Shown here: positions 1 through 64,000 of the stretch, one piece after another | Position numbering within the stretch: position 1 is the first letter of the stretch | Layout of the letters: every line of letters begins with the position of its first letter | Assembly: GCA_013911135.1 (NCBI GenBank) | Contig: JACERO010000070.1 | Span: 15,263 to 79,262, forward strand | DNA: 64,000 nucleotides | Direction: 5' to 3' | Origin: Nitrosopumilus sp. | Lineage (GTDB): Archaea; Thermoproteota; Nitrososphaeria; Nitrososphaerales; Nitrosopumilaceae | Notes under the pieces: model-generated | What the model was told of the DNA's origin: nothing | The model's database searches: none | What the model saw: the letters and a program-made list of their open reading frames with translations, nothing else | Program-made: the position numbers and the translations under genes

Positions 1-312
1 ATCAGAAATTTCTTTGAGTGCATCTGTTTGATCAATCATTCCTTTTGCAGCTAATTCAGCATTTAGTAAAATTGGTTGAAGAGGACTTTTTAGCTCATGT
101 ACTGCAATGTTAAGAAAATCATCTTTTTGTTTATTTTGATCAATGAGAAGTTTGTTTTGTTCCTTTAGTTCTTGAATCTCTTTTGATTGAGATGATAGGA
201 TCGCATTCATTAATTGATCTGCAGTATTTGCTGGTTTTTCTTTTGCAACTGGAGTCACTGGTTTTTCTTTTGTAACTGGAGTCACTGGTTTTTCTTTTGC
301 AACTTGTGCCAT
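1..312 (-). CDS. Histidine kinase, N-terminal part (HisKA H-box); runs off the window edge
   Basis: Manual translation from ATG at 312: MAQVAKEKPVTPVTKEKPVTPVAKEKPANTADQLMNAILSSQSKEIQELKEQNKLLIDQNKQKDDFLNIAVHELKSPLQPIL. The KDDFLNIAVHELKSPL segment is a typical H-box. Not in the ORF track. Confidence 0.8.
   Translation of the reverse strand, partial: MAQVAKEKPVTPVTKEKPVTPVAKEKPANTADQLMNAILSSQSKEIQELKEQNKLLIDQNKQKDDFLNIAVHELKSPLQPILLNAELAAKGMIDQTDALKEISD
231..305. repeat. 27-bp tandem repeat (about 2.7 copies) encoding a VAKEKPVTP-type peptide in the kinase N-terminus
   Basis: ctggtttttcttttg(c/t)aactggagtca starts at 231, 258 and 285 (last copy partial). Confidence 0.9.
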
Positions 313-501
313 TATTTTTTTGTCATAAAACGGGTAATAATCATCTGTTTGTTTTATTCAGACAAATAAAATTCAGAGTATTCTAGAATTAGATAAGACT
401 CTTGAAGTAGGATTGTTCATAATTTGTATCTAGATCGCTTTTTACCAACATATTCCTGTTTATCTACTGCCAAAGGTGTTTTGAATTAAATATCCCTTTT
501 T

Positions 502-774
502 TTGACTATCAGTATGGAAATTCACGTATATGATACCTATGTCAAAGCAGCAGATGGTCATACCATGCACTTTGATGTTATCACTGGTGAAAAAGATCAC
601 GATAAAGCCATCACATATGGCAAAGAGTGGTTAAAGTCAGTTAATGAGGAAAATGCAGAGATGACAACAAACGAGTGTCAATTCTGCCATTCATCACAAA
701 ATACACCAGAGCCTGTTGAGCAGGCAATTAAGGAAAAAGGCTACTTTATCCAAAAAATGGAAGGCTGTCCTTAA
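502..774 (+). CDS. DUF2024-family protein (probable start ATG at 514)
   Basis: IHVYDTYVKAADGHTMHFDV N-terminal motif plus C-terminal CQFCHS. Confidence 0.7.
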   Translation: MTISMEIHVYDTYVKAADGHTMHFDVITGEKDHDKAITYGKEWLKSVNEENAEMTTNECQFCHSSQNTPEPVEQAIKEKGYFIQKMEGCP

Positions 775-823
775 AACACTTTTTTCCCTTTTTCTAAAGA
801 TATATTTTTTAGATTAATAATAA

Positions 824-1012
824 AAACAACATTCAGATCACAAGTATTCAAAGTGTACAATAGAAGGAGATAAAAAAACAAAATGGATTTGCGGTTGTTT
901 TCTAACAGTAGATGATTATTTCAAATTCTGCGATATGCATAATGAAACTTTGAAAAAAGCAAATCAAGCTCAGGTTGATGAATTAGATATGACTCTACTT
1001 GTTGAAGATTAG
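824..1012 (+). other. Open frame without a start codon; possible small Cys-containing protein or its remnant
   Basis: 62 sense codons KQHSDHKYSKCTIEGDKKTKWICGCFLTVDDYFKFCDMHNETLKKANQAQVDELDMTLLVED*. The stop overlaps the hppA stop by 4 nt. Confidence 0.3.
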
Positions 1013-3048
1013 ATAGCAAGTATTGCAACAAATGCAGATACAAAGACTATAGCAATTGTATTTAGTAATTTAATGACAGTGTTTAGTGCAGGTCCTGCAG
1101 TGTCTTTGTAAGGATCACCAATAATATCACCTACGACTGCAATTTTATGTACTTCAGAGCCTTTTTCTCCTTTCATTTCGATTAGTTTCTTTGCATTATC
1201 CCATGCACCACCAGTGTTTGCCAAGTGGTATGCCAACAAAATTCCAGTAATAACTGCACCCATCAATAATCCTGCTACTGCAGTTGGACCTAACAATATT
1301 CCCAAAATTATTGGAGCAGTAATTGCAACAATTGCTGGTTTCCAAAGTTCTTTAATTGATGCCACAGTAGCAATATCTACACATTTAGCATAATCTGGTT
1401 TTGATGTTCCTTCAAGAATTCCAGTATCTGCTTTGAATTGTCGTCTAACTTCATCTGCCATTTTTCCTGCAGCCCTTGATACACCGTTAACGAGTTGACT
1501 TGTAATGATAAATGGAATTAAACCGCCAATTAGCAAACCAACAATAATTGCAGGATTAGTCAAACTGTAATCTAATTCTAATACACCTGCAAAGACATGA
1601 GCCGCTTCGAACTGAAATGCTTGAATCATGGCAAGTGCAGCTAATGCAGCACTTGCAATAGCAAATCCCTTTGTAACTGCTTTAGTAGTATTTCCAACTG
1701 CATCAATTTCATTTGTAACTTTACGATTTTCCTCACCCATTCCAGTCATCTCAACAATACCACCAGCATTATCTGCAATTGGACCAAATGCATCAATACT
1801 TAGAACAATTCCTGCAAGACTCAACATTGCCATTGCAGTCAATGCTGTTCCAAATATTCCATACAGTACTGGGTCTGCACCTTCAGGAGCTGCACAAGAT
1901 GCAAGACTATAAGATACAATAATTGCAACCACTAATGCAATCATAAATGGTCCTGTTGATTGCATGCCTTTGATAATTCCCATTAATGTTAATGATGCAT
2001 AACCCCACTTTGCAGAGTCCGCAATTTCTATTACAGGCTTTTTTTGATAACTAGTGTAATAGTTTGTAATTTTTTGAATTACTGGTACAAGAATTACACC
2101 AATTACAGTAGAACCAAACAAAGCATATGCAGTATTTGATTCATCAATAAATTGTGTAATAAATACAAAGTTTAATCCAATTGCGATAGCTGCTGAAACA
2201 TAAAATGAACGATTAAGCGGCTTCATTACATCTGTGACATTCTTAGAGCCAACAATTACAACGCCAATAATTGATGCTATCATTCCAGAAGTACCAATTA
2301 AAAGTGGATAAAGGAAAAAGTTTGGAGCACCAATTAATGCTGCAATTAGTAATGCTGCAAGTACTGTAATAATATAAGATTCATAAATATCAGAGCCCAT
2401 TCCTGCTGCATCACCAACATTATCTCCTACATTATCTGCAATAGTTGCAGGGTTTCTAGGATCATCTTCAGGAATATTTACCTCAACTTTTCCTACTAAA
2501 TCTGCACCCATATCTGCAGCCTTTGTAAAAATACCGCCACCAATTCTAATGAATAATGCAATAAGACTAGCACCAATTCCAACACCTGCTATTGTAATTG
2601 GATCTGGGTAAATCATGTAAAGACCAGTAATTGCTAATAATGCCATAGCAGGAACTACAAGTCCAACTGTAGCACCGCCTCTAAAGGCCATAACAAATGT
2701 TTTTCCTAATCCGCTACCACTCAAATTTGCAGCCCTTACTGCTGCTTTAACTGTAATTTTTAATGAAACTATACCTGCAACTGCTGAAAGTGTTGCACCT
2801 ACTGCAAATGCGATTCCATTGGAAGGAGTCAAGAATGCACCAATAATTATGGTCATAGCAATAGCAACTGGAATTATAATTTTCATTTCTCGTTTTAGAA
2901 ATGCTGCTGCACCTTCTTTGACAGCATCTGAAATATCTGTCATTTCTTTTGTACCAGGAGGTTGCTTCATGATCCAAAAAACTAGGCCCCCAGCGACTAA
3001 AAATGATATAATGCCTGCAATAAATGGCAGAATTTCTGGGATCTCCAT
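1009..3048 (-). CDS. hppA: Membrane-bound H+-translocating pyrophosphatase, K+-independent type
   Basis: GGIFTKAADMGADLVGKVE, DNVGDNVGD and GGAWDNAKK motifs, many TM helices. GNTTKA has Lys at the K+-dependence determinant. Confidence 0.95.
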   Translation of the reverse strand: MEIPEILPFIAGIISFLVAGGLVFWIMKQPPGTKEMTDISDAVKEGAAAFLKREMKIIIPVAIAMTIIIGAFLTPSNGIAFAVGATLSAVAGIVSLKITVKAAVRAANLSGSGLGKTFVMAFRGGATVGLVVPAMALLAITGLYMIYPDPITIAGVGIGASLIALFIRIGGGIFTKAADMGADLVGKVEVNIPEDDPRNPATIADNVGDNVGDAAGMGSDIYESYIITVLAALLIAALIGAPNFFLYPLLIGTSGMIASIIGVVIVGSKNVTDVMKPLNRSFYVSAAIAIGLNFVFITQFIDESNTAYALFGSTVIGVILVPVIQKITNYYTSYQKKPVIEIADSAKWGYASLTLMGIIKGMQSTGPFMIALVVAIIVSYSLASCAAPEGADPVLYGIFGTALTAMAMLSLAGIVLSIDAFGPIADNAGGIVEMTGMGEENRKVTNEIDAVGNTTKAVTKGFAIASAALAALAMIQAFQFEAAHVFAGVLELDYSLTNPAIIVGLLIGGLIPFIITSQLVNGVSRAAGKMADEVRRQFKADTGILEGTSKPDYAKCVDIATVASIKELWKPAIVAITAPIILGILLGPTAVAGLLMGAVITGILLAYHLANTGGAWDNAKKLIEMKGEKGSEVHKIAVVGDIIGDPYKDTAGPALNTVIKLLNTIAIVFVSAFVAILAI

Positions 3049-3084
3049 GTTATACTTTGCTTGCCTTAGTCTGGGAAATATAAA

Positions 3085-3462
3085 TCAATGAGGGAGAACT
3101 TCTTTTCTTTTTTTGTATGGTGAAAATGTTTTTTCTCTAAGTCCTTGCCTTACCAATTTGTTGAATCTTTTACCATGGGATAGATATGGGAATCTCATAT
3201 GGATCAATTCATGAACAATAGTATTTTCTAGAGTTTTCTCATCTGGGATTTTTCGGACATTAATAAAAACTAGATTATGTTGAAGATAAGATACTCCATA
3301 ATACTTGTAGGCGGATGTTCTTAATCCATCTGTCATTTCACGTGGCATGTCAAGCACCTCTTTTGTTACAAACAAAATCTTAGGCTCTTGAATAGAGAAC
3401 CTATTAGAATAAATTCCAACTTTCTCTAGAATTTGCAATTTAAGGTCAGGATCCAGCTTCAC
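3085..3462 (-). CDS. Small putative zinc metallopeptidase-like protein (HEXXH; YgjP/SprT-like)
   Basis: TIVHELIHMRFPYLSHGKRF: HEXXH plus a downstream His. Confidence 0.55.
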   Translation of the reverse strand: MKLDPDLKLQILEKVGIYSNRFSIQEPKILFVTKEVLDMPREMTDGLRTSAYKYYGVSYLQHNLVFINVRKIPDEKTLENTIVHELIHMRFPYLSHGKRFNKLVRQGLREKTFSPYKKRKEVLPH

Positions 3463-3614
3463 ATAGAAAGATCATAAAATGTGTGTTTATTTGGAAATGT
3501 CAATTGTTATGAGATATTTGGTTTATTTTGATTCTTCAAAATTATGAATTAATAGGGTCAGAGTTTTAGTAGTGTAATCATTAATCATACAGCCACCGTC
3601 TCATCACACCCCAA

Positions 3615-4109
3615 TTATCTCATTGAGTCAAGTAATTTCTGTGTTTTATTTCTAATTTCTGGAGTGATTTTGACTATAACTAATCCTTCATTTGGTTGAC
3701 CATACAATACTATAGAATTTTCAGGAGCGTAAACACAAACAGATATCACTAAGAGATCTTCTTCACCATTAACATTGATTCGCACCGGAGGCTTCATAGT
3801 AAAAGCCTGTTTGATAATGACTATACTTTGAGAAGTAATTTCGGCTGCAGGGTTATCTACAGTTAATTCAGTAGCATTTGCTAGTTTTGGAGGCTCTCTT
3901 TTTGTTCTTTTTTCCTGACTGTCAATTATTTGCAGAGAAGGAATCAAACCAAACTCAATCATCTTTTCAGTGGTTCTATCACCAACTGTAATTACATAGG
4001 AATTTTCTGAGAGATGTTTTTTGATATTTGTTTTATCAACTTGACTTTCAGGTAAGAGTATCCCTAAAGGAATTTTCAATTGGTCTCTTAGAGAATCAGG
4101 TAATTTCAC
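3615..4109 (-). CDS. GTP-dependent dephospho-CoA kinase (DUF359 family)
   Basis: LRDQLKIPLG, VITVGDRTT, VNGEEDLL and LYGQPNEG motifs. Confidence 0.85.
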   Translation of the reverse strand: MKLPDSLRDQLKIPLGILLPESQVDKTNIKKHLSENSYVITVGDRTTEKMIEFGLIPSLQIIDSQEKRTKREPPKLANATELTVDNPAAEITSQSIVIIKQAFTMKPPVRINVNGEEDLLVISVCVYAPENSIVLYGQPNEGLVIVKITPEIRNKTQKLLDSMR

Positions 4110-4120
4110 AGGAATCGGGA

Positions 4121-5257
4121 CTAGGTAGAAGTACTTGCCTCGGGTGCAGGTTTTTTTGCAGAGTTTTCAGATTCTTGTTCAGTGCTTTCAGATTTCATCT
4201 CTTCTTGTAGTTTTGCTGCTTGAATACTACATTGTGCTGCAATATTTTTTGCACTTGTTCTAAAAGCAACTGCACCTGGAGATTCAGGATCTGTAATCAT
4301 AATTGGTTTACCTAAATCAGAACCAGACATGATTCCAGAGTTTAATGGAATTTCACCTAAGAAAGGCATGTTAAATTGTTCACTAATTTTCTTTGCTCCT
4401 CCTTCACCAAAAATATAGTGTTTCTCATCACAGTTTGGACAAATAAAGTGACTCATGTTTTCAACAACTCCAAGAAGTGGAACATTTAGTTTTTCAAACA
4501 TTCCAACTGCTTTGACTGCAACATTACTTGCAACATCTTGTGGAGTTGTAATAACAAGAATACCAGTGATTGGAATTGTTTGTGCAAGTGTTAATGGAAT
4601 ATCACCAGTACCGGGTGGAAGATCTACAATAAGATAATCCAAATCAGCCCAATTAGTATCAACTAAAAATTGTTTCAGAATTCCAGAGATAATTGGACCA
4701 CGATAGATTGCTGCTTGGTGTGATTGTTCTGCAAAGAAACCAAATGATACAACCTTTAGTCCATTTGATTCAGCGGGTTGAAGTTTGTTGTCTTCAACTT
4801 CCATGAATGCATCTTTCATTCCAAGCATCAATGGAATACTAGGACCATAGATATCAGCATCTAACAATCCAACTTTAGCTCCTGTTTGAGATAATGCCAA
4901 AGCCAAATTCAATGAAACAGTTGATTTTCCTACTCCTCCTTTTCCACTTGCAACACCAATAATGTTTTTGACAGTTGCCATTCCAGTATCTGCATCAAGT
5001 GAACGACCCTCCATTACTTTGGCAGTCACATTCATATCAAAATTTTTCAACTCAGAAATTTCGCCAATTGCTTTTCTAACATCCTCCTCGATTTCGACAT
5101 TGAAAGGACATGCAGGAGTAGTTAATTCTAAAGTAAATTTCAAATTACCATCATTTAGTTCTAGATCTTTTATCATACCCATTGATACAATGTCTTTTTT
5201 CAAATCAGGATCAATTACTGTACTTAGTTTTTCAAGAACTTGATCGATTCCAACCAT
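4121..5257 (-). CDS. Mrp/NBP35 (ApbC) Fe-S cluster carrier ATPase with an N-terminal DUF59-like domain
   Basis: N-terminal DPDL..DIVSMG..LTTPACP, deviant Walker A GKGGVGKS, DLPPGTGD and CPNC. Confidence 0.93.
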   Translation of the reverse strand: MVGIDQVLEKLSTVIDPDLKKDIVSMGMIKDLELNDGNLKFTLELTTPACPFNVEIEEDVRKAIGEISELKNFDMNVTAKVMEGRSLDADTGMATVKNIIGVASGKGGVGKSTVSLNLALALSQTGAKVGLLDADIYGPSIPLMLGMKDAFMEVEDNKLQPAESNGLKVVSFGFFAEQSHQAAIYRGPIISGILKQFLVDTNWADLDYLIVDLPPGTGDIPLTLAQTIPITGILVITTPQDVASNVAVKAVGMFEKLNVPLLGVVENMSHFICPNCDEKHYIFGEGGAKKISEQFNMPFLGEIPLNSGIMSGSDLGKPIMITDPESPGAVAFRTSAKNIAAQCSIQAAKLQEEMKSESTEQESENSAKKPAPEASTST

Positions 5258-5280
5258 TATGGGAAAAAGTCAATTTACAT

Positions 5281-5288
5281 TATTTAAA
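5281..5288 (-). promoter_or_regulatory. Archaeal TATA box upstream of the Mrp gene
   Basis: TTTAAATA on the minus strand about 24 nt before the ATG at 5257, consistent with a leaderless or short-leader transcript. Confidence 0.5.
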
Positions 5289-5380
5289 CATAGGTCAGAC
5301 AACAAAAGAAATTATCAATTGCTTGCAAAATCAGCAAAATCTTTGAGAATTTAAGCCTAAATCATCCAAAGATTCATAAA

Positions 5381-6001
5381 TTGAAATTCAAAAAAAATAG
5401 ACACTTGTTTTCTATATCTACCCTAGTTGATGTTGTTAGGATTCCTCCAAACTTGTTTGGAACTACACTCAAAAAGGCAGGAATGAACATTCTCAAAGAA
5501 AAGTATGAGAGCATGATTAGTGCAGACTTGGGATATATCATTATGATTTTAGATGCTAAAGTTGATGAAATGGGAAAGATGATTGCAGGTAACGGCGGAA
5601 CATTCCATAAAGTTGAATTTGAAGTATTAACATTTTATCCAAAATTACAAGAAATTGTTCTAGGAGAAATTGTAGATATTACAGACTTTGGTGCATTTGT
5701 AAGAATTGGTCCAACTGATGCATTACTTCACTTGTCACAAGTGATGGATGATTATCTTAAGAGTGATGTAAAGTCTGGAATGATTTTAGCTAATCAAAGT
5801 GGTAGAACACTCAAAGTTGGTTCAACACTTCGTGCAAGAATCACTGCAGTCTCATTAGGAAAAGCTGCTTCAATGGGTAAGATAGGAATTACATGCAGAC
5901 AACCATTCCTTGGTGCAGACGCTTGGATTGCTGAAGAGATTAAGAAATCTAGCGGTGAGAAAGACAAACCTGCAAAAGAAGCTAAAGTAGAGGCAAGTTA
6001 A
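5381..6001 (+). CDS. rpo7: DNA-directed RNA polymerase subunit Rpo7 (E'); probable start TTG at 5405
   Basis: VVRIPPNLFG N-terminus and S1 domain EIVDITDFGAFVRIGPTDALLHLSQV. Confidence 0.95.
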   Translation: MKFKKNRHLFSISTLVDVVRIPPNLFGTTLKKAGMNILKEKYESMISADLGYIIMILDAKVDEMGKMIAGNGGTFHKVEFEVLTFYPKLQEIVLGEIVDITDFGAFVRIGPTDALLHLSQVMDDYLKSDVKSGMILANQSGRTLKVGSTLRARITAVSLGKAASMGKIGITCRQPFLGADAWIAEEIKKSSGEKDKPAKEAKVEAS

Positions 6002-6002
6002 G

Positions 6003-6191
6003 ATGGCACGAGAAATGGCATGCAGAAAATGCAAAGCTGTAACAACAGGAAAAATTTGTCCGGTTTGTAAATCATCAGACTTGACACCTGATTGGAATGG
6101 AATTGTACTTGTAGTTGATCCAACAAACTCAGAAATTTCAAAAACACTCGGCATTACTCAAAAAGGCAAGTATGCTATCAAAGTAACATAA
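6003..6191 (+). CDS. spt4: Transcription elongation factor Spt4 (RpoE'')
   Basis: ACRKCK..CPVCKS..W.G zinc ribbon and G.YAIKV end; directly follows rpo7. Confidence 0.93.
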   Translation: MAREMACRKCKAVTTGKICPVCKSSDLTPDWNGIVLVVDPTNSEISKTLGITQKGKYAIKVT

Positions 6192-6231
6192 AATATTTCT
6201 AAATCTTAAATTACATTAGTATTTTATCATC

Positions 6232-7050
6232 ATGTTGTCATTTAATTCAAAAAAACAATTATTGCAATTTCTTGCAGAAGATATAGGTAAAGGAGATATC
6301 ACAAGTGCTCTTTTATCTAAGAGAAGAATTTCAGCTAAAATTATTTCAAGAGAAAATGGCATTATTGCAGGTACAACCTATGCAAAAAAAATTTTTAAAC
6401 TTAATGGATGTAACTCTAAAATTTTAAAAAAAGATGGGTCTAGAATAAAATCAAACCAAATTATAATGATAATTACAGGAGATGTAAGAAAAATTTTGAC
6501 ATGTGAAAGAACTGTACTAAACATTCTTACAAGAATGAGTGGAATTGCAACCCAAACAAATGAACTTGTGAAAAAAATCCCAAAGAAAACAAAATTGTAT
6601 GCAACAAGAAAGACTGCTCCAGGTCTTCGATACTTTGACAAAGAAGCAGTAGAGATAGGAGGAGGTAAAAAACACAGACTTAGGTTAGATGAAATGGTGA
6701 TGATTAAAGATAATCACATTACTGTGGAAAATTCATTATTATCCATAATTAAAAAAGCAAAGAAAAAATACAAAAAATTTGAGGTTGAAGTTGAAAATAC
6801 TTCAGATGCAATTCTTGCTGCAAAAGAAGGAGTAACAATAGTTATGTTAGATAATTTTTCTCCAAATCAAATCAAGAAAACAATTAAGGTTCTCAAGAAT
6901 CAAAAATTACGAAATAAAGTAATGCTTGAAGCATCAGGAGGAATAAATTTCAAGAATATATCCAAATATGGTCAAACTGGAGTTGATATTATTTCAGTTG
7001 GCAGTATTACAAATTCTGTTAAAGGAATTGACATGAGTTTAGAAATTTAA
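6232..7050 (+). CDS. nadC: Quinolinate phosphoribosyltransferase
   Basis: EDIGKGDITS, TRKTAPGLR, HRLRLDEMVMIKDNH, EVEVE, MLDNF and EASGG motifs. Confidence 0.95.
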   Translation: MLSFNSKKQLLQFLAEDIGKGDITSALLSKRRISAKIISRENGIIAGTTYAKKIFKLNGCNSKILKKDGSRIKSNQIIMIITGDVRKILTCERTVLNILTRMSGIATQTNELVKKIPKKTKLYATRKTAPGLRYFDKEAVEIGGGKKHRLRLDEMVMIKDNHITVENSLLSIIKKAKKKYKKFEVEVENTSDAILAAKEGVTIVMLDNFSPNQIKKTIKVLKNQKLRNKVMLEASGGINFKNISKYGQTGVDIISVGSITNSVKGIDMSLEI

Positions 7051-7451
7051 GAATTCAATTGCCTCAATAATTCAGATACTGCCTTATTTTTTGGATCAAT
7101 TTCCAAAATTTTCTCACAGCATGGAATTACTTGTTTATCTTCACCTAGTTTTTGATGAGAGTACGCTTTCAAAAGCAATACATCAACATCATATGCACCA
7201 ATGTTAAGGGATTTTTGTCAAGGTATGAAATAGCAATCTTGTACTTGTTTTGTAGATAATAAATTCCACCTACCATAAACAAAGCATCAATGATGATTTG
7301 GTACTTTTTTTAATAATTCTATGCCTGCTTTTAGAGATTCATCATATTTTTTTGCTTTGAGTAATTTTTTAAATTCTTTAAATTTTTTAATATTGTTTTT
7401 TAATTCAGGATTTTTTGTGGTTCTACTAAATAATCCAACCAAAATACTCAT
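7047..7451 (-). pseudogene. TPR-repeat protein disrupted by two frameshifts
   Basis: MSILVGLFSRTTKNPELK..KYDESLKAGIELLKKVPNH, then +1 nt; IDALFMVGGIYYLQNKYKIAISYLDK, then +2 A; SLNIGAYDVDVLLLKAYSHQKLGE..EKILEIDPKNK. TPR-like helices. Confidence 0.75.
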
Positions 7452-7456
7452 GCGGT

Positions 7457-8413
7457 TTATTTAATTTCAAGCATTCTATTAATTGCCAAACGAGCCTTAT
7501 CAGCAATTTCTTTAGGAACAGTGATCACATGTTTTTCATTTACTAATGCATCATATATTTTTTCAAGTGTAATCATCTTCATGTATTGACATTCAGCTTT
7601 GTCTGATGCAGGAATGAATGTTTTGGTAGGATTGTCTTTTCTCATTCTATATAATATTCCAGTTTCAGTAGCAACAACAAAGTTCTTTGATTTTGATTTA
7701 GTGACATGTTTTAACATTCCTTCGGTAGAAAGAATTGAAACTTTTTTGTCATCAAAACTTCCATCTGCAACATCATACATCATTGGAGTAGTACAACCAC
7801 ACTCTGGATGAATTACAAATTCAGTATCTTTCATTGAATCTAATTTTTTAGTAATATCCTCAGGAGTTATTCCTGCATGAACATGACATTCACCTGCCCA
7901 TATACGCATATTTTTTCTTCCAGTCATTTTTGCAACATAAGAACCAAGAAACATATCAGGTAAAAATAAAATTTCTTTTTCTTCAGGAATTGTTTTTACA
8001 ACATTTACAGCATTTGATGATGTACAACAATAATCAAGTTCTGCTTTAATTTCTGCAGTTGTATTAACATAACCTACTACAATGGCATCTGGATGTTGTT
8101 TCTTCCAATTTTGTAGTTCATCAACAGTAATAGAGTCAGACAGTGAACATCCAGCTTCTAAATCTGGAAGTAAAACTTTTTTTTCAGGGCTGATGATTGC
8201 AGCAGTTTCTGCCATAAAATTTACACCACAAAATAGAATTGTTTTTTGTTCAACTTTTGCTGCTTGTCTTGAAAGACCCAAAGAATCACCAGTAAAATCA
8301 GCTACGTCTTGTACTTCAGGGATTTGGTAATTATGTGCCAAAATGATCACATCTTTTTCTTTCTTGAGTTTTAGAATCTCGTCTTTGAGTTTTGAAGATT
8401 GTTGTACTAGCAT
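7457..8413 (-). CDS. nadA: Quinolinate synthase
   Basis: ILAHNYQ, GDSLGL, FCGVNFMAET, AGCSL, CHVH and HPEC motifs. Confidence 0.96.
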   Translation of the reverse strand: MLVQQSSKLKDEILKLKKEKDVIILAHNYQIPEVQDVADFTGDSLGLSRQAAKVEQKTILFCGVNFMAETAAIISPEKKVLLPDLEAGCSLSDSITVDELQNWKKQHPDAIVVGYVNTTAEIKAELDYCCTSSNAVNVVKTIPEEKEILFLPDMFLGSYVAKMTGRKNMRIWAGECHVHAGITPEDITKKLDSMKDTEFVIHPECGCTTPMMYDVADGSFDDKKVSILSTEGMLKHVTKSKSKNFVVATETGILYRMRKDNPTKTFIPASDKAECQYMKMITLEKIYDALVNEKHVITVPKEIADKARLAINRMLEIK

Positions 8414-8506
8414 AAACCATAAAAAATTGCAGATATAGAGATTTAAAGAATAGGAAGTAGTCTATAATTCTCTAAAAAACTACCAAATGTGGCAATTATT
8501 GCCATA

Positions 8507-9325
8507 TTAGGTACCAATCTGAATGTCATCTGAGCAATATTTTCTCAGAGCTTCAATTGCAGATAAAATTGCCAATCTACTTGTTTTCGGATTATTAACA
8601 TCTGGAAAATTTTCAATTGTAAAGGTCATCTTTCCAAATTTTCCTGCAGCTTCAATGTGATGAGTATTTTTGTCAGTGTTTGGATCAGCGACAATTTTTA
8701 CACTTGTTTTTTCACTACCTATTCCTGACAATGATAAAAGTGCAGCAACATTAATGTTAGCAGGAAACAAAGAGACAACCTCTTTTGCAGTTCCTTCAAA
8801 GATAGTTGTAGTAAAGTTGATTGTATCTAAATCAATTTCAGAATTTTCAAAAAACTTGGCACCTTTAAGAGAACGTGGGTGTTTTGTTGTAGTAATAGAC
8901 AGGGATTCTAATTCATCTTTGATTGATTTTATTCCATCCAGTCCCGCAATTGCACCTGAAGGAAGATAGATTGTTTTTTTGAAATCATTACATGCATCTG
9001 ATAAAATATCATAGATAGATTCGTCAAGTAATGCACCAACACTCATAATCATCAAGTCACGTTTATTTTGTAAAACACTTAGTGCGACATCCTTTACAGC
9101 ATCCTGAGAAGCAGCTTCAACTATAATGTGTACGGGATGTGAAGATAAAAGATGAGAGTTTTCAACAATTTCAGGTTTTGTATTTAATTTTGAAACAAGC
9201 TTAAGTGCCGCATCTTTAGAGTTGTCATAAACATGAGTTAGAATACCCGGAATCTTACCTGAATCAATTGCAAGTGCAATTTGAGTACCTATTGCTCCAC
9301 AACCCAATAAACCAATTTTTTTCAA
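8507..9325 (-). CDS. nadX: L-aspartate dehydrogenase
   Basis: GCGAIG Rossmann motif, EAASQ, PSGAIAGLD, FPANINVAA and NPKTS; sits next to nadA. Confidence 0.93.
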   Translation of the reverse strand: MKKIGLLGCGAIGTQIALAIDSGKIPGILTHVYDNSKDAALKLVSKLNTKPEIVENSHLLSSHPVHIIVEAASQDAVKDVALSVLQNKRDLMIMSVGALLDESIYDILSDACNDFKKTIYLPSGAIAGLDGIKSIKDELESLSITTTKHPRSLKGAKFFENSEIDLDTINFTTTIFEGTAKEVVSLFPANINVAALLSLSGIGSEKTSVKIVADPNTDKNTHHIEAAGKFGKMTFTIENFPDVNNPKTSRLAILSAIEALRKYCSDDIQIGT

Positions 9326-9407
9326 GTGTTTGTTTTAGGATTAGTCTCTTAATTAATTCTAGTCTACAGAGACCATCAGATTTGAATTCAAATTAGTAGA
9401 ACACTTT

Positions 9408-10483
9408 ATGAGGTCTCAGAACATAATCAAGATTGTGAGACTAGTTTGGGTGTTAATGTCATTGATTTTATTCAGTATTCTTGGAATTCAAGAATCAGTT
9501 GCAGAACAAGCTTCAGGAAAATCAGCATGGGTGACAAACTCTGATAAAGTTTGTGGAGATAGACTTTGTTCTGAAATTCCTTATAATCAAAATGTAACAC
9601 TCAAGATAGAATCACCCAAAAAACAGATGCAAAGAGGAATCCTTGCAGTAGATGTCATGTGTAGAGAGGGTTTAGAATTGGTAATCAGAATAAATGGTTT
9701 TAGTGCATGTGTAAAACCAGAAACTGCTGAAAAGATGCAAAAAGCAGGTATATGCTATTTGTCCCTATAGAATTTACAAAGCCGAAAAAAAAGATTGAAA
9801 TAGTTCCTGCATCTAGCGTGTCAATAGTAAATTTCTACATTACAGATCATGATTTGAATTTGGCACATAGTGCAGTAGAAATAGTATCTATTGATGGATT
9901 ATTTGAGTTTACAATTAATGGGATTCCAATAGATGGTGTCTTGAAAACATGATAGAAACAGGACCAGATACAGGTAAATTTTATGTAAAATTAGTACTAC
10001 CAGAAACAATCAATGGAAATCCAAAGTCAAGATGATATTGTTTTGATAAGATACTTGGATGAATCTGATTTCTCTGGGGAAAGCAGAGTAATTGTGAAAT
10101 CAATTCCACTAACAAAGACATTTGCTAAAGTACAGACTTCTGGAGGAGGTTCAAGAATTGGTCATGAGTTTACAGTAAGACTTTACGAACCTGATGCAAA
10201 CAAAGATTTAAAAGATGAAGACAAAATTTTGTTAAGTGAAATGGAGTATAGAGGTGAAGGTGGAATTAGAACCACATTAGCTAATCCTGAATTTGATGCA
10301 AACAGAGGATATCTTGTAGAGACTGGTCCAAACACAAGTATGTTTGAAGTACAAATTAAAATTCCTCGTCAGATTGATGGTAAAACAATCCATATCGGAG
10401 ATTGGTATGAAATAAGATACATTGATGAATCTACGCCATCAAACACAAATGAAAAAATTATTCTCAAAGGTAAGATAGGATAA
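9408..10483 (+). pseudogene. Secreted or surface (S-layer-like repeat) protein broken by about three frameshifts (near 9750, 9945 and 10022)
   Basis: Signal peptide, KVCGDRLC and ACVKPETAEK motifs, then ITDHDLNL, IETGPDTGKF and LVETGPNTSMF segments spread over four successive frames (ORFs 9408, 9752, an unlisted piece, and 10013). Confidence 0.65.
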
Positions 10484-10557
10484 ATGGTTTTGATGGATCA
10501 GTTTTGTCAAGGTTTAGTATAACCTAAAGATTTTATTCAAACTAACTAACTATTGTT

Positions 10558-11394
10558 GTGCTCAATACCGTATACAAAGATGCCATCATTAACAGAGACA
10601 GGATGTTATCCATCCTTAAAGGCCCTAAATTTGAGCAAATTTTACAAAAAGCAAGGGAAAATTGGGTAGAATTTACGCCTACAAAAGAGGAGGTAGTCAC
10701 AGCAGGAATTGACAGTAGTTTTAACAATACAAAATTTCAAGGAATTGAGCTGTGGACAACAACAGCAGTTTCAGTCAAATCAGATGGAGAAATTCTAGTA
10801 GATTTACATGATTCGGGATTAGGTTCCGATACAGACCTTTCAAGAATTGCAAGTAAGATGGAAATTGATGCTTGTGAGAAAACTGTAGATTTGGTTGATT
10901 TAGTATTAATGGATGGTTCACTGCACTCTCAATTCATGACAAGACAATCAACTTTAGGTTCATGGGTTGTAAAGACAATGAAGAAAAGAAATAACGTGAT
11001 ATTCATTGCAAAGACATCAAACACAAAAAAACAATTTGAAAGTCTAGGTTCTCTTGCTGGAGATATTTTCTATTATAATCATGTAACAAATAATTCAGGA
11101 TTTAGTAAGATCTTTGTAGAAAAAAAATATGGCACTGATAAAGTTATTTCATCAACATTTGTAAGATTAAGCGACTCTACTCCAATAATCAAATTAGAAT
11201 TTCTAGGAGGACAACACGATGAAAGCGAGATTAAATCCATATTAAATAAATTATACAAAACTAGTGTGGGAGGATATCCATATGCACTAAAACTTGCACA
11301 TAATAACTGTAAAATATCAGATAAGGAACTTGCAAAAATGGTTAGTTTGTTAGGATTAAGTAATGAAATTGGGTCACGGGAGGTATTAGGTTGA
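10558..11394 (+). CDS. nurA: NurA 5'-3' nuclease
   Basis: AGIDSS, LMDGSL and GYPYAL..AH motifs; operon context. Confidence 0.9.
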   Translation: MLNTVYKDAIINRDRMLSILKGPKFEQILQKARENWVEFTPTKEEVVTAGIDSSFNNTKFQGIELWTTTAVSVKSDGEILVDLHDSGLGSDTDLSRIASKMEIDACEKTVDLVDLVLMDGSLHSQFMTRQSTLGSWVVKTMKKRNNVIFIAKTSNTKKQFESLGSLAGDIFYYNHVTNNSGFSKIFVEKKYGTDKVISSTFVRLSDSTPIIKLEFLGGQHDESEIKSILNKLYKTSVGGYPYALKLAHNNCKISDKELAKMVSLLGLSNEIGSREVLG

Positions 11395-12923
11395 GTTTAG
11401 GTTTTGTTGTAGGTGAATCAAAACCCACATTTGTAACAGCAATTACTTCAAGAGTTCTATCGGTAGGTGAATATATCAAAATAGGTTCAGACGAGGGAGA
11501 AATTCTGGGATTAGTTGAAAGATCTTCTGTATCAAGTGCTGCCTTTACTGACGTCAGAAATTTTGATGAAGCAGAAGAAAGTACAGAGATTGCAGAACTT
11601 AACAAGAGAGACAAAACATTTACTGCACATATTGGGATTTTAGGATTTTTAGAAAATTTGAGAAAAGGGCAATCAATTATTCCTGCAATTCCACCAATTC
11701 CAGGCACAGAAATATCTCAACCAAGTAAACAAGACCTAGAAGAAATTTTCAGTCCAAAAAATGAAGGATGGGTAAAGATTGGAAATCTTTTACGAAACAA
11801 AACAATTGATGCCAAAATAAATTTGGATAAGATTGTTTCAAGACATCTAGGAATATTAGCAATGACAGGAATGGGTAAAAGTAATCTTGTATCATTAGTT
11901 ACAAAACAAATTTCAAAATTAAAAGGAACTGTAATAATTTTTGACTATCACAACGATTACACAGGTCTCAACATCCCACGTATCAATGTAATTGATGCAA
12001 AAATAAACCCTAGATTATTAGATGCAGACCAACTCTCAGAGGTATTAGAGATTAAAGATAATGCTACTGTTCAGCAACGAGTTTTAAGAATGGCATTTAC
12101 AAAACAAGTTAGAGACGCAAAAGAGTTTTGGATAAAATTAGAAAATGAGGTTGAGTTTATTGTAAATTCTGAAGAAAAAAAAATAAAAGAAATTCGATCC
12201 TCTGCATATAGAGTTCAAGACATCATAGAAGAAGTTCAAAAAAGATTTGAAGATATTTTAGATCCAGACATGGGAGATCCAATTAGTTTCATCAAAGAAG
12301 GTTGTGCAAATGTTCTTAATATTTCAGAATTATCTGAAAAACAAGCCAATGTTGCTCTAGCATTTTACTTGCAACAGTTACTCAAAGATAGAAAAGATGC
12401 AAGTATTGCAAGACACGGAAAAAGTAAAAGAGATAGAAATTATCAATTCAATTCACCTATTTTTGTAATAATAGAAGAAGCACATGTATTCATTCCAAAA
12501 GATCATGACACTAGTGCAAAGTATTGGGCTGCAAAAATTGCAAGAGAGGGAAGGAAATTCGGATTGGGTTTAGGAATTGTATCTCAGAGACCACGAAGTG
12601 TAGATCTAAATGTTCTCAGCCAGATGGGATCATTTGCCATAATGAAGATTATTCAGGAAGATGACCAACGTCAAATAGCCTCAGCCACAGAATCCACTAG
12701 TCGTGAATTGATATCTCAATTGACCTCACTTAATGTAGGAGATGCAGTTCTTGTGGGACAATGGACAAATCTACCGTCAATGGTACACGTTGAGGAAGTA
12801 AAAGAGAAAATTATGGGTGCAGATCAAAGTGCAATTAATGCTTGGGCAAAGGCAGATAAGATGAAAGAAATTGCAGTAGAATCAACACAAGGACTTGTTC
12901 AGAAAGATTTGTTGTTAGACTAA
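11391..12923 (+). CDS. herA: HerA bipolar DNA helicase/translocase
   Basis: N-terminal HAS barrel, RHLGILAMTGMGKS, IEEAH and REGRKFGLG..SQRP. Confidence 0.93.
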   Translation: MSLGFVVGESKPTFVTAITSRVLSVGEYIKIGSDEGEILGLVERSSVSSAAFTDVRNFDEAEESTEIAELNKRDKTFTAHIGILGFLENLRKGQSIIPAIPPIPGTEISQPSKQDLEEIFSPKNEGWVKIGNLLRNKTIDAKINLDKIVSRHLGILAMTGMGKSNLVSLVTKQISKLKGTVIIFDYHNDYTGLNIPRINVIDAKINPRLLDADQLSEVLEIKDNATVQQRVLRMAFTKQVRDAKEFWIKLENEVEFIVNSEEKKIKEIRSSAYRVQDIIEEVQKRFEDILDPDMGDPISFIKEGCANVLNISELSEKQANVALAFYLQQLLKDRKDASIARHGKSKRDRNYQFNSPIFVIIEEAHVFIPKDHDTSAKYWAAKIAREGRKFGLGLGIVSQRPRSVDLNVLSQMGSFAIMKIIQEDDQRQIASATESTSRELISQLTSLNVGDAVLVGQWTNLPSMVHVEEVKEKIMGADQSAINAWAKADKMKEIAVESTQGLVQKDLLLD

Positions 12924-14065
12924 TGTTATTTTCTCATATTTCAGACACACATTTAGGATTACTACAGTATGGATCAGAGGAACGTGCACAAGATGTGTAT
13001 GATGTGTTTAATCAATCAATTGATATTTCAATAAAAGATCATGTTGATTTTGTAATTTTTGCTGGAGATATTTTTCATGTGCCTAATCCAAATGGTACAG
13101 CTATAATTCAAATGGCAAATGGATTAAAGCAGTTAAAACAAAATAGTATTGATTCATTTTTTATTTTAGGAGAACATGATATTAGTAGAATTAGAACTAC
13201 ACCAATTCCATATGTATATCATAATTTAGAATTTTCAAAATATATTGGTCAAGGTAAGCCAATCGAATACAAAGAAATACTTCTTGCAGGATTTGATAAA
13301 ATTAGAAAAGCAGAAATTACAAAATATGAAGAAAAATTTGCAGAGGTGGACAAGTTTTCAGAAAATTTTTCGGGACATAAAATTTTAGTTTTACATCAAG
13401 GAATTACAGAATTCAACAAGTTTGCAGGAGAGATACAATCCACTGACTTGCCAAAAAACTTCACATATTATGCTATGGGACATCTTCATGATAAAGATGT
13501 AAAACAATTTAATCATCTAAATGGACCAATCGCTTATCCTGGTTCTATCGAATCAACAACTAGTGAAGGAATTAAAGAAACAAAAAAAGGATTCTTTGAA
13601 GTAGATATTTCTGGCAAAGATGCAAATCCAAATTGGATTCAATTAGATACAAGACCTCAATTTTCATTCAAAACAGAATACCAAGAATTATCAAAAACAA
13701 TTGACGAGATTTCTGAGAAAATAGTCAATTCTAGAAAAAAACCAATTGTAGAGGTAAAAATACATGGAGAAAATATTGAAACAGACCATATTCAGGCACA
13801 AATTGCCAAGCTAAATTCTCTAGTACTTAGATGTTTTTGGAGAATAACTACAAAACAAATTTCTGATTCATCTGTGTTCTTAGATAGACCAAATGTCATT
13901 GATGATGAAATGTTCAGACTATCAGTGGATGCCTTGGGTTCTGAACAAGCTGCAAGTTTTGCAATAAAGGAATTACTTCCTATTTTAGCATCTGGAGAAA
14001 TCAAAGAGGCATCTCAAATAATTATTGAAAATTTTGAGAAATACAAAAAGGAGAAAAAACAATGA
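12923..14065 (+). CDS. mre11: Mre11 nuclease
   Basis: HISDTHLG, FAGDIFH, GEHD, LHQG and GHLH phosphoesterase motifs; YPGS. Confidence 0.92.
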   Translation: MLFSHISDTHLGLLQYGSEERAQDVYDVFNQSIDISIKDHVDFVIFAGDIFHVPNPNGTAIIQMANGLKQLKQNSIDSFFILGEHDISRIRTTPIPYVYHNLEFSKYIGQGKPIEYKEILLAGFDKIRKAEITKYEEKFAEVDKFSENFSGHKILVLHQGITEFNKFAGEIQSTDLPKNFTYYAMGHLHDKDVKQFNHLNGPIAYPGSIESTTSEGIKETKKGFFEVDISGKDANPNWIQLDTRPQFSFKTEYQELSKTIDEISEKIVNSRKKPIVEVKIHGENIETDHIQAQIAKLNSLVLRCFWRITTKQISDSSVFLDRPNVIDDEMFRLSVDALGSEQAASFAIKELLPILASGEIKEASQIIIENFEKYKKEKKQ

Positions 14066-16140
14066 TTACATCAATAGAGCTTGGAGATTTTCTAGCACAT
14101 TCAGATACAAAATTAGAATTTGAAAATGGAGTCACAGTTTTCGTAGGAGATAATGGTGTAGGAAAATCAAGTATGATTGATGCAATAACATTTGCACTAT
14201 TTGGACAACATACAAGAAAATCAAACAAAAGTTTGATCAAACATGGTTCAAATCAAGGATTTGCAAAAATAGGATTTTCAATTAATAGTAAACAATACGA
14301 AGCAATAAGAAAAATAGATAACAAAGGAAGTCTTGCTGCAAAATTTTCTGAAATAATTGGAGATGATCGTGTTGAACTTGCAGCAGGTGAAAGAAAACAA
14401 TTTGGTGAATCAATGACTCATGAGATTGAAAAAACCATCGGTCTTAATTTTGAAAAATTAAAGATAGTATCAATAGTTCAACAAGGAGAATTAAATGCAA
14501 TCATTAATGCAAAACCGAAAGAATTCAAAGAATTACTTAATGCAATTATAGGAATTGACAAGCTTGATGTTGCATCAGAATCAATGAAGACTGTAAACAA
14601 AGAATTCCGTGAAAAAATAAGAGAGAAAATTGGATATGACGATACACATATTGAAAAATTATCACAAGATTTGGAAACATACCAAAAGGAAATCAAAGAA
14701 GATAAACCTAAAAAAAACCAATTAGAGACAAAACAAGAAAAATTACATAATAAAGTTGATGATTTAAGAAAAAAAGTAGAAACTGAAGCCCCAAAAATAG
14801 ACAAAATCAATCAACTGGAATTAAGAAAAAAAGAGCTATTAGAATATGCAAAAGAAGCAATCCATGAAATTCAGCATGGAATTAATGAAAATGAGAGTAA
14901 AATACGTGATTGCAAAGGCTGTTTTGAGCATGCAGGTCTGAAAGAGGATTTAGAGTCTAAAATACAAAAAGTGGAGCAAGCAATAGAAGATACTTTAAAG
15001 AAAATCCAAGAGCTAACAAACCAAACTGCATCCTTAAAAGAGAAACAATTGTTAGCATCAAAACTCCAACTAAAAGACAACAAATGTCCAGTATGTGATT
15101 CACATGTTGAAAAATTAAATCCACTTTTCCAAGAAGAACATCTCAAACAAGAATTGATATCAATAAAAGAAGAAATTATTTCAAAAGAAAAAGAAAGAGA
15201 CATCTATAATCAAAAAAGAAAAGAATTTTCAGAGAAATTACAAAATGCAAGAGATGCAGAAGCAACACTTAGAGCTTATTCAATTAACAATAAAGAAGAA
15301 TTAATGAAAATCCAAGAAGACGTAGAGATAAAGAGACAAAATATACAAAAAATTCCTTTATCTTCTAATGGAAATTTGTTAAAAATATCACAAATAGATT
15401 CGCATGCAAAAATGATTTTTCAAAATATTTCAAAATTAGAAACTGAGACTAGGGGATTTAATGAACAAGAATTTACAAATCTTAAAAAATTAGTAAATGA
15501 AAAACAAATGAATCTATCTCAAATAGACCAACAAATTGGTGCAATTTCAGAAAAAATTTCTAAAGGAGAAAACCAAATCAATATAATTCAAAATGTAATT
15601 TCAGAACTAAATGTTGTAAAAGAATATGTAACAAATCTTAATGAAATTCAAACTAGTGTGTTTAGTAGAGATGGACCTGTTGCAACAAGTCTAAGATCAT
15701 GGGCACTAAATACAATATCTGCTAAAGCGTCAGAATATCTTTCATTACTTAATACAAAAATTCAGAGGATTTTATTATCAGAAAAAACAAGAGATGTTTC
15801 CATTACTTGTTATTCAAAAAATGAAATATTAGAATTGGAATCTCTTAGTGGAGGAGAGAAGGTAAGTGTAGCATTGGCCCTACGATTAGGCATGGCAAGC
15901 CTTCTAGGAGCATCAAATCTTAATCTAATGATACTTGATGAGCCTACAACACATCTTGATGCTGAGAGAAAAAAATCTCTAGTAGGAGTATTGTCTCAGT
16001 TATCAAATATTTCAAATTCAGAAACACCAATGCAATTTCTAATAATTACACATGATGCAGAAATATTTGAGGATTCAACTGTGGAAAGAATTTACAAATT
16101 TGAATCATCTGAACAAGGAAGTAAAGTTACTGCACTTTAA
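14062..16140 (+). CDS. rad50: Rad50 ATPase
   Basis: GDNGVGKSS, Q-loop VQQGE, coiled coil with CPVC zinc hook, LSGGE, ILDEPT and IITHD. Confidence 0.93.
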   Translation: MITSIELGDFLAHSDTKLEFENGVTVFVGDNGVGKSSMIDAITFALFGQHTRKSNKSLIKHGSNQGFAKIGFSINSKQYEAIRKIDNKGSLAAKFSEIIGDDRVELAAGERKQFGESMTHEIEKTIGLNFEKLKIVSIVQQGELNAIINAKPKEFKELLNAIIGIDKLDVASESMKTVNKEFREKIREKIGYDDTHIEKLSQDLETYQKEIKEDKPKKNQLETKQEKLHNKVDDLRKKVETEAPKIDKINQLELRKKELLEYAKEAIHEIQHGINENESKIRDCKGCFEHAGLKEDLESKIQKVEQAIEDTLKKIQELTNQTASLKEKQLLASKLQLKDNKCPVCDSHVEKLNPLFQEEHLKQELISIKEEIISKEKERDIYNQKRKEFSEKLQNARDAEATLRAYSINNKEELMKIQEDVEIKRQNIQKIPLSSNGNLLKISQIDSHAKMIFQNISKLETETRGFNEQEFTNLKKLVNEKQMNLSQIDQQIGAISEKISKGENQINIIQNVISELNVVKEYVTNLNEIQTSVFSRDGPVATSLRSWALNTISAKASEYLSLLNTKIQRILLSEKTRDVSITCYSKNEILELESLSGGEKVSVALALRLGMASLLGASNLNLMILDEPTTHLDAERKKSLVGVLSQLSNISNSETPMQFLIITHDAEIFEDSTVERIYKFESSEQGSKVTAL

Positions 16141-16919
16141 CTAACATTAACAATTCCGACCATCCAAGGATGAACCATACAAAAGTAATCAAAAGTTCCT
16201 ACATCATTGAATGTAAATTCAAAAGTATCACCAGACATGAATATGCCAGAATCAAATAATTCATCAATTCCACTTACAGGATGTCCACTAGTTACAGTAT
16301 GTACAGCACTATCATCATTACTCCAAGTCACTGTTGCACCTGCTGTTACAGTAACTTCATAAGGCAAATAACATTCTATAGTTTCTTCATATCCTGGGAC
16401 TCCAACACCTGCAGGAATTGAAATAGTTGTGACCATTGGTAATGTTTCTGGTTCAGGTTCTACTTCTGGTTCTACTTCTGGTTCAGGGACAACAGTCATG
16501 GTAGTTACAATTCCCTTTGGTTCAGATATATCATCACCATGACCTAAACCTTGTAAAGTAATTTGAATTTCAAGCGGAGATTCATCTAGTATAGTAGTTT
16601 CATGAATTGGATGTTTTCCAGGATGTCTATGAGAACCAGGTTCTGAGAGAATTGTATTCCCATCTTGTGTTACAGATATATCATAATTCACATGATCAAC
16701 AATATTCTTATCATCATCTCTAAATTCAACTTCAATAAGTAAAACATCACCTACAGTTGCAGTTTTAGGCATAATGTAGGAATTAACAGAAATTTGTTCA
16801 ATAGGAATTATTCGGGGTTGGATAATATCATCTGGAGATGTTGCAATCAGTCCTAAAATTCCTGCAGCAAGAACACCAACAATAATTATTACACCATATG
16901 CAAAATTCATCTTATCCAC
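16137..16919 (-). CDS. Membrane-anchored type-1 (blue) copper cupredoxin/plastocyanin-like protein
   Basis: N-terminal TM helix, PEVE linker, and C-terminal WSNDDSAVHTVTSG...YFCMVHPWM carrying the His-Cys-His-Met ligands. Confidence 0.88.
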   Translation of the reverse strand: MDKMNFAYGVIIIVGVLAAGILGLIATSPDDIIQPRIIPIEQISVNSYIMPKTATVGDVLLIEVEFRDDDKNIVDHVNYDISVTQDGNTILSEPGSHRHPGKHPIHETTILDESPLEIQITLQGLGHGDDISEPKGIVTTMTVVPEPEVEPEVEPEPETLPMVTTISIPAGVGVPGYEETIECYLPYEVTVTAGATVTWSNDDSAVHTVTSGHPVSGIDELFDSGIFMSGDTFEFTFNDVGTFDYFCMVHPWMVGIVNVS

Positions 16920-17397
16920 CTGTTAATTTTGCAAACTTTTCGTTCTTACTTAACTTTTCCATAAATTGAATATTAGATAATGCAATAATTGCAGATTCAA
17001 CTACCGATTTATCAGGATCATTTAATGCCTTTTCCAGAGTTTCTTTTGCGCTTTTGGAGCTGACAACACCCAAAGCAATGGCTGCTTCATGTCGTACAAA
17101 CATACTTGGATCATTGAGCGTTGCATCATTTAGTGGAGGTATAGCACTAGAGTAACACATCTGACCTAATGAAAACGCAGCTTCATGACGCACCAATTCA
17201 TTTTCATCGTTTTTTAAAACTTTGGCAATATAGGGAATTTTATCCTCTCCACCAAAATCAAGCAAAATACAGGTGGCTCTTGTTCTAACTACATAATCAG
17301 GATGTTCTAAAAGAGAAACAAAATACTCTGTATCTTTTTGTTCATATTTTGACTCCATTTCAACAAAAAGTGATAATCTATCATCAGTTACTAGCAA
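16912..17397 (-). CDS. HEAT/PBS-lyase repeat protein with two His-Glu motifs (resembles half of deoxyhypusine hydroxylase)
   Basis: LVRHEAAFSLGQM and FVRHEAAIALG repeats 32 aa apart. Confidence 0.75.
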   Translation of the reverse strand: MLVTDDRLSLFVEMESKYEQKDTEYFVSLLEHPDYVVRTRATCILLDFGGEDKIPYIAKVLKNDENELVRHEAAFSLGQMCYSSAIPPLNDATLNDPSMFVRHEAAIALGVVSSKSAKETLEKALNDPDKSVVESAIIALSNIQFMEKLSKNEKFAKLTGG

Positions 17398-17483
17398 TTT
17401 GTTTTGAGATTTTTTGTGTCCTATATTAGGTTACTTGAGAAAAAAGCTAAAACTAGATAGTTGTGGAGATTTTAATAATTGAA

Positions 17484-18460
17484 TTAAGTAACTTGGATTA
17501 TTCCTGTTTCCACAAGATGCTGTATTGCATTAACTAATTTAGTATCAGAAGTTAGACCATTTGCCCACCAACCCATATTTTGACGAACCCAATCTGGAGT
17601 GGTATTTTCATTACCACCTGTTGTACTTTTAGATAGGTTTGGAAATCAATAATTTTCTCATTAATCAAAAATTCAACTCCATCTACAAATTCAGAATCTC
17701 CAATTAGACCATCAGACCACCAATAAGCAACATTTTTGAAAAATTCAGGAATTTGAATTTTATTTAGTAGAAAATTTACTTGGCCAAAATCTTTTCCCTC
17801 ATAAGAGGCGATGATACTAAATGTTCCAGATTTCCAACTCTCTTCAATACTAACATGTGCTTTAAAATCACCAGTAGATTTTCCGGTTATACTAACATCA
17901 GTAATCAGTCCATCAGGATGAATAATTTTTAAGGAAATTAGATCTCCTTTCTGATAATTTTTGATATTACCATTTATCTCAACAGTTGATTTCTTATTAC
18001 CCGAAAGAGTAATTTCTTCATTATCAATTTCTAAACTTCCTATGTTTGCAAAGATTGGAATGTTTGTAGTAGGAACTGAAGTGATCAAAAATGATGCAGA
18101 ACCAATTTCGTTATTAAGAAAAGTTCCTGAAAGTTGATAATTTCCCGATAACCAATTAGAATCAAGAATTAGTGGAATGGAGAAAATTCCTTCATTATTT
18201 GCTTGAGTTTTGATTTCTATGGAAGTATTATCAGGTTTTATGAGTTCTAAAATTATTTTTTGGCCTGAATGGTAATCTATTACATTTCCTGAAATCTGAA
18301 TAATTGTAGACTCAAATTCGGAAATAGAAACTATATCTTTGTCTATATTTAGAGAACCGTATTCTGTTGAGCTGCCAGATAAAGCAAAAGAAGATAAACT
18401 TGAACCAGTAATCACCATCACTAAGATTAATGTAAAAATTATGACGGATTTATCATTCAT
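17484..18460 (-). pseudogene. Secreted protein with two C-terminal WWxxG repeats; frameshifted near 17645
   Basis: Signal peptide, two similar beta-rich modules and IPEFFKNVAYWWSDGLIGDSEF. After the shift the frame continues PDWVRQNMGWWANGLTSDTKLVNAIQHLVETGIIQVT* to 17484. Confidence 0.7.
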
Positions 18461-18579
18461 ACTCTAATAACAGTATCTTGGAATAATTAAAGAGTTTAGA
18501 AAATAAACTATAATGAAAACTATGAAATATTTTTGTCAATATCTGCCCCACAATGTATGCAGAAATATGACCGCGAGGT

Positions 18580-19278
18580 ATGTATTTAATAGAAAAAATA
18601 CGAGAATGTTTTATGAGTGCAGTAATAGGTGAAAAGGCACCAAATTTTGGAGTTTCAGAATGGATACAAGGTGCTCCAACTAATTTTGATCAAGAAAAAG
18701 ATCATGTAGTTTTATTGGAAGTCTTTCAAGTTAATTGTCCTGGCTGTTTCATGCATGCAATTCCTGAGGCAATTAACATCTACAACAAATACAAAGATGA
18801 TGGAGTTCGAGTTTTAGGTCTTGCCACTGCTTTTGAAGATTTTGATAAAAATACACTAGATAATTTGAAAATGCTTGCAGAAACAGGTGAAGTAATAGAA
18901 GAAACAAAGAGTGCACTTTCAATGAATGGTAAATTACAAGAGGGAAATAAGTTACATTACAAGATTCCATTTCCATTAGGAATGGATAATCTAACAAAGG
19001 CCACAGAAGAAATTAGTCAAGAAAAAATTATGCAATTTATCTATCCACAGATTCCTGAATTTGATTCACAGCCAGAGGACTACAGAAATCAAATTATTCA
19101 AAAAGTGAAAAGTTACATGAAATCAAAAGAATATTCAGCTGAGACATTTGAAAAATTTTCTCTACAGGGTACACCATCAGCCATTTTAGTGGATAGAAAA
19201 GGAATTCTAAGAGATGTATCATTTGGACAATCAGGACATGTGGACGCGATGATTCAAAAATTACTTAACGAAGATTAA
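18580..19278 (+). CDS. Thioredoxin-fold redoxin (TlpA/peroxiredoxin-like); probable start at 18613
   Basis: IGEKAPNF, FQVNCPGC (CxxC) and GTPSAILVDRKG. Confidence 0.8.
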   Translation: MYLIEKIRECFMSAVIGEKAPNFGVSEWIQGAPTNFDQEKDHVVLLEVFQVNCPGCFMHAIPEAINIYNKYKDDGVRVLGLATAFEDFDKNTLDNLKMLAETGEVIEETKSALSMNGKLQEGNKLHYKIPFPLGMDNLTKATEEISQEKIMQFIYPQIPEFDSQPEDYRNQIIQKVKSYMKSKEYSAETFEKFSLQGTPSAILVDRKGILRDVSFGQSGHVDAMIQKLLNED

Positions 19279-19293
19279 ATCATTCAGTTTTTG

Positions 19294-19854
19294 TTATTTC
19301 TTTTTTTTTATTTTCATTACTACATACACTGTAATAACAACCAAAGACCCAGCCAAGGCCCACCAACCGAAAGAATCATCGAATGTTTCTCCTTTTTGTA
19401 GTGCTTCTCTAACAAAATCAGGTTCTTTTAATTCTATTTCATCTCTTTCAGTCAAACCATCAAGATAAGTAGTTCCAAAAAGTTCTAATTTATTATTTCC
19501 AGAACCTGTAAAATTTAATGTTACAAAAGAAATTTTGTCATTAGATTTTATTTCAGGAAAAAATTCTTGATCATTAAGATAAAATGTAAAATTTCCTCCC
19601 AAAAGATTTTGAGGGATAATAATTTCACCTAAATTATTTTCCAATCCGCTATTAATGTAAAGTGTTAATCTTTTCTTATCCTTATCAAAATCAAAACCCT
19701 GGATGTCAAAATTAGCGACAGTATTAATTTCAAATGTATAACCACTTGTTTCAACGTCAAGACGATTAACCAGTCCAGTAGCATCAGAAAGTGCACCAAA
19801 TGCAGGTGTAACTATTAAAAGTAAAAGTATTGGAATGAATAGAAATATTTTCAA
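19294..19854 (-). CDS. Conserved hypothetical surface protein (signal peptide plus C-terminal TM and basic tail)
   Basis: TPAFG signal end, GEIIIPQNLLGGNFTFYLND domain and C-terminal WWALAGSLVVITVYVVMKIKKKK. Confidence 0.65.
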   Translation of the reverse strand: MKIFLFIPILLLLIVTPAFGALSDATGLVNRLDVETSGYTFEINTVANFDIQGFDFDKDKKRLTLYINSGLENNLGEIIIPQNLLGGNFTFYLNDQEFFPEIKSNDKISFVTLNFTGSGNNKLELFGTTYLDGLTERDEIELKEPDFVREALQKGETFDDSFGWWALAGSLVVITVYVVMKIKKKK

Positions 19855-19855
19855 T

Positions 19856-20320
19856 TTATGCAGCTTGTGATATTCGTTTGTTTAATTCTTTATCTTGAGC
19901 AATTCGTGGATGTTCTGGATCTGCCAAGATAACTTCAAACCAATAGTGCTTTCCATCTTTGTAGATATAGTAAGAACCCAAAAGTTTCATGTTTGGATAT
20001 CTTTCAAGAACTCTTCTTTCAGCAACTGTCTGCATATTGTCATCTGCTTTGATTCGTGTAACACCAAGATGTTTTGGTCGTCTTCCACCGGTTGGTCTTT
20101 GTTTTCTCATACCACCAGTTCCAACTCTCATTCGGACAACAATAATTCCTTGTTTTGCTTTGTAGCCTAATCTTCTAGCCCTTTGCAATCTGCTTGGCTT
20201 TTCGATTCTCGTAACAGCATTTTGTTTACGCCACCTAACTACACGCTCACGTAGTTCAGGAGCATTTTCTTTCCAAAGTCTGATCCATATCTTGTCTTGA
20301 TGACTAGGCATATCGGGCAT
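19856..20320 (-). CDS. rpl15e: 50S ribosomal protein L15e
   Basis: RIEKPSRLQRARRLGYKAKQG, RPKHLG, AERR..YPNM..LGSY and WFEVIL.DP.HP motifs. Confidence 0.96.
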   Translation of the reverse strand: MPDMPSHQDKIWIRLWKENAPELRERVVRWRKQNAVTRIEKPSRLQRARRLGYKAKQGIIVVRMRVGTGGMRKQRPTGGRRPKHLGVTRIKADDNMQTVAERRVLERYPNMKLLGSYYIYKDGKHYWFEVILADPEHPRIAQDKELNKRISQAA

Positions 20321-20490
20321 AGTAAAATCCCCTTTAATAACTGAATATCAAGAAAAACTAGGTATCACTAATCAATTAAAATTTTCCTTGAGTGATGGTT
20401 CACAACCCACACACCAAAAAATTTGCTTCCGCAGAAAGTCCGATAGTTCAAGTACATCAAAGCCGTTAAAAAGGATTTCTCAGTATTGAT

Positions 20491-21183
20491 TTGAGATTTT
20501 TATTGAGTAATACTAGCAAATCAATAATGAAAGCAAGAATTGTGATTTTGCCCATAATTTTTGCAATGAGTTTTGTATTTTTACCAGTTGTGCATGCAGA
20601 GCCCTCAGTTAACATCATAATGGAAAAAACAACATACAGTTATTGTGAAAAATTATTCTTCATAATTGAAGTTTCAGAGATTACAGGAGAGTCTGCAATT
20701 ATTCATATCAGAGATGAGGCAGGCAAAGAAAGTAGTGCAATTCCAATTCAAATTTTAAATTTGCAAAATCCAGTTCCACCGTTAATTGCTTTTGAAGCAG
20801 AGATATTTCTGCTGGGGAAATATTTTATTGATGTAGAATATTCAGGTGCAGAATTTACATCAGAATTTAATTTAATTGAGTCAGATAATATTTGTATTCC
20901 AGGAGTAATCAAACAGTTTTTGATTGAATGGCTCAATAATAAAATGTCAGACGGATATCTAATTGATGCATTTCAGAAATATGTAGATATAGAATTAATT
21001 GATATACCTTTTGAAATCAACGATGAAAATATTCTCAAAATAGACATACCAGATTGGACAAAAAATGTAGGATATTGGTGGGTTCAAGGAGTAATTTCAG
21101 ATAAAGACTTTGCTCAAGTGATAAATTATCTCATTGATAAAAATATTATTTCGCCAGCAATAGGAATTGAAAATGAAATATGA
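20491..21183 (+). CDS. Secreted protein with a C-terminal WWxxG repeat (probable start about 20527)
   Basis: Signal peptide ending VVHA; IPDWTKNVGYWWVQGVISDKDFAQVINYLIDKNII. Confidence 0.65.
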   Translation: MRFLLSNTSKSIMKARIVILPIIFAMSFVFLPVVHAEPSVNIIMEKTTYSYCEKLFFIIEVSEITGESAIIHIRDEAGKESSAIPIQILNLQNPVPPLIAFEAEIFLLGKYFIDVEYSGAEFTSEFNLIESDNICIPGVIKQFLIEWLNNKMSDGYLIDAFQKYVDIELIDIPFEINDENILKIDIPDWTKNVGYWWVQGVISDKDFAQVINYLIDKNIISPAIGIENEI

Positions 21184-21695
21184 ATAAGCATTCAATCATC
21201 ACAATAATAGCAATAATAGTTATTGTCATACCATTTGCTCATTCTGGATTGAGTATTGTTGGTACACAACAATTAGAATACAGATGGGATAGTCCTGGAG
21301 AATTTACTTTTTTTACAATGCTAAATCAAGGAGAAATGGAATTTTGCAATGCAATGCCATTTTGGGCTAGTTTTCAAAAATTTGAAATAGCATCATTTTA
21401 TCAGTCTGAACAATTGGGTTCATTTACAGTACAACCATTAACAATCAATCCATATTCTTCAGTAGTACAAGAGGGAATTTTTTCATCAGAAGAGATTACA
21501 GAAGCTCAGCATATTTTTATGACTTTTGATTTTATGTTTAATGGCGGAAATATCAGACTTGATCCTAATCAGTTCATCATTCTAATAACTACACATACCC
21601 CAATATTAGGAATCATTCCTTATTCATCTACAACTCAGATTTCAGGATTTGAATTTGATAAAATGATGAATGCTGAAGATTTATTGTGTGGCTGA
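21180..21695 (+). CDS. Conserved hypothetical membrane-anchored protein
   Basis: N-terminal hydrophobic helix; 4-nt overlap with the upstream gene; coding-like composition. Confidence 0.55.
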   Translation: MNKHSIITIIAIIVIVIPFAHSGLSIVGTQQLEYRWDSPGEFTFFTMLNQGEMEFCNAMPFWASFQKFEIASFYQSEQLGSFTVQPLTINPYSSVVQEGIFSSEEITEAQHIFMTFDFMFNGGNIRLDPNQFIILITTHTPILGIIPYSSTTQISGFEFDKMMNAEDLLCG

Positions 21696-22532
21696 TTTTT
21701 TTCTCGTATCAGCTCTAGATATTAGAGCCAAAATAATTCCAATAGCTGCTGCAATTCCAAATGCTGCAATGGTTCCAATAACTAATTCTGAACCTAGTCC
21801 TTTTACAGTAATTTCAGGTGACTGAGGTGTTGATGTAAGAACACAAGCATCATCTTTGAGAACAGTTCCAGGGCCACATCTTTCATCTAGTACACAAGCA
21901 TCATCTTTGAGAACAGTTCCAGGGCCACACTGAGTTTTTGGCGTATCATCAACGGATGGTGTTTCTTCAACTGGTGGTTCTTCTACAGGTGTTTCTTCAA
22001 CTGGTGGTTCTTCTACAGGTGTTTCTTCAACTGGTGGTTCTTCTACAGGTGTTTCTTCAACTGGTACAGTGTCACCAAAGACTGAACCAATAATTTCTAC
22101 CTCTTCAGTTCCTGATGGTAATTCAATGCTCAAAGTTCTACTTTGAGTAGTTGTTTCAGTTTCAGTATAACTTGGTTCATCACCATCTGCTAAAATAATA
22201 AAATCATCATCTAGTCCTTCAAAAATAGAATCAAAGAAAGATCTATCAAATGTAATATCTAATGTTCCAGGAGAATCAGTTACATCAACAGTAAGAATCA
22301 GGGAAATAAAATCTAAATCAGCTTCAACTCCAGATACAGTCATTCCTGTAACAGTATAATCAACATCAAATGAGTTTCCTTCAATATCTACAGACATTGT
22401 TTCTGCATAGACTAGTGCTGAAGAAAGTAGTGTAAACAATATCAAGCCAAGTGAGATTTTTAATAGAGAATTAACACTAGGCGAATACTTTAGTTTTTCA
22501 GATTGCAAATTATCCATTCCGTGGTAATTCAA
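21681..22532 (-). CDS. Surface protein with an acidic domain, Pro/Glu stalk, Cys-pair repeats and a C-terminal TM
   Basis: Signal ending LVYA, ILADGDEP domain, (ETPVEEPPVE)n, CGPGTVLKDDACV twice and a C-terminal hydrophobic helix. Confidence 0.7.
   Translation of the reverse strand: MNYHGMDNLQSEKLKYSPSVNSLLKISLGLILFTLLSSALVYAETMSVDIEGNSFDVDYTVTGMTVSGVEADLDFISLILTVDVTDSPGTLDITFDRSFFDSIFEGLDDDFIILADGDEPSYTETETTTQSRTLSIELPSGTEEVEIIGSVFGDTVPVEETPVEEPPVEETPVEEPPVEETPVEEPPVEETPSVDDTPKTQCGPGTVLKDDACVLDERCGPGTVLKDDACVLTSTPQSPEITVKGLGSELVIGTIAAFGIAAAIGIILALISRADTRKKSATQ
21841..21929. repeat. 51-bp-period duplication encoding CGPGTVLKDDACV
   Basis: acacaagcatcatctttgagaacagttccagggccaca occurs at 21841 and 21892. 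Confidence 0.9.
21958..22065. repeat. Perfect 30-bp tandem repeat, three copies plus a partial copy (ETPVEEPPVE)
   Basis: ggtgtttcttcaactggtggttcttctaca starts at 21958, 21988 and 22018, with a partial copy at 22048. Confidence 0.95.
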
Positions 22533-22646
22533 TACGATATGAAATCCTCCAAATGGGTGTTAAAAAGAATGAGACGATAATAAATCACGTACAAGTCAAG
22601 CTTTTTTGCTTATTTTTAAAGTTTAGGCAGAAATTATACTAAAAAG

Positions 22647-23579
22647 CTAGATAACGCCTCGAAGTATTTGGATAATCTTCTCAGCAATTACATTTGCAGC
22701 CAAAGATTGTGCTTCTTTTGTTTGGGCACCAATATGTGGTGTTAAAATTACATTATCTAGTTCTGCCAATTTGCTTCCAATTGCTGGCTCTTTTTCAAAT
22801 ACATCTAAAGCTGCACCACCCAAAGTACCATTTTTGAGGGCATCATAAAGTGCATCTTCATCAACAACACCACCTCTAGATGTATTGATAATTTTTGCAG
22901 TCTTTTTCATTGTAGACATTTTTTGAGCATCAAGAAGATGATATGTAGAATCTAACAATGGAACATGTATTGAGATATAATCAGAACTTTGCAAAAGAGT
23001 GTTCAAGTCAGCTTTCATTAAACCAACTTCTTTTGAGAATTCCTCATCAATAGGAATTACATCATATCCCATAATATTCATGTTAAGTGCACGTGCAAGT
23101 CTTCCCAATCTTTTCCCAATGTTTCCTAAACCAATAATTCCAAGATATTTTCCTCTAAGTTCTGTTCCCTTCAATTCTTTTTTGAGCCATTTTCCATTTC
23201 TAATTTCTCGATCACCTCTAGCAGTTTGTCTTGCCAAAGACAACATCAAACCTAAGACTAATTCAGCTACGGCATTCATTGCACCCTCTACTGCATTAAT
23301 GACACGAATATTTTTTGCCTTGGCTGTTTCTTGATCAATGTTATCAAGTCCAACACCAACACGTGCAATAATCTTACAATTTTCTGCCTTTTCGATCATC
23401 TCTTTGGTAATAGTGGTTCTACTTCTAACAATTACAATATGAAAATTAGAAATCTTTTCTAGAATCTGTTCAGCAGTAATAGTAGGTTCGTAGGAAACTT
23501 TCAAACCGTTATCATTTAAGATTTTGTTGAGTATTGGATCTACCTCATCACAAATTAAAACAGACTCATCAAAACCCAT
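22647..23579 (-). CDS. serA: D-3-phosphoglycerate dehydrogenase / D-2-hydroxyacid dehydrogenase
   Basis: RVGVGLDNID, GLGNIG, HVPL, NTSRGGVVDE, LDVFE.EP and TPHIGA motifs. Confidence 0.85.
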   Translation of the reverse strand: MGFDESVLICDEVDPILNKILNDNGLKVSYEPTITAEQILEKISNFHIVIVRSRTTITKEMIEKAENCKIIARVGVGLDNIDQETAKAKNIRVINAVEGAMNAVAELVLGLMLSLARQTARGDREIRNGKWLKKELKGTELRGKYLGIIGLGNIGKRLGRLARALNMNIMGYDVIPIDEEFSKEVGLMKADLNTLLQSSDYISIHVPLLDSTYHLLDAQKMSTMKKTAKIINTSRGGVVDEDALYDALKNGTLGGAALDVFEKEPAIGSKLAELDNVILTPHIGAQTKEAQSLAANVIAEKIIQILRGVI

Positions 23580-23656
23580 GCATGATTGCCTTTATTCACC
23601 GAATATAATCATTATGAGTTAAAATAAAAAAAATAGAAAAAGATTGAAGTTAGTAC

Positions 23657-25066
23657 CTATCTATAGGGTACTGGTGGTAATGTTGGTATTACTTCCCATA
23701 AAGGAATCATACCTGCATCGATCATTTCAGAAGCAACTTCGTCAGTGTAAAGACCGTGAACATTTACTGCTGGATGTGCAATACTATTCATCCCCATTGG
23801 TGGGACAGCATCGCTTGGATTACCTAATGCATATGCATATGATGGTACAGGATCAGTTAAGATACCTGCATCGACCAATCTTGGATTCAATCCAAATGGA
23901 TCACCTGCAATGAAAAGACCAATTCCGCCAGTGTAAATTGCTGCATAGTCATGGTTTACGAGTGCATAAGCTCCTGGTTCATCAAATATCAAATCCACAA
24001 TCATGTTCTGTGAACCACCAAGCAACCATGTTTCAGTTGCTGCTGATTGAACTCTATTGCCTTGTGTAACTCTGTCCAAGATTTCTCCAACAATGTGGAA
24101 GAATACTGGCTCGTTACCATGATTCTCAATGAAGAGTCTCACGTGTTGATCATTTTCAACATACAATAGTTGTGATTGGTACTGCTTGTTTTCAAGACCA
24201 TTCCATGGTTGTGCTACAAAGATGTTTTTGTCTGCATCACCCTTTAGAAGGATGTTGTGTAACATGTTTGGAACATAACTGAATTGCATTCCATTAACGA
24301 CTGTTGCAGAGTTATGATGTTGGAACATTGCTCCGGCATCATAGTTGCCATCGTCGTTCAAATACAATTGGTTGAATTGCAGTGTGAACTCTAATGCATC
24401 TGCATCGTAGAACATTCTGTCTAATTCACCGCTGCCGCTTGTCTTCTCTACCATTAATTTCTTGTATCCATCTGCTGGATCAACAATTGTAATTCCGTAC
24501 ATGCCGGAAAATACGTGTTGGTCCATTCCAATTAGGTGGACACCAGAACAGTGATATTTGAAAACACCTGCGGATTCAGCAATGTAACAGTATTGACTTG
24601 TTTCTCCAGGATTAACGGAGTCAAAAGTCAATGCTGAGATTTGTGATGCGTGCATATCGTTACCGTGACCAGTAACTTCATCAGCTGCGATGGTAAGTGT
24701 CATTTGTACAACGTCACCTTGTGTAACTCTTAATGTTGGTCCTGGGACTTGTCCATTAAAGGTCATGGCGTTGTAAGTTTTTCCTCCCATAATTGGAAGT
24801 TCAACACTTTCACCAGTGAGATTGAACTCAACTACGTTGCGTCCAGTATCTGCAAGTGCACCACAATCAGTTTCTGCGAATGCTTGAGGCATTACTAGCT
24901 GTAAACCGCCCATATTACGAATTTGGTTCATCATATCCATGTCCATTTGAGACATGTCGATGGATTGTCCGCTAATTTGGGTTTGTGTGTATGTGCTTCC
25001 GAATAAGGTTGCTCCCATTACAGCTACTGCTGCAATTGTAAAGAGCATACTAACACGCTTATTCAT
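23657..25066 (-). CDS. nirK: Copper-containing nitrite reductase (archaeal NirK)
   Basis: Signal peptide, FNGQVPGPTLRVTQGD, HGNDMH, YHCSG..DQHVFSGMYG, FHIVGEILD and LVNHD copper-site motifs typical of AOA NirK. Confidence 0.92.
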   Translation of the reverse strand: MNKRVSMLFTIAAVAVMGATLFGSTYTQTQISGQSIDMSQMDMDMMNQIRNMGGLQLVMPQAFAETDCGALADTGRNVVEFNLTGESVELPIMGGKTYNAMTFNGQVPGPTLRVTQGDVVQMTLTIAADEVTGHGNDMHASQISALTFDSVNPGETSQYCYIAESAGVFKYHCSGVHLIGMDQHVFSGMYGITIVDPADGYKKLMVEKTSGSGELDRMFYDADALEFTLQFNQLYLNDDGNYDAGAMFQHHNSATVVNGMQFSYVPNMLHNILLKGDADKNIFVAQPWNGLENKQYQSQLLYVENDQHVRLFIENHGNEPVFFHIVGEILDRVTQGNRVQSAATETWLLGGSQNMIVDLIFDEPGAYALVNHDYAAIYTGGIGLFIAGDPFGLNPRLVDAGILTDPVPSYAYALGNPSDAVPPMGMNSIAHPAVNVHGLYTDEVASEMIDAGMIPLWEVIPTLPPVPYR

Positions 25067-25089
25067 AATGCAACGTGACTTACGATTCC

Positions 25090-25096
25090 TATATAA
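25090..25096 (-). promoter_or_regulatory. TATA box of nirK
   Basis: TTATATA on the minus strand 24 nt upstream of the ATG at 25066. Confidence 0.55.
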
Positions 25097-25177
25097 TAAT
25101 TGTCATTCCCTATGTTGAGAAATTATGAAACTATCTGAAAAAGAATGAATAATAGGAGATAATGTGATAAAGTCAGC

Positions 25178-26539
25178 ATGAAATTTAGATTAGACCAAGA
25201 TTCACTTGGAAAAGTCAAAATCCCAGCTGACGCATATTATGGAGTATTTACTGGAAGAGCAATTAAGCAATATCATGTTACAGGAAACAAAAGCCATGAA
25301 AATTTGATAAAGTCATTTGTAATGATTAAACGTTCTGCAGCATTAGCAAATATGAAGACAAAATCTATCGATACAAAACGTGGAAAAGCCATAGTTTCTG
25401 CATGCGATAAAATCTTGTCTGGAAAATATGTTGATCAGTTTGTAGTAGATATGATCAACTCGGGTGCAGGTACTGCATTTAACATGAATTCTAATGAGGT
25501 TATTGCAAATGTTGCACTAGAAGTACTTCATAAAAAGAAAGGACAATACCAGTTCTTACATCCAAATGATCATGTCAACATGTCACAATCAAGTAACGAC
25601 ACATACCCAACTGCTATGCATGTTGCAATTTTGATGAATCTTAAAGAGACAATTCCAGCTATTGATATTTTGATAAAGTCACTATCTAAAAAAGCAAGAC
25701 AATTTTCATCATTTAAGAAAATTGGAAGAACACATCTAATGGATGCATTACCAATAACACTTGGTAGTGAATTTGCAGCTTATGTTACATCAATTACCAA
25801 AGCAAGAAATGAAATTATTGCAGCACAAAAGGAATTACAAAATGTTGCTCTTGGAGGAACAGCTGTAGGTTCGGGTGCAAACACACCAAAAGGTTACAGA
25901 AAGATTGCAATATATGAACTTGGAAAAATTTCTAAACTTCCACTAAAACCTGAAAAAGATATGCAGTATGGTTTACAAAGTAAATTTGCAGTTTCAAATC
26001 TGTCAGGTTCTTTACGAAACTTGGCACTAGAAATTGGAAAGATTGCAAACGATATCAGACTAATGGCATCAGGTCCAATTGCAGGATTAGCAGAACTTGG
26101 AATTCCTGCAGTGCATACAGGTTCATCCATCATGCCTGGAAAGATAAATCCATCTTTAGCTGAATGCATGAACATGATTTGTTTTAACATAATTGGAAAT
26201 GATACAGCAGTTTCTTATGCTGCACAAAGTGGACAGTTTGAACTCAATGTTATGTTACCTGGAATGCTAAAGTGTATGCTAGAATCAACAGATATGTTCA
26301 AAAATTTCTTGCCAATATTTTCTGCAAATCTAATTGATGGACTTACTGCAAACAAAAACAAGTTACGTAAAGACATTGAAAATAGTCCAGTAATCGTTAC
26401 ATTGCTAACTCCAAAAATAGGATATCTAAAATCTGCAGAACTCTTCAAAGAATCACTAAAAACTGGAAAGACTATCAGAGAATTAGTTGTCTCAAAGAAA
26501 CTATTGAGTAACAAAGAAATCGATTTTCTATTTGGATAG
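25178..26539 (+). CDS. Aspartate ammonia-lyase / class II fumarase family lyase
   Basis: DSLG, GAGTAFNMNSNEV, HPNDHVNMSQSSNDTYPT, GRTHLMDA, GSSIMPGKINP and ELNV. AspA cannot be separated from FumC by eye. Confidence 0.9.
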   Translation: MKFRLDQDSLGKVKIPADAYYGVFTGRAIKQYHVTGNKSHENLIKSFVMIKRSAALANMKTKSIDTKRGKAIVSACDKILSGKYVDQFVVDMINSGAGTAFNMNSNEVIANVALEVLHKKKGQYQFLHPNDHVNMSQSSNDTYPTAMHVAILMNLKETIPAIDILIKSLSKKARQFSSFKKIGRTHLMDALPITLGSEFAAYVTSITKARNEIIAAQKELQNVALGGTAVGSGANTPKGYRKIAIYELGKISKLPLKPEKDMQYGLQSKFAVSNLSGSLRNLALEIGKIANDIRLMASGPIAGLAELGIPAVHTGSSIMPGKINPSLAECMNMICFNIIGNDTAVSYAAQSGQFELNVMLPGMLKCMLESTDMFKNFLPIFSANLIDGLTANKNKLRKDIENSPVIVTLLTPKIGYLKSAELFKESLKTGKTIRELVVSKKLLSNKEIDFLFG

Positions 26540-26542
26540 ATT

Positions 26543-27809
26543 ATGGCAAAGATTTTCGTAGAGGCTTATGGATGTTCAGCAAGTTTTGCAGATTCAGAGA
26601 TGATTTCAGGGCTGATTCTAAATGGAGGTCATACTTTAGTTGATAACTCTTCAGAATCTGATCTAAATATTGTAGTTACATGCTCAGTCAAAGATGCAAC
26701 CGCAAACAAGATGATTCATAGAATAAAATCATTAAAATCAAAACCATTAGTTGTAGCTGAATGCTTTTCAAAAGCAGAAAAGGGCACTGTGGAAAAGTTC
26801 TCAGAAAATGCTAGTTTAATGGGACCAAACTCACTAGGAATGACACTACAGATAATTGATTCAACACTAAATGGAAAAAAACTAATTGCATTAGAAGACT
26901 CTGATTTATCAAAGGTAGGGCTTCCAAAAGTCAGACTAAATCCAGTAGTTGGAATTGTAGAGATTGCAAGTGGATGTATGAGTGAGTGTACATTTTGCCA
27001 GACTAAATTATCCAAAGGCGATCTTTCAAGTTATAGATTAGGAGATATCGTTAGACAAGTCCAAACAGAAATCAAGAAGGGTGTAAAGAAGTATGGTTGA
27101 CATCTACAGATAATGGATGTTATGAATTTGACATTGGAACTGACTTACCATCACTAGTAAATGCAGTTGTAGAAATTCCAGAGGACTTTATGATTAGAGT
27201 TGGCATGATGAATCCAATGTATATGCCAAGAATCAAAGAAGACTTGGTTGAATCTTTTGATAATAACAAAGTCTTCAAATTTCTCCACATTCCAGTACAA
27301 AGTGGTAGCGACAAAGTACTTCACGACATGAAAAGAGGTCACACTGTAGGTACTTTTAGAGAAATTGTGAAAAAAGTAAAAGAAAGATTTGGAGACTTTA
27401 CCATTTCAACTGACATCATAGTTGGCTTTCCTTCAGAAACTGAAGAAGACTTTCAAAAAACAGTAAATCTACTTGATGAAATAAGACCAGATGTGGTAAA
27501 TCTTTCCAAGTATAGTAGAAGACTAGTACAGAAGCAGCTGAATGGGAACAAATTGATGTTGCAGAAGTTAAACGAAGAAGTAAGATAATTTTTGAACAGA
27601 TCAGCAAAACATCGATAGAGAATAACAAAAAGTGGATCGGTTGGACAGGTAAAGTTCTATTTGATGAAAAGACAAATGAAGGCATCAAAGGTAGAAACTT
27701 TGCATACAAGCCTGTATTTGTCTGAAATGAAGTAGACATTGGTCAACACTATACAGTTGAAATTACAGATGTTACTGTAAACAGTCTTCTAGGAAAGATC
27801 GCAAGCTAA
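26543..27809 (+). pseudogene. tRNA methylthiotransferase (MiaB-like, MtaB/e-MtaB type), disrupted
   Basis: YGCSAS..DSE, TCSVK, IASGCMSECTFC (CxxxCxxC), HIPVQSGSD..L..MKR and a TRAM-like tail. Frameshifts near 27075 and 27520; in-frame TGA at about 27722. Confidence 0.85.
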
Positions 27810-27882
27810 ATTTTTTAGATCTAAAATTTGATTAAAAAAACGTAAGAAGGTTTTTTATCTAATTCAAAGAATAGGATCTGAA

Positions 27883-28833
27883 ATGAGTTTTCAAGTGAAA
27901 GAACCAATTCTAGTCATAGGTTTAGGTGGCATAGGCTCAAAATTAGCAGTTAAAGCAAAAGATTCCATTAATTCTGATTGTCTAATAATTAGTAATGATG
28001 CAAAAGATTTCTCATCAGAGAATTCATCTATTCACGTTTCAACAGATTCAGTGGTTAATCCATCTGTTCAATTAATCAGAGGTTCAACTTACAAGGTTAC
28101 CGACGAAATAAAATCAAAGATTGCAGGTTACTCTACAGTAGTTTTAATGAGCAACTTGGCTGGAAAAGCAGGCTCAGCTATGGCACCTGTAATATCAGAG
28201 ATGTGTAAAGAGTCAGACACAGGGTTGATTTCATTTGCAATTATGCCTTTCAAGTATGAAAAAGACCGAATTTTTAATTCTGGAATATCCCTAAAAAGAG
28301 TTAGAGAAAATTCTGAATGCACCATTGTTCTTGATAATGATTCGTTACTTGAGAGTAATCCAGATTTGAGTCCTAAAGCATGCTATGATATTGCAAACTC
28401 TGCAATTATGCACGTAGTAAAATCACTTGGTTCATCTGAACTATCTGCTGAGACAAACATACTCACTACAAGCAAAGATGGACAAAATATTGAAGATTCG
28501 CTAAGAGATTCATTAAAAATGCTCTATGAAAATGCGCCACCAAATGCAATAAAACGTTCAATGTTGTATGTAGTTGGAGGAAGTAATATTCCAGTAGGAG
28601 TCTTAAACTCAATTACAAATCTTACAAGTGGGATTCTAAATGAAAGTAATTCACAAGTAGACATGATATCAACTTTGGATGAATCCAAAGTAGTAATGTT
28701 ATCATCCATTCAAGGAATGACAAAATTTGACAATTATGACCCACTTGGGATGATTCCACAAGAAGATACACTTGATTGGTCTACACCAGACTGTAGTATT
28801 GATTGTAAATTAGATCTATACCAATTAGAATAA
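27883..28833 (+). CDS. ftsZ: Divergent thaumarchaeal FtsZ-like protein
   Basis: VIGLGGIG, AIMPFKYE and IVLDNDSL. The tubulin signature is degenerate (NLAGKAGSA). Confidence 0.8.
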   Translation: MSFQVKEPILVIGLGGIGSKLAVKAKDSINSDCLIISNDAKDFSSENSSIHVSTDSVVNPSVQLIRGSTYKVTDEIKSKIAGYSTVVLMSNLAGKAGSAMAPVISEMCKESDTGLISFAIMPFKYEKDRIFNSGISLKRVRENSECTIVLDNDSLLESNPDLSPKACYDIANSAIMHVVKSLGSSELSAETNILTTSKDGQNIEDSLRDSLKMLYENAPPNAIKRSMLYVVGGSNIPVGVLNSITNLTSGILNESNSQVDMISTLDESKVVMLSSIQGMTKFDNYDPLGMIPQEDTLDWSTPDCSIDCKLDLYQLE

Positions 28834-28868
28834 AATAATTTTTTAAAATTATAATTTTTAGAAAGGAA

Positions 28869-29369
28869 TTATTTTTTTGATTTTTTCTTTGGTGCTTCTT
28901 TAGATGGTTTTTCTTTCTTTGGTGCTTCTTTAGCTGGTTTTTCTTTCTTTGGTGCTTCTTTAGCTGGTTTTTCTACTTTGTCTTCAACTTTCTTGGTTTC
29001 TCGAGTTGCTTCTTCTACTTTGTCTTCAACTGTTTTGACTTCGGCAGATGGCTCTTCTACTTTGTCTTCAACTTTCTTAGTTTCTTTTTCAGGAGTTACT
29101 TCAGATTCTTCTTCGACATATTGAGAAACAAGAACATAACCATCCTCAGTCTTGCTCATTCTAACTCTAATTTTTCTTGGAGGGTTTCTAACTCCCCTTG
29201 CCCAAATTTGATGAGCTACTTCTTCTTCAATTTTAATTTCTTCTACTTTCATGTGATGACGAGCAAATTCTCTAATCATGTTAATTGCTCTAACTGCTCT
29301 ATGTTGTGATTGTGAGAGCTTGACTTTACCTAGATTAATAGTATAGACTCTTTCTAATTCTTGAGACAT
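28869..29369 (-). CDS. rpl31e: 50S ribosomal protein L31e with a charged repetitive C-terminal extension
   Basis: ERVYTINL, RAVRAI..IREF..HM and IWARG.RNPPRKIRVR. Confidence 0.93.
   Translation of the reverse strand: MSQELERVYTINLGKVKLSQSQHRAVRAINMIREFARHHMKVEEIKIEEEVAHQIWARGVRNPPRKIRVRMSKTEDGYVLVSQYVEEESEVTPEKETKKVEDKVEEPSAEVKTVEDKVEEATRETKKVEDKVEKPAKEAPKKEKPAKEAPKKEKPSKEAPKKKSKK
28884..29079. repeat. 30-bp (PAKEAPKKEK, three copies) and 42-bp-period (KVEDKVE, three copies) repeats in the rpl31e tail
   Basis: ggtgcttctttag(a/c)tggtttttct at 28891, 28921 and 28951; ttctactttgtcttcaact at about 28971, 29013 and 29055. Confidence 0.85.
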
Positions 29370-29528
29370 CTATCCTACCTCCACATCAGTTGATCTCCAA
29401 GCTCTACGCTTTGGATTTGTTCTAACAGCTCGTTTTGTTTTGAGAATTATCCAAGCTGGAACTGGTATTGCTTGCCTTGTTTTTTTTAGAAGGCGAATCT
29501 TTCTTGGAGAAGACTTACGTGCAGCCAT
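29370..29528 (-). CDS. rpl39e: 50S ribosomal protein L39e
   Basis: Manual translation MAARKSSPRKIRLLKKTRQAIPVPAWIILKTKRAVRTNPKRRAWRSTDVEVG (52 aa); lies just upstream of rpl31e. Confidence 0.93.
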   Translation of the reverse strand: MAARKSSPRKIRLLKKTRQAIPVPAWIILKTKRAVRTNPKRRAWRSTDVEVG

Positions 29529-29565
29529 AGAATTTCAAGCACGGAGAGCTCTTTTTAAATGAATC

Positions 29566-30114
29566 TCAGGATTTGAGGAGGTTTTGTATTTGTTTTAGGA
29601 TTCTAGCTGAAGCACCCCACACTATTTGGTTTTGATACTCAAAAGTATACATTGCTTGAATTAGATTATGAGATGGATCCAGATCATCTGCCATAGTTTT
29701 CAAAAATGGTTCTAGCGGAATATGAAAAATTTTTTCAACTTCAGAGTTTGCTGCAAGTGTTGGAATATTATCAATAATTGAGATAAAGGGTAAAATCAAA
29801 AAATCAGAATTCAAAGTAACAACAGGTTCTAGTTGACCAATTACCTGTTCTCTAGTAATTGTAAGTCCAATTTCTTCACTAGTTTCACGTAATGCTGTTT
29901 GTAAAAGATCTGAATCATCAACATCTAATTTTCCACCAGGAAATGAAATTTCACCTGCATGAAATTTCATATGTTTAGGTTTTTTAGTCATTACAACAAT
30001 TGGTTCTTTACCATAAATTACTACAAGTACTGATGCTAATCTGTATTCTCCATCAGTTGTTAGCGTAGGGTTGATGGGACTTGAAAATATTGATTTTAAA
30101 TCATCTAAAAGCAT
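29566..30114 (-). CDS. Nudix hydrolase, CoA pyrophosphatase subfamily
   Basis: HAGEISFPGGK...TALRETSEEIG and IVWGASARIL. Confidence 0.88.
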   Translation of the reverse strand: MLLDDLKSIFSSPINPTLTTDGEYRLASVLVVIYGKEPIVVMTKKPKHMKFHAGEISFPGGKLDVDDSDLLQTALRETSEEIGLTITREQVIGQLEPVVTLNSDFLILPFISIIDNIPTLAANSEVEKIFHIPLEPFLKTMADDLDPSHNLIQAMYTFEYQNQIVWGASARILKQIQNLLKS

Positions 30115-30171
30115 CTTGTTTTTTTCCTACTATTTTACAGGGGTTTTGGTATTCAAAGGTTTTAACCAAGG

Positions 30172-30924
30172 ATGGGAAATCACAATATGACAATTAGGTA
30201 TGAAGCTAATCCACCAAAGGTTTTGCCTGATGTGGATACAAACGAATCAATTGCAAAATTTATCAAAAGAATAAAAATTATTTCAAAAAAATGTGATGCA
30301 ATTCATCTTACTGAAAATGTATTAGGATATCAAAGAGTCTCACCAATAGAAGTTGGAAAAATTATTAGAAAAGAAATTCCAGACATGCCAATTACAGTTA
30401 GTCTAAGAGTTAGAGACAAGAGTGAAAAAGAAATTTCAGAGGTTGTAGAGAATTGCATTTCCATAGGATTTTCAGGAATTTTGGTACTAATGGGTGATCC
30501 ATCACAAACTGGAAAACCAGATTCAAATCAGATTCCAAGTGCAACTGTAAAGAGACTAAGAGAGCAAGGTGTTGACTCAAAAATTGATTTGTATCTTTCA
30601 ATGTCAAATAAGCCCAATTTTTCTAAAATTACAAAAAAATTAGAGGCAAAGCCTAAAGGATTCATGACTCAAGTAGTTCAAAATATAGAACAAGCCCAAA
30701 ATCTCTTTGATAATCTAAAAGAATTTTTAGTAATTCCAATTATCCTATTTCCTTCTGCAAAAAATGAAAAATCTGCCAAATTTTTGAATTTAGATTTGGC
30801 ATCATACAGTAAAGACTTTGATGAATTTGTAAAAAAAGTACATACGATTACAGATGATGTGTTGATTACATCTCCCAATGATTTTAATGGTTTGAATGAA
30901 TTTTTAGAAAAATCATTTAGTTAA
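30172..30924 (+). CDS. Methylenetetrahydrofolate reductase-like protein
   Basis: YEANPPK, DAIHLTEN, LRVRDK, ILVLMGDP and GFMTQ motifs; adjacent to metH. Confidence 0.7.
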   Translation: MGNHNMTIRYEANPPKVLPDVDTNESIAKFIKRIKIISKKCDAIHLTENVLGYQRVSPIEVGKIIRKEIPDMPITVSLRVRDKSEKEISEVVENCISIGFSGILVLMGDPSQTGKPDSNQIPSATVKRLREQGVDSKIDLYLSMSNKPNFSKITKKLEAKPKGFMTQVVQNIEQAQNLFDNLKEFLVIPIILFPSAKNEKSAKFLNLDLASYSKDFDEFVKKVHTITDDVLITSPNDFNGLNEFLEKSFS

Positions 30925-33425
30925 AGTACAAAGTATTTTGCTTTTGGATGATGAATAACAATTGCTGCAGTTGACTGTTCAGGAATAATTTGGCCAGATT
31001 CGGTTAATGTCATTCCAGATTTTTCTGGTTGTAATAGTTTCCAAACTAATTGATGTTGTAATACATCAGGACAGCTAGGAAATCCCCAGCTGTATCTTAG
31101 TACACCTTGTTCTAGGTTCAGTTCAGATTTTATTTTTTGATTAATCCATTCTGCCAAGGCTTCTGCTACTTCAACTGCCAACCCATGCAGATAGTAAGCA
31201 TCAGTATACTTGTCTTCTTTATTCCATTGTTCTATTTTTTCTACTACTTTGTTGCCTACAGTTACTGATTGAAATGCAACAATATCGTCTTCACCAAAAT
31301 AATCAGTCAGACAGAGATGTTCTAGTTTTGTAGAGCGTGGAAAATCAAATTCTACATCATCACCTGTAGGATTTTCAACGAGTAATTTTTTATCTTTATT
31401 GTGACATCTAAAGTATCCATAGACAATCTCAGGCTCAAAGAGTTTTTCTCTTATGATTCGAATTTTCCATTGGTTTAACAAATCTTCATGCTCTGCCTCT
31501 GATTCAGATCCTGCTTTTCCCCTAAGACCCCAAGATAGCTTGAACAGTGATTTTTTGTCAATCATCTTCCAAACCTCATCCATCTTAATTTGATCTGCTT
31601 TTAGACGAATTGGTTCTCCAATGCTTTTAGGAGTTGGAGCATTTACTGGTTTAATGTTGCTCTTTGGAAGGTCAGTAGAATCTACTGAAGCCGTAGATTT
31701 TTCTTTCCAGTTTTCAATCTTTTCTTTCCATGTAGCTAAAAGTTTTGGCTTTTCATCTGAAACTAAAATATCCATTGTTTTGAGTCCTTCAAACATTGTA
31801 TTGCAATAAAACACACCAGGTTCGTAGATTCCATCAAGTTTTGCAATTCTGTTAATGTAGTTAGTGTTAATTGCAGCACCACCACAGAGAATTGGTAGTG
31901 TCATTTTATTTTTTCTTGCATGTTCTACAAAAAACTGCATCTGCTTTGAAGTTGAAACCAATAATGCAGACAAACCTATAGCATCAGGATTGACTTCATC
32001 AATTTTATCTAAGAATTTTTGTAATGGAACTTGTTTACCCAAATCATATACAGTATAACCATTATTTTGAAAGATTGTCTTTACTAGATTTTTTCCAATA
32101 TCATGCACATCACCATAAACTGTTCCTAAAACAAGTTTACCTTTACTTGTTCCTTCTTTTTTTAACAAATACTTTTCAAGTTCATCAACTGCTGCTTTCA
32201 TGCATTCAGCTGATTTGAGAACAAATGGTAAGATTAATTCGCCTGCACCAAATTTGTCGCCAACCTCTTTCATTGCAGGAAGTAAATCTTCATTGAGCGT
32301 TCTAATTGCACCATCATGGGTAATTTCTTGAGAAGCATCCAGAGATAAAATTCCATCATTTTCTTTGATTAATTCATTTTTACCTAGCTTTTCTGCAATT
32401 GCAGATACAACATCATTTTGAATTCCATTTTTGAGTCTATTTAAAATTCTAAAATAAGCACGCTTTCCAGGAGGCCAAGAAGGGTCTACATCAACTTTTT
32501 GGACAGAAGTACTACTTTTGGAATCTGCCTTTTCAAAATAGGAGATTAATTCAGACAATGCATTTGGATGAGTGTTAAAAATTAAATCTTCAGTAAGTTT
32601 TCGTTCTTTCTCATCAATCTCCCCATAAGGAATAATCTCTTTAGCATTTACAATAACTGTATCAAGTCCAGACTTTAGTGCACGATATAGAAATACTGAA
32701 TTAATAATTTTTCTTGGGTATGGAGCAAGACCAAAACTAATGTTACTAAGACCCAAAGTAGTAAATGAATTTGGAAATTTTTCTTTAACAAGACGAATTC
32801 CTTCTAGAGTATTTTTTCCTGCATCAAGGAATTCATCTTCACCTGTAGCTAAAGTGAATGTAAGGACATCAAAAATAAACTGTTCAATTTTTAATCCATA
32901 TTTTTTTCCAGTTTCATAAAGAAGTTCAGCAGTATCTACCTTTTGTTGTGGAGTTTTGGCCATACCATTTGGCCCAATGCACAATGCAATAGAAGGTAAT
33001 CCATACTTTGCCATTAATGGAGCTAATTTTTCAAATCTACTACCATCACCTTCAAGATTAATTGAATTAATTATTGGTCTTCCAGGAATTTGCTTTATTG
33101 ATGCTTCAATTACTTCAGGATCAGTTGAATCAAGTACAAGAGGTGCGTCAATTTCTAAGCTTAATCTTTTTACAAGATTTAACATAAACTCTCGTTCATC
33201 AGAACGTTCAGTAGTTGCAACACAGACATCAAGACAATGAGCACCATCTTCAACCTGAACTCTTGCCAAGTCAACTAGACCATCATAATCATCAGCAAGA
33301 ACTAGCTTCTTTGCTTTACGAGAACCTTGTGTGTTAATTCTCTCTCCGATGATTAGAGGAGTTGGAATTTGTTTTAGATCAACTGCTTTTAGTGCAGAAC
33401 TTACTCTAGGAATAGTCAATATCAT
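30921..33425 (-). CDS. metH: B12-dependent methionine synthase (pterin-binding, cap, cobalamin-binding and activation domains)
   Basis: IIGERIN, GLSNISFG, GTVYGDVHDIGKNLV, GLSALL, CGGAA and RYSWGFPSCPD. Confidence 0.95.
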   Translation of the reverse strand: MILTIPRVSSALKAVDLKQIPTPLIIGERINTQGSRKAKKLVLADDYDGLVDLARVQVEDGAHCLDVCVATTERSDEREFMLNLVKRLSLEIDAPLVLDSTDPEVIEASIKQIPGRPIINSINLEGDGSRFEKLAPLMAKYGLPSIALCIGPNGMAKTPQQKVDTAELLYETGKKYGLKIEQFIFDVLTFTLATGEDEFLDAGKNTLEGIRLVKEKFPNSFTTLGLSNISFGLAPYPRKIINSVFLYRALKSGLDTVIVNAKEIIPYGEIDEKERKLTEDLIFNTHPNALSELISYFEKADSKSSTSVQKVDVDPSWPPGKRAYFRILNRLKNGIQNDVVSAIAEKLGKNELIKENDGILSLDASQEITHDGAIRTLNEDLLPAMKEVGDKFGAGELILPFVLKSAECMKAAVDELEKYLLKKEGTSKGKLVLGTVYGDVHDIGKNLVKTIFQNNGYTVYDLGKQVPLQKFLDKIDEVNPDAIGLSALLVSTSKQMQFFVEHARKNKMTLPILCGGAAINTNYINRIAKLDGIYEPGVFYCNTMFEGLKTMDILVSDEKPKLLATWKEKIENWKEKSTASVDSTDLPKSNIKPVNAPTPKSIGEPIRLKADQIKMDEVWKMIDKKSLFKLSWGLRGKAGSESEAEHEDLLNQWKIRIIREKLFEPEIVYGYFRCHNKDKKLLVENPTGDDVEFDFPRSTKLEHLCLTDYFGEDDIVAFQSVTVGNKVVEKIEQWNKEDKYTDAYYLHGLAVEVAEALAEWINQKIKSELNLEQGVLRYSWGFPSCPDVLQHQLVWKLLQPEKSGMTLTESGQIIPEQSTAAIVIHHPKAKYFVL

Positions 33426-33451
33426 AAAATCATCTCAGTTTTTCTAAATAC

Positions 33452-34438
33452 TTAACCCTTGAGAGAATTGGCTTTTTCGTCAATTACTTTTCTTAGTGCT
33501 TTGATGTGTTCAGGATTTGTTCCACAGCAACCTCCAATGATTCGTACTTTTTTGTATTGATCAAGAAAATCACCTAGTGCATTACTCATCTTTTCTGGAG
33601 TCATCTTGTAAACTGCTTGTCCTCCTTGATTTTCAGGCATTCCAGCATTTGGGACTACTAAGAGATTATGTTCATTTTGCTCATCAAGCCATCTTATACT
33701 AGGATTCATCTCAATTGGTCCAGTTGAGCAATTCAATCCAAACACATCAATTCCCATATCAGAAACAGTGGTATATGCAGCTTGGATATTTGTTCCAAGT
33801 AACATCTTTCCATATTGATCCAAAGTAGTATTAGAAATGATGGGGACTTTTTTTCCAGTCTTTTCTATGGCATTGTGACATGCCTCAATGACTAATTTTA
33901 CTTCTAAGATATCTTGACTTGTTTCAATAAGTAACGCATCAACACCTCCAAGAATCAGTCCTTCTGCTTGTAGCTCAAATGCTTCTTGGATTTCATCAAG
34001 GGGTTTTTGTCCCAAATCAGGATCAGTTGAACTAGGAAGAAACCCTGTTGGGCCCATAGAACCAATTACATATCTTAGTGGTTCTGAATATTCTTCACAA
34101 ACTTCAGATGCTAGTTGTGCAATTTTTTTATTAAAATCAACTGTTTGATCACCAAAACCATATTCATCTAGTTTAATTTTATTTGAACCAAAAGAATTTG
34201 TTTCAATACAATCAGCTCCTGCATCCAAATAATTTTTATGAATTTCTTTAATCCATTCTGGATGCGTTACCACTAACCCATCATTAAAACCATCTTGATT
34301 GTTTGGAAAGTCTTCTGGTTTTGGATCATACTTTTGAATCTCAGTTCCCATTGCACCATCAAAAAGTAAAATTCTATTTTGTAATGCATCTAAAAATGAT
34401 TCTTTTTCTGTCAACTTAATTTCAAAATGTTTTGGCAC
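33452..34438 (-). CDS. metH: Homocysteine S-methyltransferase domain (split N-terminal part of MetH)
   Basis: LFDGAMGT, ETNSFG, GSMGPTG, GLNCSTGP, PNAGMP and IGGCCGT. Confidence 0.93.
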   Translation of the reverse strand: MPKHFEIKLTEKESFLDALQNRILLFDGAMGTEIQKYDPKPEDFPNNQDGFNDGLVVTHPEWIKEIHKNYLDAGADCIETNSFGSNKIKLDEYGFGDQTVDFNKKIAQLASEVCEEYSEPLRYVIGSMGPTGFLPSSTDPDLGQKPLDEIQEAFELQAEGLILGGVDALLIETSQDILEVKLVIEACHNAIEKTGKKVPIISNTTLDQYGKMLLGTNIQAAYTTVSDMGIDVFGLNCSTGPIEMNPSIRWLDEQNEHNLLVVPNAGMPENQGGQAVYKMTPEKMSNALGDFLDQYKKVRIIGGCCGTNPEHIKALRKVIDEKANSLKG

Positions 34439-34479
34439 AGTTTAACTCTTTTCAGAAAAATCCACAAACATTGAGGTGA

Positions 34480-35628
34480 TTGATACGTATGTTGAAATTA
34501 GGTAAAAGAGGAATTACATGTACATTTATGCAAAATTTTCAAATAAATAATCGAATTCGTAGTGCAACCTTTTTTCAGCATGCTGGAGTATCCATTGTCT
34601 TTGTATTCATGCCCATTATTGCAAAAGGTGTTACAGATTCTATCCTAGAGATTGGGTTTATTGTAGCCTCATTTAGCTTTGCTCAAATTTTATCTGAAAT
34701 CTATTTTGGCAGACATTCAGACAAGAAGGGAACTAGGCTCAAATTCATCAGAATTGGCTTCATAGGATGTGCTGCAGCCTTTGGATTGCATTATTTTGCA
34801 GATGACATTACCTTGTTATTTCTGGCAAGAATAGGAGCAGGAATTGCAAGTGGGATTATGATTCCTGCAATGATTGCTTATGCATATGAGATTAATGTTG
34901 AGAAAAAGAGAGCAGCAACAATAATTTCATTTCATGCATTAGGATGGCTTGCAGGAATTGCAGCCGCAGGATTTGCAAATGATCTAAAATTAATTTTCTT
35001 AATTAGTGCAGCTTCATTTATAGTTGCTTTAATGTTTACAATCAAGTTACCAAACATATCACAAGAAAAAGAGCTAGAACCAGGAACTACAAAAAAAATT
35101 ATTGTGAAAAACAAGTTTCTGTTCTTGTCATTATTACTAAGACATATTGGTGCAGCAGCTGTATGGACTATTCTTCCATTAATGTTAATAGAAAAATTAG
35201 GTGCAGAACTTTATCAAATATCAATTATCTATGTTGCAAATACATTGACAGCATTTGTTTTGATGAATTTAATGGCAAGTAGAATTAACATCTCAAATAT
35301 AACTAAATTTAAAATTGGAATTGGTTGTACTGTATTTGTATTTGTAGGACTAGCAGTAATTACAGATTGGTGGATGGCAATGCCGTTTATGGCATTAGTT
35401 GGTGCAACTTGGGCATTTTTGTTTATTGGAGGAAACTTTCATCTAATGGAGAACAATCCACGTTCCACATCAACTGGAATCTTTAGCTCTACACTATCAA
35501 TTGCAACAGTGATTGGCCCTATAATTGCAGGAAGTATTGCATTTGCATTTGACTATATTGCAGTCATGTATTTTGCAATTGTAATTATTGTTTGTGGATT
35601 TGTAGTATCACTAAAGGTAAGAAAATAA
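34480..35628 (+). CDS. MFS transporter (probable start about 34525)
   Basis: About 12 hydrophobic helices; FGRHSDKKG motif-A-like segment. Confidence 0.85.
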   Translation: MIRMLKLGKRGITCTFMQNFQINNRIRSATFFQHAGVSIVFVFMPIIAKGVTDSILEIGFIVASFSFAQILSEIYFGRHSDKKGTRLKFIRIGFIGCAAAFGLHYFADDITLLFLARIGAGIASGIMIPAMIAYAYEINVEKKRAATIISFHALGWLAGIAAAGFANDLKLIFLISAASFIVALMFTIKLPNISQEKELEPGTTKKIIVKNKFLFLSLLLRHIGAAAVWTILPLMLIEKLGAELYQISIIYVANTLTAFVLMNLMASRINISNITKFKIGIGCTVFVFVGLAVITDWWMAMPFMALVGATWAFLFIGGNFHLMENNPRSTSTGIFSSTLSIATVIGPIIAGSIAFAFDYIAVMYFAIVIIVCGFVVSLKVRK

Positions 35629-35643
35629 AAGAAAAAAAGGAAA

Positions 35644-36411
35644 TTATCGCAATCCCCATCTTGACATTACTTTGTTTTCTAGTTTTTTGAATACAACACT
35701 ATCAATTACAAGACCAATTACCATTATCACAATCATTATTGAAATGACTTGTGAGACATCATTTAGGGAACGCCCTGCATTAAGTAAGAATCCTAATCCT
35801 AGGAATGAAAATAGCAGTTCAGCACCAATTACGCCTCTCCATGCAAATGCCCAGCCTTGTTTGAAGCCTGAAATCATGTATGGAAATGCTGCAGGTATCA
35901 ATACAGCTGTAATTAGCTGACTTCCCTTTGCACCCATATTTCTTGCAGCCTCAATATAATGAGGATCAATGTTTTTGACTCCAGTGTAGGTGTTTATTGT
36001 AACTGCAAAGATTGCCCCAATGGCAGTAACAAAAATTATTCCACCATCTGTTAGTCCAAACCAAAGAATTGCAAGTGGAACCCATGCAATAGAAGGAATT
36101 GATTGCAATCCTAAAACTAAAGAGCCAACAGTTTGGTTGATAACTTCAACTCTTGCCATGAAAATTCCTAAGATAACTCCTCCACTAATTGCAATTGTCA
36201 ATCCAATTGCTAATCTCCACATACTTGTTGCAATTCCATAAAACAGGCTACCATCGGCTGCACTATATGCCAAGTCTTCAGCTACTTCATAGGGAGATGG
36301 AAAGATATTATCAGGCCAAACTCCAGCCATTGAAATAATTTGCCAAATTACAATGATTCCAATGTAAAATGCAATTCTATGTGGTGTGAAATTTTTTCCC
36401 ATTATAATCAC
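35644..36411 (-). CDS. ABC transporter permease (nitrate/sulfonate/taurine family)
   Basis: FPSP, LQSIPSIAWVPL and EAARNMGA (EAA motif). Confidence 0.9.
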   Translation of the reverse strand: MIIMGKNFTPHRIAFYIGIIVIWQIISMAGVWPDNIFPSPYEVAEDLAYSAADGSLFYGIATSMWRLAIGLTIAISGGVILGIFMARVEVINQTVGSLVLGLQSIPSIAWVPLAILWFGLTDGGIIFVTAIGAIFAVTINTYTGVKNIDPHYIEAARNMGAKGSQLITAVLIPAAFPYMISGFKQGWAFAWRGVIGAELLFSFLGLGFLLNAGRSLNDVSQVISIMIVIMVIGLVIDSVVFKKLENKVMSRWGLR

Positions 36412-37172
36412 TGTTTATTTTTCTTTACCTCAGGTCTAAGTTCTGCTAAGATATCTTGTTGTAGTTTTAGTAATGATTCATCTTCAGTAACTCTAGGTCG
36501 TGGAAAATTATTTTCAAATTCTTTTTTGATAGTTGATGGACGATTACTAAAAACAGCTATTTTATTTCCAAGAACTGTAGCTTCTGAAACGTTATGAGTT
36601 ACAAACAAAATTGTTTTCTTTGTCTTTTCCCAAATTAACTGCATCTCAACTAACAGTAAATCACGAGTTTGTGCATCAAGTGCTGCAAATGGTTCATCCA
36701 TCAATAATACATCAGGATCCATTACAAGTGCTCTAGCAATAGCTACACGCTGTTTCATTCCAGTTGAAAGTTGGTAAGTGTAAGAATTTGCAAATTTTGT
36801 TAGTTGCATCATATCCAAATATCTATTAGATATCTTTGCTCTCTCTTCCTTTGGAATTCCTGCCATCTTTAATCCAAATTCGACATTATCTTGAACTGTG
36901 AGCCACGGAAATAGTGCACCTTCCTGAAATACCATAATTCTCTCGGGTCCAGTCTCAGTAACGGGATGCCCGTCAAAGATAATTTCTCCAGCATCTGGTT
37001 TCTCCAAGCCTGCAATTATGCGTAAAAATGTTGATTTCCCACAACCAGATGGGCCAACCAAACAAACAAAATCACCAGCCTCAACTTTTAGGTTAATGCC
37101 ACCAAGTGCTTCAAGTTTATGAGATTCATGGCTAAAGTACTTTACAATATTTTTTGCCTCTAACTTTGTCAT
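36408..37172 (-). CDS. ABC transporter ATP-binding protein (nitrate/sulfonate family)
   Basis: GPSGCGKST, LSTGMKQR and LLMDEPFAALD. Confidence 0.92.
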   Translation of the reverse strand: MTKLEAKNIVKYFSHESHKLEALGGINLKVEAGDFVCLVGPSGCGKSTFLRIIAGLEKPDAGEIIFDGHPVTETGPERIMVFQEGALFPWLTVQDNVEFGLKMAGIPKEERAKISNRYLDMMQLTKFANSYTYQLSTGMKQRVAIARALVMDPDVLLMDEPFAALDAQTRDLLLVEMQLIWEKTKKTILFVTHNVSEATVLGNKIAVFSNRPSTIKKEFENNFPRPRVTEDESLLKLQQDILAELRPEVKKNKQ

Positions 37173-37198
37173 CTACAATTCTTCCTCCTCTAAGGAAT

Positions 37199-38194
37199 TT
37201 ATATCAAATAGGGAAAAATTCCAGACAGATCGTATCCATTTCTTCCCAAATATCCTAGTGCATCAGCTCTTTCAGCAAAGGAAAAAACAGAATTGGGTAA
37301 TGGATCTGCAGTAATTACAATATTGGATAATGCAATATCTACAACATCATCAGACAAGGACTGTCCTAAATAAGAATTTAAAAAATCATTAAAGACAATT
37401 CTAGTTTCAACAGGATGTTCAACAATCCAGATAGTTGTTTCGTAATGAGAAGTTAAAAAAGGAATCATAAATTTTTTATTATTTTCAAAATAATTTATAT
37501 TTCCAATTAAAAGAACAGATGCAAATTCATTGTTTGGCCATAGTTCTTCTTCATGAAATAATCGTTTTCCACCAAGTTCAGTTTCTAAAATTGTAGCCCA
37601 AGGTTCTGCAACCCATGCACCATCAATATCTCCTTTTACAAATAGTGTATAGATATCAGGATTTGAAATATTGTAAACAATTACAGAACCGCCTTTTTCT
37701 GCTGGCTTTAATTCATTTTCAGAAAGATAATGACGTAATGATATATCTTGTGTGTTGCCAATTTGGGGAGTCGCAATTTTTTTTCCTGCAAAGTCTGAGG
37801 CAGAATTTATTTCAGAGTTGGGATGAACAATAAAGCTAGCACCTCCACTTGCAGCTCCTGCAAGAATCTTTATGTTATGATTCTCTGAATTCAAATATCC
37901 ATTAATTGCAGGGCCTGGTCCAACATATGCAACATCAATAGAATTGGCAAACAAAGCTTCTATTGCTTGCGGTCCACTATCAAAAACTCTGGTTTCAATT
38001 TTTACTTGATCTCCAATGCTTTCTTCAAAGAATCCCTTTTCTATTCCTACAATTGGAATGACATGACCAATGTTTGGAAAATATCCAATGCGAATCTTAT
38101 TTTCATGCGTAGTATCACTAGAAAGAGTAATTCCCAATACAGATAACAATACAATTCCTACAATGCCTGCAGAAATTGCTGATCGAGTTTTCAT
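37199..38194 (-). CDS. ABC substrate-binding protein (SsuA/aliphatic sulfonate-like)
   Basis: IRIGYFPNIGH, FDSGP, YVGPGP, GNTQD and WVAEPW. Confidence 0.85.
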   Translation of the reverse strand: MKTRSAISAGIVGIVLLSVLGITLSSDTTHENKIRIGYFPNIGHVIPIVGIEKGFFEESIGDQVKIETRVFDSGPQAIEALFANSIDVAYVGPGPAINGYLNSENHNIKILAGAASGGASFIVHPNSEINSASDFAGKKIATPQIGNTQDISLRHYLSENELKPAEKGGSVIVYNISNPDIYTLFVKGDIDGAWVAEPWATILETELGGKRLFHEEELWPNNEFASVLLIGNINYFENNKKFMIPFLTSHYETTIWIVEHPVETRIVFNDFLNSYLGQSLSDDVVDIALSNIVITADPLPNSVFSFAERADALGYLGRNGYDLSGIFPYLI

Positions 38195-38328
38195 AAAACA
38201 GCGTTATATTTGGCGGTTAAATAATCATCGAATTTTATCTCAAGCTAGGCTGAAATTTTTTTTTCAAAAAATTAAATTGCAGCCTAACACAAAAGATAAA
38301 TTCCAAATTAAGACGAGAAAGATGTTTC

Positions 38329-39528
38329 ATGACTCAAAAAGGAATTCTTGCATTCTCTGGAGGACTAGACACTTCAGTTGTTGTAAAATATCTACAAGAA
38401 GAACACAACATGGATGTCATTACAGTAACAGTAGATGTTGGACAAGGTGGTGATAGTAAAAAAATTGCAGCTAAAGCAAAAAAACTTGGTGTAAAAAAAC
38501 ATTACAACATTGATGCACGAAAAGAATTTGTTAAAGATTACATTTTTCCATCAATTAAAGCCAATGCACTTTATCAGAAAAAATATTGTCTTGCAACAGC
38601 ACTTGCAAGACCATTAATTGCAGAAAAAGTTTTAGAGATTGCAAAAAAAGAAAAAGTAACATCACTAGCACATGGATGCTCAGGTAAAGGAAATGATCAA
38701 GTACGATTTGATATCACATTACAATCAGGTTCCAACCTACCAATCATTGCTCCAATTCGAGACAAAAACTTGGATAGGGATACTGAATTAAAGTTTGCAA
38801 AAAAACATGGAATTGAAATTGATGCTGTGGCAAAAAAATTCAGCATTGATCAAAACTTGTGGGGACGTGCAATTGAAGGAGGAGTATTAGAAGATCCATA
38901 CAACGAACCACCTGATGATGCATTCATTTGGGTTAAAACAAAAAATTTACCAGACAAGCCAACGTATTTGGAAATTAAATTTGAAAAAGGAATTCCAGTC
39001 AAAGTTGATGACAAAGTAATGAATTCTCAAAAACTAATTGAATACATCAACAAAAAAGCAGGTGCCGCAGGTGTCGGAATAGTTGATCATATTGAAGACA
39101 GAGTTGTTGGAATAAAATCACGTGAAGTATATGAAACTCCTGCAGCAACTTGTTTGATTGAAGCGCATGCAGATTTAGAAAAGATGGTTCATACTAAACA
39201 TGAGAACAAGTTCAAATCCCTAATAGATGATGAATGGGCATACTTGGTATATTCAGGGCTTTGGCAAGACCCTCTCAAAGCAGACTTGGATGGATTTATC
39301 GAAACGTCACAAAATCCAGTATCAGGAAGCGTGAAACTAAAGTTGTATAAAGGAAGCTTGAGGGTAGTTGGAAGAAAATCCAAGAATTCATTGTACAATC
39401 ATGGTATTGCAACTTATGGCTCAGAATCAACATTTGATCAAAGATTAGCCAAAGGATTTGTAGAATTGTGGGGAATGCAGACAACAGAAGCTAATAAATT
39501 ACAAAAGAAAAGGTCAAAAAAAATATGA
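38329..39528 (+). CDS. argG: Argininosuccinate synthase
   Basis: LAFSGGLDTS, LARPLIA, HGCSGKGNDQVRF, SIDQNLWG and SREVYE. Confidence 0.97.
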   Translation: MTQKGILAFSGGLDTSVVVKYLQEEHNMDVITVTVDVGQGGDSKKIAAKAKKLGVKKHYNIDARKEFVKDYIFPSIKANALYQKKYCLATALARPLIAEKVLEIAKKEKVTSLAHGCSGKGNDQVRFDITLQSGSNLPIIAPIRDKNLDRDTELKFAKKHGIEIDAVAKKFSIDQNLWGRAIEGGVLEDPYNEPPDDAFIWVKTKNLPDKPTYLEIKFEKGIPVKVDDKVMNSQKLIEYINKKAGAAGVGIVDHIEDRVVGIKSREVYETPAATCLIEAHADLEKMVHTKHENKFKSLIDDEWAYLVYSGLWQDPLKADLDGFIETSQNPVSGSVKLKLYKGSLRVVGRKSKNSLYNHGIATYGSESTFDQRLAKGFVELWGMQTTEANKLQKKRSKKI

Positions 39529-39692
39529 ACTGCCCAGAATGTGATGCAACATTAAACATTCCAGACGATGCCTCAGTTGGAGAAATAATCTCCTGTCCTG
39601 ATTGCGGCGCTGACTTTGAAATCGCAAAAAAAGACGGATCAAATTTAGAGCTAAAGCAAGCAGAAACCGTAGGCGAAGACTGGGGAGAGTAA
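39525..39692 (+). CDS. lysW: Amino-group carrier protein LysW/ArgW (copy 1, C-terminal EDWGE)
   Basis: Manual translation MNCPECDATLNIPDDASVGEIISCPDCGADFEIAKKDGSNLELKQAETVGEDWGE (55 aa). Confidence 0.95.
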   Translation: MNCPECDATLNIPDDASVGEIISCPDCGADFEIAKKDGSNLELKQAETVGEDWGE

Positions 39693-40549
39693 TGTCAAAA
39701 GTATGTATCGTATTTGATCGTCTGAGAACAGAAGAAAAAATGCTTCAAAAAGAAGCAGTAGGACTTGGACACGATGCAGTGATGCTAGATGCAAAGATTA
39801 CTCAAATTAACACAGATAGTAAAAAAGAAGACTATGATTTTGGGAATGTTGTTTTAGAAAGATGTGTCAGTTATTTTAGAGGACTTCACTTTACTGCTAG
39901 TTTAGAATTTATGGACATTCCAGTTCTAAACAAGTTTGATGTTGCAAGCATTTGTGGAAACAAGATGTTCATGACTTTGCTTTTAAAAAAAAATAATGTT
40001 CCAACACCAAAAACATACTTTTCATTTTCAGGTGAAAGTGCAGCAGAGAATTTAGAAAAAGTTGGATATCCTCTAGTGATCAAACCAGTAATAGGAAGTT
40101 GGGGTAGAGGAGTAATGCCAATCAAAGATAAAGATGCAATGGAGGCAGTTTTGGAAATAAGAGAAGTCACAGATGGTCCACATGATAGAATTTACTACTT
40201 GCAGGAATTAATTAAAAGACCACCAAGAGATATCAGAGTGATCACTATAGGAGATGAGCCAATTGCAGCCATGTACAGAAAATCATCAGGTGAATTTAAG
40301 ACAAACATAGCACTAGGAGCAGATCCAGAACTTTGTGAGATCACAAAAGAGATGGAGGATATGGCAGTAAAAGCATCAAAAGCTATGGGTGGCGGAATTT
40401 TAGGAATAGACATGATGGAAGACGAAGAACGAGGCCTAGTTGTACACGAAGTTAACAATACAGTGGAATTCAAAGGATTGGCAAGAGTTGCACAACGAAA
40501 CATTCCAAAAGAAATGATAGAATTTGCTCTAAACTACGTTAGGAAATAA
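39692..40549 (+). CDS. argX: LysW-amino acid ligase, RimK/LysX family; ArgX-like (glutamate)
   Basis: ATP-grasp KPVIGSWGRG, FKTNIALG and EVNNTVEFKGL (Gly after EFK, ArgX-like); follows argG-lysW. Confidence 0.75.
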   Translation: MSKVCIVFDRLRTEEKMLQKEAVGLGHDAVMLDAKITQINTDSKKEDYDFGNVVLERCVSYFRGLHFTASLEFMDIPVLNKFDVASICGNKMFMTLLLKKNNVPTPKTYFSFSGESAAENLEKVGYPLVIKPVIGSWGRGVMPIKDKDAMEAVLEIREVTDGPHDRIYYLQELIKRPPRDIRVITIGDEPIAAMYRKSSGEFKTNIALGADPELCEITKEMEDMAVKASKAMGGGILGIDMMEDEERGLVVHEVNNTVEFKGLARVAQRNIPKEMIEFALNYVRK

Positions 40550-40577
40550 ATTATACTCCATAACGAGGAGATTTATC

Positions 40578-41624
40578 ATGAAAGTAGGTATTGTAGGAGC
40601 ATCAGGATATGTAGGTGGAGAAACACTTCGTCTTCTTGTTAATCATCCAGATGTTGAGATAGCTATGGTGACATCAAGGCAACATGTTGGCGAATATCTT
40701 CATAGAGTACAACCAAGTTTGAAAGGATTTACAGATCTTACTTTCTCAGAATTAGATTATGATAAATTAACTGACAAATGTGATCTAGTGTTCACTGCTG
40801 TTCCACATGGTACAGCAACTGAAATTGTAAAGACACTATATGATAGAGGTACCAAAATAATTGATTTGAGTGCTGATTACAGATTACATGATCAAGAGGC
40901 ATATGACAAATGGTATGGATGGGAGCATCCACATCCAGATTATTTACCAAAATCAGTTTTTGGAGTTCCTGAATTACACAGAGAAGAAATCAAAAAATCA
41001 CAACTTGTGTCTTGTCCAGGATGTATGGCAGTTACATCAATATTAGCACTGGCTCCATTAATTCGAAATAACATTATTGATACAGAACACATCATTGTAG
41101 ATTCAAAGATTGGATCTTCTGGTGCAGGTTCTGGTTCTGGAACTGCACATGCAATGAGAGCAGGAGTGATCAGACCATACAAACCAGCAAAGCACAGACA
41201 CACTGGTGAGATTGAACAAGAACTTAGTGAAATTGCAGGAAAGAAGATCAAAGTTTCAATGAGTCCACATGCAGTTGATGTAGTTCGCGGAATTTTATGT
41301 ACAAACCATACATTCATGCAAAAAAACATTGATGAAAAAGAATTGTGGAAATTGTATCGTCAAGCTTATGGTGATGAAAAATTTATCAGACTTATTCGTG
41401 ACAAAAAGGGATTATACAAATTCCCAGATCCAAAGTTCTTGGTTGGTTCAAACTTTTGCGATATTGGATTTGATATAGACGAAGACAATAACAGATTGAT
41501 TGCATTATCTGCATCAGATAACTTGATGAAAGGTGCAGCAGGCTCTGCCATTCAAAATATGAATATTATGTGTGGTTTTGATGAAATGGATGGACTAAGA
41601 TATACTCCATTAACTCCTGTTTAG
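40578..41624 (+). CDS. lysY: [LysW]-aminoadipyl/glutamyl phosphate reductase (LysY/ArgC)
   Basis: GASGYVG, DLSADYRL, PGCMA, SGAG, HRH..EI and DNLMKGAAG. Confidence 0.93.
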   Translation: MKVGIVGASGYVGGETLRLLVNHPDVEIAMVTSRQHVGEYLHRVQPSLKGFTDLTFSELDYDKLTDKCDLVFTAVPHGTATEIVKTLYDRGTKIIDLSADYRLHDQEAYDKWYGWEHPHPDYLPKSVFGVPELHREEIKKSQLVSCPGCMAVTSILALAPLIRNNIIDTEHIIVDSKIGSSGAGSGSGTAHAMRAGVIRPYKPAKHRHTGEIEQELSEIAGKKIKVSMSPHAVDVVRGILCTNHTFMQKNIDEKELWKLYRQAYGDEKFIRLIRDKKGLYKFPDPKFLVGSNFCDIGFDIDEDNNRLIALSASDNLMKGAAGSAIQNMNIMCGFDEMDGLRYTPLTPV

Positions 41625-41626
41625 AA

Positions 41627-42430
41627 ATGATCACAATCAAAATTGGTGGAAGTGTAGTAGATAATTTACATTCATCTACAATTGCAGACATTAAAAAAAT
41701 AGTAAAATCAGAAGGAGTGATTTTAGTTCATGGTGGTGGAAAAGAAGTTACAAAAGTTTGTAAACAGCTTGGAAAAGAACCAAAATTTGTAACATCATCT
41801 AGTGGAATCAAAAGCAGATATACTGATAAAGAGACTGCAGAAATTTTTACAATGGTAATATCTGGTAGAATAAACAAGACAATTGTTCAGTTGCTTCAAA
41901 AAAATGGTATTAATGCAATTGGTCTTTCAGGAGTTGATGCCAGAGTTATAGAAGCTGATAGAAAAAAGAAGCTTCTCATAATCAATGAAAAAGGCAGAAA
42001 ACAAGCAATTGATGGAGGCTACACTGGAAAAATTACCAAAATAAACTCGGAATTCATCAAATCACTCTTAGAACAAGGACTTACACCTGTTATTTCACCC
42101 ATAGCAATTAGTGAAGAGTCAGAATTTCTCAATGTTGATGGAGACCGGGCTGCAGCATATGTAGCTGGCAAAGTCGGTACTGATAAAGTATTATTCATTA
42201 CAGACGTTGACGGACTTTTAATGGATGACAAACTTGTTTCCAAACTAACATTAGCAGAAGCAAAAGAAATCAGACCAAAAATAGGACCAGGAATGGAGAA
42301 GAAGATTTTAGCAGCTACTGAAGCATTAGATATGGGTGTCAAAGAGGCATTGATTGCAAATGGTCAAAAAGAAAATCCAATATCATCTGCAATTGCACAT
42401 GATAATTGTACGGTGATTGAACATGAGTGA
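41627..42430 (+). CDS. lysZ: [LysW]-aminoadipate/glutamate kinase (LysZ/ArgB)
   Basis: IKIGGS, VHGGG, SRYTD, LNVDGD, TDVDG and GMEKK. Confidence 0.93.
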   Translation: MITIKIGGSVVDNLHSSTIADIKKIVKSEGVILVHGGGKEVTKVCKQLGKEPKFVTSSSGIKSRYTDKETAEIFTMVISGRINKTIVQLLQKNGINAIGLSGVDARVIEADRKKKLLIINEKGRKQAIDGGYTGKITKINSEFIKSLLEQGLTPVISPIAISEESEFLNVDGDRAAAYVAGKVGTDKVLFITDVDGLLMDDKLVSKLTLAEAKEIRPKIGPGMEKKILAATEALDMGVKEALIANGQKENPISSAIAHDNCTVIEHE

Positions 42431-43604
42431 AGATCAATTTATGGGAAATCTCTATCAGAGATTTCCAGTTACAATTGAAAAAGGAGTTGGAGCTCATGTA
42501 TGGGATGTTGATGGAAAAGAATACATTGACTGCATGGGGGGATATGGTGTTGCACTAGTAGGTCATCAAAATCAAAGAGTCAACAATGCAATAAAAGAAC
42601 AACTTGATAAAATTATCACTGTTCATAGTTCACTATACAACAAAACAAGAGAAGAGTTTTTGAAAATACTAATTGGACTAGCTCCCAAAGGACTCACACA
42701 AGTTCATCTAAACAATAGTGGAGCAGAAGCAATAGAAGCTGCAATAAAGTTTGCAAGAAAGTTTACAGGTAAAAAAGGAATGGTTGCAATGAAAGGTTCC
42801 TATCATGGAAAATCGTTAGGTGCATTGTCATTAACATTTGGTCCAAAATATAGAAAACCATTTCAACCACTTGTTGAGAAAGTTTCTTTTGCATCATTTG
42901 GAGATATAGAATCACTTCGTTTAGCAATTGATGATGATACAGCTTTTGTAATTTTAGAACCAATTCAAGGTGAGAGTGGAATTATTGTTGCACCAGAAGG
43001 ATTTTTGCAAGAGGTGAGAAAACTTTGTGATGAGAAAGGAATTCTGTTAATTTTTGACGAAATACAAGCTGGTTTAGGTCGAACTGGACGATTATGGGCT
43101 TGTGATCATTGGAATACTGCACCAGATATTTTATGTCTGGCAAAAGGAATAGCAGGAGGAGTGCCAATGGGTGCAACTCTTGTAAGACCAAACATTTTAT
43201 CTGCAATGAACAAAGGAGAGCATTCATCAACATTTGGAGGAAATCCAATATCTTGTGCAGCAGGAATTGCAGCTCTTAAGGCATTAACAGAAGATGGGTT
43301 AATTGAGAATTCTGAGAAGATGGGGAAAATTTTTAGAGAAGGATTAGAGAAATTAAAAGAAAAACATACTGTGATTAGAGAGATTCGTGGAAAAGGACTC
43401 ATGATAGGAATAGAGATGAAATTTGAAATCAAAGACATTCTAATGGCGTTAATAAAAGAAGGTATTCTAATGCTATACTCGGGAAGAAACATACTAAGAA
43501 TTCTTCCACCATTAGTAATATCTGAAAATGACATAACAAAAGTTTTACATGCTCTTGATTCTATACTAACTGAAGAGGAGCAAAAACGTAATGTACAAGG
43601 ATAA
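42417..43604 (+). CDS. lysJ: [LysW]-semialdehyde aminotransferase (LysJ/ArgD), class III PLP
   Basis: SGAEAIEAA, SYHGK, EPIQGESG, FDEIQAGLGRTG, AKGIAGG and HSSTFGGNP. Confidence 0.93.
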   Translation: MNMSEDQFMGNLYQRFPVTIEKGVGAHVWDVDGKEYIDCMGGYGVALVGHQNQRVNNAIKEQLDKIITVHSSLYNKTREEFLKILIGLAPKGLTQVHLNNSGAEAIEAAIKFARKFTGKKGMVAMKGSYHGKSLGALSLTFGPKYRKPFQPLVEKVSFASFGDIESLRLAIDDDTAFVILEPIQGESGIIVAPEGFLQEVRKLCDEKGILLIFDEIQAGLGRTGRLWACDHWNTAPDILCLAKGIAGGVPMGATLVRPNILSAMNKGEHSSTFGGNPISCAAGIAALKALTEDGLIENSEKMGKIFREGLEKLKEKHTVIREIRGKGLMIGIEMKFEIKDILMALIKEGILMLYSGRNILRILPPLVISENDITKVLHALDSILTEEEQKRNVQG

Positions 43605-44010
43605 AATAGACCAAAAGATTATCGAATATCTAAAAGAAAACTCTAGAGAATCATTTGTAGATATTGGTAAAAAATTAAAGCTTTCTGAATCAGCAGTAAG
43701 AAGACGTGTAAAAAATCTATTAGGTAGTGGAGTAATCAAAAAATTCACTTTAGAACTTGGAGAAGAGAATGCTACCAGTGCAATTGTTTTAGTTTCAGTA
43801 GATTCTGCAACAGACACATCCAAAGTTTCTATGAAACTTACTAAATTAGAAGGAGTAAAAACAGTTTATGAAATTACAGGTCAATATGACATCACAGTAA
43901 TTATTAGTGCAGCAACAATTGCTGAAATTAATAATAGTATTGATGCATTAAGAAAGATTCCAGGTGTAGTTGATACAAATACTGTAATTATTTTGAAAAA
44001 AGTAATCTAA
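43591..44010 (+). CDS. lysM: Lrp/AsnC-family regulator LysM
   Basis: DKIDQKIIEYL..NSR.SF..IGKKL.LSE.AVRRR HTH and a C-terminal RAM domain EITGQYD. Confidence 0.88.
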   Translation: MYKDKIDQKIIEYLKENSRESFVDIGKKLKLSESAVRRRVKNLLGSGVIKKFTLELGEENATSAIVLVSVDSATDTSKVSMKLTKLEGVKTVYEITGQYDITVIISAATIAEINNSIDALRKIPGVVDTNTVIILKKVI

Positions 44011-44073
44011 AACGACTTTCGTTTCAAAATTTTAATTCAAAACTAAATTAGGATCATTATTACTTATTTCCAA

Positions 44074-44100
44074 CGAACCTAGTACGAATATGTTTATATT
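44074..44100 (+). promoter_or_regulatory. Imperfect palindrome plus TATA box upstream of homocitrate synthase
   Basis: CGAAC-CTA-GTACG (44074-44086) followed by TTTATATT (44093-44100), about 26 nt before the ATG at 44127. Confidence 0.4.
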
Positions 44101-44126
44101 CTCGATTTAGGTCAACGATTTCAGTA

Positions 44127-45293
44127 ATGAATGATCCGAATCACTATGCAAATGTGTACAATGCATTTGACAAAAATCCAAAGAAGATTAGAATTCTAGA
44201 CAGTACTTTAAGAGAAGGAGAACAACATCCAGGTGTTTCATTTACAAACAAACAAAGAATTCAGATTGCATGGATGTTAGATTATTTTGGAGTTGATCAA
44301 ATTGAAATCTCGCCAGTTATATCAAAAGATCATAAAGAGGCAACTAAGACAATCATCAAACAAGGATTAACTGCAGATATTGTTTCTCATGGACGTGCTC
44401 TTAAATCAGATATTGATATTTCATTGGATTGTGATGCAAAATGGTGTGCAGCATATTTAGGAATTTCAGATATTCATCTAAAAGATAAATTACATATTTC
44501 AAGAGAAGAAGCACTTAACAGAGCAGTAGAGACTGTAGAGTATGCAAAATCTCATGGTCTTAAAATTAGATTTACAGTAGAAGATGGAAGTAGAACAGAA
44601 CCAGAATTTTTGCTCAAAGTTTGCAAGTCAATTGAAGAAGCAGGTGTAGATAGAATCAGTCTTCCAGATACAGTTGGAATTTTACGTCCAATTGGAATGT
44701 ATAATTTTGTTAAGAAGGTTAGAGAGGTAGTAGATGTACCATTAGATGCACATGTTCACAATGATATTGGATTTGCAGTAGCAAATGCATTTTCAGCATG
44801 TGACGCAGGAGTTGATCAGATTCATACTACTATTGATGGTATTGGAGAAAGAACAGGAATTCCACCTCTTGCAGAAGTTGCAGTAGCACTTACGTATCTA
44901 TACAAATCACCAAACGATTTTAGATTAGATATGTTATTGGATTTGTCTAGATTAATTGAAGACTATACATCAATCAAACCATATGATTCAAAACCAATTG
45001 TAGGATCGTCTGCATACAAACACAAAGCAGGAACACACCTAGCAGCAATTATCAGAAACCCTGCAGCCTATGAGCCTATACCACCAAGAGCAGTTGGAAA
45101 CAGAAGAAGAATTGTCTTTGGTGAATTGGCAGGAAAGACAGGAGCTGCATATCTAATGTCATTATTAGGACTTGAAAAAGACGATAAAGGTGCAAAAGCA
45201 GTTGCAGCTGGATTGAAGAATCTTAGAATGGGTGATCTTATTGAGATTCCACTTGAAGACAGACTTGAAAAAAAGATAATTAATGATAAATAG
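44127..45293 (+). CDS. Homocitrate synthase (LeuA family)
   Basis: LDSTLREGEQ, LPDTVG, HVHNDIG, GIGERTG and HKAGTH; context among lys genes. Confidence 0.82.
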   Translation: MNDPNHYANVYNAFDKNPKKIRILDSTLREGEQHPGVSFTNKQRIQIAWMLDYFGVDQIEISPVISKDHKEATKTIIKQGLTADIVSHGRALKSDIDISLDCDAKWCAAYLGISDIHLKDKLHISREEALNRAVETVEYAKSHGLKIRFTVEDGSRTEPEFLLKVCKSIEEAGVDRISLPDTVGILRPIGMYNFVKKVREVVDVPLDAHVHNDIGFAVANAFSACDAGVDQIHTTIDGIGERTGIPPLAEVAVALTYLYKSPNDFRLDMLLDLSRLIEDYTSIKPYDSKPIVGSSAYKHKAGTHLAAIIRNPAAYEPIPPRAVGNRRRIVFGELAGKTGAAYLMSLLGLEKDDKGAKAVAAGLKNLRMGDLIEIPLEDRLEKKIINDK

Positions 45294-45296
45294 AGA

Positions 45297-45310
45297 GAGG
45301 AGGTGAGGAG
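45297..45310 (+). promoter_or_regulatory. Extended Shine-Dalgarno tract before lysW2
   Basis: GAGGAGGTGAGGAG ends 5 nt before the ATG at 45316. Confidence 0.6.
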
Positions 45311-45315
45311 AAAAT

Positions 45316-45483
45316 ATGTCAAAATGTGAAGAATGTGATGCAGATATTTCCGTACCAAGTGATGCACTTGAAGGAGAGATTGTAACATGTCCAGAATGTG
45401 GCGCAAGTTTTGAATTAGCAAAAGGTTCAGATGGTTTCGATCTAAAGCCTGCCCAAACGGTTGGCGAGGATTGGGGACAGTGA
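45316..45483 (+). CDS. lysW: LysW-family carrier protein (copy 2, C-terminal EDWGQ)
   Basis: Manual translation MSKCEECDADISVPSDALEGEIVTCPECGASFELAKGSDGFDLKPAQTVGEDWGQ (55 aa); ends gga cag tga. Confidence 0.92.
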   Translation: MSKCEECDADISVPSDALEGEIVTCPECGASFELAKGSDGFDLKPAQTVGEDWGQ

Positions 45484-46328
45484 GTCCTGACGTTACAATT
45501 CTTTACGATAACATCCGTTGGGAAGAAAAAGCTCTGCTAGAAGCCGGTAAAAAAAATAACATCAACGTTCAGATGGTTAATTGTAAGAAACTAGCATTAG
45601 ATTTAGAAAAAAAGCCTGAAGATTATGGAGTAGTTATTCAGAGGTGTGTGAGTTACTATAGAAACTTGCATTCAACTGCAGCCTTAGAAGGACTTGGAGT
45701 CAAGGTAATTAATTGTCTCAATACAGGTATTTTTGCAGGGAATAAATTATTCACCCACATGTTACTAAAGAAATTTGGAGTACCAATACCTGATGCAACA
45801 GTTGCTTTTTCAAAAGAAGCAGCTTTGCAAGCATTAGAAACACAAGGATTTCCAAAAGTAATCAAACCAACAGTTGGTAGTTGGGGTAGATTAATTTCAA
45901 AATTAAATGATAAAGAATCAGCTGATGGAATTATTGAGAGTAGAGAAAAGATGTACCCAATTCACCAAGTCCATTACCTAGAAGAATTTGTAAAAAGACC
46001 ACCAAGAGACATCAGAGCTATAATGGTGGGAGACAAAATAGTTGCAGCAATTTACAGAACTTCTGAAAATGGAAATTGGAAAACGAATATGGCACTTGGA
46101 GGAGTAGCAGAACCATGTAAGGTTACACCAGAAATGGAAGAAATGTGTATTAAGGCAAAAAATGCAGTTCAAGGGGATATCGTAGGTGTAGATTTGATGG
46201 AAAGTGATGAGAAAGGACTAGTCGTACATGAAGTTAACAATACAACAGAATACAAAAACACAGTTAGAGTGTGTGAAGTAGACATTCCATTCTTAATGCT
46301 GGATTATGCACTAAAGATAGGCAAGTAA
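45471..46328 (+). CDS. lysX: LysW-alpha-aminoadipate ligase (probable start GTG at 45480)
   Basis: KPTVGSWGR, WKTNMALGG and EVNNTTEYKNT (Asn-Thr, LysX-type). Confidence 0.82.
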   Translation: MGTVSPDVTILYDNIRWEEKALLEAGKKNNINVQMVNCKKLALDLEKKPEDYGVVIQRCVSYYRNLHSTAALEGLGVKVINCLNTGIFAGNKLFTHMLLKKFGVPIPDATVAFSKEAALQALETQGFPKVIKPTVGSWGRLISKLNDKESADGIIESREKMYPIHQVHYLEEFVKRPPRDIRAIMVGDKIVAAIYRTSENGNWKTNMALGGVAEPCKVTPEMEEMCIKAKNAVQGDIVGVDLMESDEKGLVVHEVNNTTEYKNTVRVCEVDIPFLMLDYALKIGK

Positions 46329-46329
46329 A

Positions 46330-47457
46330 TTGAATTCTCATTTTACAGTAACACCAAGTTTTACAGTGAAGGCACTTGAGAAAGCACTCAGACTTTACAC
46401 ACCATCACTCAGTGAAAAACCAATGGCAGATTTTTTAGTTGATAAATGTGATGATTTAGGATTTGATGATATTCAAATTGATGAAGTAGGAAATGTAATT
46501 GCAAAGAAAGGAACAGGTTCACCAAAAATTATGTTATGTGGACACATGGATGTTGTTCCAGGAAAAGTCAAAGTTAGAAAAGAAGGAGATTCACTTTATG
46601 GACGTGGAGCATCAGATGCAAAAGCACCATTAATGGCAATGCTATTTGCTGCAGCATCAATTCAAAATAACAATGGAACTATAATTTTTGTAGCAGCTGT
46701 AGATGAAGAAGGTAGTGCTACAGGAATAAAAAATCTGGTAAAAAAAGAGATGGATGTTGATTATGCAGTTTTTGGAGAACCAAGTGGAGTTAAACAAGTC
46801 ACAATTGCATACAAAGGAAGATTAGCAATTAATCTCAAAGTTAGCGTTGAGGATAGTTCTCATGCAAGTGCACCATGGCTTTCAAAAAATGCAATTCATG
46901 AATCAATGATTTTTGCAAAAGAACTCAAAGATAGATTAGAAGCAGATCAAGATGGCAAAACGAAAGGAATGCTACTGACTGCAACTATGACTGAAATTAA
47001 AGGAGGAATTAGTCATAACGTAACTCCAAAAGAATGTGAAACGGTTTTTGATATTAGAATTCCAGTAGACATGAACTGTAAATCCATTGAGCAAAAAATT
47101 GCAACACTAGTAAAAGAAATTTCAAAGGAAAGAGATGTAGAGGCATTTTATTCAATTCTTGATGAAACAGAACCATTTGAAGCAGCTCACAATTCACCAA
47201 TAGTTAGAGCATTTACTCTTGGAATTATCGAGGTAGAGCATTCAAGACCAACTCTAATTAGAAAAACAGGCACAGGTGACATGAATGTTCTTGGAAATCA
47301 GTGGAATATTCCCGTGGTAACATATGGTCCAGGAGATCCTCACGAAGCCCATACAATTGATGAGAAGGTTTCAATTGATGAGTATCTAAGAGGAATAGAG
47401 ATTCTCAAGAAAACTCTTCAGCATTTAAAAAGACTTCATGATAAAAAGATGCAGTAA
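46330..47457 (+). CDS. lysK: [LysW]-lysine/ornithine hydrolase (LysK/ArgE, M20 family)
   Basis: CGHMDVV, GRGASDAK, DEEG, GEPS, GTGDMN and YGPGD..AHT.DE. Confidence 0.92.
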   Translation: MNSHFTVTPSFTVKALEKALRLYTPSLSEKPMADFLVDKCDDLGFDDIQIDEVGNVIAKKGTGSPKIMLCGHMDVVPGKVKVRKEGDSLYGRGASDAKAPLMAMLFAAASIQNNNGTIIFVAAVDEEGSATGIKNLVKKEMDVDYAVFGEPSGVKQVTIAYKGRLAINLKVSVEDSSHASAPWLSKNAIHESMIFAKELKDRLEADQDGKTKGMLLTATMTEIKGGISHNVTPKECETVFDIRIPVDMNCKSIEQKIATLVKEISKERDVEAFYSILDETEPFEAAHNSPIVRAFTLGIIEVEHSRPTLIRKTGTGDMNVLGNQWNIPVVTYGPGDPHEAHTIDEKVSIDEYLRGIEILKKTLQHLKRLHDKKMQ

Positions 47458-48494
47458 TGCTTTGGTTTGTAGGTTTAGGAATTTCGGGATTCAAATCAAT
47501 TCCTAATGAAGCACTAGATATTTTATCAAAGGCAGATATCATCTATCTTGAACAATTTACCAGTCCAATTGGAAAATCAGATCTGGTTAAAATAAAAAAT
47601 GCAACAAAAGGAGAATTCGAACCTGCAAAGAGATGGTTGGTAGAAGATGGAAATGAGATTTTACAAAATGCAAAGAAGAAGAAAGTGGTTTTGTTATCAT
47701 ATGGAGATCCATACATTGCAACAACACATATTGAATTAAGAACAAGAGCAATAAAAGAAAAAATAAAAACATTTTCTATTCATGCTTCATCATCACTTAC
47801 TTCAATGATAGGAGAATGTGGTTTGCATTTTTACAAAGTTGGGAGAATTGCAACAATAATGAGTGAAATGAAATCACTGACAACACCATACTATCTAATT
47901 TACAAAAATGTTATTGAGGGAAATCATACTATACTTCTCTTAGAATACAATCAAGACAAAGATTTCTTCTTAGATCCTAAAGATGCATTAAATGGATTAC
48001 TAGAAACAGAGGAAGGACAGAGAAGAAATGTCATAAGCTTGTCTACTTATGCTATAGTTGCATCAAGAATTGGATTCAAAGATCAAACAATTATTTCAGG
48101 AAAAATATCTAGCTTGAAGAAAAGAGATTTTGCAAAACCGCCACATACTGTAATTATTCCAGGTAGATTACACTTTACTGAATCAGATGCCTTGAAGATA
48201 TTAGGTGAATGTATTGATGAACCATTTGATAATTCTGAAAAAACAAAAAAGATTTCAGTTCAGATGATGAAAAAATATGTTCCAATGGTAAGAGAAGCAC
48301 TTGAAGAGATTAAACCATACTATAAAGATCAAAAAGAATATCAAGTGATTTTAGAAAATGCAGAATTGTACATACTAGATGCAGAGAAATTTCTAGAAGA
48401 TGGGCAAGATGAGGTAGCAATTTTGAGTATTGGGTATGCAGATGGTCTTGTTGATGCATTGAGACTGACAAAAGGCCTTGATCCAAAGATGTAA
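47457..48494 (+). CDS. dph5: Diphthine synthase with a C-terminal DUF357-like domain
   Basis: LWFVGLG, YLEQFTS, LSYGDP.IATTH, HASS, GLHFYKVG and HT.LLL. The tail has AELY..DAEKFL..G...A..SIGYADGL.DAL. Confidence 0.88.
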   Translation: MLWFVGLGISGFKSIPNEALDILSKADIIYLEQFTSPIGKSDLVKIKNATKGEFEPAKRWLVEDGNEILQNAKKKKVVLLSYGDPYIATTHIELRTRAIKEKIKTFSIHASSSLTSMIGECGLHFYKVGRIATIMSEMKSLTTPYYLIYKNVIEGNHTILLLEYNQDKDFFLDPKDALNGLLETEEGQRRNVISLSTYAIVASRIGFKDQTIISGKISSLKKRDFAKPPHTVIIPGRLHFTESDALKILGECIDEPFDNSEKTKKISVQMMKKYVPMVREALEEIKPYYKDQKEYQVILENAELYILDAEKFLEDGQDEVAILSIGYADGLVDALRLTKGLDPKM

Positions 48495-48539
48495 TCCTTA
48501 GCGATGAATTAAAGAGAGGGTCCAAAAATAAGAAAAATA

Positions 48540-49157
48540 TTGGAAATTAATGAAAAGATGATTCTTTCTATCATGTATGTATGTCAAATTGATAGAAAAT
48601 CAGTACTTGAACAAATTAAGAAAAAAAGTTTGCTTTCAGCAGATGCAATTAACTCAAAGATTGATGAATTAATAAAAAACCAACTTGTAAACGAGGACAG
48701 AAGCACACTCACAGAAATTGGCAGAGACTCATTGCATGTGGTATTAGCTGGAGGTGTTTTTGATATCATTCATCCTGGTCACATTTACACACTTAATGCA
48801 GCAAAAGCATTAGGAGATGTTTTGGTAGTAGTTGTAGCAACAGATAACACATCTGAAAAGATGAAGAAACGAAAACCACTACACACGCAAGAACAAAGAC
48901 AAGAATTAGTTAATTCACTTTCAATGGTAGATCTTTGTCTAGTAGGACAAGAAGATGATATTTTCAAGACAGTTAATCGTGTAAGACCACAAATTATTGC
49001 ATTAGGTTATGATCAAGTTCATCAAGAGAAATTCATCACAGATGGATGCAAAAAGATTGATCTTGAGGTAAAAGTTGCAAGATTGCAATCCCCAATTCCT
49101 GAAAGCTCTAGCTCTAAAATAGAAAAAGAGTATGGAAAAGATATTCACGGAATTTAG
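48540..49157 (+). CDS. ribL: FAD synthase (RibL, cytidylyltransferase fold) with an N-terminal winged-helix-like extension
   Basis: GGVFDIIHPGH, R..LV.SL..VD, ALGYDQ and SSSKI. Confidence 0.8.
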   Translation: MEINEKMILSIMYVCQIDRKSVLEQIKKKSLLSADAINSKIDELIKNQLVNEDRSTLTEIGRDSLHVVLAGGVFDIIHPGHIYTLNAAKALGDVLVVVVATDNTSEKMKKRKPLHTQEQRQELVNSLSMVDLCLVGQEDDIFKTVNRVRPQIIALGYDQVHQEKFITDGCKKIDLEVKVARLQSPIPESSSSKIEKEYGKDIHGI

Positions 49158-49837
49158 GAATTAATTGGAATCTTGATTGAAACTTTTGATCCATCTTTTA
49201 GTTTTGCAGTTTTTCTTATACAGACTTTTGATATTAATTCAATTATAGAAGCATCATGATGAGTTCGTTCAAGTATGATTAATTCACAATTAATTGAATT
49301 GTTGAGTTTGGCTGGAAAGCATTTTACCCATCCATAGGTTCTCTTTCCATCTGAAAAGCTCTTAATTTTGATACCTTCCAAAATTTCAAATTGTTTAATT
49401 GCTTCTTGATGAATTTTTTGATCTAATTTAACATTAAGAGTTCCTGGAAATGGAATATATCCAATTTTTGGTTTGAACTGTTTTGTATATCCTTTTAATC
49501 CCATATAGTATGCACCCTCACCCATTCCAGAAACCAAAGTTCCTTTTAGATTCACATGAGAAGGAGACAAATCCAAACTTTTTTGTAAAATAGCTGAGAG
49601 TTTAACCATTTCAGAAAAACCTTTTGTAGTAATTTTTACTGAAATATTTCTTCCACTTACTATTCTTTCAATGAAAAGATTTTGTTCTAACTCAAGCAGA
49701 TGTTTTGATGCAGCTTGTTGTGATTTTTTGATATTTTTTCCAAGTGAGGAAGTAGTGACAGTAACATAGTTGTGTTTTGCTCCTTTAGACAGAAGGAAAG
49801 AGAGAGTTAAGAGGTGCTGAATCTTTAATTCAGTCAT
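49154..49837 (-). CDS. ribK: CTP-dependent riboflavin kinase with N-terminal wHTH (RbkR-type)
   Basis: SQQAASKHL HTH, GTLVSGMGEGAYY, PFPGTLN, ERTHH and IELIS...R. Confidence 0.9.
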   Translation of the reverse strand: MTELKIQHLLTLSFLLSKGAKHNYVTVTTSSLGKNIKKSQQAASKHLLELEQNLFIERIVSGRNISVKITTKGFSEMVKLSAILQKSLDLSPSHVNLKGTLVSGMGEGAYYMGLKGYTKQFKPKIGYIPFPGTLNVKLDQKIHQEAIKQFEILEGIKIKSFSDGKRTYGWVKCFPAKLNNSINCELIILERTHHDASIIELISKVCIRKTAKLKDGSKVSIKIPINS

Positions 49838-49846
49838 CTAGAAAGC

Positions 49847-50989
49847 CTATGAGATACCTAAATCACTAAATGTTTTAAGCGTCATGTCATTAGAGTTGGA
49901 TAGTTTAGCAACTCTATGTCCAATAACACATTCAATGCCTGCATTTTTAGCACCTTCTAGTAGTCTTTGAGTGATAATTCCATCTAGTAGAAGATACTTG
50001 ATTCCTGATTGTGTAGATAATTTACTAACAACCTCACTGATTGGAACTTTGAAAATTTCGTTTTGATCACTATCTAGTGCAACTGCTTCAAGTGTTTCAT
50101 TAAGATTTGGGAAAACCTTTGATGCTACATCTACAATTGGTTTATCATCTTCATTTTTGAGTGATGGTGCAGGTTTTCCATTTTTAATTTCATTAGCAAC
50201 AGGACTTAGAATTTCATCAATTCTTTGTGGAGTTAGTTCTTCAACTTCAACATCGTTATCTGCTTGAAGTTCATAGTCTAATGTAACAACAGATTTGAGT
50301 TCTTTGAGGATAAATCCACCTGATCTATCTCCATCAAGGAATGCAACAACAGTATCTTTGGTATTACATAGTTCTTTGATAGATTCATCAATTTTTGCAC
50401 CTTCAATTGCAAGAGCATTGTCATATCCTGCTCTTAAAAGATTGATTACATCGGCTCTTCCTTCAACAAGAATTACCCAAGTAGAATCAAAGACGCCAGA
50501 ACTGCATGTAAGTTTTGATGGTCCATATGTTGATAGTTTTCCAGTATCACCTTGATGAACATCATTTAACATGCTTTCTCCTTCACTGACAGTTTTTGTT
50601 GCCCATTTTTGCTTGATTTCTTTAGCGCGTCTTACAATATCGTCTTTCTTGGCAGCTCGTACATCATCAATAGCATCTAATCTAAATTTGCAATCAAACG
50701 GACCTACTTTGTCAATGCTTTCAATTCCTGCAGCAATTAATGCACAAGTATCAATATCAGTACTCATTGGGATTAAAGCAGTACCATTTGTAGTATTAGC
50801 TGTTGATTTTGCATCAACCTCAATACGTCCTACTTTAGAAACTCGTTGCAGTTCATTCAGATTCATCTCTGGACCTAACAGACCTTCTGTCTGGCCGAAG
50901 ATTGCACCGATTATATCTGCTCTTTCAACGAGCCCATCAACTTCATAGGAAAGTTTAACATGATATTTGACAATTCCTGATTGAGGCAT
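49847..50989 (-). CDS. dnaG: Archaeal DnaG (primase-like, exosome-associated)
   Basis: DIIGAIFGQTEGLLG, GRIEV, LVEGRADVINL and AFLDGDRSG (TOPRIM). Confidence 0.95.
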   Translation of the reverse strand: MPQSGIVKYHVKLSYEVDGLVERADIIGAIFGQTEGLLGPEMNLNELQRVSKVGRIEVDAKSTANTTNGTALIPMSTDIDTCALIAAGIESIDKVGPFDCKFRLDAIDDVRAAKKDDIVRRAKEIKQKWATKTVSEGESMLNDVHQGDTGKLSTYGPSKLTCSSGVFDSTWVILVEGRADVINLLRAGYDNALAIEGAKIDESIKELCNTKDTVVAFLDGDRSGGFILKELKSVVTLDYELQADNDVEVEELTPQRIDEILSPVANEIKNGKPAPSLKNEDDKPIVDVASKVFPNLNETLEAVALDSDQNEIFKVPISEVVSKLSTQSGIKYLLLDGIITQRLLEGAKNAGIECVIGHRVAKLSNSNDMTLKTFSDLGIS

Positions 50990-51105
50990 GAATTATTCAT
51001 CTCCTTAATATTCATAATTTGAGTTTCTGCTTTCGATATATGAGGGTATCGCAAAAATTTGCACAGCAATCACTAGAGAAATCTAAAAATGAAAAATAAT
51101 GTTGT

Positions 51106-51456
51106 TTATTCAGTGCTAAAAGAGTGACCACATGAACAGGATTTTGTAACATTTGGATTGTTGATTTTAAATCCAGAACCCATTAGGCTTTCAATATAGT
51201 CTACATTTGCACCTTGAAGATGTTCAACACTGTAACTATCAACTAGGAATTTTACTCCATTTTCTTCCATGACGATATCGTCTTCTTCTGGTGCTTTTTC
51301 AAAGCCCATTCCATAAGATAGACCAGAACAACCGCCACCTTGAACATATACTCTAAGATATTCTGGGGCTTCGGCTTCTTCTTTCATGAATTCTTTGATT
51401 TTTTCAGCTGCTTTTGCAGTGATTGTGATCATCTTTTGTGTTTGTTCGGTTGCCAT
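51106..51456 (-). CDS. A-type Fe-S carrier (IscA/HesB/ErpA)
   Basis: GGGCSGLSY and NPN..SCSCGHSF. Confidence 0.95.
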   Translation of the reverse strand: MATEQTQKMITITAKAAEKIKEFMKEEAEAPEYLRVYVQGGGCSGLSYGMGFEKAPEEDDIVMEENGVKFLVDSYSVEHLQGANVDYIESLMGSGFKINNPNVTKSCSCGHSFSTE

Positions 51457-51480
51457 TATGAATAAAAAAGCCGATTCAAA

Positions 51481-51488
51481 TTATAATA
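51481..51488 (-). promoter_or_regulatory. TATA box of the IscA-family gene
   Basis: TATTATAA on the minus strand about 25 nt before the ATG at 51456. Confidence 0.45.
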
Positions 51489-51586
51489 AGCTTTTGCCAC
51501 TCAGCACACTAGGGATTTAAGAAATCAGCGTATTTTTGCTACAATTATGGTTGTTAAGATAAATAAAATAAAAAAGTTGGAAATAG

Positions 51587-52384
<798 letters not shown>

Positions 52385-54532
52385 CTATTTTCCTTGTATT
52401 TTGCCCAATTGAACTAATGCACCTGCAGCTTCAACCCAAGTTCGAAGGTCTTGGTAAACTGGAACATTATATTTCTCAACCAATTTTACCATTTTTTCAG
52501 TATATGGACCACCATTACATCCAACTAAAAGTGGTTTCTTTCTTTTCTTTTGGAAATCAGCAAGATAATCAACAATTGTTTCTTCAAGTGGATCATCTTG
52601 GAAGACAAACCATGGCATTGCGATATCAATATTTTTTTCTTCCATGAATTGTTGAATGACAAATTTATAATCTTCTGCAGTTGCACCGCCACCTACATCT
52701 GCGGGATTACCACTATGAATAGGAACAGCTATTGGAAAATGAGCCTTCATTTTTTTGACACGTTCTGGTGATAACTTTCCTATTGTAAGACCAAATTTTT
52801 CTAATTGATCCATTCCACCAATCATTGGACCAGCACCATTACTAGTCATAGCAACGCGATTTCCCTTTGCAGCTGGTTGCCATGCTAGTGCCTTTAAGAC
52901 GCCAGCTAGTTGTTGATAACTGTCAACAGAGATTATACCTGCTTGCTTGAATGCACCCATAATGATTGCATTTGAGCCTCCAAGTGAGCCTGTGTGTGAT
53001 GCAGCTTGTTTTGCACCTATTGCAGTTCTACCACTCTTCCAAATAACTATTGGTTTCTTTGTTTCTTTCATAACACGTTTGGCAGTATTGATGAATTTTC
53101 GTCCATCACCAAATCCTTCAACGTATAATCCAATTACTTTTGTTTGAGGATCATTTGCAGCATACCATATCATATCTGCTTCATCAACATCAGAACGATT
53201 ACCAAAACTAATCATCTTGGATAAACCAAACACATCGGCACTTTCTAACATACTAATTCCCATGGTTCCACTTTGTGAGAAAAATGCAACAGGACCTAAT
53301 TTTGAACGTAGCATTCTTTCTTGTCCTTGGAATGCACAATCAAGACGATTAGCAGCATTGAACATTCCAATACAGTTAGGACCAATAATTCTGATTTTGT
53401 GTTTTTTAGATAATCTTGCAACTTCAGCTTCATATGCTGCACGTTCTCCGCCAAGCTCTTTTCCTCCACCTGAAACAATTACTACACTGTGAACTCCTTT
53501 CTTTGCACAATCTTCTAAGACAGGAGGAGTCATAGACAAATCTACTGAAACTACAACAAGATCAACTTTGCCTGGAACTGCTGAAACTGTTGGATAACAT
53601 TTTTGTCCAAAGATTTTATCAGCCTTTGGATTTATGGGGTAAACCTTTCCTTTGAAATCATAATTTACCAAACTGTCTAAGATAGAATTTCCAATCTTTC
53701 CAGGAGTTGATGATGCACCAACTAGTGCAACAGATTTTGGAGTAAAGAATGTCTCCATGTTTTCTTTGTTTGGTTTTGCTTTAGAAATGGAATTTTTCTT
53801 TACTTTATCATTAAGAAGAATTTTTGCATCTACAACATAATGAGATTTTGGATAAACAATTACAGGGTTAAAGTCAATACTGTTGAAATGGTCAGCGTTT
53901 TCTACTCCTAGTTTTCCAATTTGTACAAGCATTTTTGAAACCATGTTAAGATCAATTGGTGCATTTCCTCTGAATCCTTTGAGAAGTTTAGAGCCTTTGA
54001 GTTCATTTATCATTGATTTTGCATCTGAAGTTGTAATTGGTAGCATTCTAAATGAAACGTCTTTCATAACTTCAGTCATTATACCACCTAGTCCGACCAT
54101 AATTACAGGACCAAATTGTGAATCATTTTGAAGGCCAACAATTAGTTCAACACCTTTTGGAACCATCTTTTCAAGAAGTATTCCTTTAACATCAACTCCT
54201 TTCTTTTTAGAAAGTCTACCATACATGTCATTGAATGTCTTTTTTACATCATTGACATTATCTAGTCCAACTTTAACTCCACCAACATCAGTTTTGTGTA
54301 AAATTTGTGGTGAAACTACTTTCATTACAAGTGGAAAGCCAATCTTTTTTGCTTGTTTTGCTGCATCCTCAGCAGAGGTTACAAGTGCAAAAGGTGGAAC
54401 TTTGACTCCATAACTTTTGAGTATTGATTTTGATAATTCTTCGGTGATGACTTTGTGTTTAGTTTGAATGATTTCTTCAAAAATTTTCTTTACTGCAACC
54501 ATGGTTCGATTGATAAAATCAAAACTAAGCAT
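52385..54532 (-). CDS. ADP-forming acyl-CoA synthetase with N-terminal ATP-grasp; likely 3-hydroxypropionyl-CoA synthetase (probable start about 54502)
   Basis: [59 protein letters not shown] and NPADV. Confidence 0.85.
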
Positions 54533-54544
54533 ATTAAACTTTGG

Positions 54545-55228
54545 TCAAAGATCGAATGATGATTTGAAGTTGTTGTAAAAATTCTTCATGTTTGATTTTA
54601 CAGTTGAAATGTTTTCATCAATATCTGAGCGAATTTTTTGCGGATCGATATGAGTAATTTTTTGTAGTTTTTCCTCTGTTTTATCAAGCCAGAAATTGAC
54701 CATTTCTTCATTTACCTCCAAATGGAATTGCAATCCAACTGCACTTTTGTATTGAAAAGCTTGATTCAGATAATGCTCAGACGAGACTAATCTAACTGCA
54801 CCTTCAGGTAAATCAAAGGTATCACCATGCCAATGAAAGACAGTGAAGGGGTTTTTGAAACCAGAAAAGAGTGTAGTGTCATTATGAATTTTCAAATCAT
54901 TGTAAAATCCAATTTCCTTTCGTGATCCACGGTATATTTTAGCACCAAATGTTTTAGCAATTAGTTGTGAACCCAAACATATTCCCAGAACAAGGATATT
55001 TTTTTCAACACAGTTTTTGACAAGCTGTTGTTCTGCTTGAAGATACGATAAATCATCATTTGCACTTTCAGGTGCTCCTAAAATTACAACCAGAGGGAAA
55101 TCTTTCTTAGGAAGTGGTTCGTGTTTTGCATTAACTGAAGTAATCTCAAATCCATCATTTTTGAGAAGATCACCCAAATATCCAGAACCTTCAATTCTGG
55201 TATTTTGTACAAGCAAAACATCAGACAT
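54545..55228 (-). CDS. Class I glutamine amidotransferase (GMP synthase-like)
   Basis: LGICLGSQL, FHWHGDTF and QFHLE catalytic Cys/His/Glu. Confidence 0.88.
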   Translation of the reverse strand: MSDVLLVQNTRIEGSGYLGDLLKNDGFEITSVNAKHEPLPKKDFPLVVILGAPESANDDLSYLQAEQQLVKNCVEKNILVLGICLGSQLIAKTFGAKIYRGSRKEIGFYNDLKIHNDTTLFSGFKNPFTVFHWHGDTFDLPEGAVRLVSSEHYLNQAFQYKSAVGLQFHLEVNEEMVNFWLDKTEEKLQKITHIDPQKIRSDIDENISTVKSNMKNFYNNFKSSFDL

Positions 55229-55277
55229 TATTTTTTAGTTACAAAAGTGCTTAATATGTTCAAACAAATCAGATAAT

Positions 55278-55655
55278 GTACTCGTTACAGAACAAGAAAT
55301 TATAGAGTTAAAGAATTTTATTTTTCAGTTAAACGCTATGGAAGATAGCGTTGTAGTAGTTGAAGGTAAAAAAGATTCTATTGCATTAAAAAAACTCGGT
55401 TACACAGGTAAAGTTTTAGAATTTCACAGATTTGGAGGAATGATTGACTTTGCCGATTCAGTTTCAAAATATAAAAAATTGATTATTCTTTTTGACAGAG
55501 ACAAAAAAGGTAGAACATTAACTAGTAAAACGATTCAACTATTGCAAAGAAGAACAAAAATAGATCTTTCTTACAAAAGAAAACTTTGAGAAATTACTAA
55601 AGGTAAGATAAGGTGTATCGAAGAACTAGTTTGTTACGAATCGTATCTGGTTTAA
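55278..55655 (+). pseudogene. Small TOPRIM-domain (RNase M5-like) protein, apparently disrupted
   Basis: VVVEGKKD..AL and LFDRDKKG TOPRIM motifs. In-frame TGA at 55587 is followed by EITKGKIRCIEELVCYESYLV*. The upstream frame is open to GTA at 55278 with no ATG/GTG. Confidence 0.65.
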
Positions 55656-56926
55656 GGCCAAATACCTTTTTGATTAAAGGCTTCTACTACTCTTTCAACA
55701 GCTAAAGCCATAGAAGCTTTTCTCATGTCGATTTTGTGTTTCTTAGACATTGCATATGAATCCCTGAATCCTTTTGTGATGTTGGCTTCCATTTTCTTGG
55801 CAACCTCATCAAATGTCCAATAGTAACCCATGTTATTTTGTACCCATTCTAGATATGAAATACAGACACCACCAGCGTTTGCTAAGATATCAGGAATTAC
55901 CATAATTTTCTTTTTATAAAGAATTGGATCAGCTTCTGGCAATGTTGGACCATTTGCAGCTTCTGCAATAATTTTACATTTGAGATTCTTGGCGATCTTT
56001 GCATTGATTTGATTTTCTAGTGCACCAGGAACTAGAATGTCACATTTAGTAGTAAGTAATTGTTCAGTTGAGATTTTTTTACTTCCAGGAAATCCTACAA
56101 CAGAGCCTTTCTTTTGTTTGTGCTCTAAAATTTTACTAGTCTTGGCACCATTAGGAATAGAAATAGCACCTTTAGAATCACTAACTGCAATTACTTTAGC
56201 ACCCATCTTTTCAAGATATATTCCTGCAAATGTTGATGCATTTCCAAATCCTTGTAAAACAACTTTAGTACCTTTCAAATTTAATTTCAATGTCTTTGCA
56301 GCTTCTCTTACAGTATATGCTGCTCCCAATCCAGTTGCAACATCTCTTGCAAGAGAGCCACCCATTGAAATTGGTTTTCCAGTAATTACACCTGGAGAAT
56401 GTTTATTGTCGTTTAGTTTGCTAAATGTGTCCATGATTTGAGTCATCTCTCTACCTGTTGTGTAAACATCAGGAGCTGGAATATCTTTTTGAGGTCCAAT
56501 AATTTCAGAAATTTTGTATGCAAATCCTCTAGTAAGACGTTCTAGTTCACCGTCACTGAGTTTTTCCGTTTTTGGATTTACATAGATAGCACCTTTTCCG
56601 CCACCTAGTGGAATATCAACTATTGCACATTTCCATGTCATCCATGAAGAAAGTGCCATAACTTCACGTTCCATGTATTCCACTCCACCTTCTGGATTAA
56701 AGTAACGAATACCTCCTTTGTATGGACCTCTGTCATTGTTATGTTGACTTCGAAAACCTGTGAAAATTCTAATTTTTCCATTATCCATTTTGACTGGAAT
56801 CTTTACTCTCAAAACTTTGTCAGGCATTGCAAGATATTCACGTAATCCTTTATCTTTAATCCCAAGAATATCACATGTATCATTGACTTGTTTTGTTGCA
56901 TTTGTAAATGGGTCTGACTTAAACAA
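55652..56926 (-). CDS. gdhA: Glutamate dehydrogenase (Glu/Leu/Phe/Val family)
   Basis: GPYKGGIRY, MTWKCA, GGGKG, DIPAPDV, ATGLG, QGFGN, EAANGP and NAGGV..SY.EW. Confidence 0.95.
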   Translation of the reverse strand: MFKSDPFTNATKQVNDTCDILGIKDKGLREYLAMPDKVLRVKIPVKMDNGKIRIFTGFRSQHNNDRGPYKGGIRYFNPEGGVEYMEREVMALSSWMTWKCAIVDIPLGGGKGAIYVNPKTEKLSDGELERLTRGFAYKISEIIGPQKDIPAPDVYTTGREMTQIMDTFSKLNDNKHSPGVITGKPISMGGSLARDVATGLGAAYTVREAAKTLKLNLKGTKVVLQGFGNASTFAGIYLEKMGAKVIAVSDSKGAISIPNGAKTSKILEHKQKKGSVVGFPGSKKISTEQLLTTKCDILVPGALENQINAKIAKNLKCKIIAEAANGPTLPEADPILYKKKIMVIPDILANAGGVCISYLEWVQNNMGYYWTFDEVAKKMEANITKGFRDSYAMSKKHKIDMRKASMALAVERVVEAFNQKGIWP

Positions 56927-57000
56927 GATAATCGATCTAAATAAACTTAGATTATATATTTTTGGTTGAAAATTTCTGATCGCTTTTTAAGAAAATAGAA

Positions 57001-57384
57001 TTATAGATAGACCTTTTTGTAATTCATCTTTCTTTCTAGTTTTTCAATTGCTTCATCAAGAGCATTGATATTAATTTCAAGAAAAGTTGACAGGTGAAAG
57101 ATTGCACCATATTTTTCGCCAATTTTTGATACCATGTTATTTTTCTCTAGTACTTTCATGTGATGTTGAATCGCTTTGTAATCAAGATCAAGTTCTTTTG
57201 ATAGTTGATGAGTATTGTATGGTTGATCAAGCAAGTGCATAATAATGCGTAATCTGGTAAATCCACCCCTAGTACTTGTAAACAAGTAAAGTAACAGCTT
57301 TCTAGTCTGTTTATCTGGTTTTCTTTGTGTAGAAACTTGTTTTGATCTAATAATTTCTTTGAATTCTAGGAGTTGATTAGTCAT
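57001..57384 (-). CDS. ArsR-like winged-helix transcriptional regulator
   Basis: GGFTRLRII..L...P.NTHQLSKEL.LDYKAIQHH..VL...N.V...G..YG. Confidence 0.8.
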   Translation of the reverse strand: MTNQLLEFKEIIRSKQVSTQRKPDKQTRKLLLYLFTSTRGGFTRLRIIMHLLDQPYNTHQLSKELDLDYKAIQHHMKVLEKNNMVSKIGEKYGAIFHLSTFLEININALDEAIEKLERKMNYKKVYL

Positions 57385-57514
57385 ATTACCTTAGAGAAAT
57401 TAAGGCAATTTTGCTTAAAACTCTATTTCCATATCTTTCCCATATCTTTTCCACATAATCAAAGTCAAGCATGATAATTACCCTTAAATTGACTATGGAT
57501 GAACTCGTGATATT

Positions 57515-58240
57515 ATGATGGCATCCCGCGGTTACGATATGACGCCTACCATGTATTCTCCAGATGGTAGAATATACCAAGTCGAATATGCCATGGAGAC
57601 TGTAAAAAGAGGAACTGTAGCAATTGGTATTTGCAGTAAAGATGGAGTTATCATGGCAGTTGAAGAGAAAGCTAGAACATTACAAACTACAGATATTACA
57701 CAAAAAATTTTCCAAGTAGATTTTCATATTGGGGTTGCCGCAGCAGGATACATCCCAGATGCACGTGTTCAAGTAGATAGTGCAAGATTCTTTTCACAAG
57801 GAAATAAAATGACATATGATGAATTAGTTGAAGTTGCAACAGTTGCCAAACATTTAGCAGATCAATCTCATCAGTTTACACAATATGGAGGAGTTCGTCC
57901 AAATGGCGTTTCATTAATAATTGCAGGAATTGATCAAAAAGGAGAATCAATCTACGTGACAGATCCTAGTGGAACTTATGTGCAATTTGCAGCAGTTGCA
58001 ATTGGAGCAGGGGCTGACGATGTAAATGAATTTTTGGAAAAACACTACAATGCAGATATGAGTATGGATGATGCAGCATCTTTAGCTATTGCTGCAATTA
58101 ATCTAAAAGCTGAACAAAAAGAGGGAGTCAAGGATATTAAAATGGCAAAGATTACAACTGAAGCAAAAGTTTTTGAAAAAATTTCTGAATCTGGTTTAGA
58201 GAATTATTCTCAAAACGCATCAAAGTTTTCTTTAGAATAA
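57515..58240 (+). CDS. psmA: Proteasome subunit alpha
   Basis: YDMTPTMYSPDGRIYQVEYA and RPNGVSL..AG.D...IY.TDPSG. Confidence 0.96.
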   Translation: MMASRGYDMTPTMYSPDGRIYQVEYAMETVKRGTVAIGICSKDGVIMAVEEKARTLQTTDITQKIFQVDFHIGVAAAGYIPDARVQVDSARFFSQGNKMTYDELVEVATVAKHLADQSHQFTQYGGVRPNGVSLIIAGIDQKGESIYVTDPSGTYVQFAAVAIGAGADDVNEFLEKHYNADMSMDDAASLAIAAINLKAEQKEGVKDIKMAKITTEAKVFEKISESGLENYSQNASKFSLE

Positions 58241-58290
58241 AAGTTTTAGATTTGAAAACTATTCAAACAAGTATTCAGAGACGATAGATT

Positions 58291-58980
58291 ATGGGTTTAG
58301 GAAGTTATTGGGGTGAAGTAATGGATGTACTTCGAGAGATTGTTCCTGTTTATGATAAAGTAAATTCAATTATTTCATTGGGCAAAGATGATGAACACAG
58401 AAATCGTGGAATTTTGGGAAGAGTGCTTCCAGGCAATAAAATTCTAGATGCAGGTTCTGGTTTTGGTAACATGTCAAAGACTGCACTAAAACAAACTGAT
58501 GGAAAAATTTCAATTACACTTTATGATCCTTTAGTACCCATGCTCAAAAACATAAGCATATATTTTGAAACATCTCCAGACATGGCAAACGGAGTTTTTG
58601 AGCATATTCCATTTAGAGATGAAGAGTTTGATGCAGTGTTATGCGGATATTCATTAAGAGATGCAATTAATTTGAGAATTGCAATTTCTGAAATTCATCG
58701 AGTATTGAAAAAAGATGGTAGATTTGTTATTGTTGATTTGGGAAAACCAGATGAAGTGTTAATCAGAGCAGGTGTTTCATTTTATCTAAGATGTATTCTT
58801 CCTATTCTTGCATTTATTGCAGGAGGAAGACTTGGATTAAAGTTTGGGAAGTTACATGGTACATTCAAAAGATGGCCTCAAAACAAAAAGCTTGAAGGAT
58901 TGCTATTAGAAAAATTTTCTAGAGTAGAATTTGAAAAAGATCTTATGGGTGGAGCAATAATGGTTGCAGCATTCAAATGA
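58291..58980 (+). CDS. Class I SAM-dependent methyltransferase (UbiE/MenG-like)
   Basis: YDKVNSIISLG, ILDAGSGFG, IPFRDEEFD and HRVLKKDG. Confidence 0.8.
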   Translation: MGLGSYWGEVMDVLREIVPVYDKVNSIISLGKDDEHRNRGILGRVLPGNKILDAGSGFGNMSKTALKQTDGKISITLYDPLVPMLKNISIYFETSPDMANGVFEHIPFRDEEFDAVLCGYSLRDAINLRIAISEIHRVLKKDGRFVIVDLGKPDEVLIRAGVSFYLRCILPILAFIAGGRLGLKFGKLHGTFKRWPQNKKLEGLLLEKFSRVEFEKDLMGGAIMVAAFK

Positions 58981-60130
58981 ACAGAGTTCTGGTTCTAGTC
59001 AACATTACTGCCTTAATCATTGGAATTTCATATGGACTGCATGGACCAATTCTACCATTATTTGCAAAAAATGTAATTGGTGCTACGTATTCTGAACTTG
59101 GATTAATTGGATTAACCAATTTTATCCCTTACATGTTCATTCCACTTTTTGTAGGAATTCTTCTTGACAGGTTTAACAGTAGATGCCTACTTGCATTAGG
59201 AGCTGCTATCAATTCCGCATCAATCTACCTCCTATCAATCGCACAATCAGTTCCAGAAATAATGAGATTTAGAATAATGAGGGGAGTGGCTCATGCATTT
59301 TTTTGGCCACCGTGTCAGGCTATAATCGCGACTGAGAGTACAGAGAAAAACAGAGTCAAAAATATTCCTGGTTTACAATGTTTTTTGTTATTGGATTTAT
59401 GGTAGGTCCATTACTTAGCACAGTATTACTTGATGGCATTGATATTACCTATAGAATTCTATTCCAAATTACAGCGTTTATTCTAGCTACTGCAATAATC
59501 TCTGCACTAATTATCTCAAGAAAAAGAGTAAGAACTCACCATGAACGATTATCTTTTTCATCAATTAAAGAGATGAAAAGATTTCCAGAAGTAATAATCT
59601 TATTGATTTTCTGTACATCGTCTTTTGGAATAATTCTCACAATTTATCCAGCGTTTCTAAATGACAATGGCATGTCAGCTACAGATATTTTGTTATTGTA
59701 TTTTGTTTTTGGAGTATCACGTGTTATATCACTTGCATTAGTTGGAAAGTTTGCAAAAAAATCAAGTCAGACCTTGATTGCAGCAACAATGGCAGTATCA
59801 ATTGGATTAGCCATATCAGTTGTTGCAGATTCAATCATTGGTTTTGCAGTTTCATTAGTTCTAATGGGATTTGGGTTTAGCATATTTTTCCCCTTGACGC
59901 TAGAAATAATTTTGAGTAAAACTAGAAAAGAAATTTCAGGAAGATTAATTGGAGCATATGAAACAATTTTTGGAATAGGTTGGGCAATAGGACCAATTAT
60001 TGGCGGTCCAGTCACAGAATCATTTGGAGATGAAACACCATATTTGATATTTTGTGTAATAGGAATAGCAGTTACATTGTTTGCTATAATGTCAAGAAAG
60101 AAACTAGAACCACAAAGAATCCAAAGCTGA
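58977..60130 (+). pseudogene. MFS transporter split by one frameshift (about 59365)
   Basis: ORF 58977-59405 (GILLDRF motif A) and ORF 59378-60130 join by restoring one base at aat-att-(t)cc-tgg, giving an uninterrupted multi-TM protein. Confidence 0.75.
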
Positions 60131-60192
60131 AATTGATCATAGGCATAAAACTTGAACATTACGTTTAATTTCAAATAAGAGTATACCAGAAT

Positions 60193-60534
60193 ATGTTTGA
60201 TTATTCATTGAATATAGCTGGAAGCGAATGGATGATCATTATTTTTGTTGCAATAGTTTTGATTTTAGGAACAGGAAAGCTTCCTGGTGCTGCAAAAAAA
60301 CTTGGAAAAGCAGTTAATGAATACAATAAAGCAAAAAACGAAATTCAAGACCAGATGGAGATAGGAGAAGAACAATCAGCAAAAATTACAGGGCCAGTAG
60401 AAACTGAACGAGAAAAATTAGAAATCATGGCCAAATCAATGGGAGTAAATGTGGAAAAAACAGATGATGAGTTAAGAAAGATGATTTCAGAGAAGATGGG
60501 TCAAAAGAAAGATGAGCCAGAAAATAAAGAATAG
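60193..60534 (+). CDS. tatA: Twin-arginine translocase TatA/E subunit
   Basis: GSEWMII..A.VLILG..KLP..AK.LG.AV.EY.KA. Confidence 0.88.
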   Translation: MFDYSLNIAGSEWMIIIFVAIVLILGTGKLPGAAKKLGKAVNEYNKAKNEIQDQMEIGEEQSAKITGPVETEREKLEIMAKSMGVNVEKTDDELRKMISEKMGQKKDEPENKE

Positions 60535-60535
60535 A

Positions 60536-61324
60536 TTATTTTGATTTCTTGATTCTATACAAATTTTTATCAAGCCGTTTTTTGGCAAATTTGTAATAGT
60601 CAGGAACAATTTCAAAACCAAGAAATCTTCTGCCAAGAGATTTGCTGACAACGGCTACTTGTCCTGAACCAAGAAATGGATCAAATACAACATCTTTTTT
60701 TTCACTAGAATATTCTAATAATTTTTCAATCAATTCAGAAGGAAGTTTAGTTGGTGTTTTTTCGTCTCCAGTCCAATATTCTCTTTTGATATTCCACACA
60801 TCTTCTTTGTCTTTGTAATGAAGACTTCGTCCATCTTTTGTTTTATCATCTTTTTTGAATCTAGAAAATGGAAAGAATTTTCGTTTTTTATTATCTTTAC
60901 AAACATAAAGACAATGATAGTGAGATGTGACGAACTTCTTTTTAGTAACTACACCAAACTGATACTTCCAGATAATATGGTTAATAGTAACAAATCCAAC
61001 ATCATCTAGTGCTTGTAAAATATCTTTGAGATTATTCCAGCCTGAAAAAACATACATGCTGCCTGAAGCCTTTAGAATTCTAAAAACTTCACTCATCCAT
61101 GCAAATGTAAAATCATAGTAATCATCTGGTTTGATTTCGGCATATCCTGATAGAACTCTAGATTCAGTTCTGTTATAATTTGCTTTTTTTGCTTTAAAAT
61201 TAATGGCAAAAGGAGGATCAGTGATTACAAGATCAATTTTATTTTTAGGAATTAAATTCATTCCTTCAATACAATTTAAATTATAAATTTCGTTGATTTT
61301 GATTTTTTTCATTTTTAAATTCAA
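60536..61324 (-). CDS. Orphan beta-class amino (N4-C/N6-A) DNA methyltransferase
   Basis: IDLVITDPPF (motif IV) precedes VFDPFLGSG (motif I); PTKLP..L; no endonuclease gene adjacent. Confidence 0.9.
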   Translation of the reverse strand: MNLKMKKIKINEIYNLNCIEGMNLIPKNKIDLVITDPPFAINFKAKKANYNRTESRVLSGYAEIKPDDYYDFTFAWMSEVFRILKASGSMYVFSGWNNLKDILQALDDVGFVTINHIIWKYQFGVVTKKKFVTSHYHCLYVCKDNKKRKFFPFSRFKKDDKTKDGRSLHYKDKEDVWNIKREYWTGDEKTPTKLPSELIEKLLEYSSEKKDVVFDPFLGSGQVAVVSKSLGRRFLGFEIVPDYYKFAKKRLDKNLYRIKKSK

Positions 61325-61406
61325 GATTATTTCCTAGCTTAATAATGTCATGGTCAATAGTATTGATTAAACAATAAATCACTAATCATTTCTTATCAAA
61401 TAGATC

Positions 61407-63917
61407 TTGAAATTTTCATGTCCAAAATGTAAGTCAAAAATAGAGATTCAAAAAACATTCAACAAAAAAATGCATGTCTCTTGTGGGAAATGTGGTATTG
61501 AAGATCTACTAGAATTTTCAAAAAATATTGATGAGGTATTTCTTGAATTTCTTTCAAGATTTGATCAAGGTTTAGTCACAGAAAAAGGACTCTCAGAGAA
61601 ACTAAAAGAGGAGGGAATTCTCAGAGGAGAAAACGAAATAAAAGAAATGATTGGTAAAAACAAGCCAGATAAAATCACAAAAGAAATTTTATTTTCAAAA
61701 AAAGACTATATCTCAGAATACAAAGTTTTGAAGAATACTGAGCCTAAAATGGGCTGTAAAGTTGAAGACATTGGACTAGATGAATCCATTTCTGATCATC
61801 TTAAGGAGTTGAAGATAGAACAATTTTACAAATTTCAAGAAGAATCAATTCAAGAAATTATCTTTGGAGAAAATGTTGTAATTGAAGCACCTACTGCATC
61901 AGGAAAAACTGAGGCATTTTTAATTCCAGTAATTCAAAGAATACGAAAAGATGCAAGTGATGGAAATGTATTTGCAATTTTTGTATATCCTACAAAAGCA
62001 TTATCACGAGATCAATATCCAAAAATTCAAAAATTTGCAGAAAAAATTGGAATCAATGTAAAGATTTTTGATGGAGACACAAAACTAGAAGAAAGAAGAG
62101 AAATTATTGATTCTCCACCTCAGATTTTAGTTACAAATTTTGATATTATACACTATCATCTTTGTCATCAGACAAAATTTTCATCAATATTGTCTTCAAC
62201 AAGAATTCTTGTAGTAGATGAAGCACATGTGTATTCAGGAATTTTTGGATCAAATGTTCATTATATAATAAAACGACTCAAGAGAATTTGTAGTAACAAA
62301 TTACAGTTTGTTGCAGCATCAGCTACACTTGATGATGCAAAAAAATTCTGTCAGCAATTGTTTGGAGAAAAAATGAAAATCATTCATGGTTCAGGAAAAA
62401 AAGGTCAGACAGATTTTGTAATGTTGTTTCCATCACTTAGAACTCAAAGAGCATTGATGGTTGATCTTACAAAAAAATTGACTGAGAAAAATCACAAGAC
62501 CATGGTGTTTAACAATTCACATCTAAACTCTGAGCTATTAGCAATACAAGCAAAAAAACAAAAAATCAACATCAAAGTTCACAGGGCTGGTTTGATGGTA
62601 AATTACAGAACCGCAGTTGAAAAACAATTCAAAGAAGACAGATTACAAGCAATTTCATGTACTCCTACGCTTGAATTAGGCATAGATGTAGGTAATGTTG
62701 ATTGTGTCATATCGTCTACTATCCCAGTAAACAGACTAATTCAAAGAATTGGAAGAGCAGCAAGAAAGGGACAACGAGGATATGCATTTTTGGCATTAGG
62801 AAATGATCCTATTTCTCAATACTACAAGAATCATCCTGATGATTATTTTGAAGACATTGAAAAGACATACATCGATCCCAAAAATCCGTTTGTAGAAGAA
62901 TTTCAAGTATTGGCAATGGCATGTGACAGACCAATTTCTAAACATGAACTAAAAGAACATCAAGAAGTAATAGAGCAACACATAATCAAAGAGAAGCTTC
63001 TAGTTGTTAATAATAGAATTATTCCAAATCTTGAGAAAATTAATTCAATGTTAAATGATTACAGCATTAGAGGAATTGGAAAGTCCATAGATATTTTCCT
63101 AAACGAAAGAAAGGTAGGAGACAGGATATTGCCGATTGCATTAGAAGAATTACATAAAGATGCAATCTGTTTTTTGGCAGGTATACGTTACAAAGTAAAG
63201 GAATTTGATTATCAAAAAAAAAATTATGCAAAACTTGAAAAAATTCCAAGAGACTATCCATATTATACAAAATCACTTACAGAAGAATGGCCAACAATTG
63301 AAACTGTTTTTGAGAGAAGAGAAGCAAATGGTATAGAAGTGGCATTTTGTAAATTGCACATTCAAAAGAAAGTTTATGGTTATGTCAACATAGAACTAGG
63401 ACAAGAAGTTACCCAAGGAGAAAAAGTACTATTAGACACTCCACTAGAGTATGATTTTGTTACAAAAGGAATTGTCTTCCATGCACCAAAACCTCTCAAA
63501 GTTATGGAGGTGGCAGAAGATGAAGATTATACTGAAGCCAGTGGATATCATGCAACAGAGCATGTCGTAATAGAGGGAAGCAACATGATCACAGGAGGAG
63601 TATCTCAAGATTTGGGAGGCATATCTTTAGGTACTTCAGGCTTGATTTTCATCTATGATGGAGCAATAGGGGGAAGTGGTGCCAGCAAAGCACTGTATGA
63701 TAGATTTGAGAAAGCCCTTGAGCGAAGTATGCATATTGTAAAAGAGTGTCCATGTGAGAATGAATCTGGATGTCCTAGATGCACGTTCTCATATAGATGT
63801 GGAAACAATAACGAATACTTGCACAAATATTCTGCATTAGAGATTCTGGAGAGAATCAATAATGGTGAGAAAACAGAATTAGTAGATCCTACTGAAGGTG
63901 ATAGACCATTAGTATGA
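61407..63917 (+). CDS. SF2 DEAD/DEAH helicase with C-terminal DUF1998 (Hrq1/MrfA-like) and an N-terminal zinc ribbon
   Basis: APTASGKT, YPTKAL, VDEAH, SAT, HRAG, LELGIDVG and QRIGRAAR; C-terminal CPC..GCPRC..SY.C. Confidence 0.9.
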   Translation: MKFSCPKCKSKIEIQKTFNKKMHVSCGKCGIEDLLEFSKNIDEVFLEFLSRFDQGLVTEKGLSEKLKEEGILRGENEIKEMIGKNKPDKITKEILFSKKDYISEYKVLKNTEPKMGCKVEDIGLDESISDHLKELKIEQFYKFQEESIQEIIFGENVVIEAPTASGKTEAFLIPVIQRIRKDASDGNVFAIFVYPTKALSRDQYPKIQKFAEKIGINVKIFDGDTKLEERREIIDSPPQILVTNFDIIHYHLCHQTKFSSILSSTRILVVDEAHVYSGIFGSNVHYIIKRLKRICSNKLQFVAASATLDDAKKFCQQLFGEKMKIIHGSGKKGQTDFVMLFPSLRTQRALMVDLTKKLTEKNHKTMVFNNSHLNSELLAIQAKKQKINIKVHRAGLMVNYRTAVEKQFKEDRLQAISCTPTLELGIDVGNVDCVISSTIPVNRLIQRIGRAARKGQRGYAFLALGNDPISQYYKNHPDDYFEDIEKTYIDPKNPFVEEFQVLAMACDRPISKHELKEHQEVIEQHIIKEKLLVVNNRIIPNLEKINSMLNDYSIRGIGKSIDIFLNERKVGDRILPIALEELHKDAICFLAGIRYKVKEFDYQKKNYAKLEKIPRDYPYYTKSLTEEWPTIETVFERREANGIEVAFCKLHIQKKVYGYVNIELGQEVTQGEKVLLDTPLEYDFVTKGIVFHAPKPLKVMEVAEDEDYTEASGYHATEHVVIEGSNMITGGVSQDLGGISLGTSGLIFIYDGAIGGSGASKALYDRFEKALERSMHIVKECPCENESGCPRCTFSYRCGNNNEYLHKYSALEILERINNGEKTELVDPTEGDRPLV

Positions 63918-63958
63918 CAAATCAAAATGGGATAAATATGCCAAAAATTAGCACATGT

Positions 63959-64000
63959 ATGGAAAAAGTAGCTCTTGTTACTGGTAGTTCATCAGGGATT
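63959..64000 (+). CDS. Short-chain dehydrogenase/reductase, N-terminus only
   Basis: MEKVALVTGSSSGI (start of the TGxxxGIG motif); runs off the window edge. Confidence 0.7.
   Translation, partial: MEKVALVTGSSSGI

Follow-up and report, generated by a model that had tools for sequence, protein, structure and literature searches.

The window analysed here, a 64,000-nt stretch of a Nitrosopumilus sp. genome, encodes a small HEAT-repeat protein that, as far as its sequence can indicate, is a homologue of deoxyhypusine hydroxylase (DOHH) and a variant, non-canonical member of that group, with the comparisons below supporting a specific relationship to one lobe of the eukaryotic enzyme. Its non-canonical status stems from the possession of a single lobe with two His–Glu pairs, and from the genome's lack of any further gene for such a lobe. 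With moderate confidence, we propose that a homodimer of this half-size protein would rebuild the diiron site of DOHH and hydroxylate deoxyhypusine on the archaeal translation factor aIF5A. The observations on which this proposal is based are a sequence match, invariant ligands, natural fusions, the predicted fold of one such fusion and gene linkage in two other lineages. The hypusine modification of translation factor 5A is indispensable to eukaryotes and also found in some archaea, and the half-size protein provides a concrete candidate for an enzyme not yet reported from archaea. According to papers published between 2016 and 2021 (PMC5178350, PMC6105217, PMC7773846, PMC8153317), a DOHH has yet to be identified in archaea, in agreement with the initial annotation of this DNA, which had made the same claim. 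Nor do any of the papers found report the hypusine versus deoxyhypusine state of aIF5A in Nitrososphaeria.

Table 1. Position of the half-size gene, its principal features and its downstream neighbour within the window
Feature	Position	Strand	Basis and remarks
Half-size DOHH-like protein gene	16912..17397	-	ORF, 161 aa, TTG start; four HEAT_PBS-type repeats and a C-terminal tail
First His–Glu pair, His71-Glu72, repeat 2 (VRHEAAFSLGQM)	17182..17187	-	Codons CAT GAA, read from the sequence
Second His–Glu pair, His103-Glu104, repeat 3 (FVRHEAAIALG)	17086..17091	-	Codons CAT GAA, read from the sequence
C-terminal tail, F155-A-K157-L-T159-G160-G161	16915..16935	-	Half-size family pattern F-x-[K/R]-x-T-G-G at the extreme C-terminus
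Membrane-anchored cupredoxin-domain protein gene, 260 aa	16137..16919	-	ORF; Pfam Copper-bind, E=2.4e-6; downstream neighbour

The open reading frame and its codons (Table 1) confirm the 161-aa protein with two His–Glu motifs 32 residues apart that had been described initially. Orthologues are 162 aa in length and begin with MQVVTDDRL. The Pfam model HEAT_2 matches the protein with an E-value of 1e-40, no signal peptide is present, and an AlphaFold2 monomer model consists entirely of helical hairpins (mean pLDDT 92.9), with low confidence in the C-terminal tail (pLDDT of 59 and 43 for the last two blocks). Within this tail, residues F155, K157, T159, G160 and G161 are invariant in alignment A1, the TGG ending occurs in 120/120 close orthologue clusters, and copies from Nitrososphaera-like and Caldarchaeum-like genomes (the latter from family f12, which we take to be Caldarchaeum-like) also end as the window protein does. 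A role for the terminal Gly-Gly as a ubiquitin-like conjugation signal was considered and rejected, as nothing speaks in its favour and the fold is HEAT, not beta-grasp. In one Caldarchaeum-like locus, a single case, a gene for a MoaD/ThiS-like Gly-Gly protein adjoins the half-size gene.

Amongst natural proteins in the PDB, the best sequence match to the window protein is human DOHH (4d4z; phmmer, E=1.7e-23). The two His–Glu pairs of the query align on H56E57/H89E90 of the human N lobe (45.9 bits), and equally on H207E208/H240E241 of the C lobe (38.7 bits), with the N lobe giving the highest per-domain score of any PDB entry (the best designed consensus repeat protein reaches 42.4 bits). An LGQ following the His–Glu and an AIP motif are aligned as well, and the human sequence in this alignment (...lkHElayclgqmqdaraipml...mvrHEagealg..., with pairs 33 residues apart as against 32 in the window protein) demonstrates that the N-terminal part of DOHH had been given essentially correctly in the initial annotation. 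In the human enzyme, H56, H89 and E90 are iron ligands, whilst E57 and G63 bind substrate (PMC9117371). The substrate-binding residues E57/E208 and G63/G214 align with Glu72 and Gly78 of the window protein, the latter match carrying little weight as the glycine is also found in the generic repeat consensus. Eukaryotic DOHH (4d4z/4d50; yeast Lia1; EC 1.14.99.29) and the window protein are about 28–30 % identical, and share HEAT_PBS-type repeats, four per lobe, with His–Glu in repeats 2 and 3. Whilst the window protein comprises one lobe and two pairs, DOHH is a chain of ~300 aa with two lobes, eight repeats and four pairs, and the invariant F-x-K-x-T-G-G terminus of the half-size family differs from the F/Y-rich tail of the eukaryotic enzyme.

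Loss of the His–Glu motifs amongst orthologues had been named at the outset as evidence against a link to DOHH; both pairs are instead kept in 119/120 close orthologue clusters, in 17/17 half-size relatives used in the lobe tree and in 59/59 DOHH-type lobes overall. They are retained in all relatives examined, down to ~50 % identity (Nitrosopumilaceae, Nitrososphaera-like and Caldarchaeum-like copies), and are invariant in alignments A1, A2 and A3, A2 being a joint alignment with the DPANN full-size proteins described below and eukaryotic DOHHs. The 14 most similar generic HEAT windows have no His at either pair position, harbouring 8–10 different residues there, and are hypervariable at these sites. 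A representative-library search supplied few usable short relatives, its best 150 matches being almost all giant multi-repeat proteins with summed scores. In the lobe tree, His–Glu lobes split from 14 generic HEAT windows with support of 100/99, and this split is retained with the four His–Glu columns masked (SH-aLRT 95). In the eukaryotic, DPANN and fused Woesearchaeote proteins, the two lobes of a pair group together, and the half-size clade branches within none of these fused pairs, a topology that fits the earlier idea of a pre-duplication form of DOHH. Profile searches and phylogeny had also been suggested for telling DOHH from generic HEAT proteins, and here the outcome is divided: the tree separates the two, whereas against the family profile with His–Glu masked, DOHH lobes (55–79 bits) score no higher than the best generic HEAT windows (70–85 bits). 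The specific link to DOHH therefore rests largely on the four residues and the shared layout.

A natural tandem fusion of two lobes, P0121, occurs on a Woesearchaeote contig and is ~52 % identical to the window protein. Its predicted structure (pTM 0.80) superimposes on human DOHH with a TM of 0.82–0.83 and an rmsd of 4.6 Å over 306 columns; for continuous-solenoid repeat proteins compared with the same model, the TM is 0.5 or less and the rmsd above 12 Å. P0121 is predicted to adopt the DOHH clamshell, the DOHH-like packing of its domains being partly circular as the alignment used for folding included eukaryotic DOHHs. The gene order on this contig is IF5A-like, deoxyhypusine synthase, Orn/Arg decarboxylase-like, CN-hydrolase, agmatine deiminase, P0121 and IF5A-like, a pathway cluster represented by this one contig (L131). 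The synthase encoded there is 65–77 % identical to Woesearchaeota synthases, and the HEAT gene is absent at three related Woesearchaeote synthase loci.

Full-size archaeal proteins of ~280 aa are also present in DPANN lineages (e.g. P0317, 'Nanoarchaeota archaeon'; P0301, GCA_964384165.1). These possess four invariant His–Glu pairs and are placed with the half-size family on one side of the lobe tree (89/75), but the two lobes of each chain stem from a separate duplication, the N and C lobes clustering with each other (100/99). In each lobe, the sequence around the second pair is K/I-H-E-C/G. The chains also end differently (PYSGK...), and the neighbouring genes encode PCNA, TatD and a NOG1-type GTPase, with no synthase gene in these neighbourhoods. 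Some of these full-size proteins have been automatically named deoxyhypusine monooxygenase and, like the half-size family, are uncharacterised. Several metagenomic copies already bear the same name, 'deoxyhypusine monooxygenase', from automatic annotation at JGI.

Gene neighbourhood supports a tie between the family and deoxyhypusine synthase in two archaeal lineages other than that of the window. In one Caldarchaeum-like genus (g97, two genomes), the half-size gene is situated 75 nt away from one member of an adjacent pair of deoxyhypusine synthase genes and is divergently oriented to it, and in a second (g26, seven genomes) it lies 5.0 or 7.3 kb from a synthase gene. In the window genome and its family, the half-size gene is not near synthase or aIF5A genes. 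The window genome does encode aIF5A with a KPGKHGSAK target loop (contig 40) and two deoxyhypusine synthases (PF01916; contigs 22 and 49), a presence that is necessary but not discriminating, since both are universal in archaea.

The window protein is the sole strong HEAT protein in its genome, which is 98.6 % complete, and a homodimer is therefore the only way to assemble four His–Glu pairs. According to our proposal, the gene would encode one lobe of a DOHH, with two 161-aa copies placed face to face in the manner of the eukaryotic N and C lobes. His71, His103 and Glu104 of each copy (counterparts of H56/H89/E90 and H207/H240/E241) would hold one iron, such that the two copies would jointly form a non-haem diiron centre binding O2, and Glu72 and Gly78 would lie along the channel that receives the side chain of the substrate. 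Deoxyhypusine synthase would supply this substrate by converting the lysine of the aIF5A loop to deoxyhypusine, and hypusine would be the product. Dimer formation, iron binding, the substrate and the source of reducing equivalents are the parts of this scheme that we infer. Ammonia oxidisers are obligate aerobes, matching the O2 requirement of such an enzyme.

Alternatively, the half-size protein may be a DOHH-like homodimer with a diiron or other metal site that does not act on aIF5A, being instead an oxygenase or oxidase with a different substrate, or else a protein that senses O2, iron or NO, which we regard as unlikely. Although the ligand pattern is conserved, the neighbour in Nitrosopumilaceae is a cupredoxin gene and not a set of translation genes. 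A cupredoxin homologue is found just downstream, on the same strand, in 70/80 Nitrosopumilaceae loci, and in the window it starts at a GTG, sharing 8 nt with the end of the HEAT gene (there is an in-frame ATG at 16910), with which it is probably co-transcribed. Other neighbours across these loci are thioredoxin-like (76/80) and Rad50 (52/80) genes, the 80 loci being all from Nitrosopumilaceae and the wider distribution deriving from a separate genome search. The cupredoxin gene is absent from this position in Nitrososphaera-like and Caldarchaeum-like loci, and its coupling to the half-size gene was set aside as a functional clue, being confined to Nitrosopumilaceae, whose genomes are broadly syntenic; it is treated here as a neighbour, with no claim that it forms part of the enzyme. 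A metal protein acting elsewhere would also accord with the second, divergent half-size paralogue (~170 aa, two His–Glu pairs) in about half of the sampled Nitrosopumilaceae genomes, as this gene sits behind a response-regulator gene, overlapping a CheY-type receiver gene by 4 nt, and its location hints at roles outside translation. The same holds for the invariant tail, which is without a DOHH counterpart, and for the Crenarchaeota that make hypusine without the half-size family. Conversely, both close linkages found are to deoxyhypusine synthase, one of them also involving IF5A-like and polyamine genes, the residues corresponding to E57 and G63, which hold the deoxyhypusine chain in human DOHH, are conserved too, and no class-wide conserved neighbour points to an alternative substrate.

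The distribution of the family bears on how far any hydroxylase function could extend. Sulfolobus makes hypusine, and both Pyrodictium and Thermoproteus are strict anaerobes. Hypusine has been reported from the latter two genera (PMC5178350), and an O2-dependent enzyme cannot serve strict anaerobes that make it. In a sampling of ~55 other Thermoproteota families the half-size family did not turn up, and Sulfolobus acidocaldarius, from a hypusine-making genus, has no match to the generic HEAT model. The family cannot therefore account for hypusine formation across archaea in general. Hypusine-making Crenarchaeota that lack the family imply that another archaeal route exists, and Nitrososphaeria might use that route too. 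The initial description of the protein as a candidate DOHH is partly supported, by its specific relationship to a DOHH lobe, its fused relative and the synthase linkage, but is too broad if taken to mean the archaeal DOHH.

Most PBS-lyase-type HEAT proteins are non-catalytic adaptors or chaperones, and it is conceivable, if improbable, that the window protein is another, its His–Glu residues serving for protein binding or for a structural or transferable metal, e.g. for the probably co-transcribed cupredoxin. Generic proteins of this type (CpcE/CpcF, NblB, E. coli YibA, M. thermautotrophicus MTH187 and the derived alphaRep) have the repeat type and monomer fold in common with it, and alphaRep chains give the top whole-sequence PDB scores against it. 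Its Pfam and NCBIfam matches are to the generic repeat type only, with scores far below the curated NCBIfam cut-offs for NblB (35.9 vs 300), CpcE (23.4 vs 330) and two further phycobilin lyases, CpcF (15.5 vs 220) and CpeY (19.2 vs 600). Nor is the monomer fold distinctive: the model matches the 4d4z lobe with a TMq of 0.74 and an rmsd of 4.2 Å, and the structure search did not tell the DOHH lobe apart from designed alphaRep proteins, which match equally well. An adaptor or chaperone would likewise be compatible with the masked comparison, in which the protein is as near to generic HEAT repeats as to DOHH, and with the 8-nt cupredoxin overlap, conserved in 70/80 family loci. The generic proteins, however, lack His–Glu at the two concave-surface positions and form continuous solenoids instead of paired lobes, whilst the identical His–Glu is kept at these positions, hypervariable in binders, from ammonia oxidisers to eukaryotic DOHH, and the four-pair layout has been recreated by independent tandem fusions. 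Furthermore, the cupredoxin neighbour is restricted to a family that is broadly syntenic in any case, and its product is membrane-anchored and probably external, whereas the HEAT protein has no signal sequence. That the protein functions solely when paired with a different lobe protein, in a heterodimer, is very improbable: although the ~170-aa paralogue would offer such a partner where present, its only match in the nearly complete window genome is the target gene itself (41 % identity), with no second copy, and most of the Caldarchaeum-like genomes listed have a single match.

A homodimeric hydroxylase acting on aIF5A, our preferred reading, makes clear predictions, namely a dimer, two irons and a blue peroxo intermediate, and the candidate is small, soluble, easily expressed and derived from cultivable ammonia oxidisers. 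If active, it would show a path from a symmetric homodimer to the pseudo-symmetric eukaryotic enzyme, aerobic archaea would hydroxylate deoxyhypusine by a route different from that of anaerobic Crenarchaeota, and generic 'HEAT repeat' or 'PBS lyase' labels would be replaced on thousands of archaeal genes. Should it prove inactive on aIF5A, one would still have to account for a diiron-type site that is conserved in the sole HEAT protein of a streamlined genome. More tentatively, the half-size protein may be a surviving ancestral DOHH, a homodimeric diiron hydroxylase from aerobic archaea that was fused on at least three separate occasions, in eukaryotes, in DPANN and in one Woesearchaeote with a gene from a Nitrososphaeria-like donor. 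Were this doubtful but possible history correct, O2-dependent hypusine formation would predate or parallel eukaryogenesis, archaea would possess two unrelated ways of hydroxylating deoxyhypusine, and the invariant Thr-Gly-Gly tail would represent a previously undescribed element through which the archaeal enzyme is docked or regulated.

The half-size deoxyhypusine hydroxylase (DOHH)-like HEAT gene encodes a protein containing NELVRHEAAFSLGQMCYSSAIPPLNDATLNDPSMFVRHEAAIALG, and the two His-Glu pairs that the initial annotation had described in its 161 aa are indeed present. Orthologues are 162 aa long with the N-terminus MQVVTDDRL, and conservation of the N-terminal helix in the family alignment (R7, L10, E13, M14) places the translation start 5′ of the first internal ATG. 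The AlphaFold2 monomer consists of stacked helical hairpins (pLDDT 92.9), with the score dropping to ~59, and then 43, across the final dozen residues. A C-terminal F-x-[K/R]-x-T-G-G occurs in every half-size member, from Nitrosopumilus to Caldarchaeum-like genomes, and is absent from the eukaryotic and DPANN proteins of the joint alignment. Within the window's genome this is the only strong HEAT protein. Contig 63 of the same genome (13276-13828) also has a generic HEAT-repeat gene that lacks His-Glu pairs; it is present as neighbouring 83-aa and 79-aa ORFs and may be split or decaying.

Features of the HEAT gene and its neighbours, in window coordinates
Feature	Position	Strand	Basis or description
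Half-size DOHH-like HEAT gene	16912-17397	minus	ORF, 161 codons, TTG start
His71-Glu72 codons	17182-17187	minus	read from sequence
His103-Glu104 codons	17086-17091	minus	read from sequence
C-terminal tail F-x-[K/R]-x-T-G-G	16915-16935	minus	family alignment
Membrane-anchored cupredoxin gene, 260 aa	16137-16919	minus	C-terminal plastocyanin-type copper domain
Mre11-like phosphoesterase (380 aa) and Rad50-like ATPase (692 aa) genes	12923-16140	plus	4-nt mutual overlap

Designed alphaRep consensus proteins head the whole-sequence ranking of all PDB chains because of their many repeats; the best natural match is human DOHH (4d4z, E=1.7e-23), the N lobe of which gives the top single-domain score of all PDB entries (45.9 bits vs 42.4 for the best alphaRep domain). 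The two His-Glu pairs align with H56E57/H89E90 of the human enzyme, and again with H207E208/H240E241, and the LGQ and AIP motifs are common to both proteins, so the DOHH N-lobe sequence given in the initial annotation was essentially right. In human DOHH the diiron centre is anchored by H56, H89, E90, H207, H240 and E241, whilst the deoxyhypusine chain is bound by E57, E90, E208 and E241 together with two glycines (PMC9117371). Both pairs are retained in 119/120 close orthologue clusters and in each more distant relative examined; all four are invariant when DPANN and eukaryotic proteins are aligned jointly with the family. By its sequence, the window protein is thus a one-lobe DOHH homologue with the full ligand set of one lobe. 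Its most likely function would be that of a homodimeric diiron deoxyhypusine hydroxylase, a candidate role to which we give slightly better than even chances.

Two-lobed relatives bear on how such a protein might assemble. P0121, a natural tandem fusion from a metagenomic contig, carries two lobes in one chain of 363 aa, each ~52 % identical to the window protein; its N-terminus is signal-peptide-like, the tail of the first lobe is degenerate, and the second lobe ends in ...KFARLIGG. The model of P0121 predicted from aligned DPANN and eukaryotic relatives (pTM 0.80, linker of low confidence) matches human DOHH with TM 0.82-0.83 and an rmsd of 4.6 Å over 306 columns, as against TM ≤0.5 and rmsd >12 Å for all continuous-solenoid repeat proteins. 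Because DOHHs were present in the folding alignment, the domain packing is no independent prediction, but the model does show that lobes of the half-size family are compatible with the DOHH clamshell. DPANN archaea also possess ~280-aa proteins with four His-Glu pairs, one labelled 'Nanoarchaeota archaeon'; in GCA_964384165.1 the gene adjoins those for PCNA and a NOG1-type GTPase. In the lobe tree, N and C lobes cluster with each other in eukaryotic DOHH (100/92) and in the DPANN proteins (100/99), and the two lobes of P0121 do so (97/80) within the Nitrososphaeria half-size clade. Most simply, the half-size gene would have been duplicated and fused three times independently. The suggestion of a 'pre-duplication' DOHH is consistent with this tree, in which each lobe groups with its own partner, though the short alignment, the choice of outgroup and possible gene conversion between lobes leave room for other histories.

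The window's genome encodes aIF5A, whose loop reads KPGKHGSAK, and has two deoxyhypusine synthase genes, on contigs 22 and 49, with a mutual identity of only ~27 %. Two synthase (PF01916) paralogues occur in all Nitrososphaeria genomes checked (the window's own, G000, and G201, G122, G279, G377, G389 and G381), and are directly adjacent in several. In g97, a Caldarchaeum-like genus, a plus-strand and then a minus-strand synthase gene are followed, after 75 nt, by the His-Glu HEAT gene on the plus strand, with a ferritin-like gene 0.6 kb downstream of the latter; the HEAT-synthase adjacency is repeated in a second g97 genome. In the Caldarchaeum-like genus g26 the distance between the HEAT gene and one synthase gene is 5.0 or 7.3 kb in seven genomes. 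As a single case, the HEAT gene of G026 (Caldarchaeum-like) is divergent to a gene for an 89-aa MoaD/ThiS-like protein with a Gly-Gly end (locus L117, 6575-6844, +), with aerobic CO/xanthine dehydrogenase-type subunit genes downstream.

The P0121 contig (L131; Logan SRR21363124, 7.9 kb read) presents an apparent hypusine/polyamine cluster: IF5A-like (-), synthase, Orn/Arg decarboxylase-like, CN-hydrolase, agmatine deiminase, P0121, IF5A-like (-). Both IF5A-like products exceed the Pfam cut-off, the first (221 aa) having a long acidic N-terminus and the loop KAGKHGGPK, the second the loop AKTGKQGHIK. A TauD/GBBH-like dioxygenase gene lies at the contig edge. The synthase shares 65-77 % identity with those of Woesearchaeota, which identifies the host as a DPANN archaeon; its lobe gene, of Nitrososphaeria type, seems to have been acquired. 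As three related Woesearchaeote loci contain the synthase-decarboxylase pair only, this cluster is a single observation. Together, g97 and L131 provide two independent linkages of HEAT lobes to synthase, the enzyme one step earlier in the hypusine pathway; these are suggestive, not conclusive.

Amongst 401 genomes sampled across the phylum, full-length orthologues (over 200 bits) occur in 54/56 genomes of the window's family, 3/3 of two other families of the same order, 9/17 of family f12 (plus one broken copy), which we take to be Caldiarchaeum-like, and 2/3 of family f31; none was found in any of ~55 other families of this sample. Nor does the HEAT_2 model find a match in Sulfolobus acidocaldarius or Methanocaldococcus. 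Pyrodictium and Thermoproteus are strict anaerobes. Since hypusine is listed for both, as well as for Sulfolobus and Acidianus (Prunetti et al., PMC5178350), another, O2-independent hydroxylation route is indicated in Crenarchaeota, and the half-size family therefore cannot be the 'missing' DOHH of archaea in general.

Possibly, although this is distinctly less probable, the protein is instead a DOHH-like metal protein that acts on a different substrate or as a sensor. At locus L127 (G084:C1:148300-149700) a divergent half-size paralogue (ORF 475..978, -; 167 aa, with VRHEVCYQIAG, VRHEAIECLG and the C-terminus KEFVAEDEYVSY) has a start that overlaps the end of a CheY-type receiver gene by 4 nt, which leaves room for roles outside translation; the synthase linkages described here point towards hypusine. 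In the window, the GTG start of the cupredoxin gene, whose product has a Pro/Glu/Val-rich linker (PEPEVEPEVEPEPE), overlaps the final 8 nt of the HEAT gene, and the two are predicted to be translationally coupled. They are neighbours in 70/80 Nitrosopumilaceae loci, but the pairing carries little functional weight, as further neighbours are likewise conserved and it is absent from Nitrososphaera-like and Caldarchaeum-like loci. The Mre11-like/Rad50-like pair converges on the cupredoxin gene, with a 4-nt overlap of the Rad50-like and cupredoxin 3′ ends.

A non-catalytic HEAT adaptor is unlikely. Pfam returns generic repeats only (HEAT_2, E=1e-40; HEAT_PBS), the NCBIfam phycobilisome proteins NblB and CpcE match below threshold, and the monomer model fits a DOHH lobe no better than it fits alphaReps. 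With the His-Glu residues masked, the family profile gives DOHH lobes 55-79 bits, which does not exceed the 70-85 bits of the best generic windows. The case for a specific DOHH relationship therefore rests on ligand pattern, four-repeat layout and context rather than on overall similarity. The His-Glu positions lie on the concave surface, at sites that are free to vary in binding proteins built from such repeats; in the 14 closest generic HEAT windows of a 1.8-billion-protein library they hold 8-10 different residues and never histidine. In the maximum-likelihood lobe tree His-Glu lobes split from generic windows (100/99), and still do so once the four His-Glu columns are masked (SH-aLRT 95). 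An obligate heterodimer is highly improbable: a second paralogue with two His-Glu pairs occurs in about half of the sampled Nitrosopumilaceae, and was not found in the window's genome.

The premise that no archaeal DOHH had been identified agrees with papers from 2016 to 2021, in which no orthologue was found in archaea (PMC5178350, PMC6105217, PMC7773846, PMC8153317); a full-text literature search returned none that names an archaeal DOHH or reports on hypusine in Thaumarchaeota. Some JGI gene calls are already auto-named 'deoxyhypusine monooxygenase'. The initial interpretation is thus partly supported, and the half-size DOHH-like protein is of real interest for the hypusine and archaeal translation fields.

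Follow-up and report, generated by a model that had tools for sequence, protein, structure and literature searches.

Amino-group carrier proteins of the LysW/ArgW family have been described from Thermus thermophilus, Sulfolobus/Sulfurisphaera, Thermococcus kodakarensis and Natrinema (PDB 3WWL, 3VPB and 5K2M), and LysW is the textbook case of carrier-mediated amino-acid synthesis. These proteins are composed of about 55 residues and feature a four-Cys zinc ribbon, an acidic surface and an EDWG tail, and their operons encode the partner enzymes LysX/ArgX, LysZ, LysY, LysJ and LysK. The GSWGR motif of the ligase recognises the C-terminal EDWG motif of the carrier (PMC10433800), and the substrate is borne on the γ-carboxyl of the Glu at the C terminus. 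In Natrinema ArgW, the E54A substitution led to auxotrophy, identifying the terminal Glu as essential (PMC10433800). The published LysW mechanisms and structures that we found all rest on this residue, and the literature searched treats it as invariant and essential. According to PMC6038301, which cites Ouchi 2013, a single LysW in Sulfolobus serves both ligases.

The closest functional comparison outside this family is Pup, which works alike and is not a homologue. Like LysW, Pup is a small protein serving as carrier or tag, and an ATP-dependent ligase activates the γ-carboxylate of its C-terminal Glu for attachment to an amine. The terminal residue of Pup is encoded as Gln in some actinobacteria and as Glu in others, and Dop both cleaves Pup-lysine isopeptides and deamidates PupGln (PMC8599861). 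Unlike LysW, Pup is joined to a protein lysine, not to a free amino acid, and the glutamine-synthetase-like PafA and Dop are unrelated in fold to the ATP-grasp enzyme LysX and the M20 enzyme LysK. Deamidation of LysW is our own proposal in the present study.

Ammonia-oxidising archaea rank with the most abundant microbes of the ocean and of soil and synthesise lysine and arginine themselves. Here, we describe a LysW from this group in which the terminal residue is encoded as Gln. We assess it overall as an amino-group carrier whose cap is genetically encoded and which is general among ammonia-oxidising archaea; its uncapping step, or an alternative chemistry, is undescribed.

A Gln-ended carrier in a conserved lys/arg cluster

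In the window, that is, the whole 64,000-nucleotide stretch of the Nitrosopumilus sp. contig that was analysed, we identified a cluster of 11 genes spanning 9 kb in the order argG-lysW1-argX-lysY-lysZ-lysJ-lysM-HCS-lysW2-lysX-lysK (Table 1). This cluster is conserved across the order Nitrososphaerales, where the homocitrate synthase-like (HCS) gene keeps its place before lysW2. The set of partner enzymes is consistent with that of known LysW/ArgW operons, and, as in Sulfolobus, two ligases with LysX-type and ArgX-type signatures are present. Unlike the known systems, the window encodes two specialised carriers instead of one. The original prediction had placed lysW2 next to the lysine-type ligase, between HCS and an Asn-Thr LysX, and the gene order HCS-lysW2-lysX-lysK confirmed this placement.

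Table 1. Features of the lys/arg cluster in the window.
Feature	Coordinates	Strand	Description	Basis or remark
argG	38329..39528	+	Argininosuccinate synthase	Opens the conserved cluster
lysW1	39525..39692	+	Canonical carrier, tail EDWGE	Translation; NF041070, 92 bits
argX	39692..40549	+	Second ATP-grasp ligase, glutamate (ArgX)-like signature ...EFKGL	45% identical to lysX
lysY/argC	40578..41624	+	Reductase	TIGR01850, 420 bits; single copy
lysZ/argB	41627..42430	+	[LysW]-aminoadipate/glutamate kinase	NF010662, 302 bits; single copy
lysJ/argD	42417..43604	+	Aminotransferase common to both carriers	Family match
lysM	43591..44010	+	Lrp-type regulator of lysine genes	NF040947, 190 bits (cut-off 180)
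HCS	44127..45293	+	Homocitrate synthase-like, first step towards aminoadipate	Family matches and context
Shine-Dalgarno GGAGGTGA	45299..45306	+	9 nt 5′ of the lysW2 ATG	Direct reading
lysW2	45316..45483	+	55-aa Zn-ribbon amino-group carrier protein, tail EDWGQ	ORF and translation; NF041070, PF21344
Terminal codon CAG (Gln)	45478..45480	+	C at base 1	Glu forms have G
lysX	45480..46328	+	Lysine-type (Asn-Thr) ATP-grasp ligase	TIGR02144, 324 bits; motif EYKNT
lysK	46330..47457	+	M20 [LysW]-lysine/ornithine hydrolase, candidate deamidase	Pfam M20; 5XOY homologue, E = 1.4e-50

The LysW2 translation comprises 55 residues (MSKCEECDADISVPSDALEGEIVTCPECGASFELAKGSDGFDLKPAQTVGEDWGQ) and contains two CxxC pairs (C4/C7 and C25/C28). 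The protein scored 89 bits against NF041070, the curated NCBIfam model of LysW/ArgW carriers, for which the cut-off is 75 and the LysW1 score 92 bits, and 47.7 bits against PF21344 (cut-off 27). HMM comparison assigned it to the same fold family as the known carriers, and over its full length it aligned with LysW chains of known structure (3VPB_E, 3WWL_A and 5K2M_E), all three of which end in Glu. The EDWG motif is retained (...VGEDWG-Q), as is the GSWGR motif of both ligases (VGSWGRL in LysX and IGSWGRG in ArgX). However, at the position where the known carriers have the substrate-bearing Glu, LysW2 encodes Gln. The 3′ end of the gene reads GGA CAG TGA, and reading of codons and translations bore out that lysW2 ends in EDWGQ and the first copy, which starts at position 39525, in EDWGE. 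Base 1 of the terminal codon is the sole difference between lysW2 and the canonical carrier.

The third base of this CAG codon, a G, doubles as the first base of the lysX GTG start, and the end of lysW2 thus overlaps lysX (GTGA) inside the lys/arg cluster, as expected of co-translated genes. We consider the GTG at position 45480 the most likely lysX start because an ATG occupies this place in relatives that read CAATGA. As had been pointed out beforehand, Gln is not dictated by the overlap, and Glu-ended relatives read GAG TGA with an identical overlap. The earlier description of lysW2 as intact and maintained also agrees with our analysis, in which the ORF and its Shine-Dalgarno sequence were found undamaged, as were the Zn ligands and the EDWG motif. 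Public annotation calls Gln-ended proteins plainly LysW/ArgW. In the literature searched we found no description of a Gln-ended LysW or of LysW deamidation, and no mention of the Nmar locus tags that we guessed for the Nitrosopumilus maritimus copies of the cluster genes.

The Asn-Thr signature found in LysX (...EYKNT) is that of the aminoadipate-specific LysX type (PMC10433800, PMC12998189). The name homocitrate synthase is partly based on context, with every family match of this gene falling under the curated cut-off: 375 bits against TIGR02146 (LysS; cut-off 413.55) and, for the best match, 416 bits against NF002085, a model of the 2-isopropylmalate synthase subfamily (cut-off 517).

The genome that contains the window is 98.6% complete. 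It carries a single lysK, and we identified no second LysY, LysZ or LysK in it; its LysJ paralogues outside the cluster are distant ones only (about 28–30% identity). With a single LysZ, LysY and LysK and the LysJ of the cluster, the downstream enzymes would therefore be common to LysW1 and LysW2. Neither a LysA nor an ArgJ homologue was found in this genome, nor was ArgJ found in six ammonia-oxidiser genomes, and lysine and arginine therefore appear to depend on the lys/arg cluster. An amidase gene inserted in the 11-gene cluster was not present in any family examined. The gene 3′ of lysK was considered as an amidase and rejected, being a diphthine-synthase-like methylase fused to DUF357.

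Distribution of terminal Gln and Glu

The EDWGQ tail is present in 112 of the 120 closest protein clusters (90% identity). A DNA pattern for E-D-W-G-(Q/E)-stop, which requires the EDWG motif, was searched for in 27 Nitrosopumilaceae genera, represented by 73 genomes. It matched in 71 of these, and in every one lysW2 has C at the first base of its last codon and ends in Gln; two of these genomes read CAA TGA, a synonymous form that keeps the Gln. The upstream copy, LysW1, is Glu-ended in all Nitrosopumilaceae matches except one. Gln was observed on LysW1 of one Cenarchaeum genome (L029), with Glu in its congeners L030 and L045; L029 and L030 are distinguished by this final residue alone. A few close Nitrosopumilus lineages carry GAG (Glu) on LysW2, and two Nitrosopumilus LysW2 proteins (P0290 and P0302) are identical save for the last residue, which is Glu in one and Gln in the other. 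Both residues are therefore viable. The original prediction had held that GAG in close relatives would point to a sequencing error or a private mutation in the window; GAG occurs in these few lineages, but nearly all relatives carry Gln.

In Nitrososphaeraceae, for which the pattern search covered 61 genomes from 18 genera, all four combinations of terminal residues occur. Gln on both LysW copies is the state of the majority of genera and of sampled genomes. Gln on the upstream and Glu on the downstream copy was found in two genera and one more genome, the reverse in one genus, and Glu on both copies in one genome. A sister-family genome (G353) has Glu on the upstream and Gln on the downstream copy. 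The terminal residue of LysW across Nitrososphaerales thus shows a Glu/Gln dimorphism like that of Pup. In three complete single-contig genomes of one genus, lysW1 has been lost, argG abuts argX and the remaining LysW is Gln-ended. The family model, applied to one of these genomes (G377), detected one LysW only, again Gln-ended.

Non-ammonia-oxidising relatives (L031–L033, L038, L041 and L043) have a single, Glu-ended LysW, and in a phylum-wide sample every true LysW visible outside the order is Glu-ended. Because of this, the distribution of sequences places the appearance of the Gln form with the ammonia oxidisers and with carrier duplication. EDWGQ-stop matches elsewhere in the phylum were rejected as chance matches, with none of the eight tested being LysW. 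When contigs were searched with aligned Gln-ended LysW sequences (50% representatives), all hits lay in Nitrososphaerales and relatives. A few metagenome gene calls (e.g., P0006 and P0011), which read the TGA as Trp and continue into the lysX frame, raised stop read-through or an alternative genetic code as candidates; both were set aside as calling artefacts. Two further Gln-ended clusters (P0144 and P0138) lie on short contigs with small unannotated ORFs and no lys genes, for which PHROGs and Pfam returned nothing useful.

Changes between Glu and Gln

On a maximum-likelihood tree of LysY, LysZ and LysJ from 50 loci, the terminal state changed at least three times in each LysW paralogue, compared with 7–16 changes at neighbouring synonymous sites. 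The GEDWG motif is retained in every locus used for this count, although the pattern searches themselves presuppose EDWG, and the flips occurred without any other change in the carrier tail. About three flips would roughly match the neutral expectation for a C↔G site, because one third of the possible substitutions at that base is viable and the synonymous sites change as often as stated. On our reading, Gln and Glu are close to interchangeable in the ammonia oxidisers, and Gln is untolerated elsewhere. Interchangeability confined to the ammonia oxidisers would imply some lineage-wide permissive factor.

The fixation of Gln on LysW2 of Nitrosopumilaceae (71/71) is weak evidence that hints at selection for Gln, since about three flips would be expected under neutrality and none is seen among the species representatives. 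Such selection, if real, would better suit a lasting role of the Gln or a regulatory use of the cap.

Ligases and LysK of Gln-ended carriers

We compared 90 ligase sequences, each paired with its own carrier, and found no alignment column among them that follows the Glu/Gln state of the partner. Of the ligase columns, 42 reach 95% conservation or more, and these are unbroken in both LysX groups and in ArgX with Gln partners. The group of ArgX with Glu partners, which included outgroup rows, shows 15 breaks in these 42 columns, and the breaks probably stem from those rows. Nearest-neighbour ligase pairs of opposite state differ at variable positions only and in no consistent direction. ArgX has one clade-specific position (GSWGR-G), and in LysX most of the clade-specific positions are as would be expected from its specificity for aminoadipate.

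For LysK, 36 sequences from ammonia oxidisers were compared with 28 from Glu-only lineages of the phylum. The metal-binding and catalytic motifs are common to both sets. Within the GRGA-x-DAK motif, the residue before Asp96 is a serine (Ser95) in all 36 ammonia-oxidiser sequences (100%), whereas T. thermophilus LysK (PDB 5XOY) and 96% of the outgroup sequences have a valine here. Asp96 itself is presumably the metal-bridging ligand of M20 enzymes. Two histidines are also clade-specific: His338, which precedes His341 of the conserved C-terminal motif by three residues, and His229 of the lid domain, in a loop whose alignment with 5XOY is ambiguous and can be shifted. Ser95, His338 and His229 could reflect a remodelled LysK active site, and they are equally compatible with clade history or drift.

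Function of the Gln-ended carrier

The terminal Gln of these carriers is real and conserved, is evolutionarily interchangeable with Glu, and is present on sole carriers. That the codon is a sequencing or assembly error, or that lysW2 is a decaying gene, could be argued from its departure from the textbook motif and from nothing further. This reading has a negligible probability given that the Gln codon is common to hundreds of independent assemblies and that the gene is intact in all the respects listed above; the clusters (112/120) and genomes (71/71) with Gln likewise dispose of an error or a private mutation. Another suggestion had been that LysW2-Gln acts as a decoy or regulator in competition for the Lys/Arg enzymes, with LysW1 serving both pathways. 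The genome of the window does encode a canonical LysW1 that could in principle serve both ligases, in line with the single LysW of Sulfolobus. However, many genomes have Gln-ended LysW only, be it on both copies or, in complete genomes, on the sole copy; several genera have the reverse arrangement, with Gln on LysW1 and Glu on LysW2; and in all families the translation of LysW2 and lysX is coupled. We therefore regard the decoy reading as refuted. Because Gln-only genomes exist and the lysine and arginine pathways look necessary, the Gln-ended LysW must, as far as genome content can tell, work as a carrier. The idea that the terminal Gln acts as a gate on lysine synthesis specifically, as had been proposed, is refuted as well, since the Gln also occurs on LysW1, on both carriers or on a sole carrier.

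We agree with the original prediction that the side chain of Gln cannot be acyl-phosphorylated as that of Glu is. The ammonia oxidisers must then remove the cap from the carrier or else join the substrate to it by an undescribed route. Our best explanation, to which we give an even chance, is that the Gln represents an encoded cap that would be deamidated to Glu, likeliest by LysK, with normal LysX chemistry thereafter. In this mechanism, LysW2 would be a genuine amino-group carrier made as a capped pro-form whose C-terminal Gln is the γ-amide of the required Glu. An amidohydrolase would strip the amide nitrogen once to yield LysW2-Glu55, and LysX would phosphorylate the γ-carboxylate and join α-aminoadipate to it. 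The tethered substrate would be modified by LysZ, LysY and LysJ, and lysine would be released by LysK, returning the carrier in its Glu form, so that the cap would matter only before the first cycle. We favour deamidation because one set of LysZ, LysY and LysK, together with LysJ, handles Glu- and Gln-ended carriers in the same cell, because the flips leave the carrier tail otherwise unchanged, and because no ligase column follows the terminal residue. Against the cap, a role played once per molecule would poorly explain the Gln of LysW2 in 71/71 Nitrosopumilaceae, for which a permanent role of the Gln would account.

Both the deamidation and the identity of the enzyme are inferred from these comparisons, and they differ in strength. 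That the Gln is deamidated before loading, taking all candidate enzymes together, appears probable. LysK is a tentative candidate for this step, short of an even chance; another hydrolase would be an unlikely agent, and the ligases themselves a quite doubtful one. The uncapping enzyme would likeliest be LysK because LysW-γ-Glu-NH2 corresponds to the LysK substrate LysW-γ-Glu-NH-Lys with ammonia in place of lysine. Dop, which takes Pup off proteins and also deamidates PupGln, offers an exact precedent for this logic. M20 enzymes of the ArgE/DapE/LysK type are, however, not known to hydrolyse a primary amide. The broader proposition, that lysine and arginine carriers are Gln-capped throughout the ammonia-oxidising archaea and that LysK has a second activity as a C-terminal glutamine deamidase which licenses the first step, is possible and is put forward with reserve.

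Deamidation by an enzyme other than LysK, either an unrecognised amidase (e.g., of the peptidyl-glutaminase type) or ATP-dependent hydrolysis by LysX/ArgX, draws equally on all the evidence for deamidation, and Dop, the Pup deamidase, is homologous to the Pup ligase. We consider it rather unlikely, since the conserved 11-gene cluster contains no extra gene in any family examined, an EgtC/YafJ-like Cys hydrolase was not found in the genome of the window, and no candidate can be named. The other main alternative is that the Gln would never be removed and that the carrier would be loaded by a different chemistry. In a chemically plausible version, LysX/ArgX would activate the α-carboxylate of the terminal Gln to form a normal peptide bond, which LysK would have to cleave as a carboxypeptidase. 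RimK, a relative of LysX, activates the C-terminal α-carboxylate of protein S6. LysX indeed belongs to the RimK α-L-glutamate ligase family (TIGR00768, 284 bits), and the M20 family contains carboxypeptidases, a glutamate carboxypeptidase model being among the LysK matches. The likeness to RimK, the S6 glutamate ligase, lies in homology and in the activation of a protein C-terminal carboxylate and bears on this α-carboxyl version only; unlike LysX, RimK extends the α-carboxylate with glutamates and has no carrier cycle and no release enzyme. In the second version, the ligase would phosphorylate the amide oxygen and the substrate amine would displace ammonia, for which there is a proposed precedent in the attack of the amide oxygen on ATP suggested for PupGln in Dop (PMC8599861). 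A permanent role of the Gln would also account for its presence on LysW2 in all 71 Nitrosopumilaceae. However, two linkages that differ in length and charge would then fall to one LysZ, LysY and LysK within one cell, the α-peptide being two atoms shorter than the γ-isopeptide and missing one charge. The flips without other change in the carrier tail, the lack of a consistent ligase change at those flips and a flip rate that looks near neutral also argue against retention of the Gln, which we regard as unlikely. Of the routes named in the original prediction, deamidation is thus retained as the favoured reading and dropped as a lysine-specific gate, and loading through the α-carboxyl or by transamidation is less parsimonious, with one LysZ, LysY and LysK for both carriers and no ligase change that follows the flips.

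If the carriers are Gln-encoded as described, current models lack a step in each of two essential pathways, and those built at genome scale for Nitrosopumilus would be incomplete. The missing step would be either a protein C-terminal deamidase, possibly a new M20 activity, or a new form of substrate tethering. Uncapping by LysK would mean that primary metabolism had arrived independently at the Pup/Dop logic, and a retained Gln, with activation of the α-carboxyl or of the amide, would represent a new carrier-protein chemistry. The natural Glu and Gln variants provide ready-made controls. They also offer a second, independent system for asking why a conjugation-competent Glu is encoded as Gln, a question that is still open for Pup.

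Gln-ended LysW operons with a Cys hydrolase

Three clusters of Gln-ended LysW (50%-identity representatives, on metagenome contigs) were checked for their surroundings; the third operon was cut off. The two complete operons are of the bacterial type and encode an EDWGQ LysW in a lysX-lysY-lysZ-lysJ operon from which LysK is missing. Both also encode a protein of 212–220 residues that starts with MCR and shows weak similarity to GATase_4/6 (class-II amidotransferase). A Cys hydrolase in place of LysK fits the notion that the release enzyme also uncaps the carrier. These operons resemble the window in the terminal EDWGQ of a LysW amid lys genes, and differ from it in that LysK is absent there, whereas the genome of the window encodes LysK and no such hydrolase. 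LysK is retained throughout the ammonia oxidisers. We found no published account of operons that combine a Gln-ended LysW with a Cys hydrolase in the literature searched.

In the genome of the window, PF13230 matched only PurF- and GlmS-sized ORFs, and neither tblastn nor a profile built from the two operon hydrolases returned anything. Among 16 other ammonia-oxidiser genomes, PF13230, which is weak for this diverged family, matched PurF/GlmS-sized frames and two ORFs of about 295 residues at less than 25 bits. When the operon-hydrolase profile was run on 151 genomes of the order, none was detected in Nitrosopumilaceae or Nitrososphaeraceae; homologues were identified only in four other families, and in all four of the loci examined they were located away from lys genes.

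Carrier genes in Nitrososphaeraceae clusters

The lysW1 gene is absent from three complete genomes that belong to a single Nitrososphaeraceae genus (G377, G430 and G441; loci L093, L094 and L095, respectively); there, argG is directly followed by argX with a gap of ~25 nt. The sole Gln-ended LysW of these genomes must therefore act with both ligases. The same three genomes, together with the Nitrososphaeraceae genomes G389 and G407, encode a LysA-like protein, possibly a true diaminopimelate decarboxylase, that scores 235–255 bits, under the family cut-off of 298; no such decarboxylase was identified in the window's own genome. Only one cluster in Nitrososphaeraceae carries two Glu-ended carriers (L076, on G413:C28), in a genome that is 81% complete. 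The homocitrate synthase gene and lysZ of this cluster are each split across frames, which could reflect assembly quality or decay.

Clade-specific residues in LysK and ArgX and the gene downstream of lysK

Two ammonia-oxidiser-specific substitutions of LysK, Ser95 and His338, are localised near conserved active-site residues. Position 95 is occupied by serine in the ammonia oxidisers, whereas a valine is found elsewhere, including in the solved T. thermophilus LysK (PDB 5XOY). A further clade-specific residue, His229, belongs to the lid domain, in a loop where the alignment is ambiguous. In ArgX, residue 140 lies immediately C-terminal to the motif gripping the EDWG tail; the sequence reads GSWGR-G in ammonia oxidisers, in contrast to GSWGR-L in the outgroup ligases and in the window LysX. 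This residue does not track the Glu/Gln state of the carrier.

The start of the gene that follows lysK, which encodes a methylase-DUF357 fusion, overlaps the lysK stop codon (ATGA). Because this gene is also found downstream of lysK in the Nitrososphaeraceae clusters, the synteny is order-wide. The gene has no obvious link to the lysine/arginine pathway.

Coordinates of the genes discussed (window positions unless a locus is named)
Feature	Location	Strand	Remark
argX	39692–40549		ligase; residue 140
lysK	46330–47457		Ser95, His229, His338
Diphthine-synthase-like tetrapyrrole-methylase domain + DUF357 fusion	47457–48494	+	directly 3' of lysK
MCR-starting protein, 212–220 aa	L128, 5756–6418; L130, 8113–8751		operons with Gln-ended LysW, without LysK

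Other Gln-ended LysW proteins and a Cys hydrolase

The operons L128 and L130 come from metagenome contigs and read as bacterial-type. Their MCR-starting Cys hydrolases share 29% identity with each other and show weak similarity to GATase_4/GATase_6, under the Pfam thresholds. Homologues encoded by ORFs of ~245 aa occur in four further families of the order Nitrososphaerales (f67, f73, f74 and f77; genomes G515, G528, G555 and G572 among others), and at the four homologue loci L132–L135, from two of these families, no lys genes adjoin.

Several metagenome gene calls (clusters P0006, P0011, P0027 and P0034) translate the TGA of LysW2 as Trp and continue in the lysX frame (…EDWGQW…). Such extensions are gene-calling artefacts and could mask the terminal residue in databases.

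LysW-like Zn-ribbon proteins with a GEDWGQ end were also observed on metagenome contigs, in clusters P0144 (L046–L049) and P0138 (L050). None of these five loci has lysX, lysY or lysZ nearby; the neighbouring genes are small ORFs without a family match and, in one case, a retropepsin-like gene. These proteins may be part of a mobile element or virus, or may have a different use.
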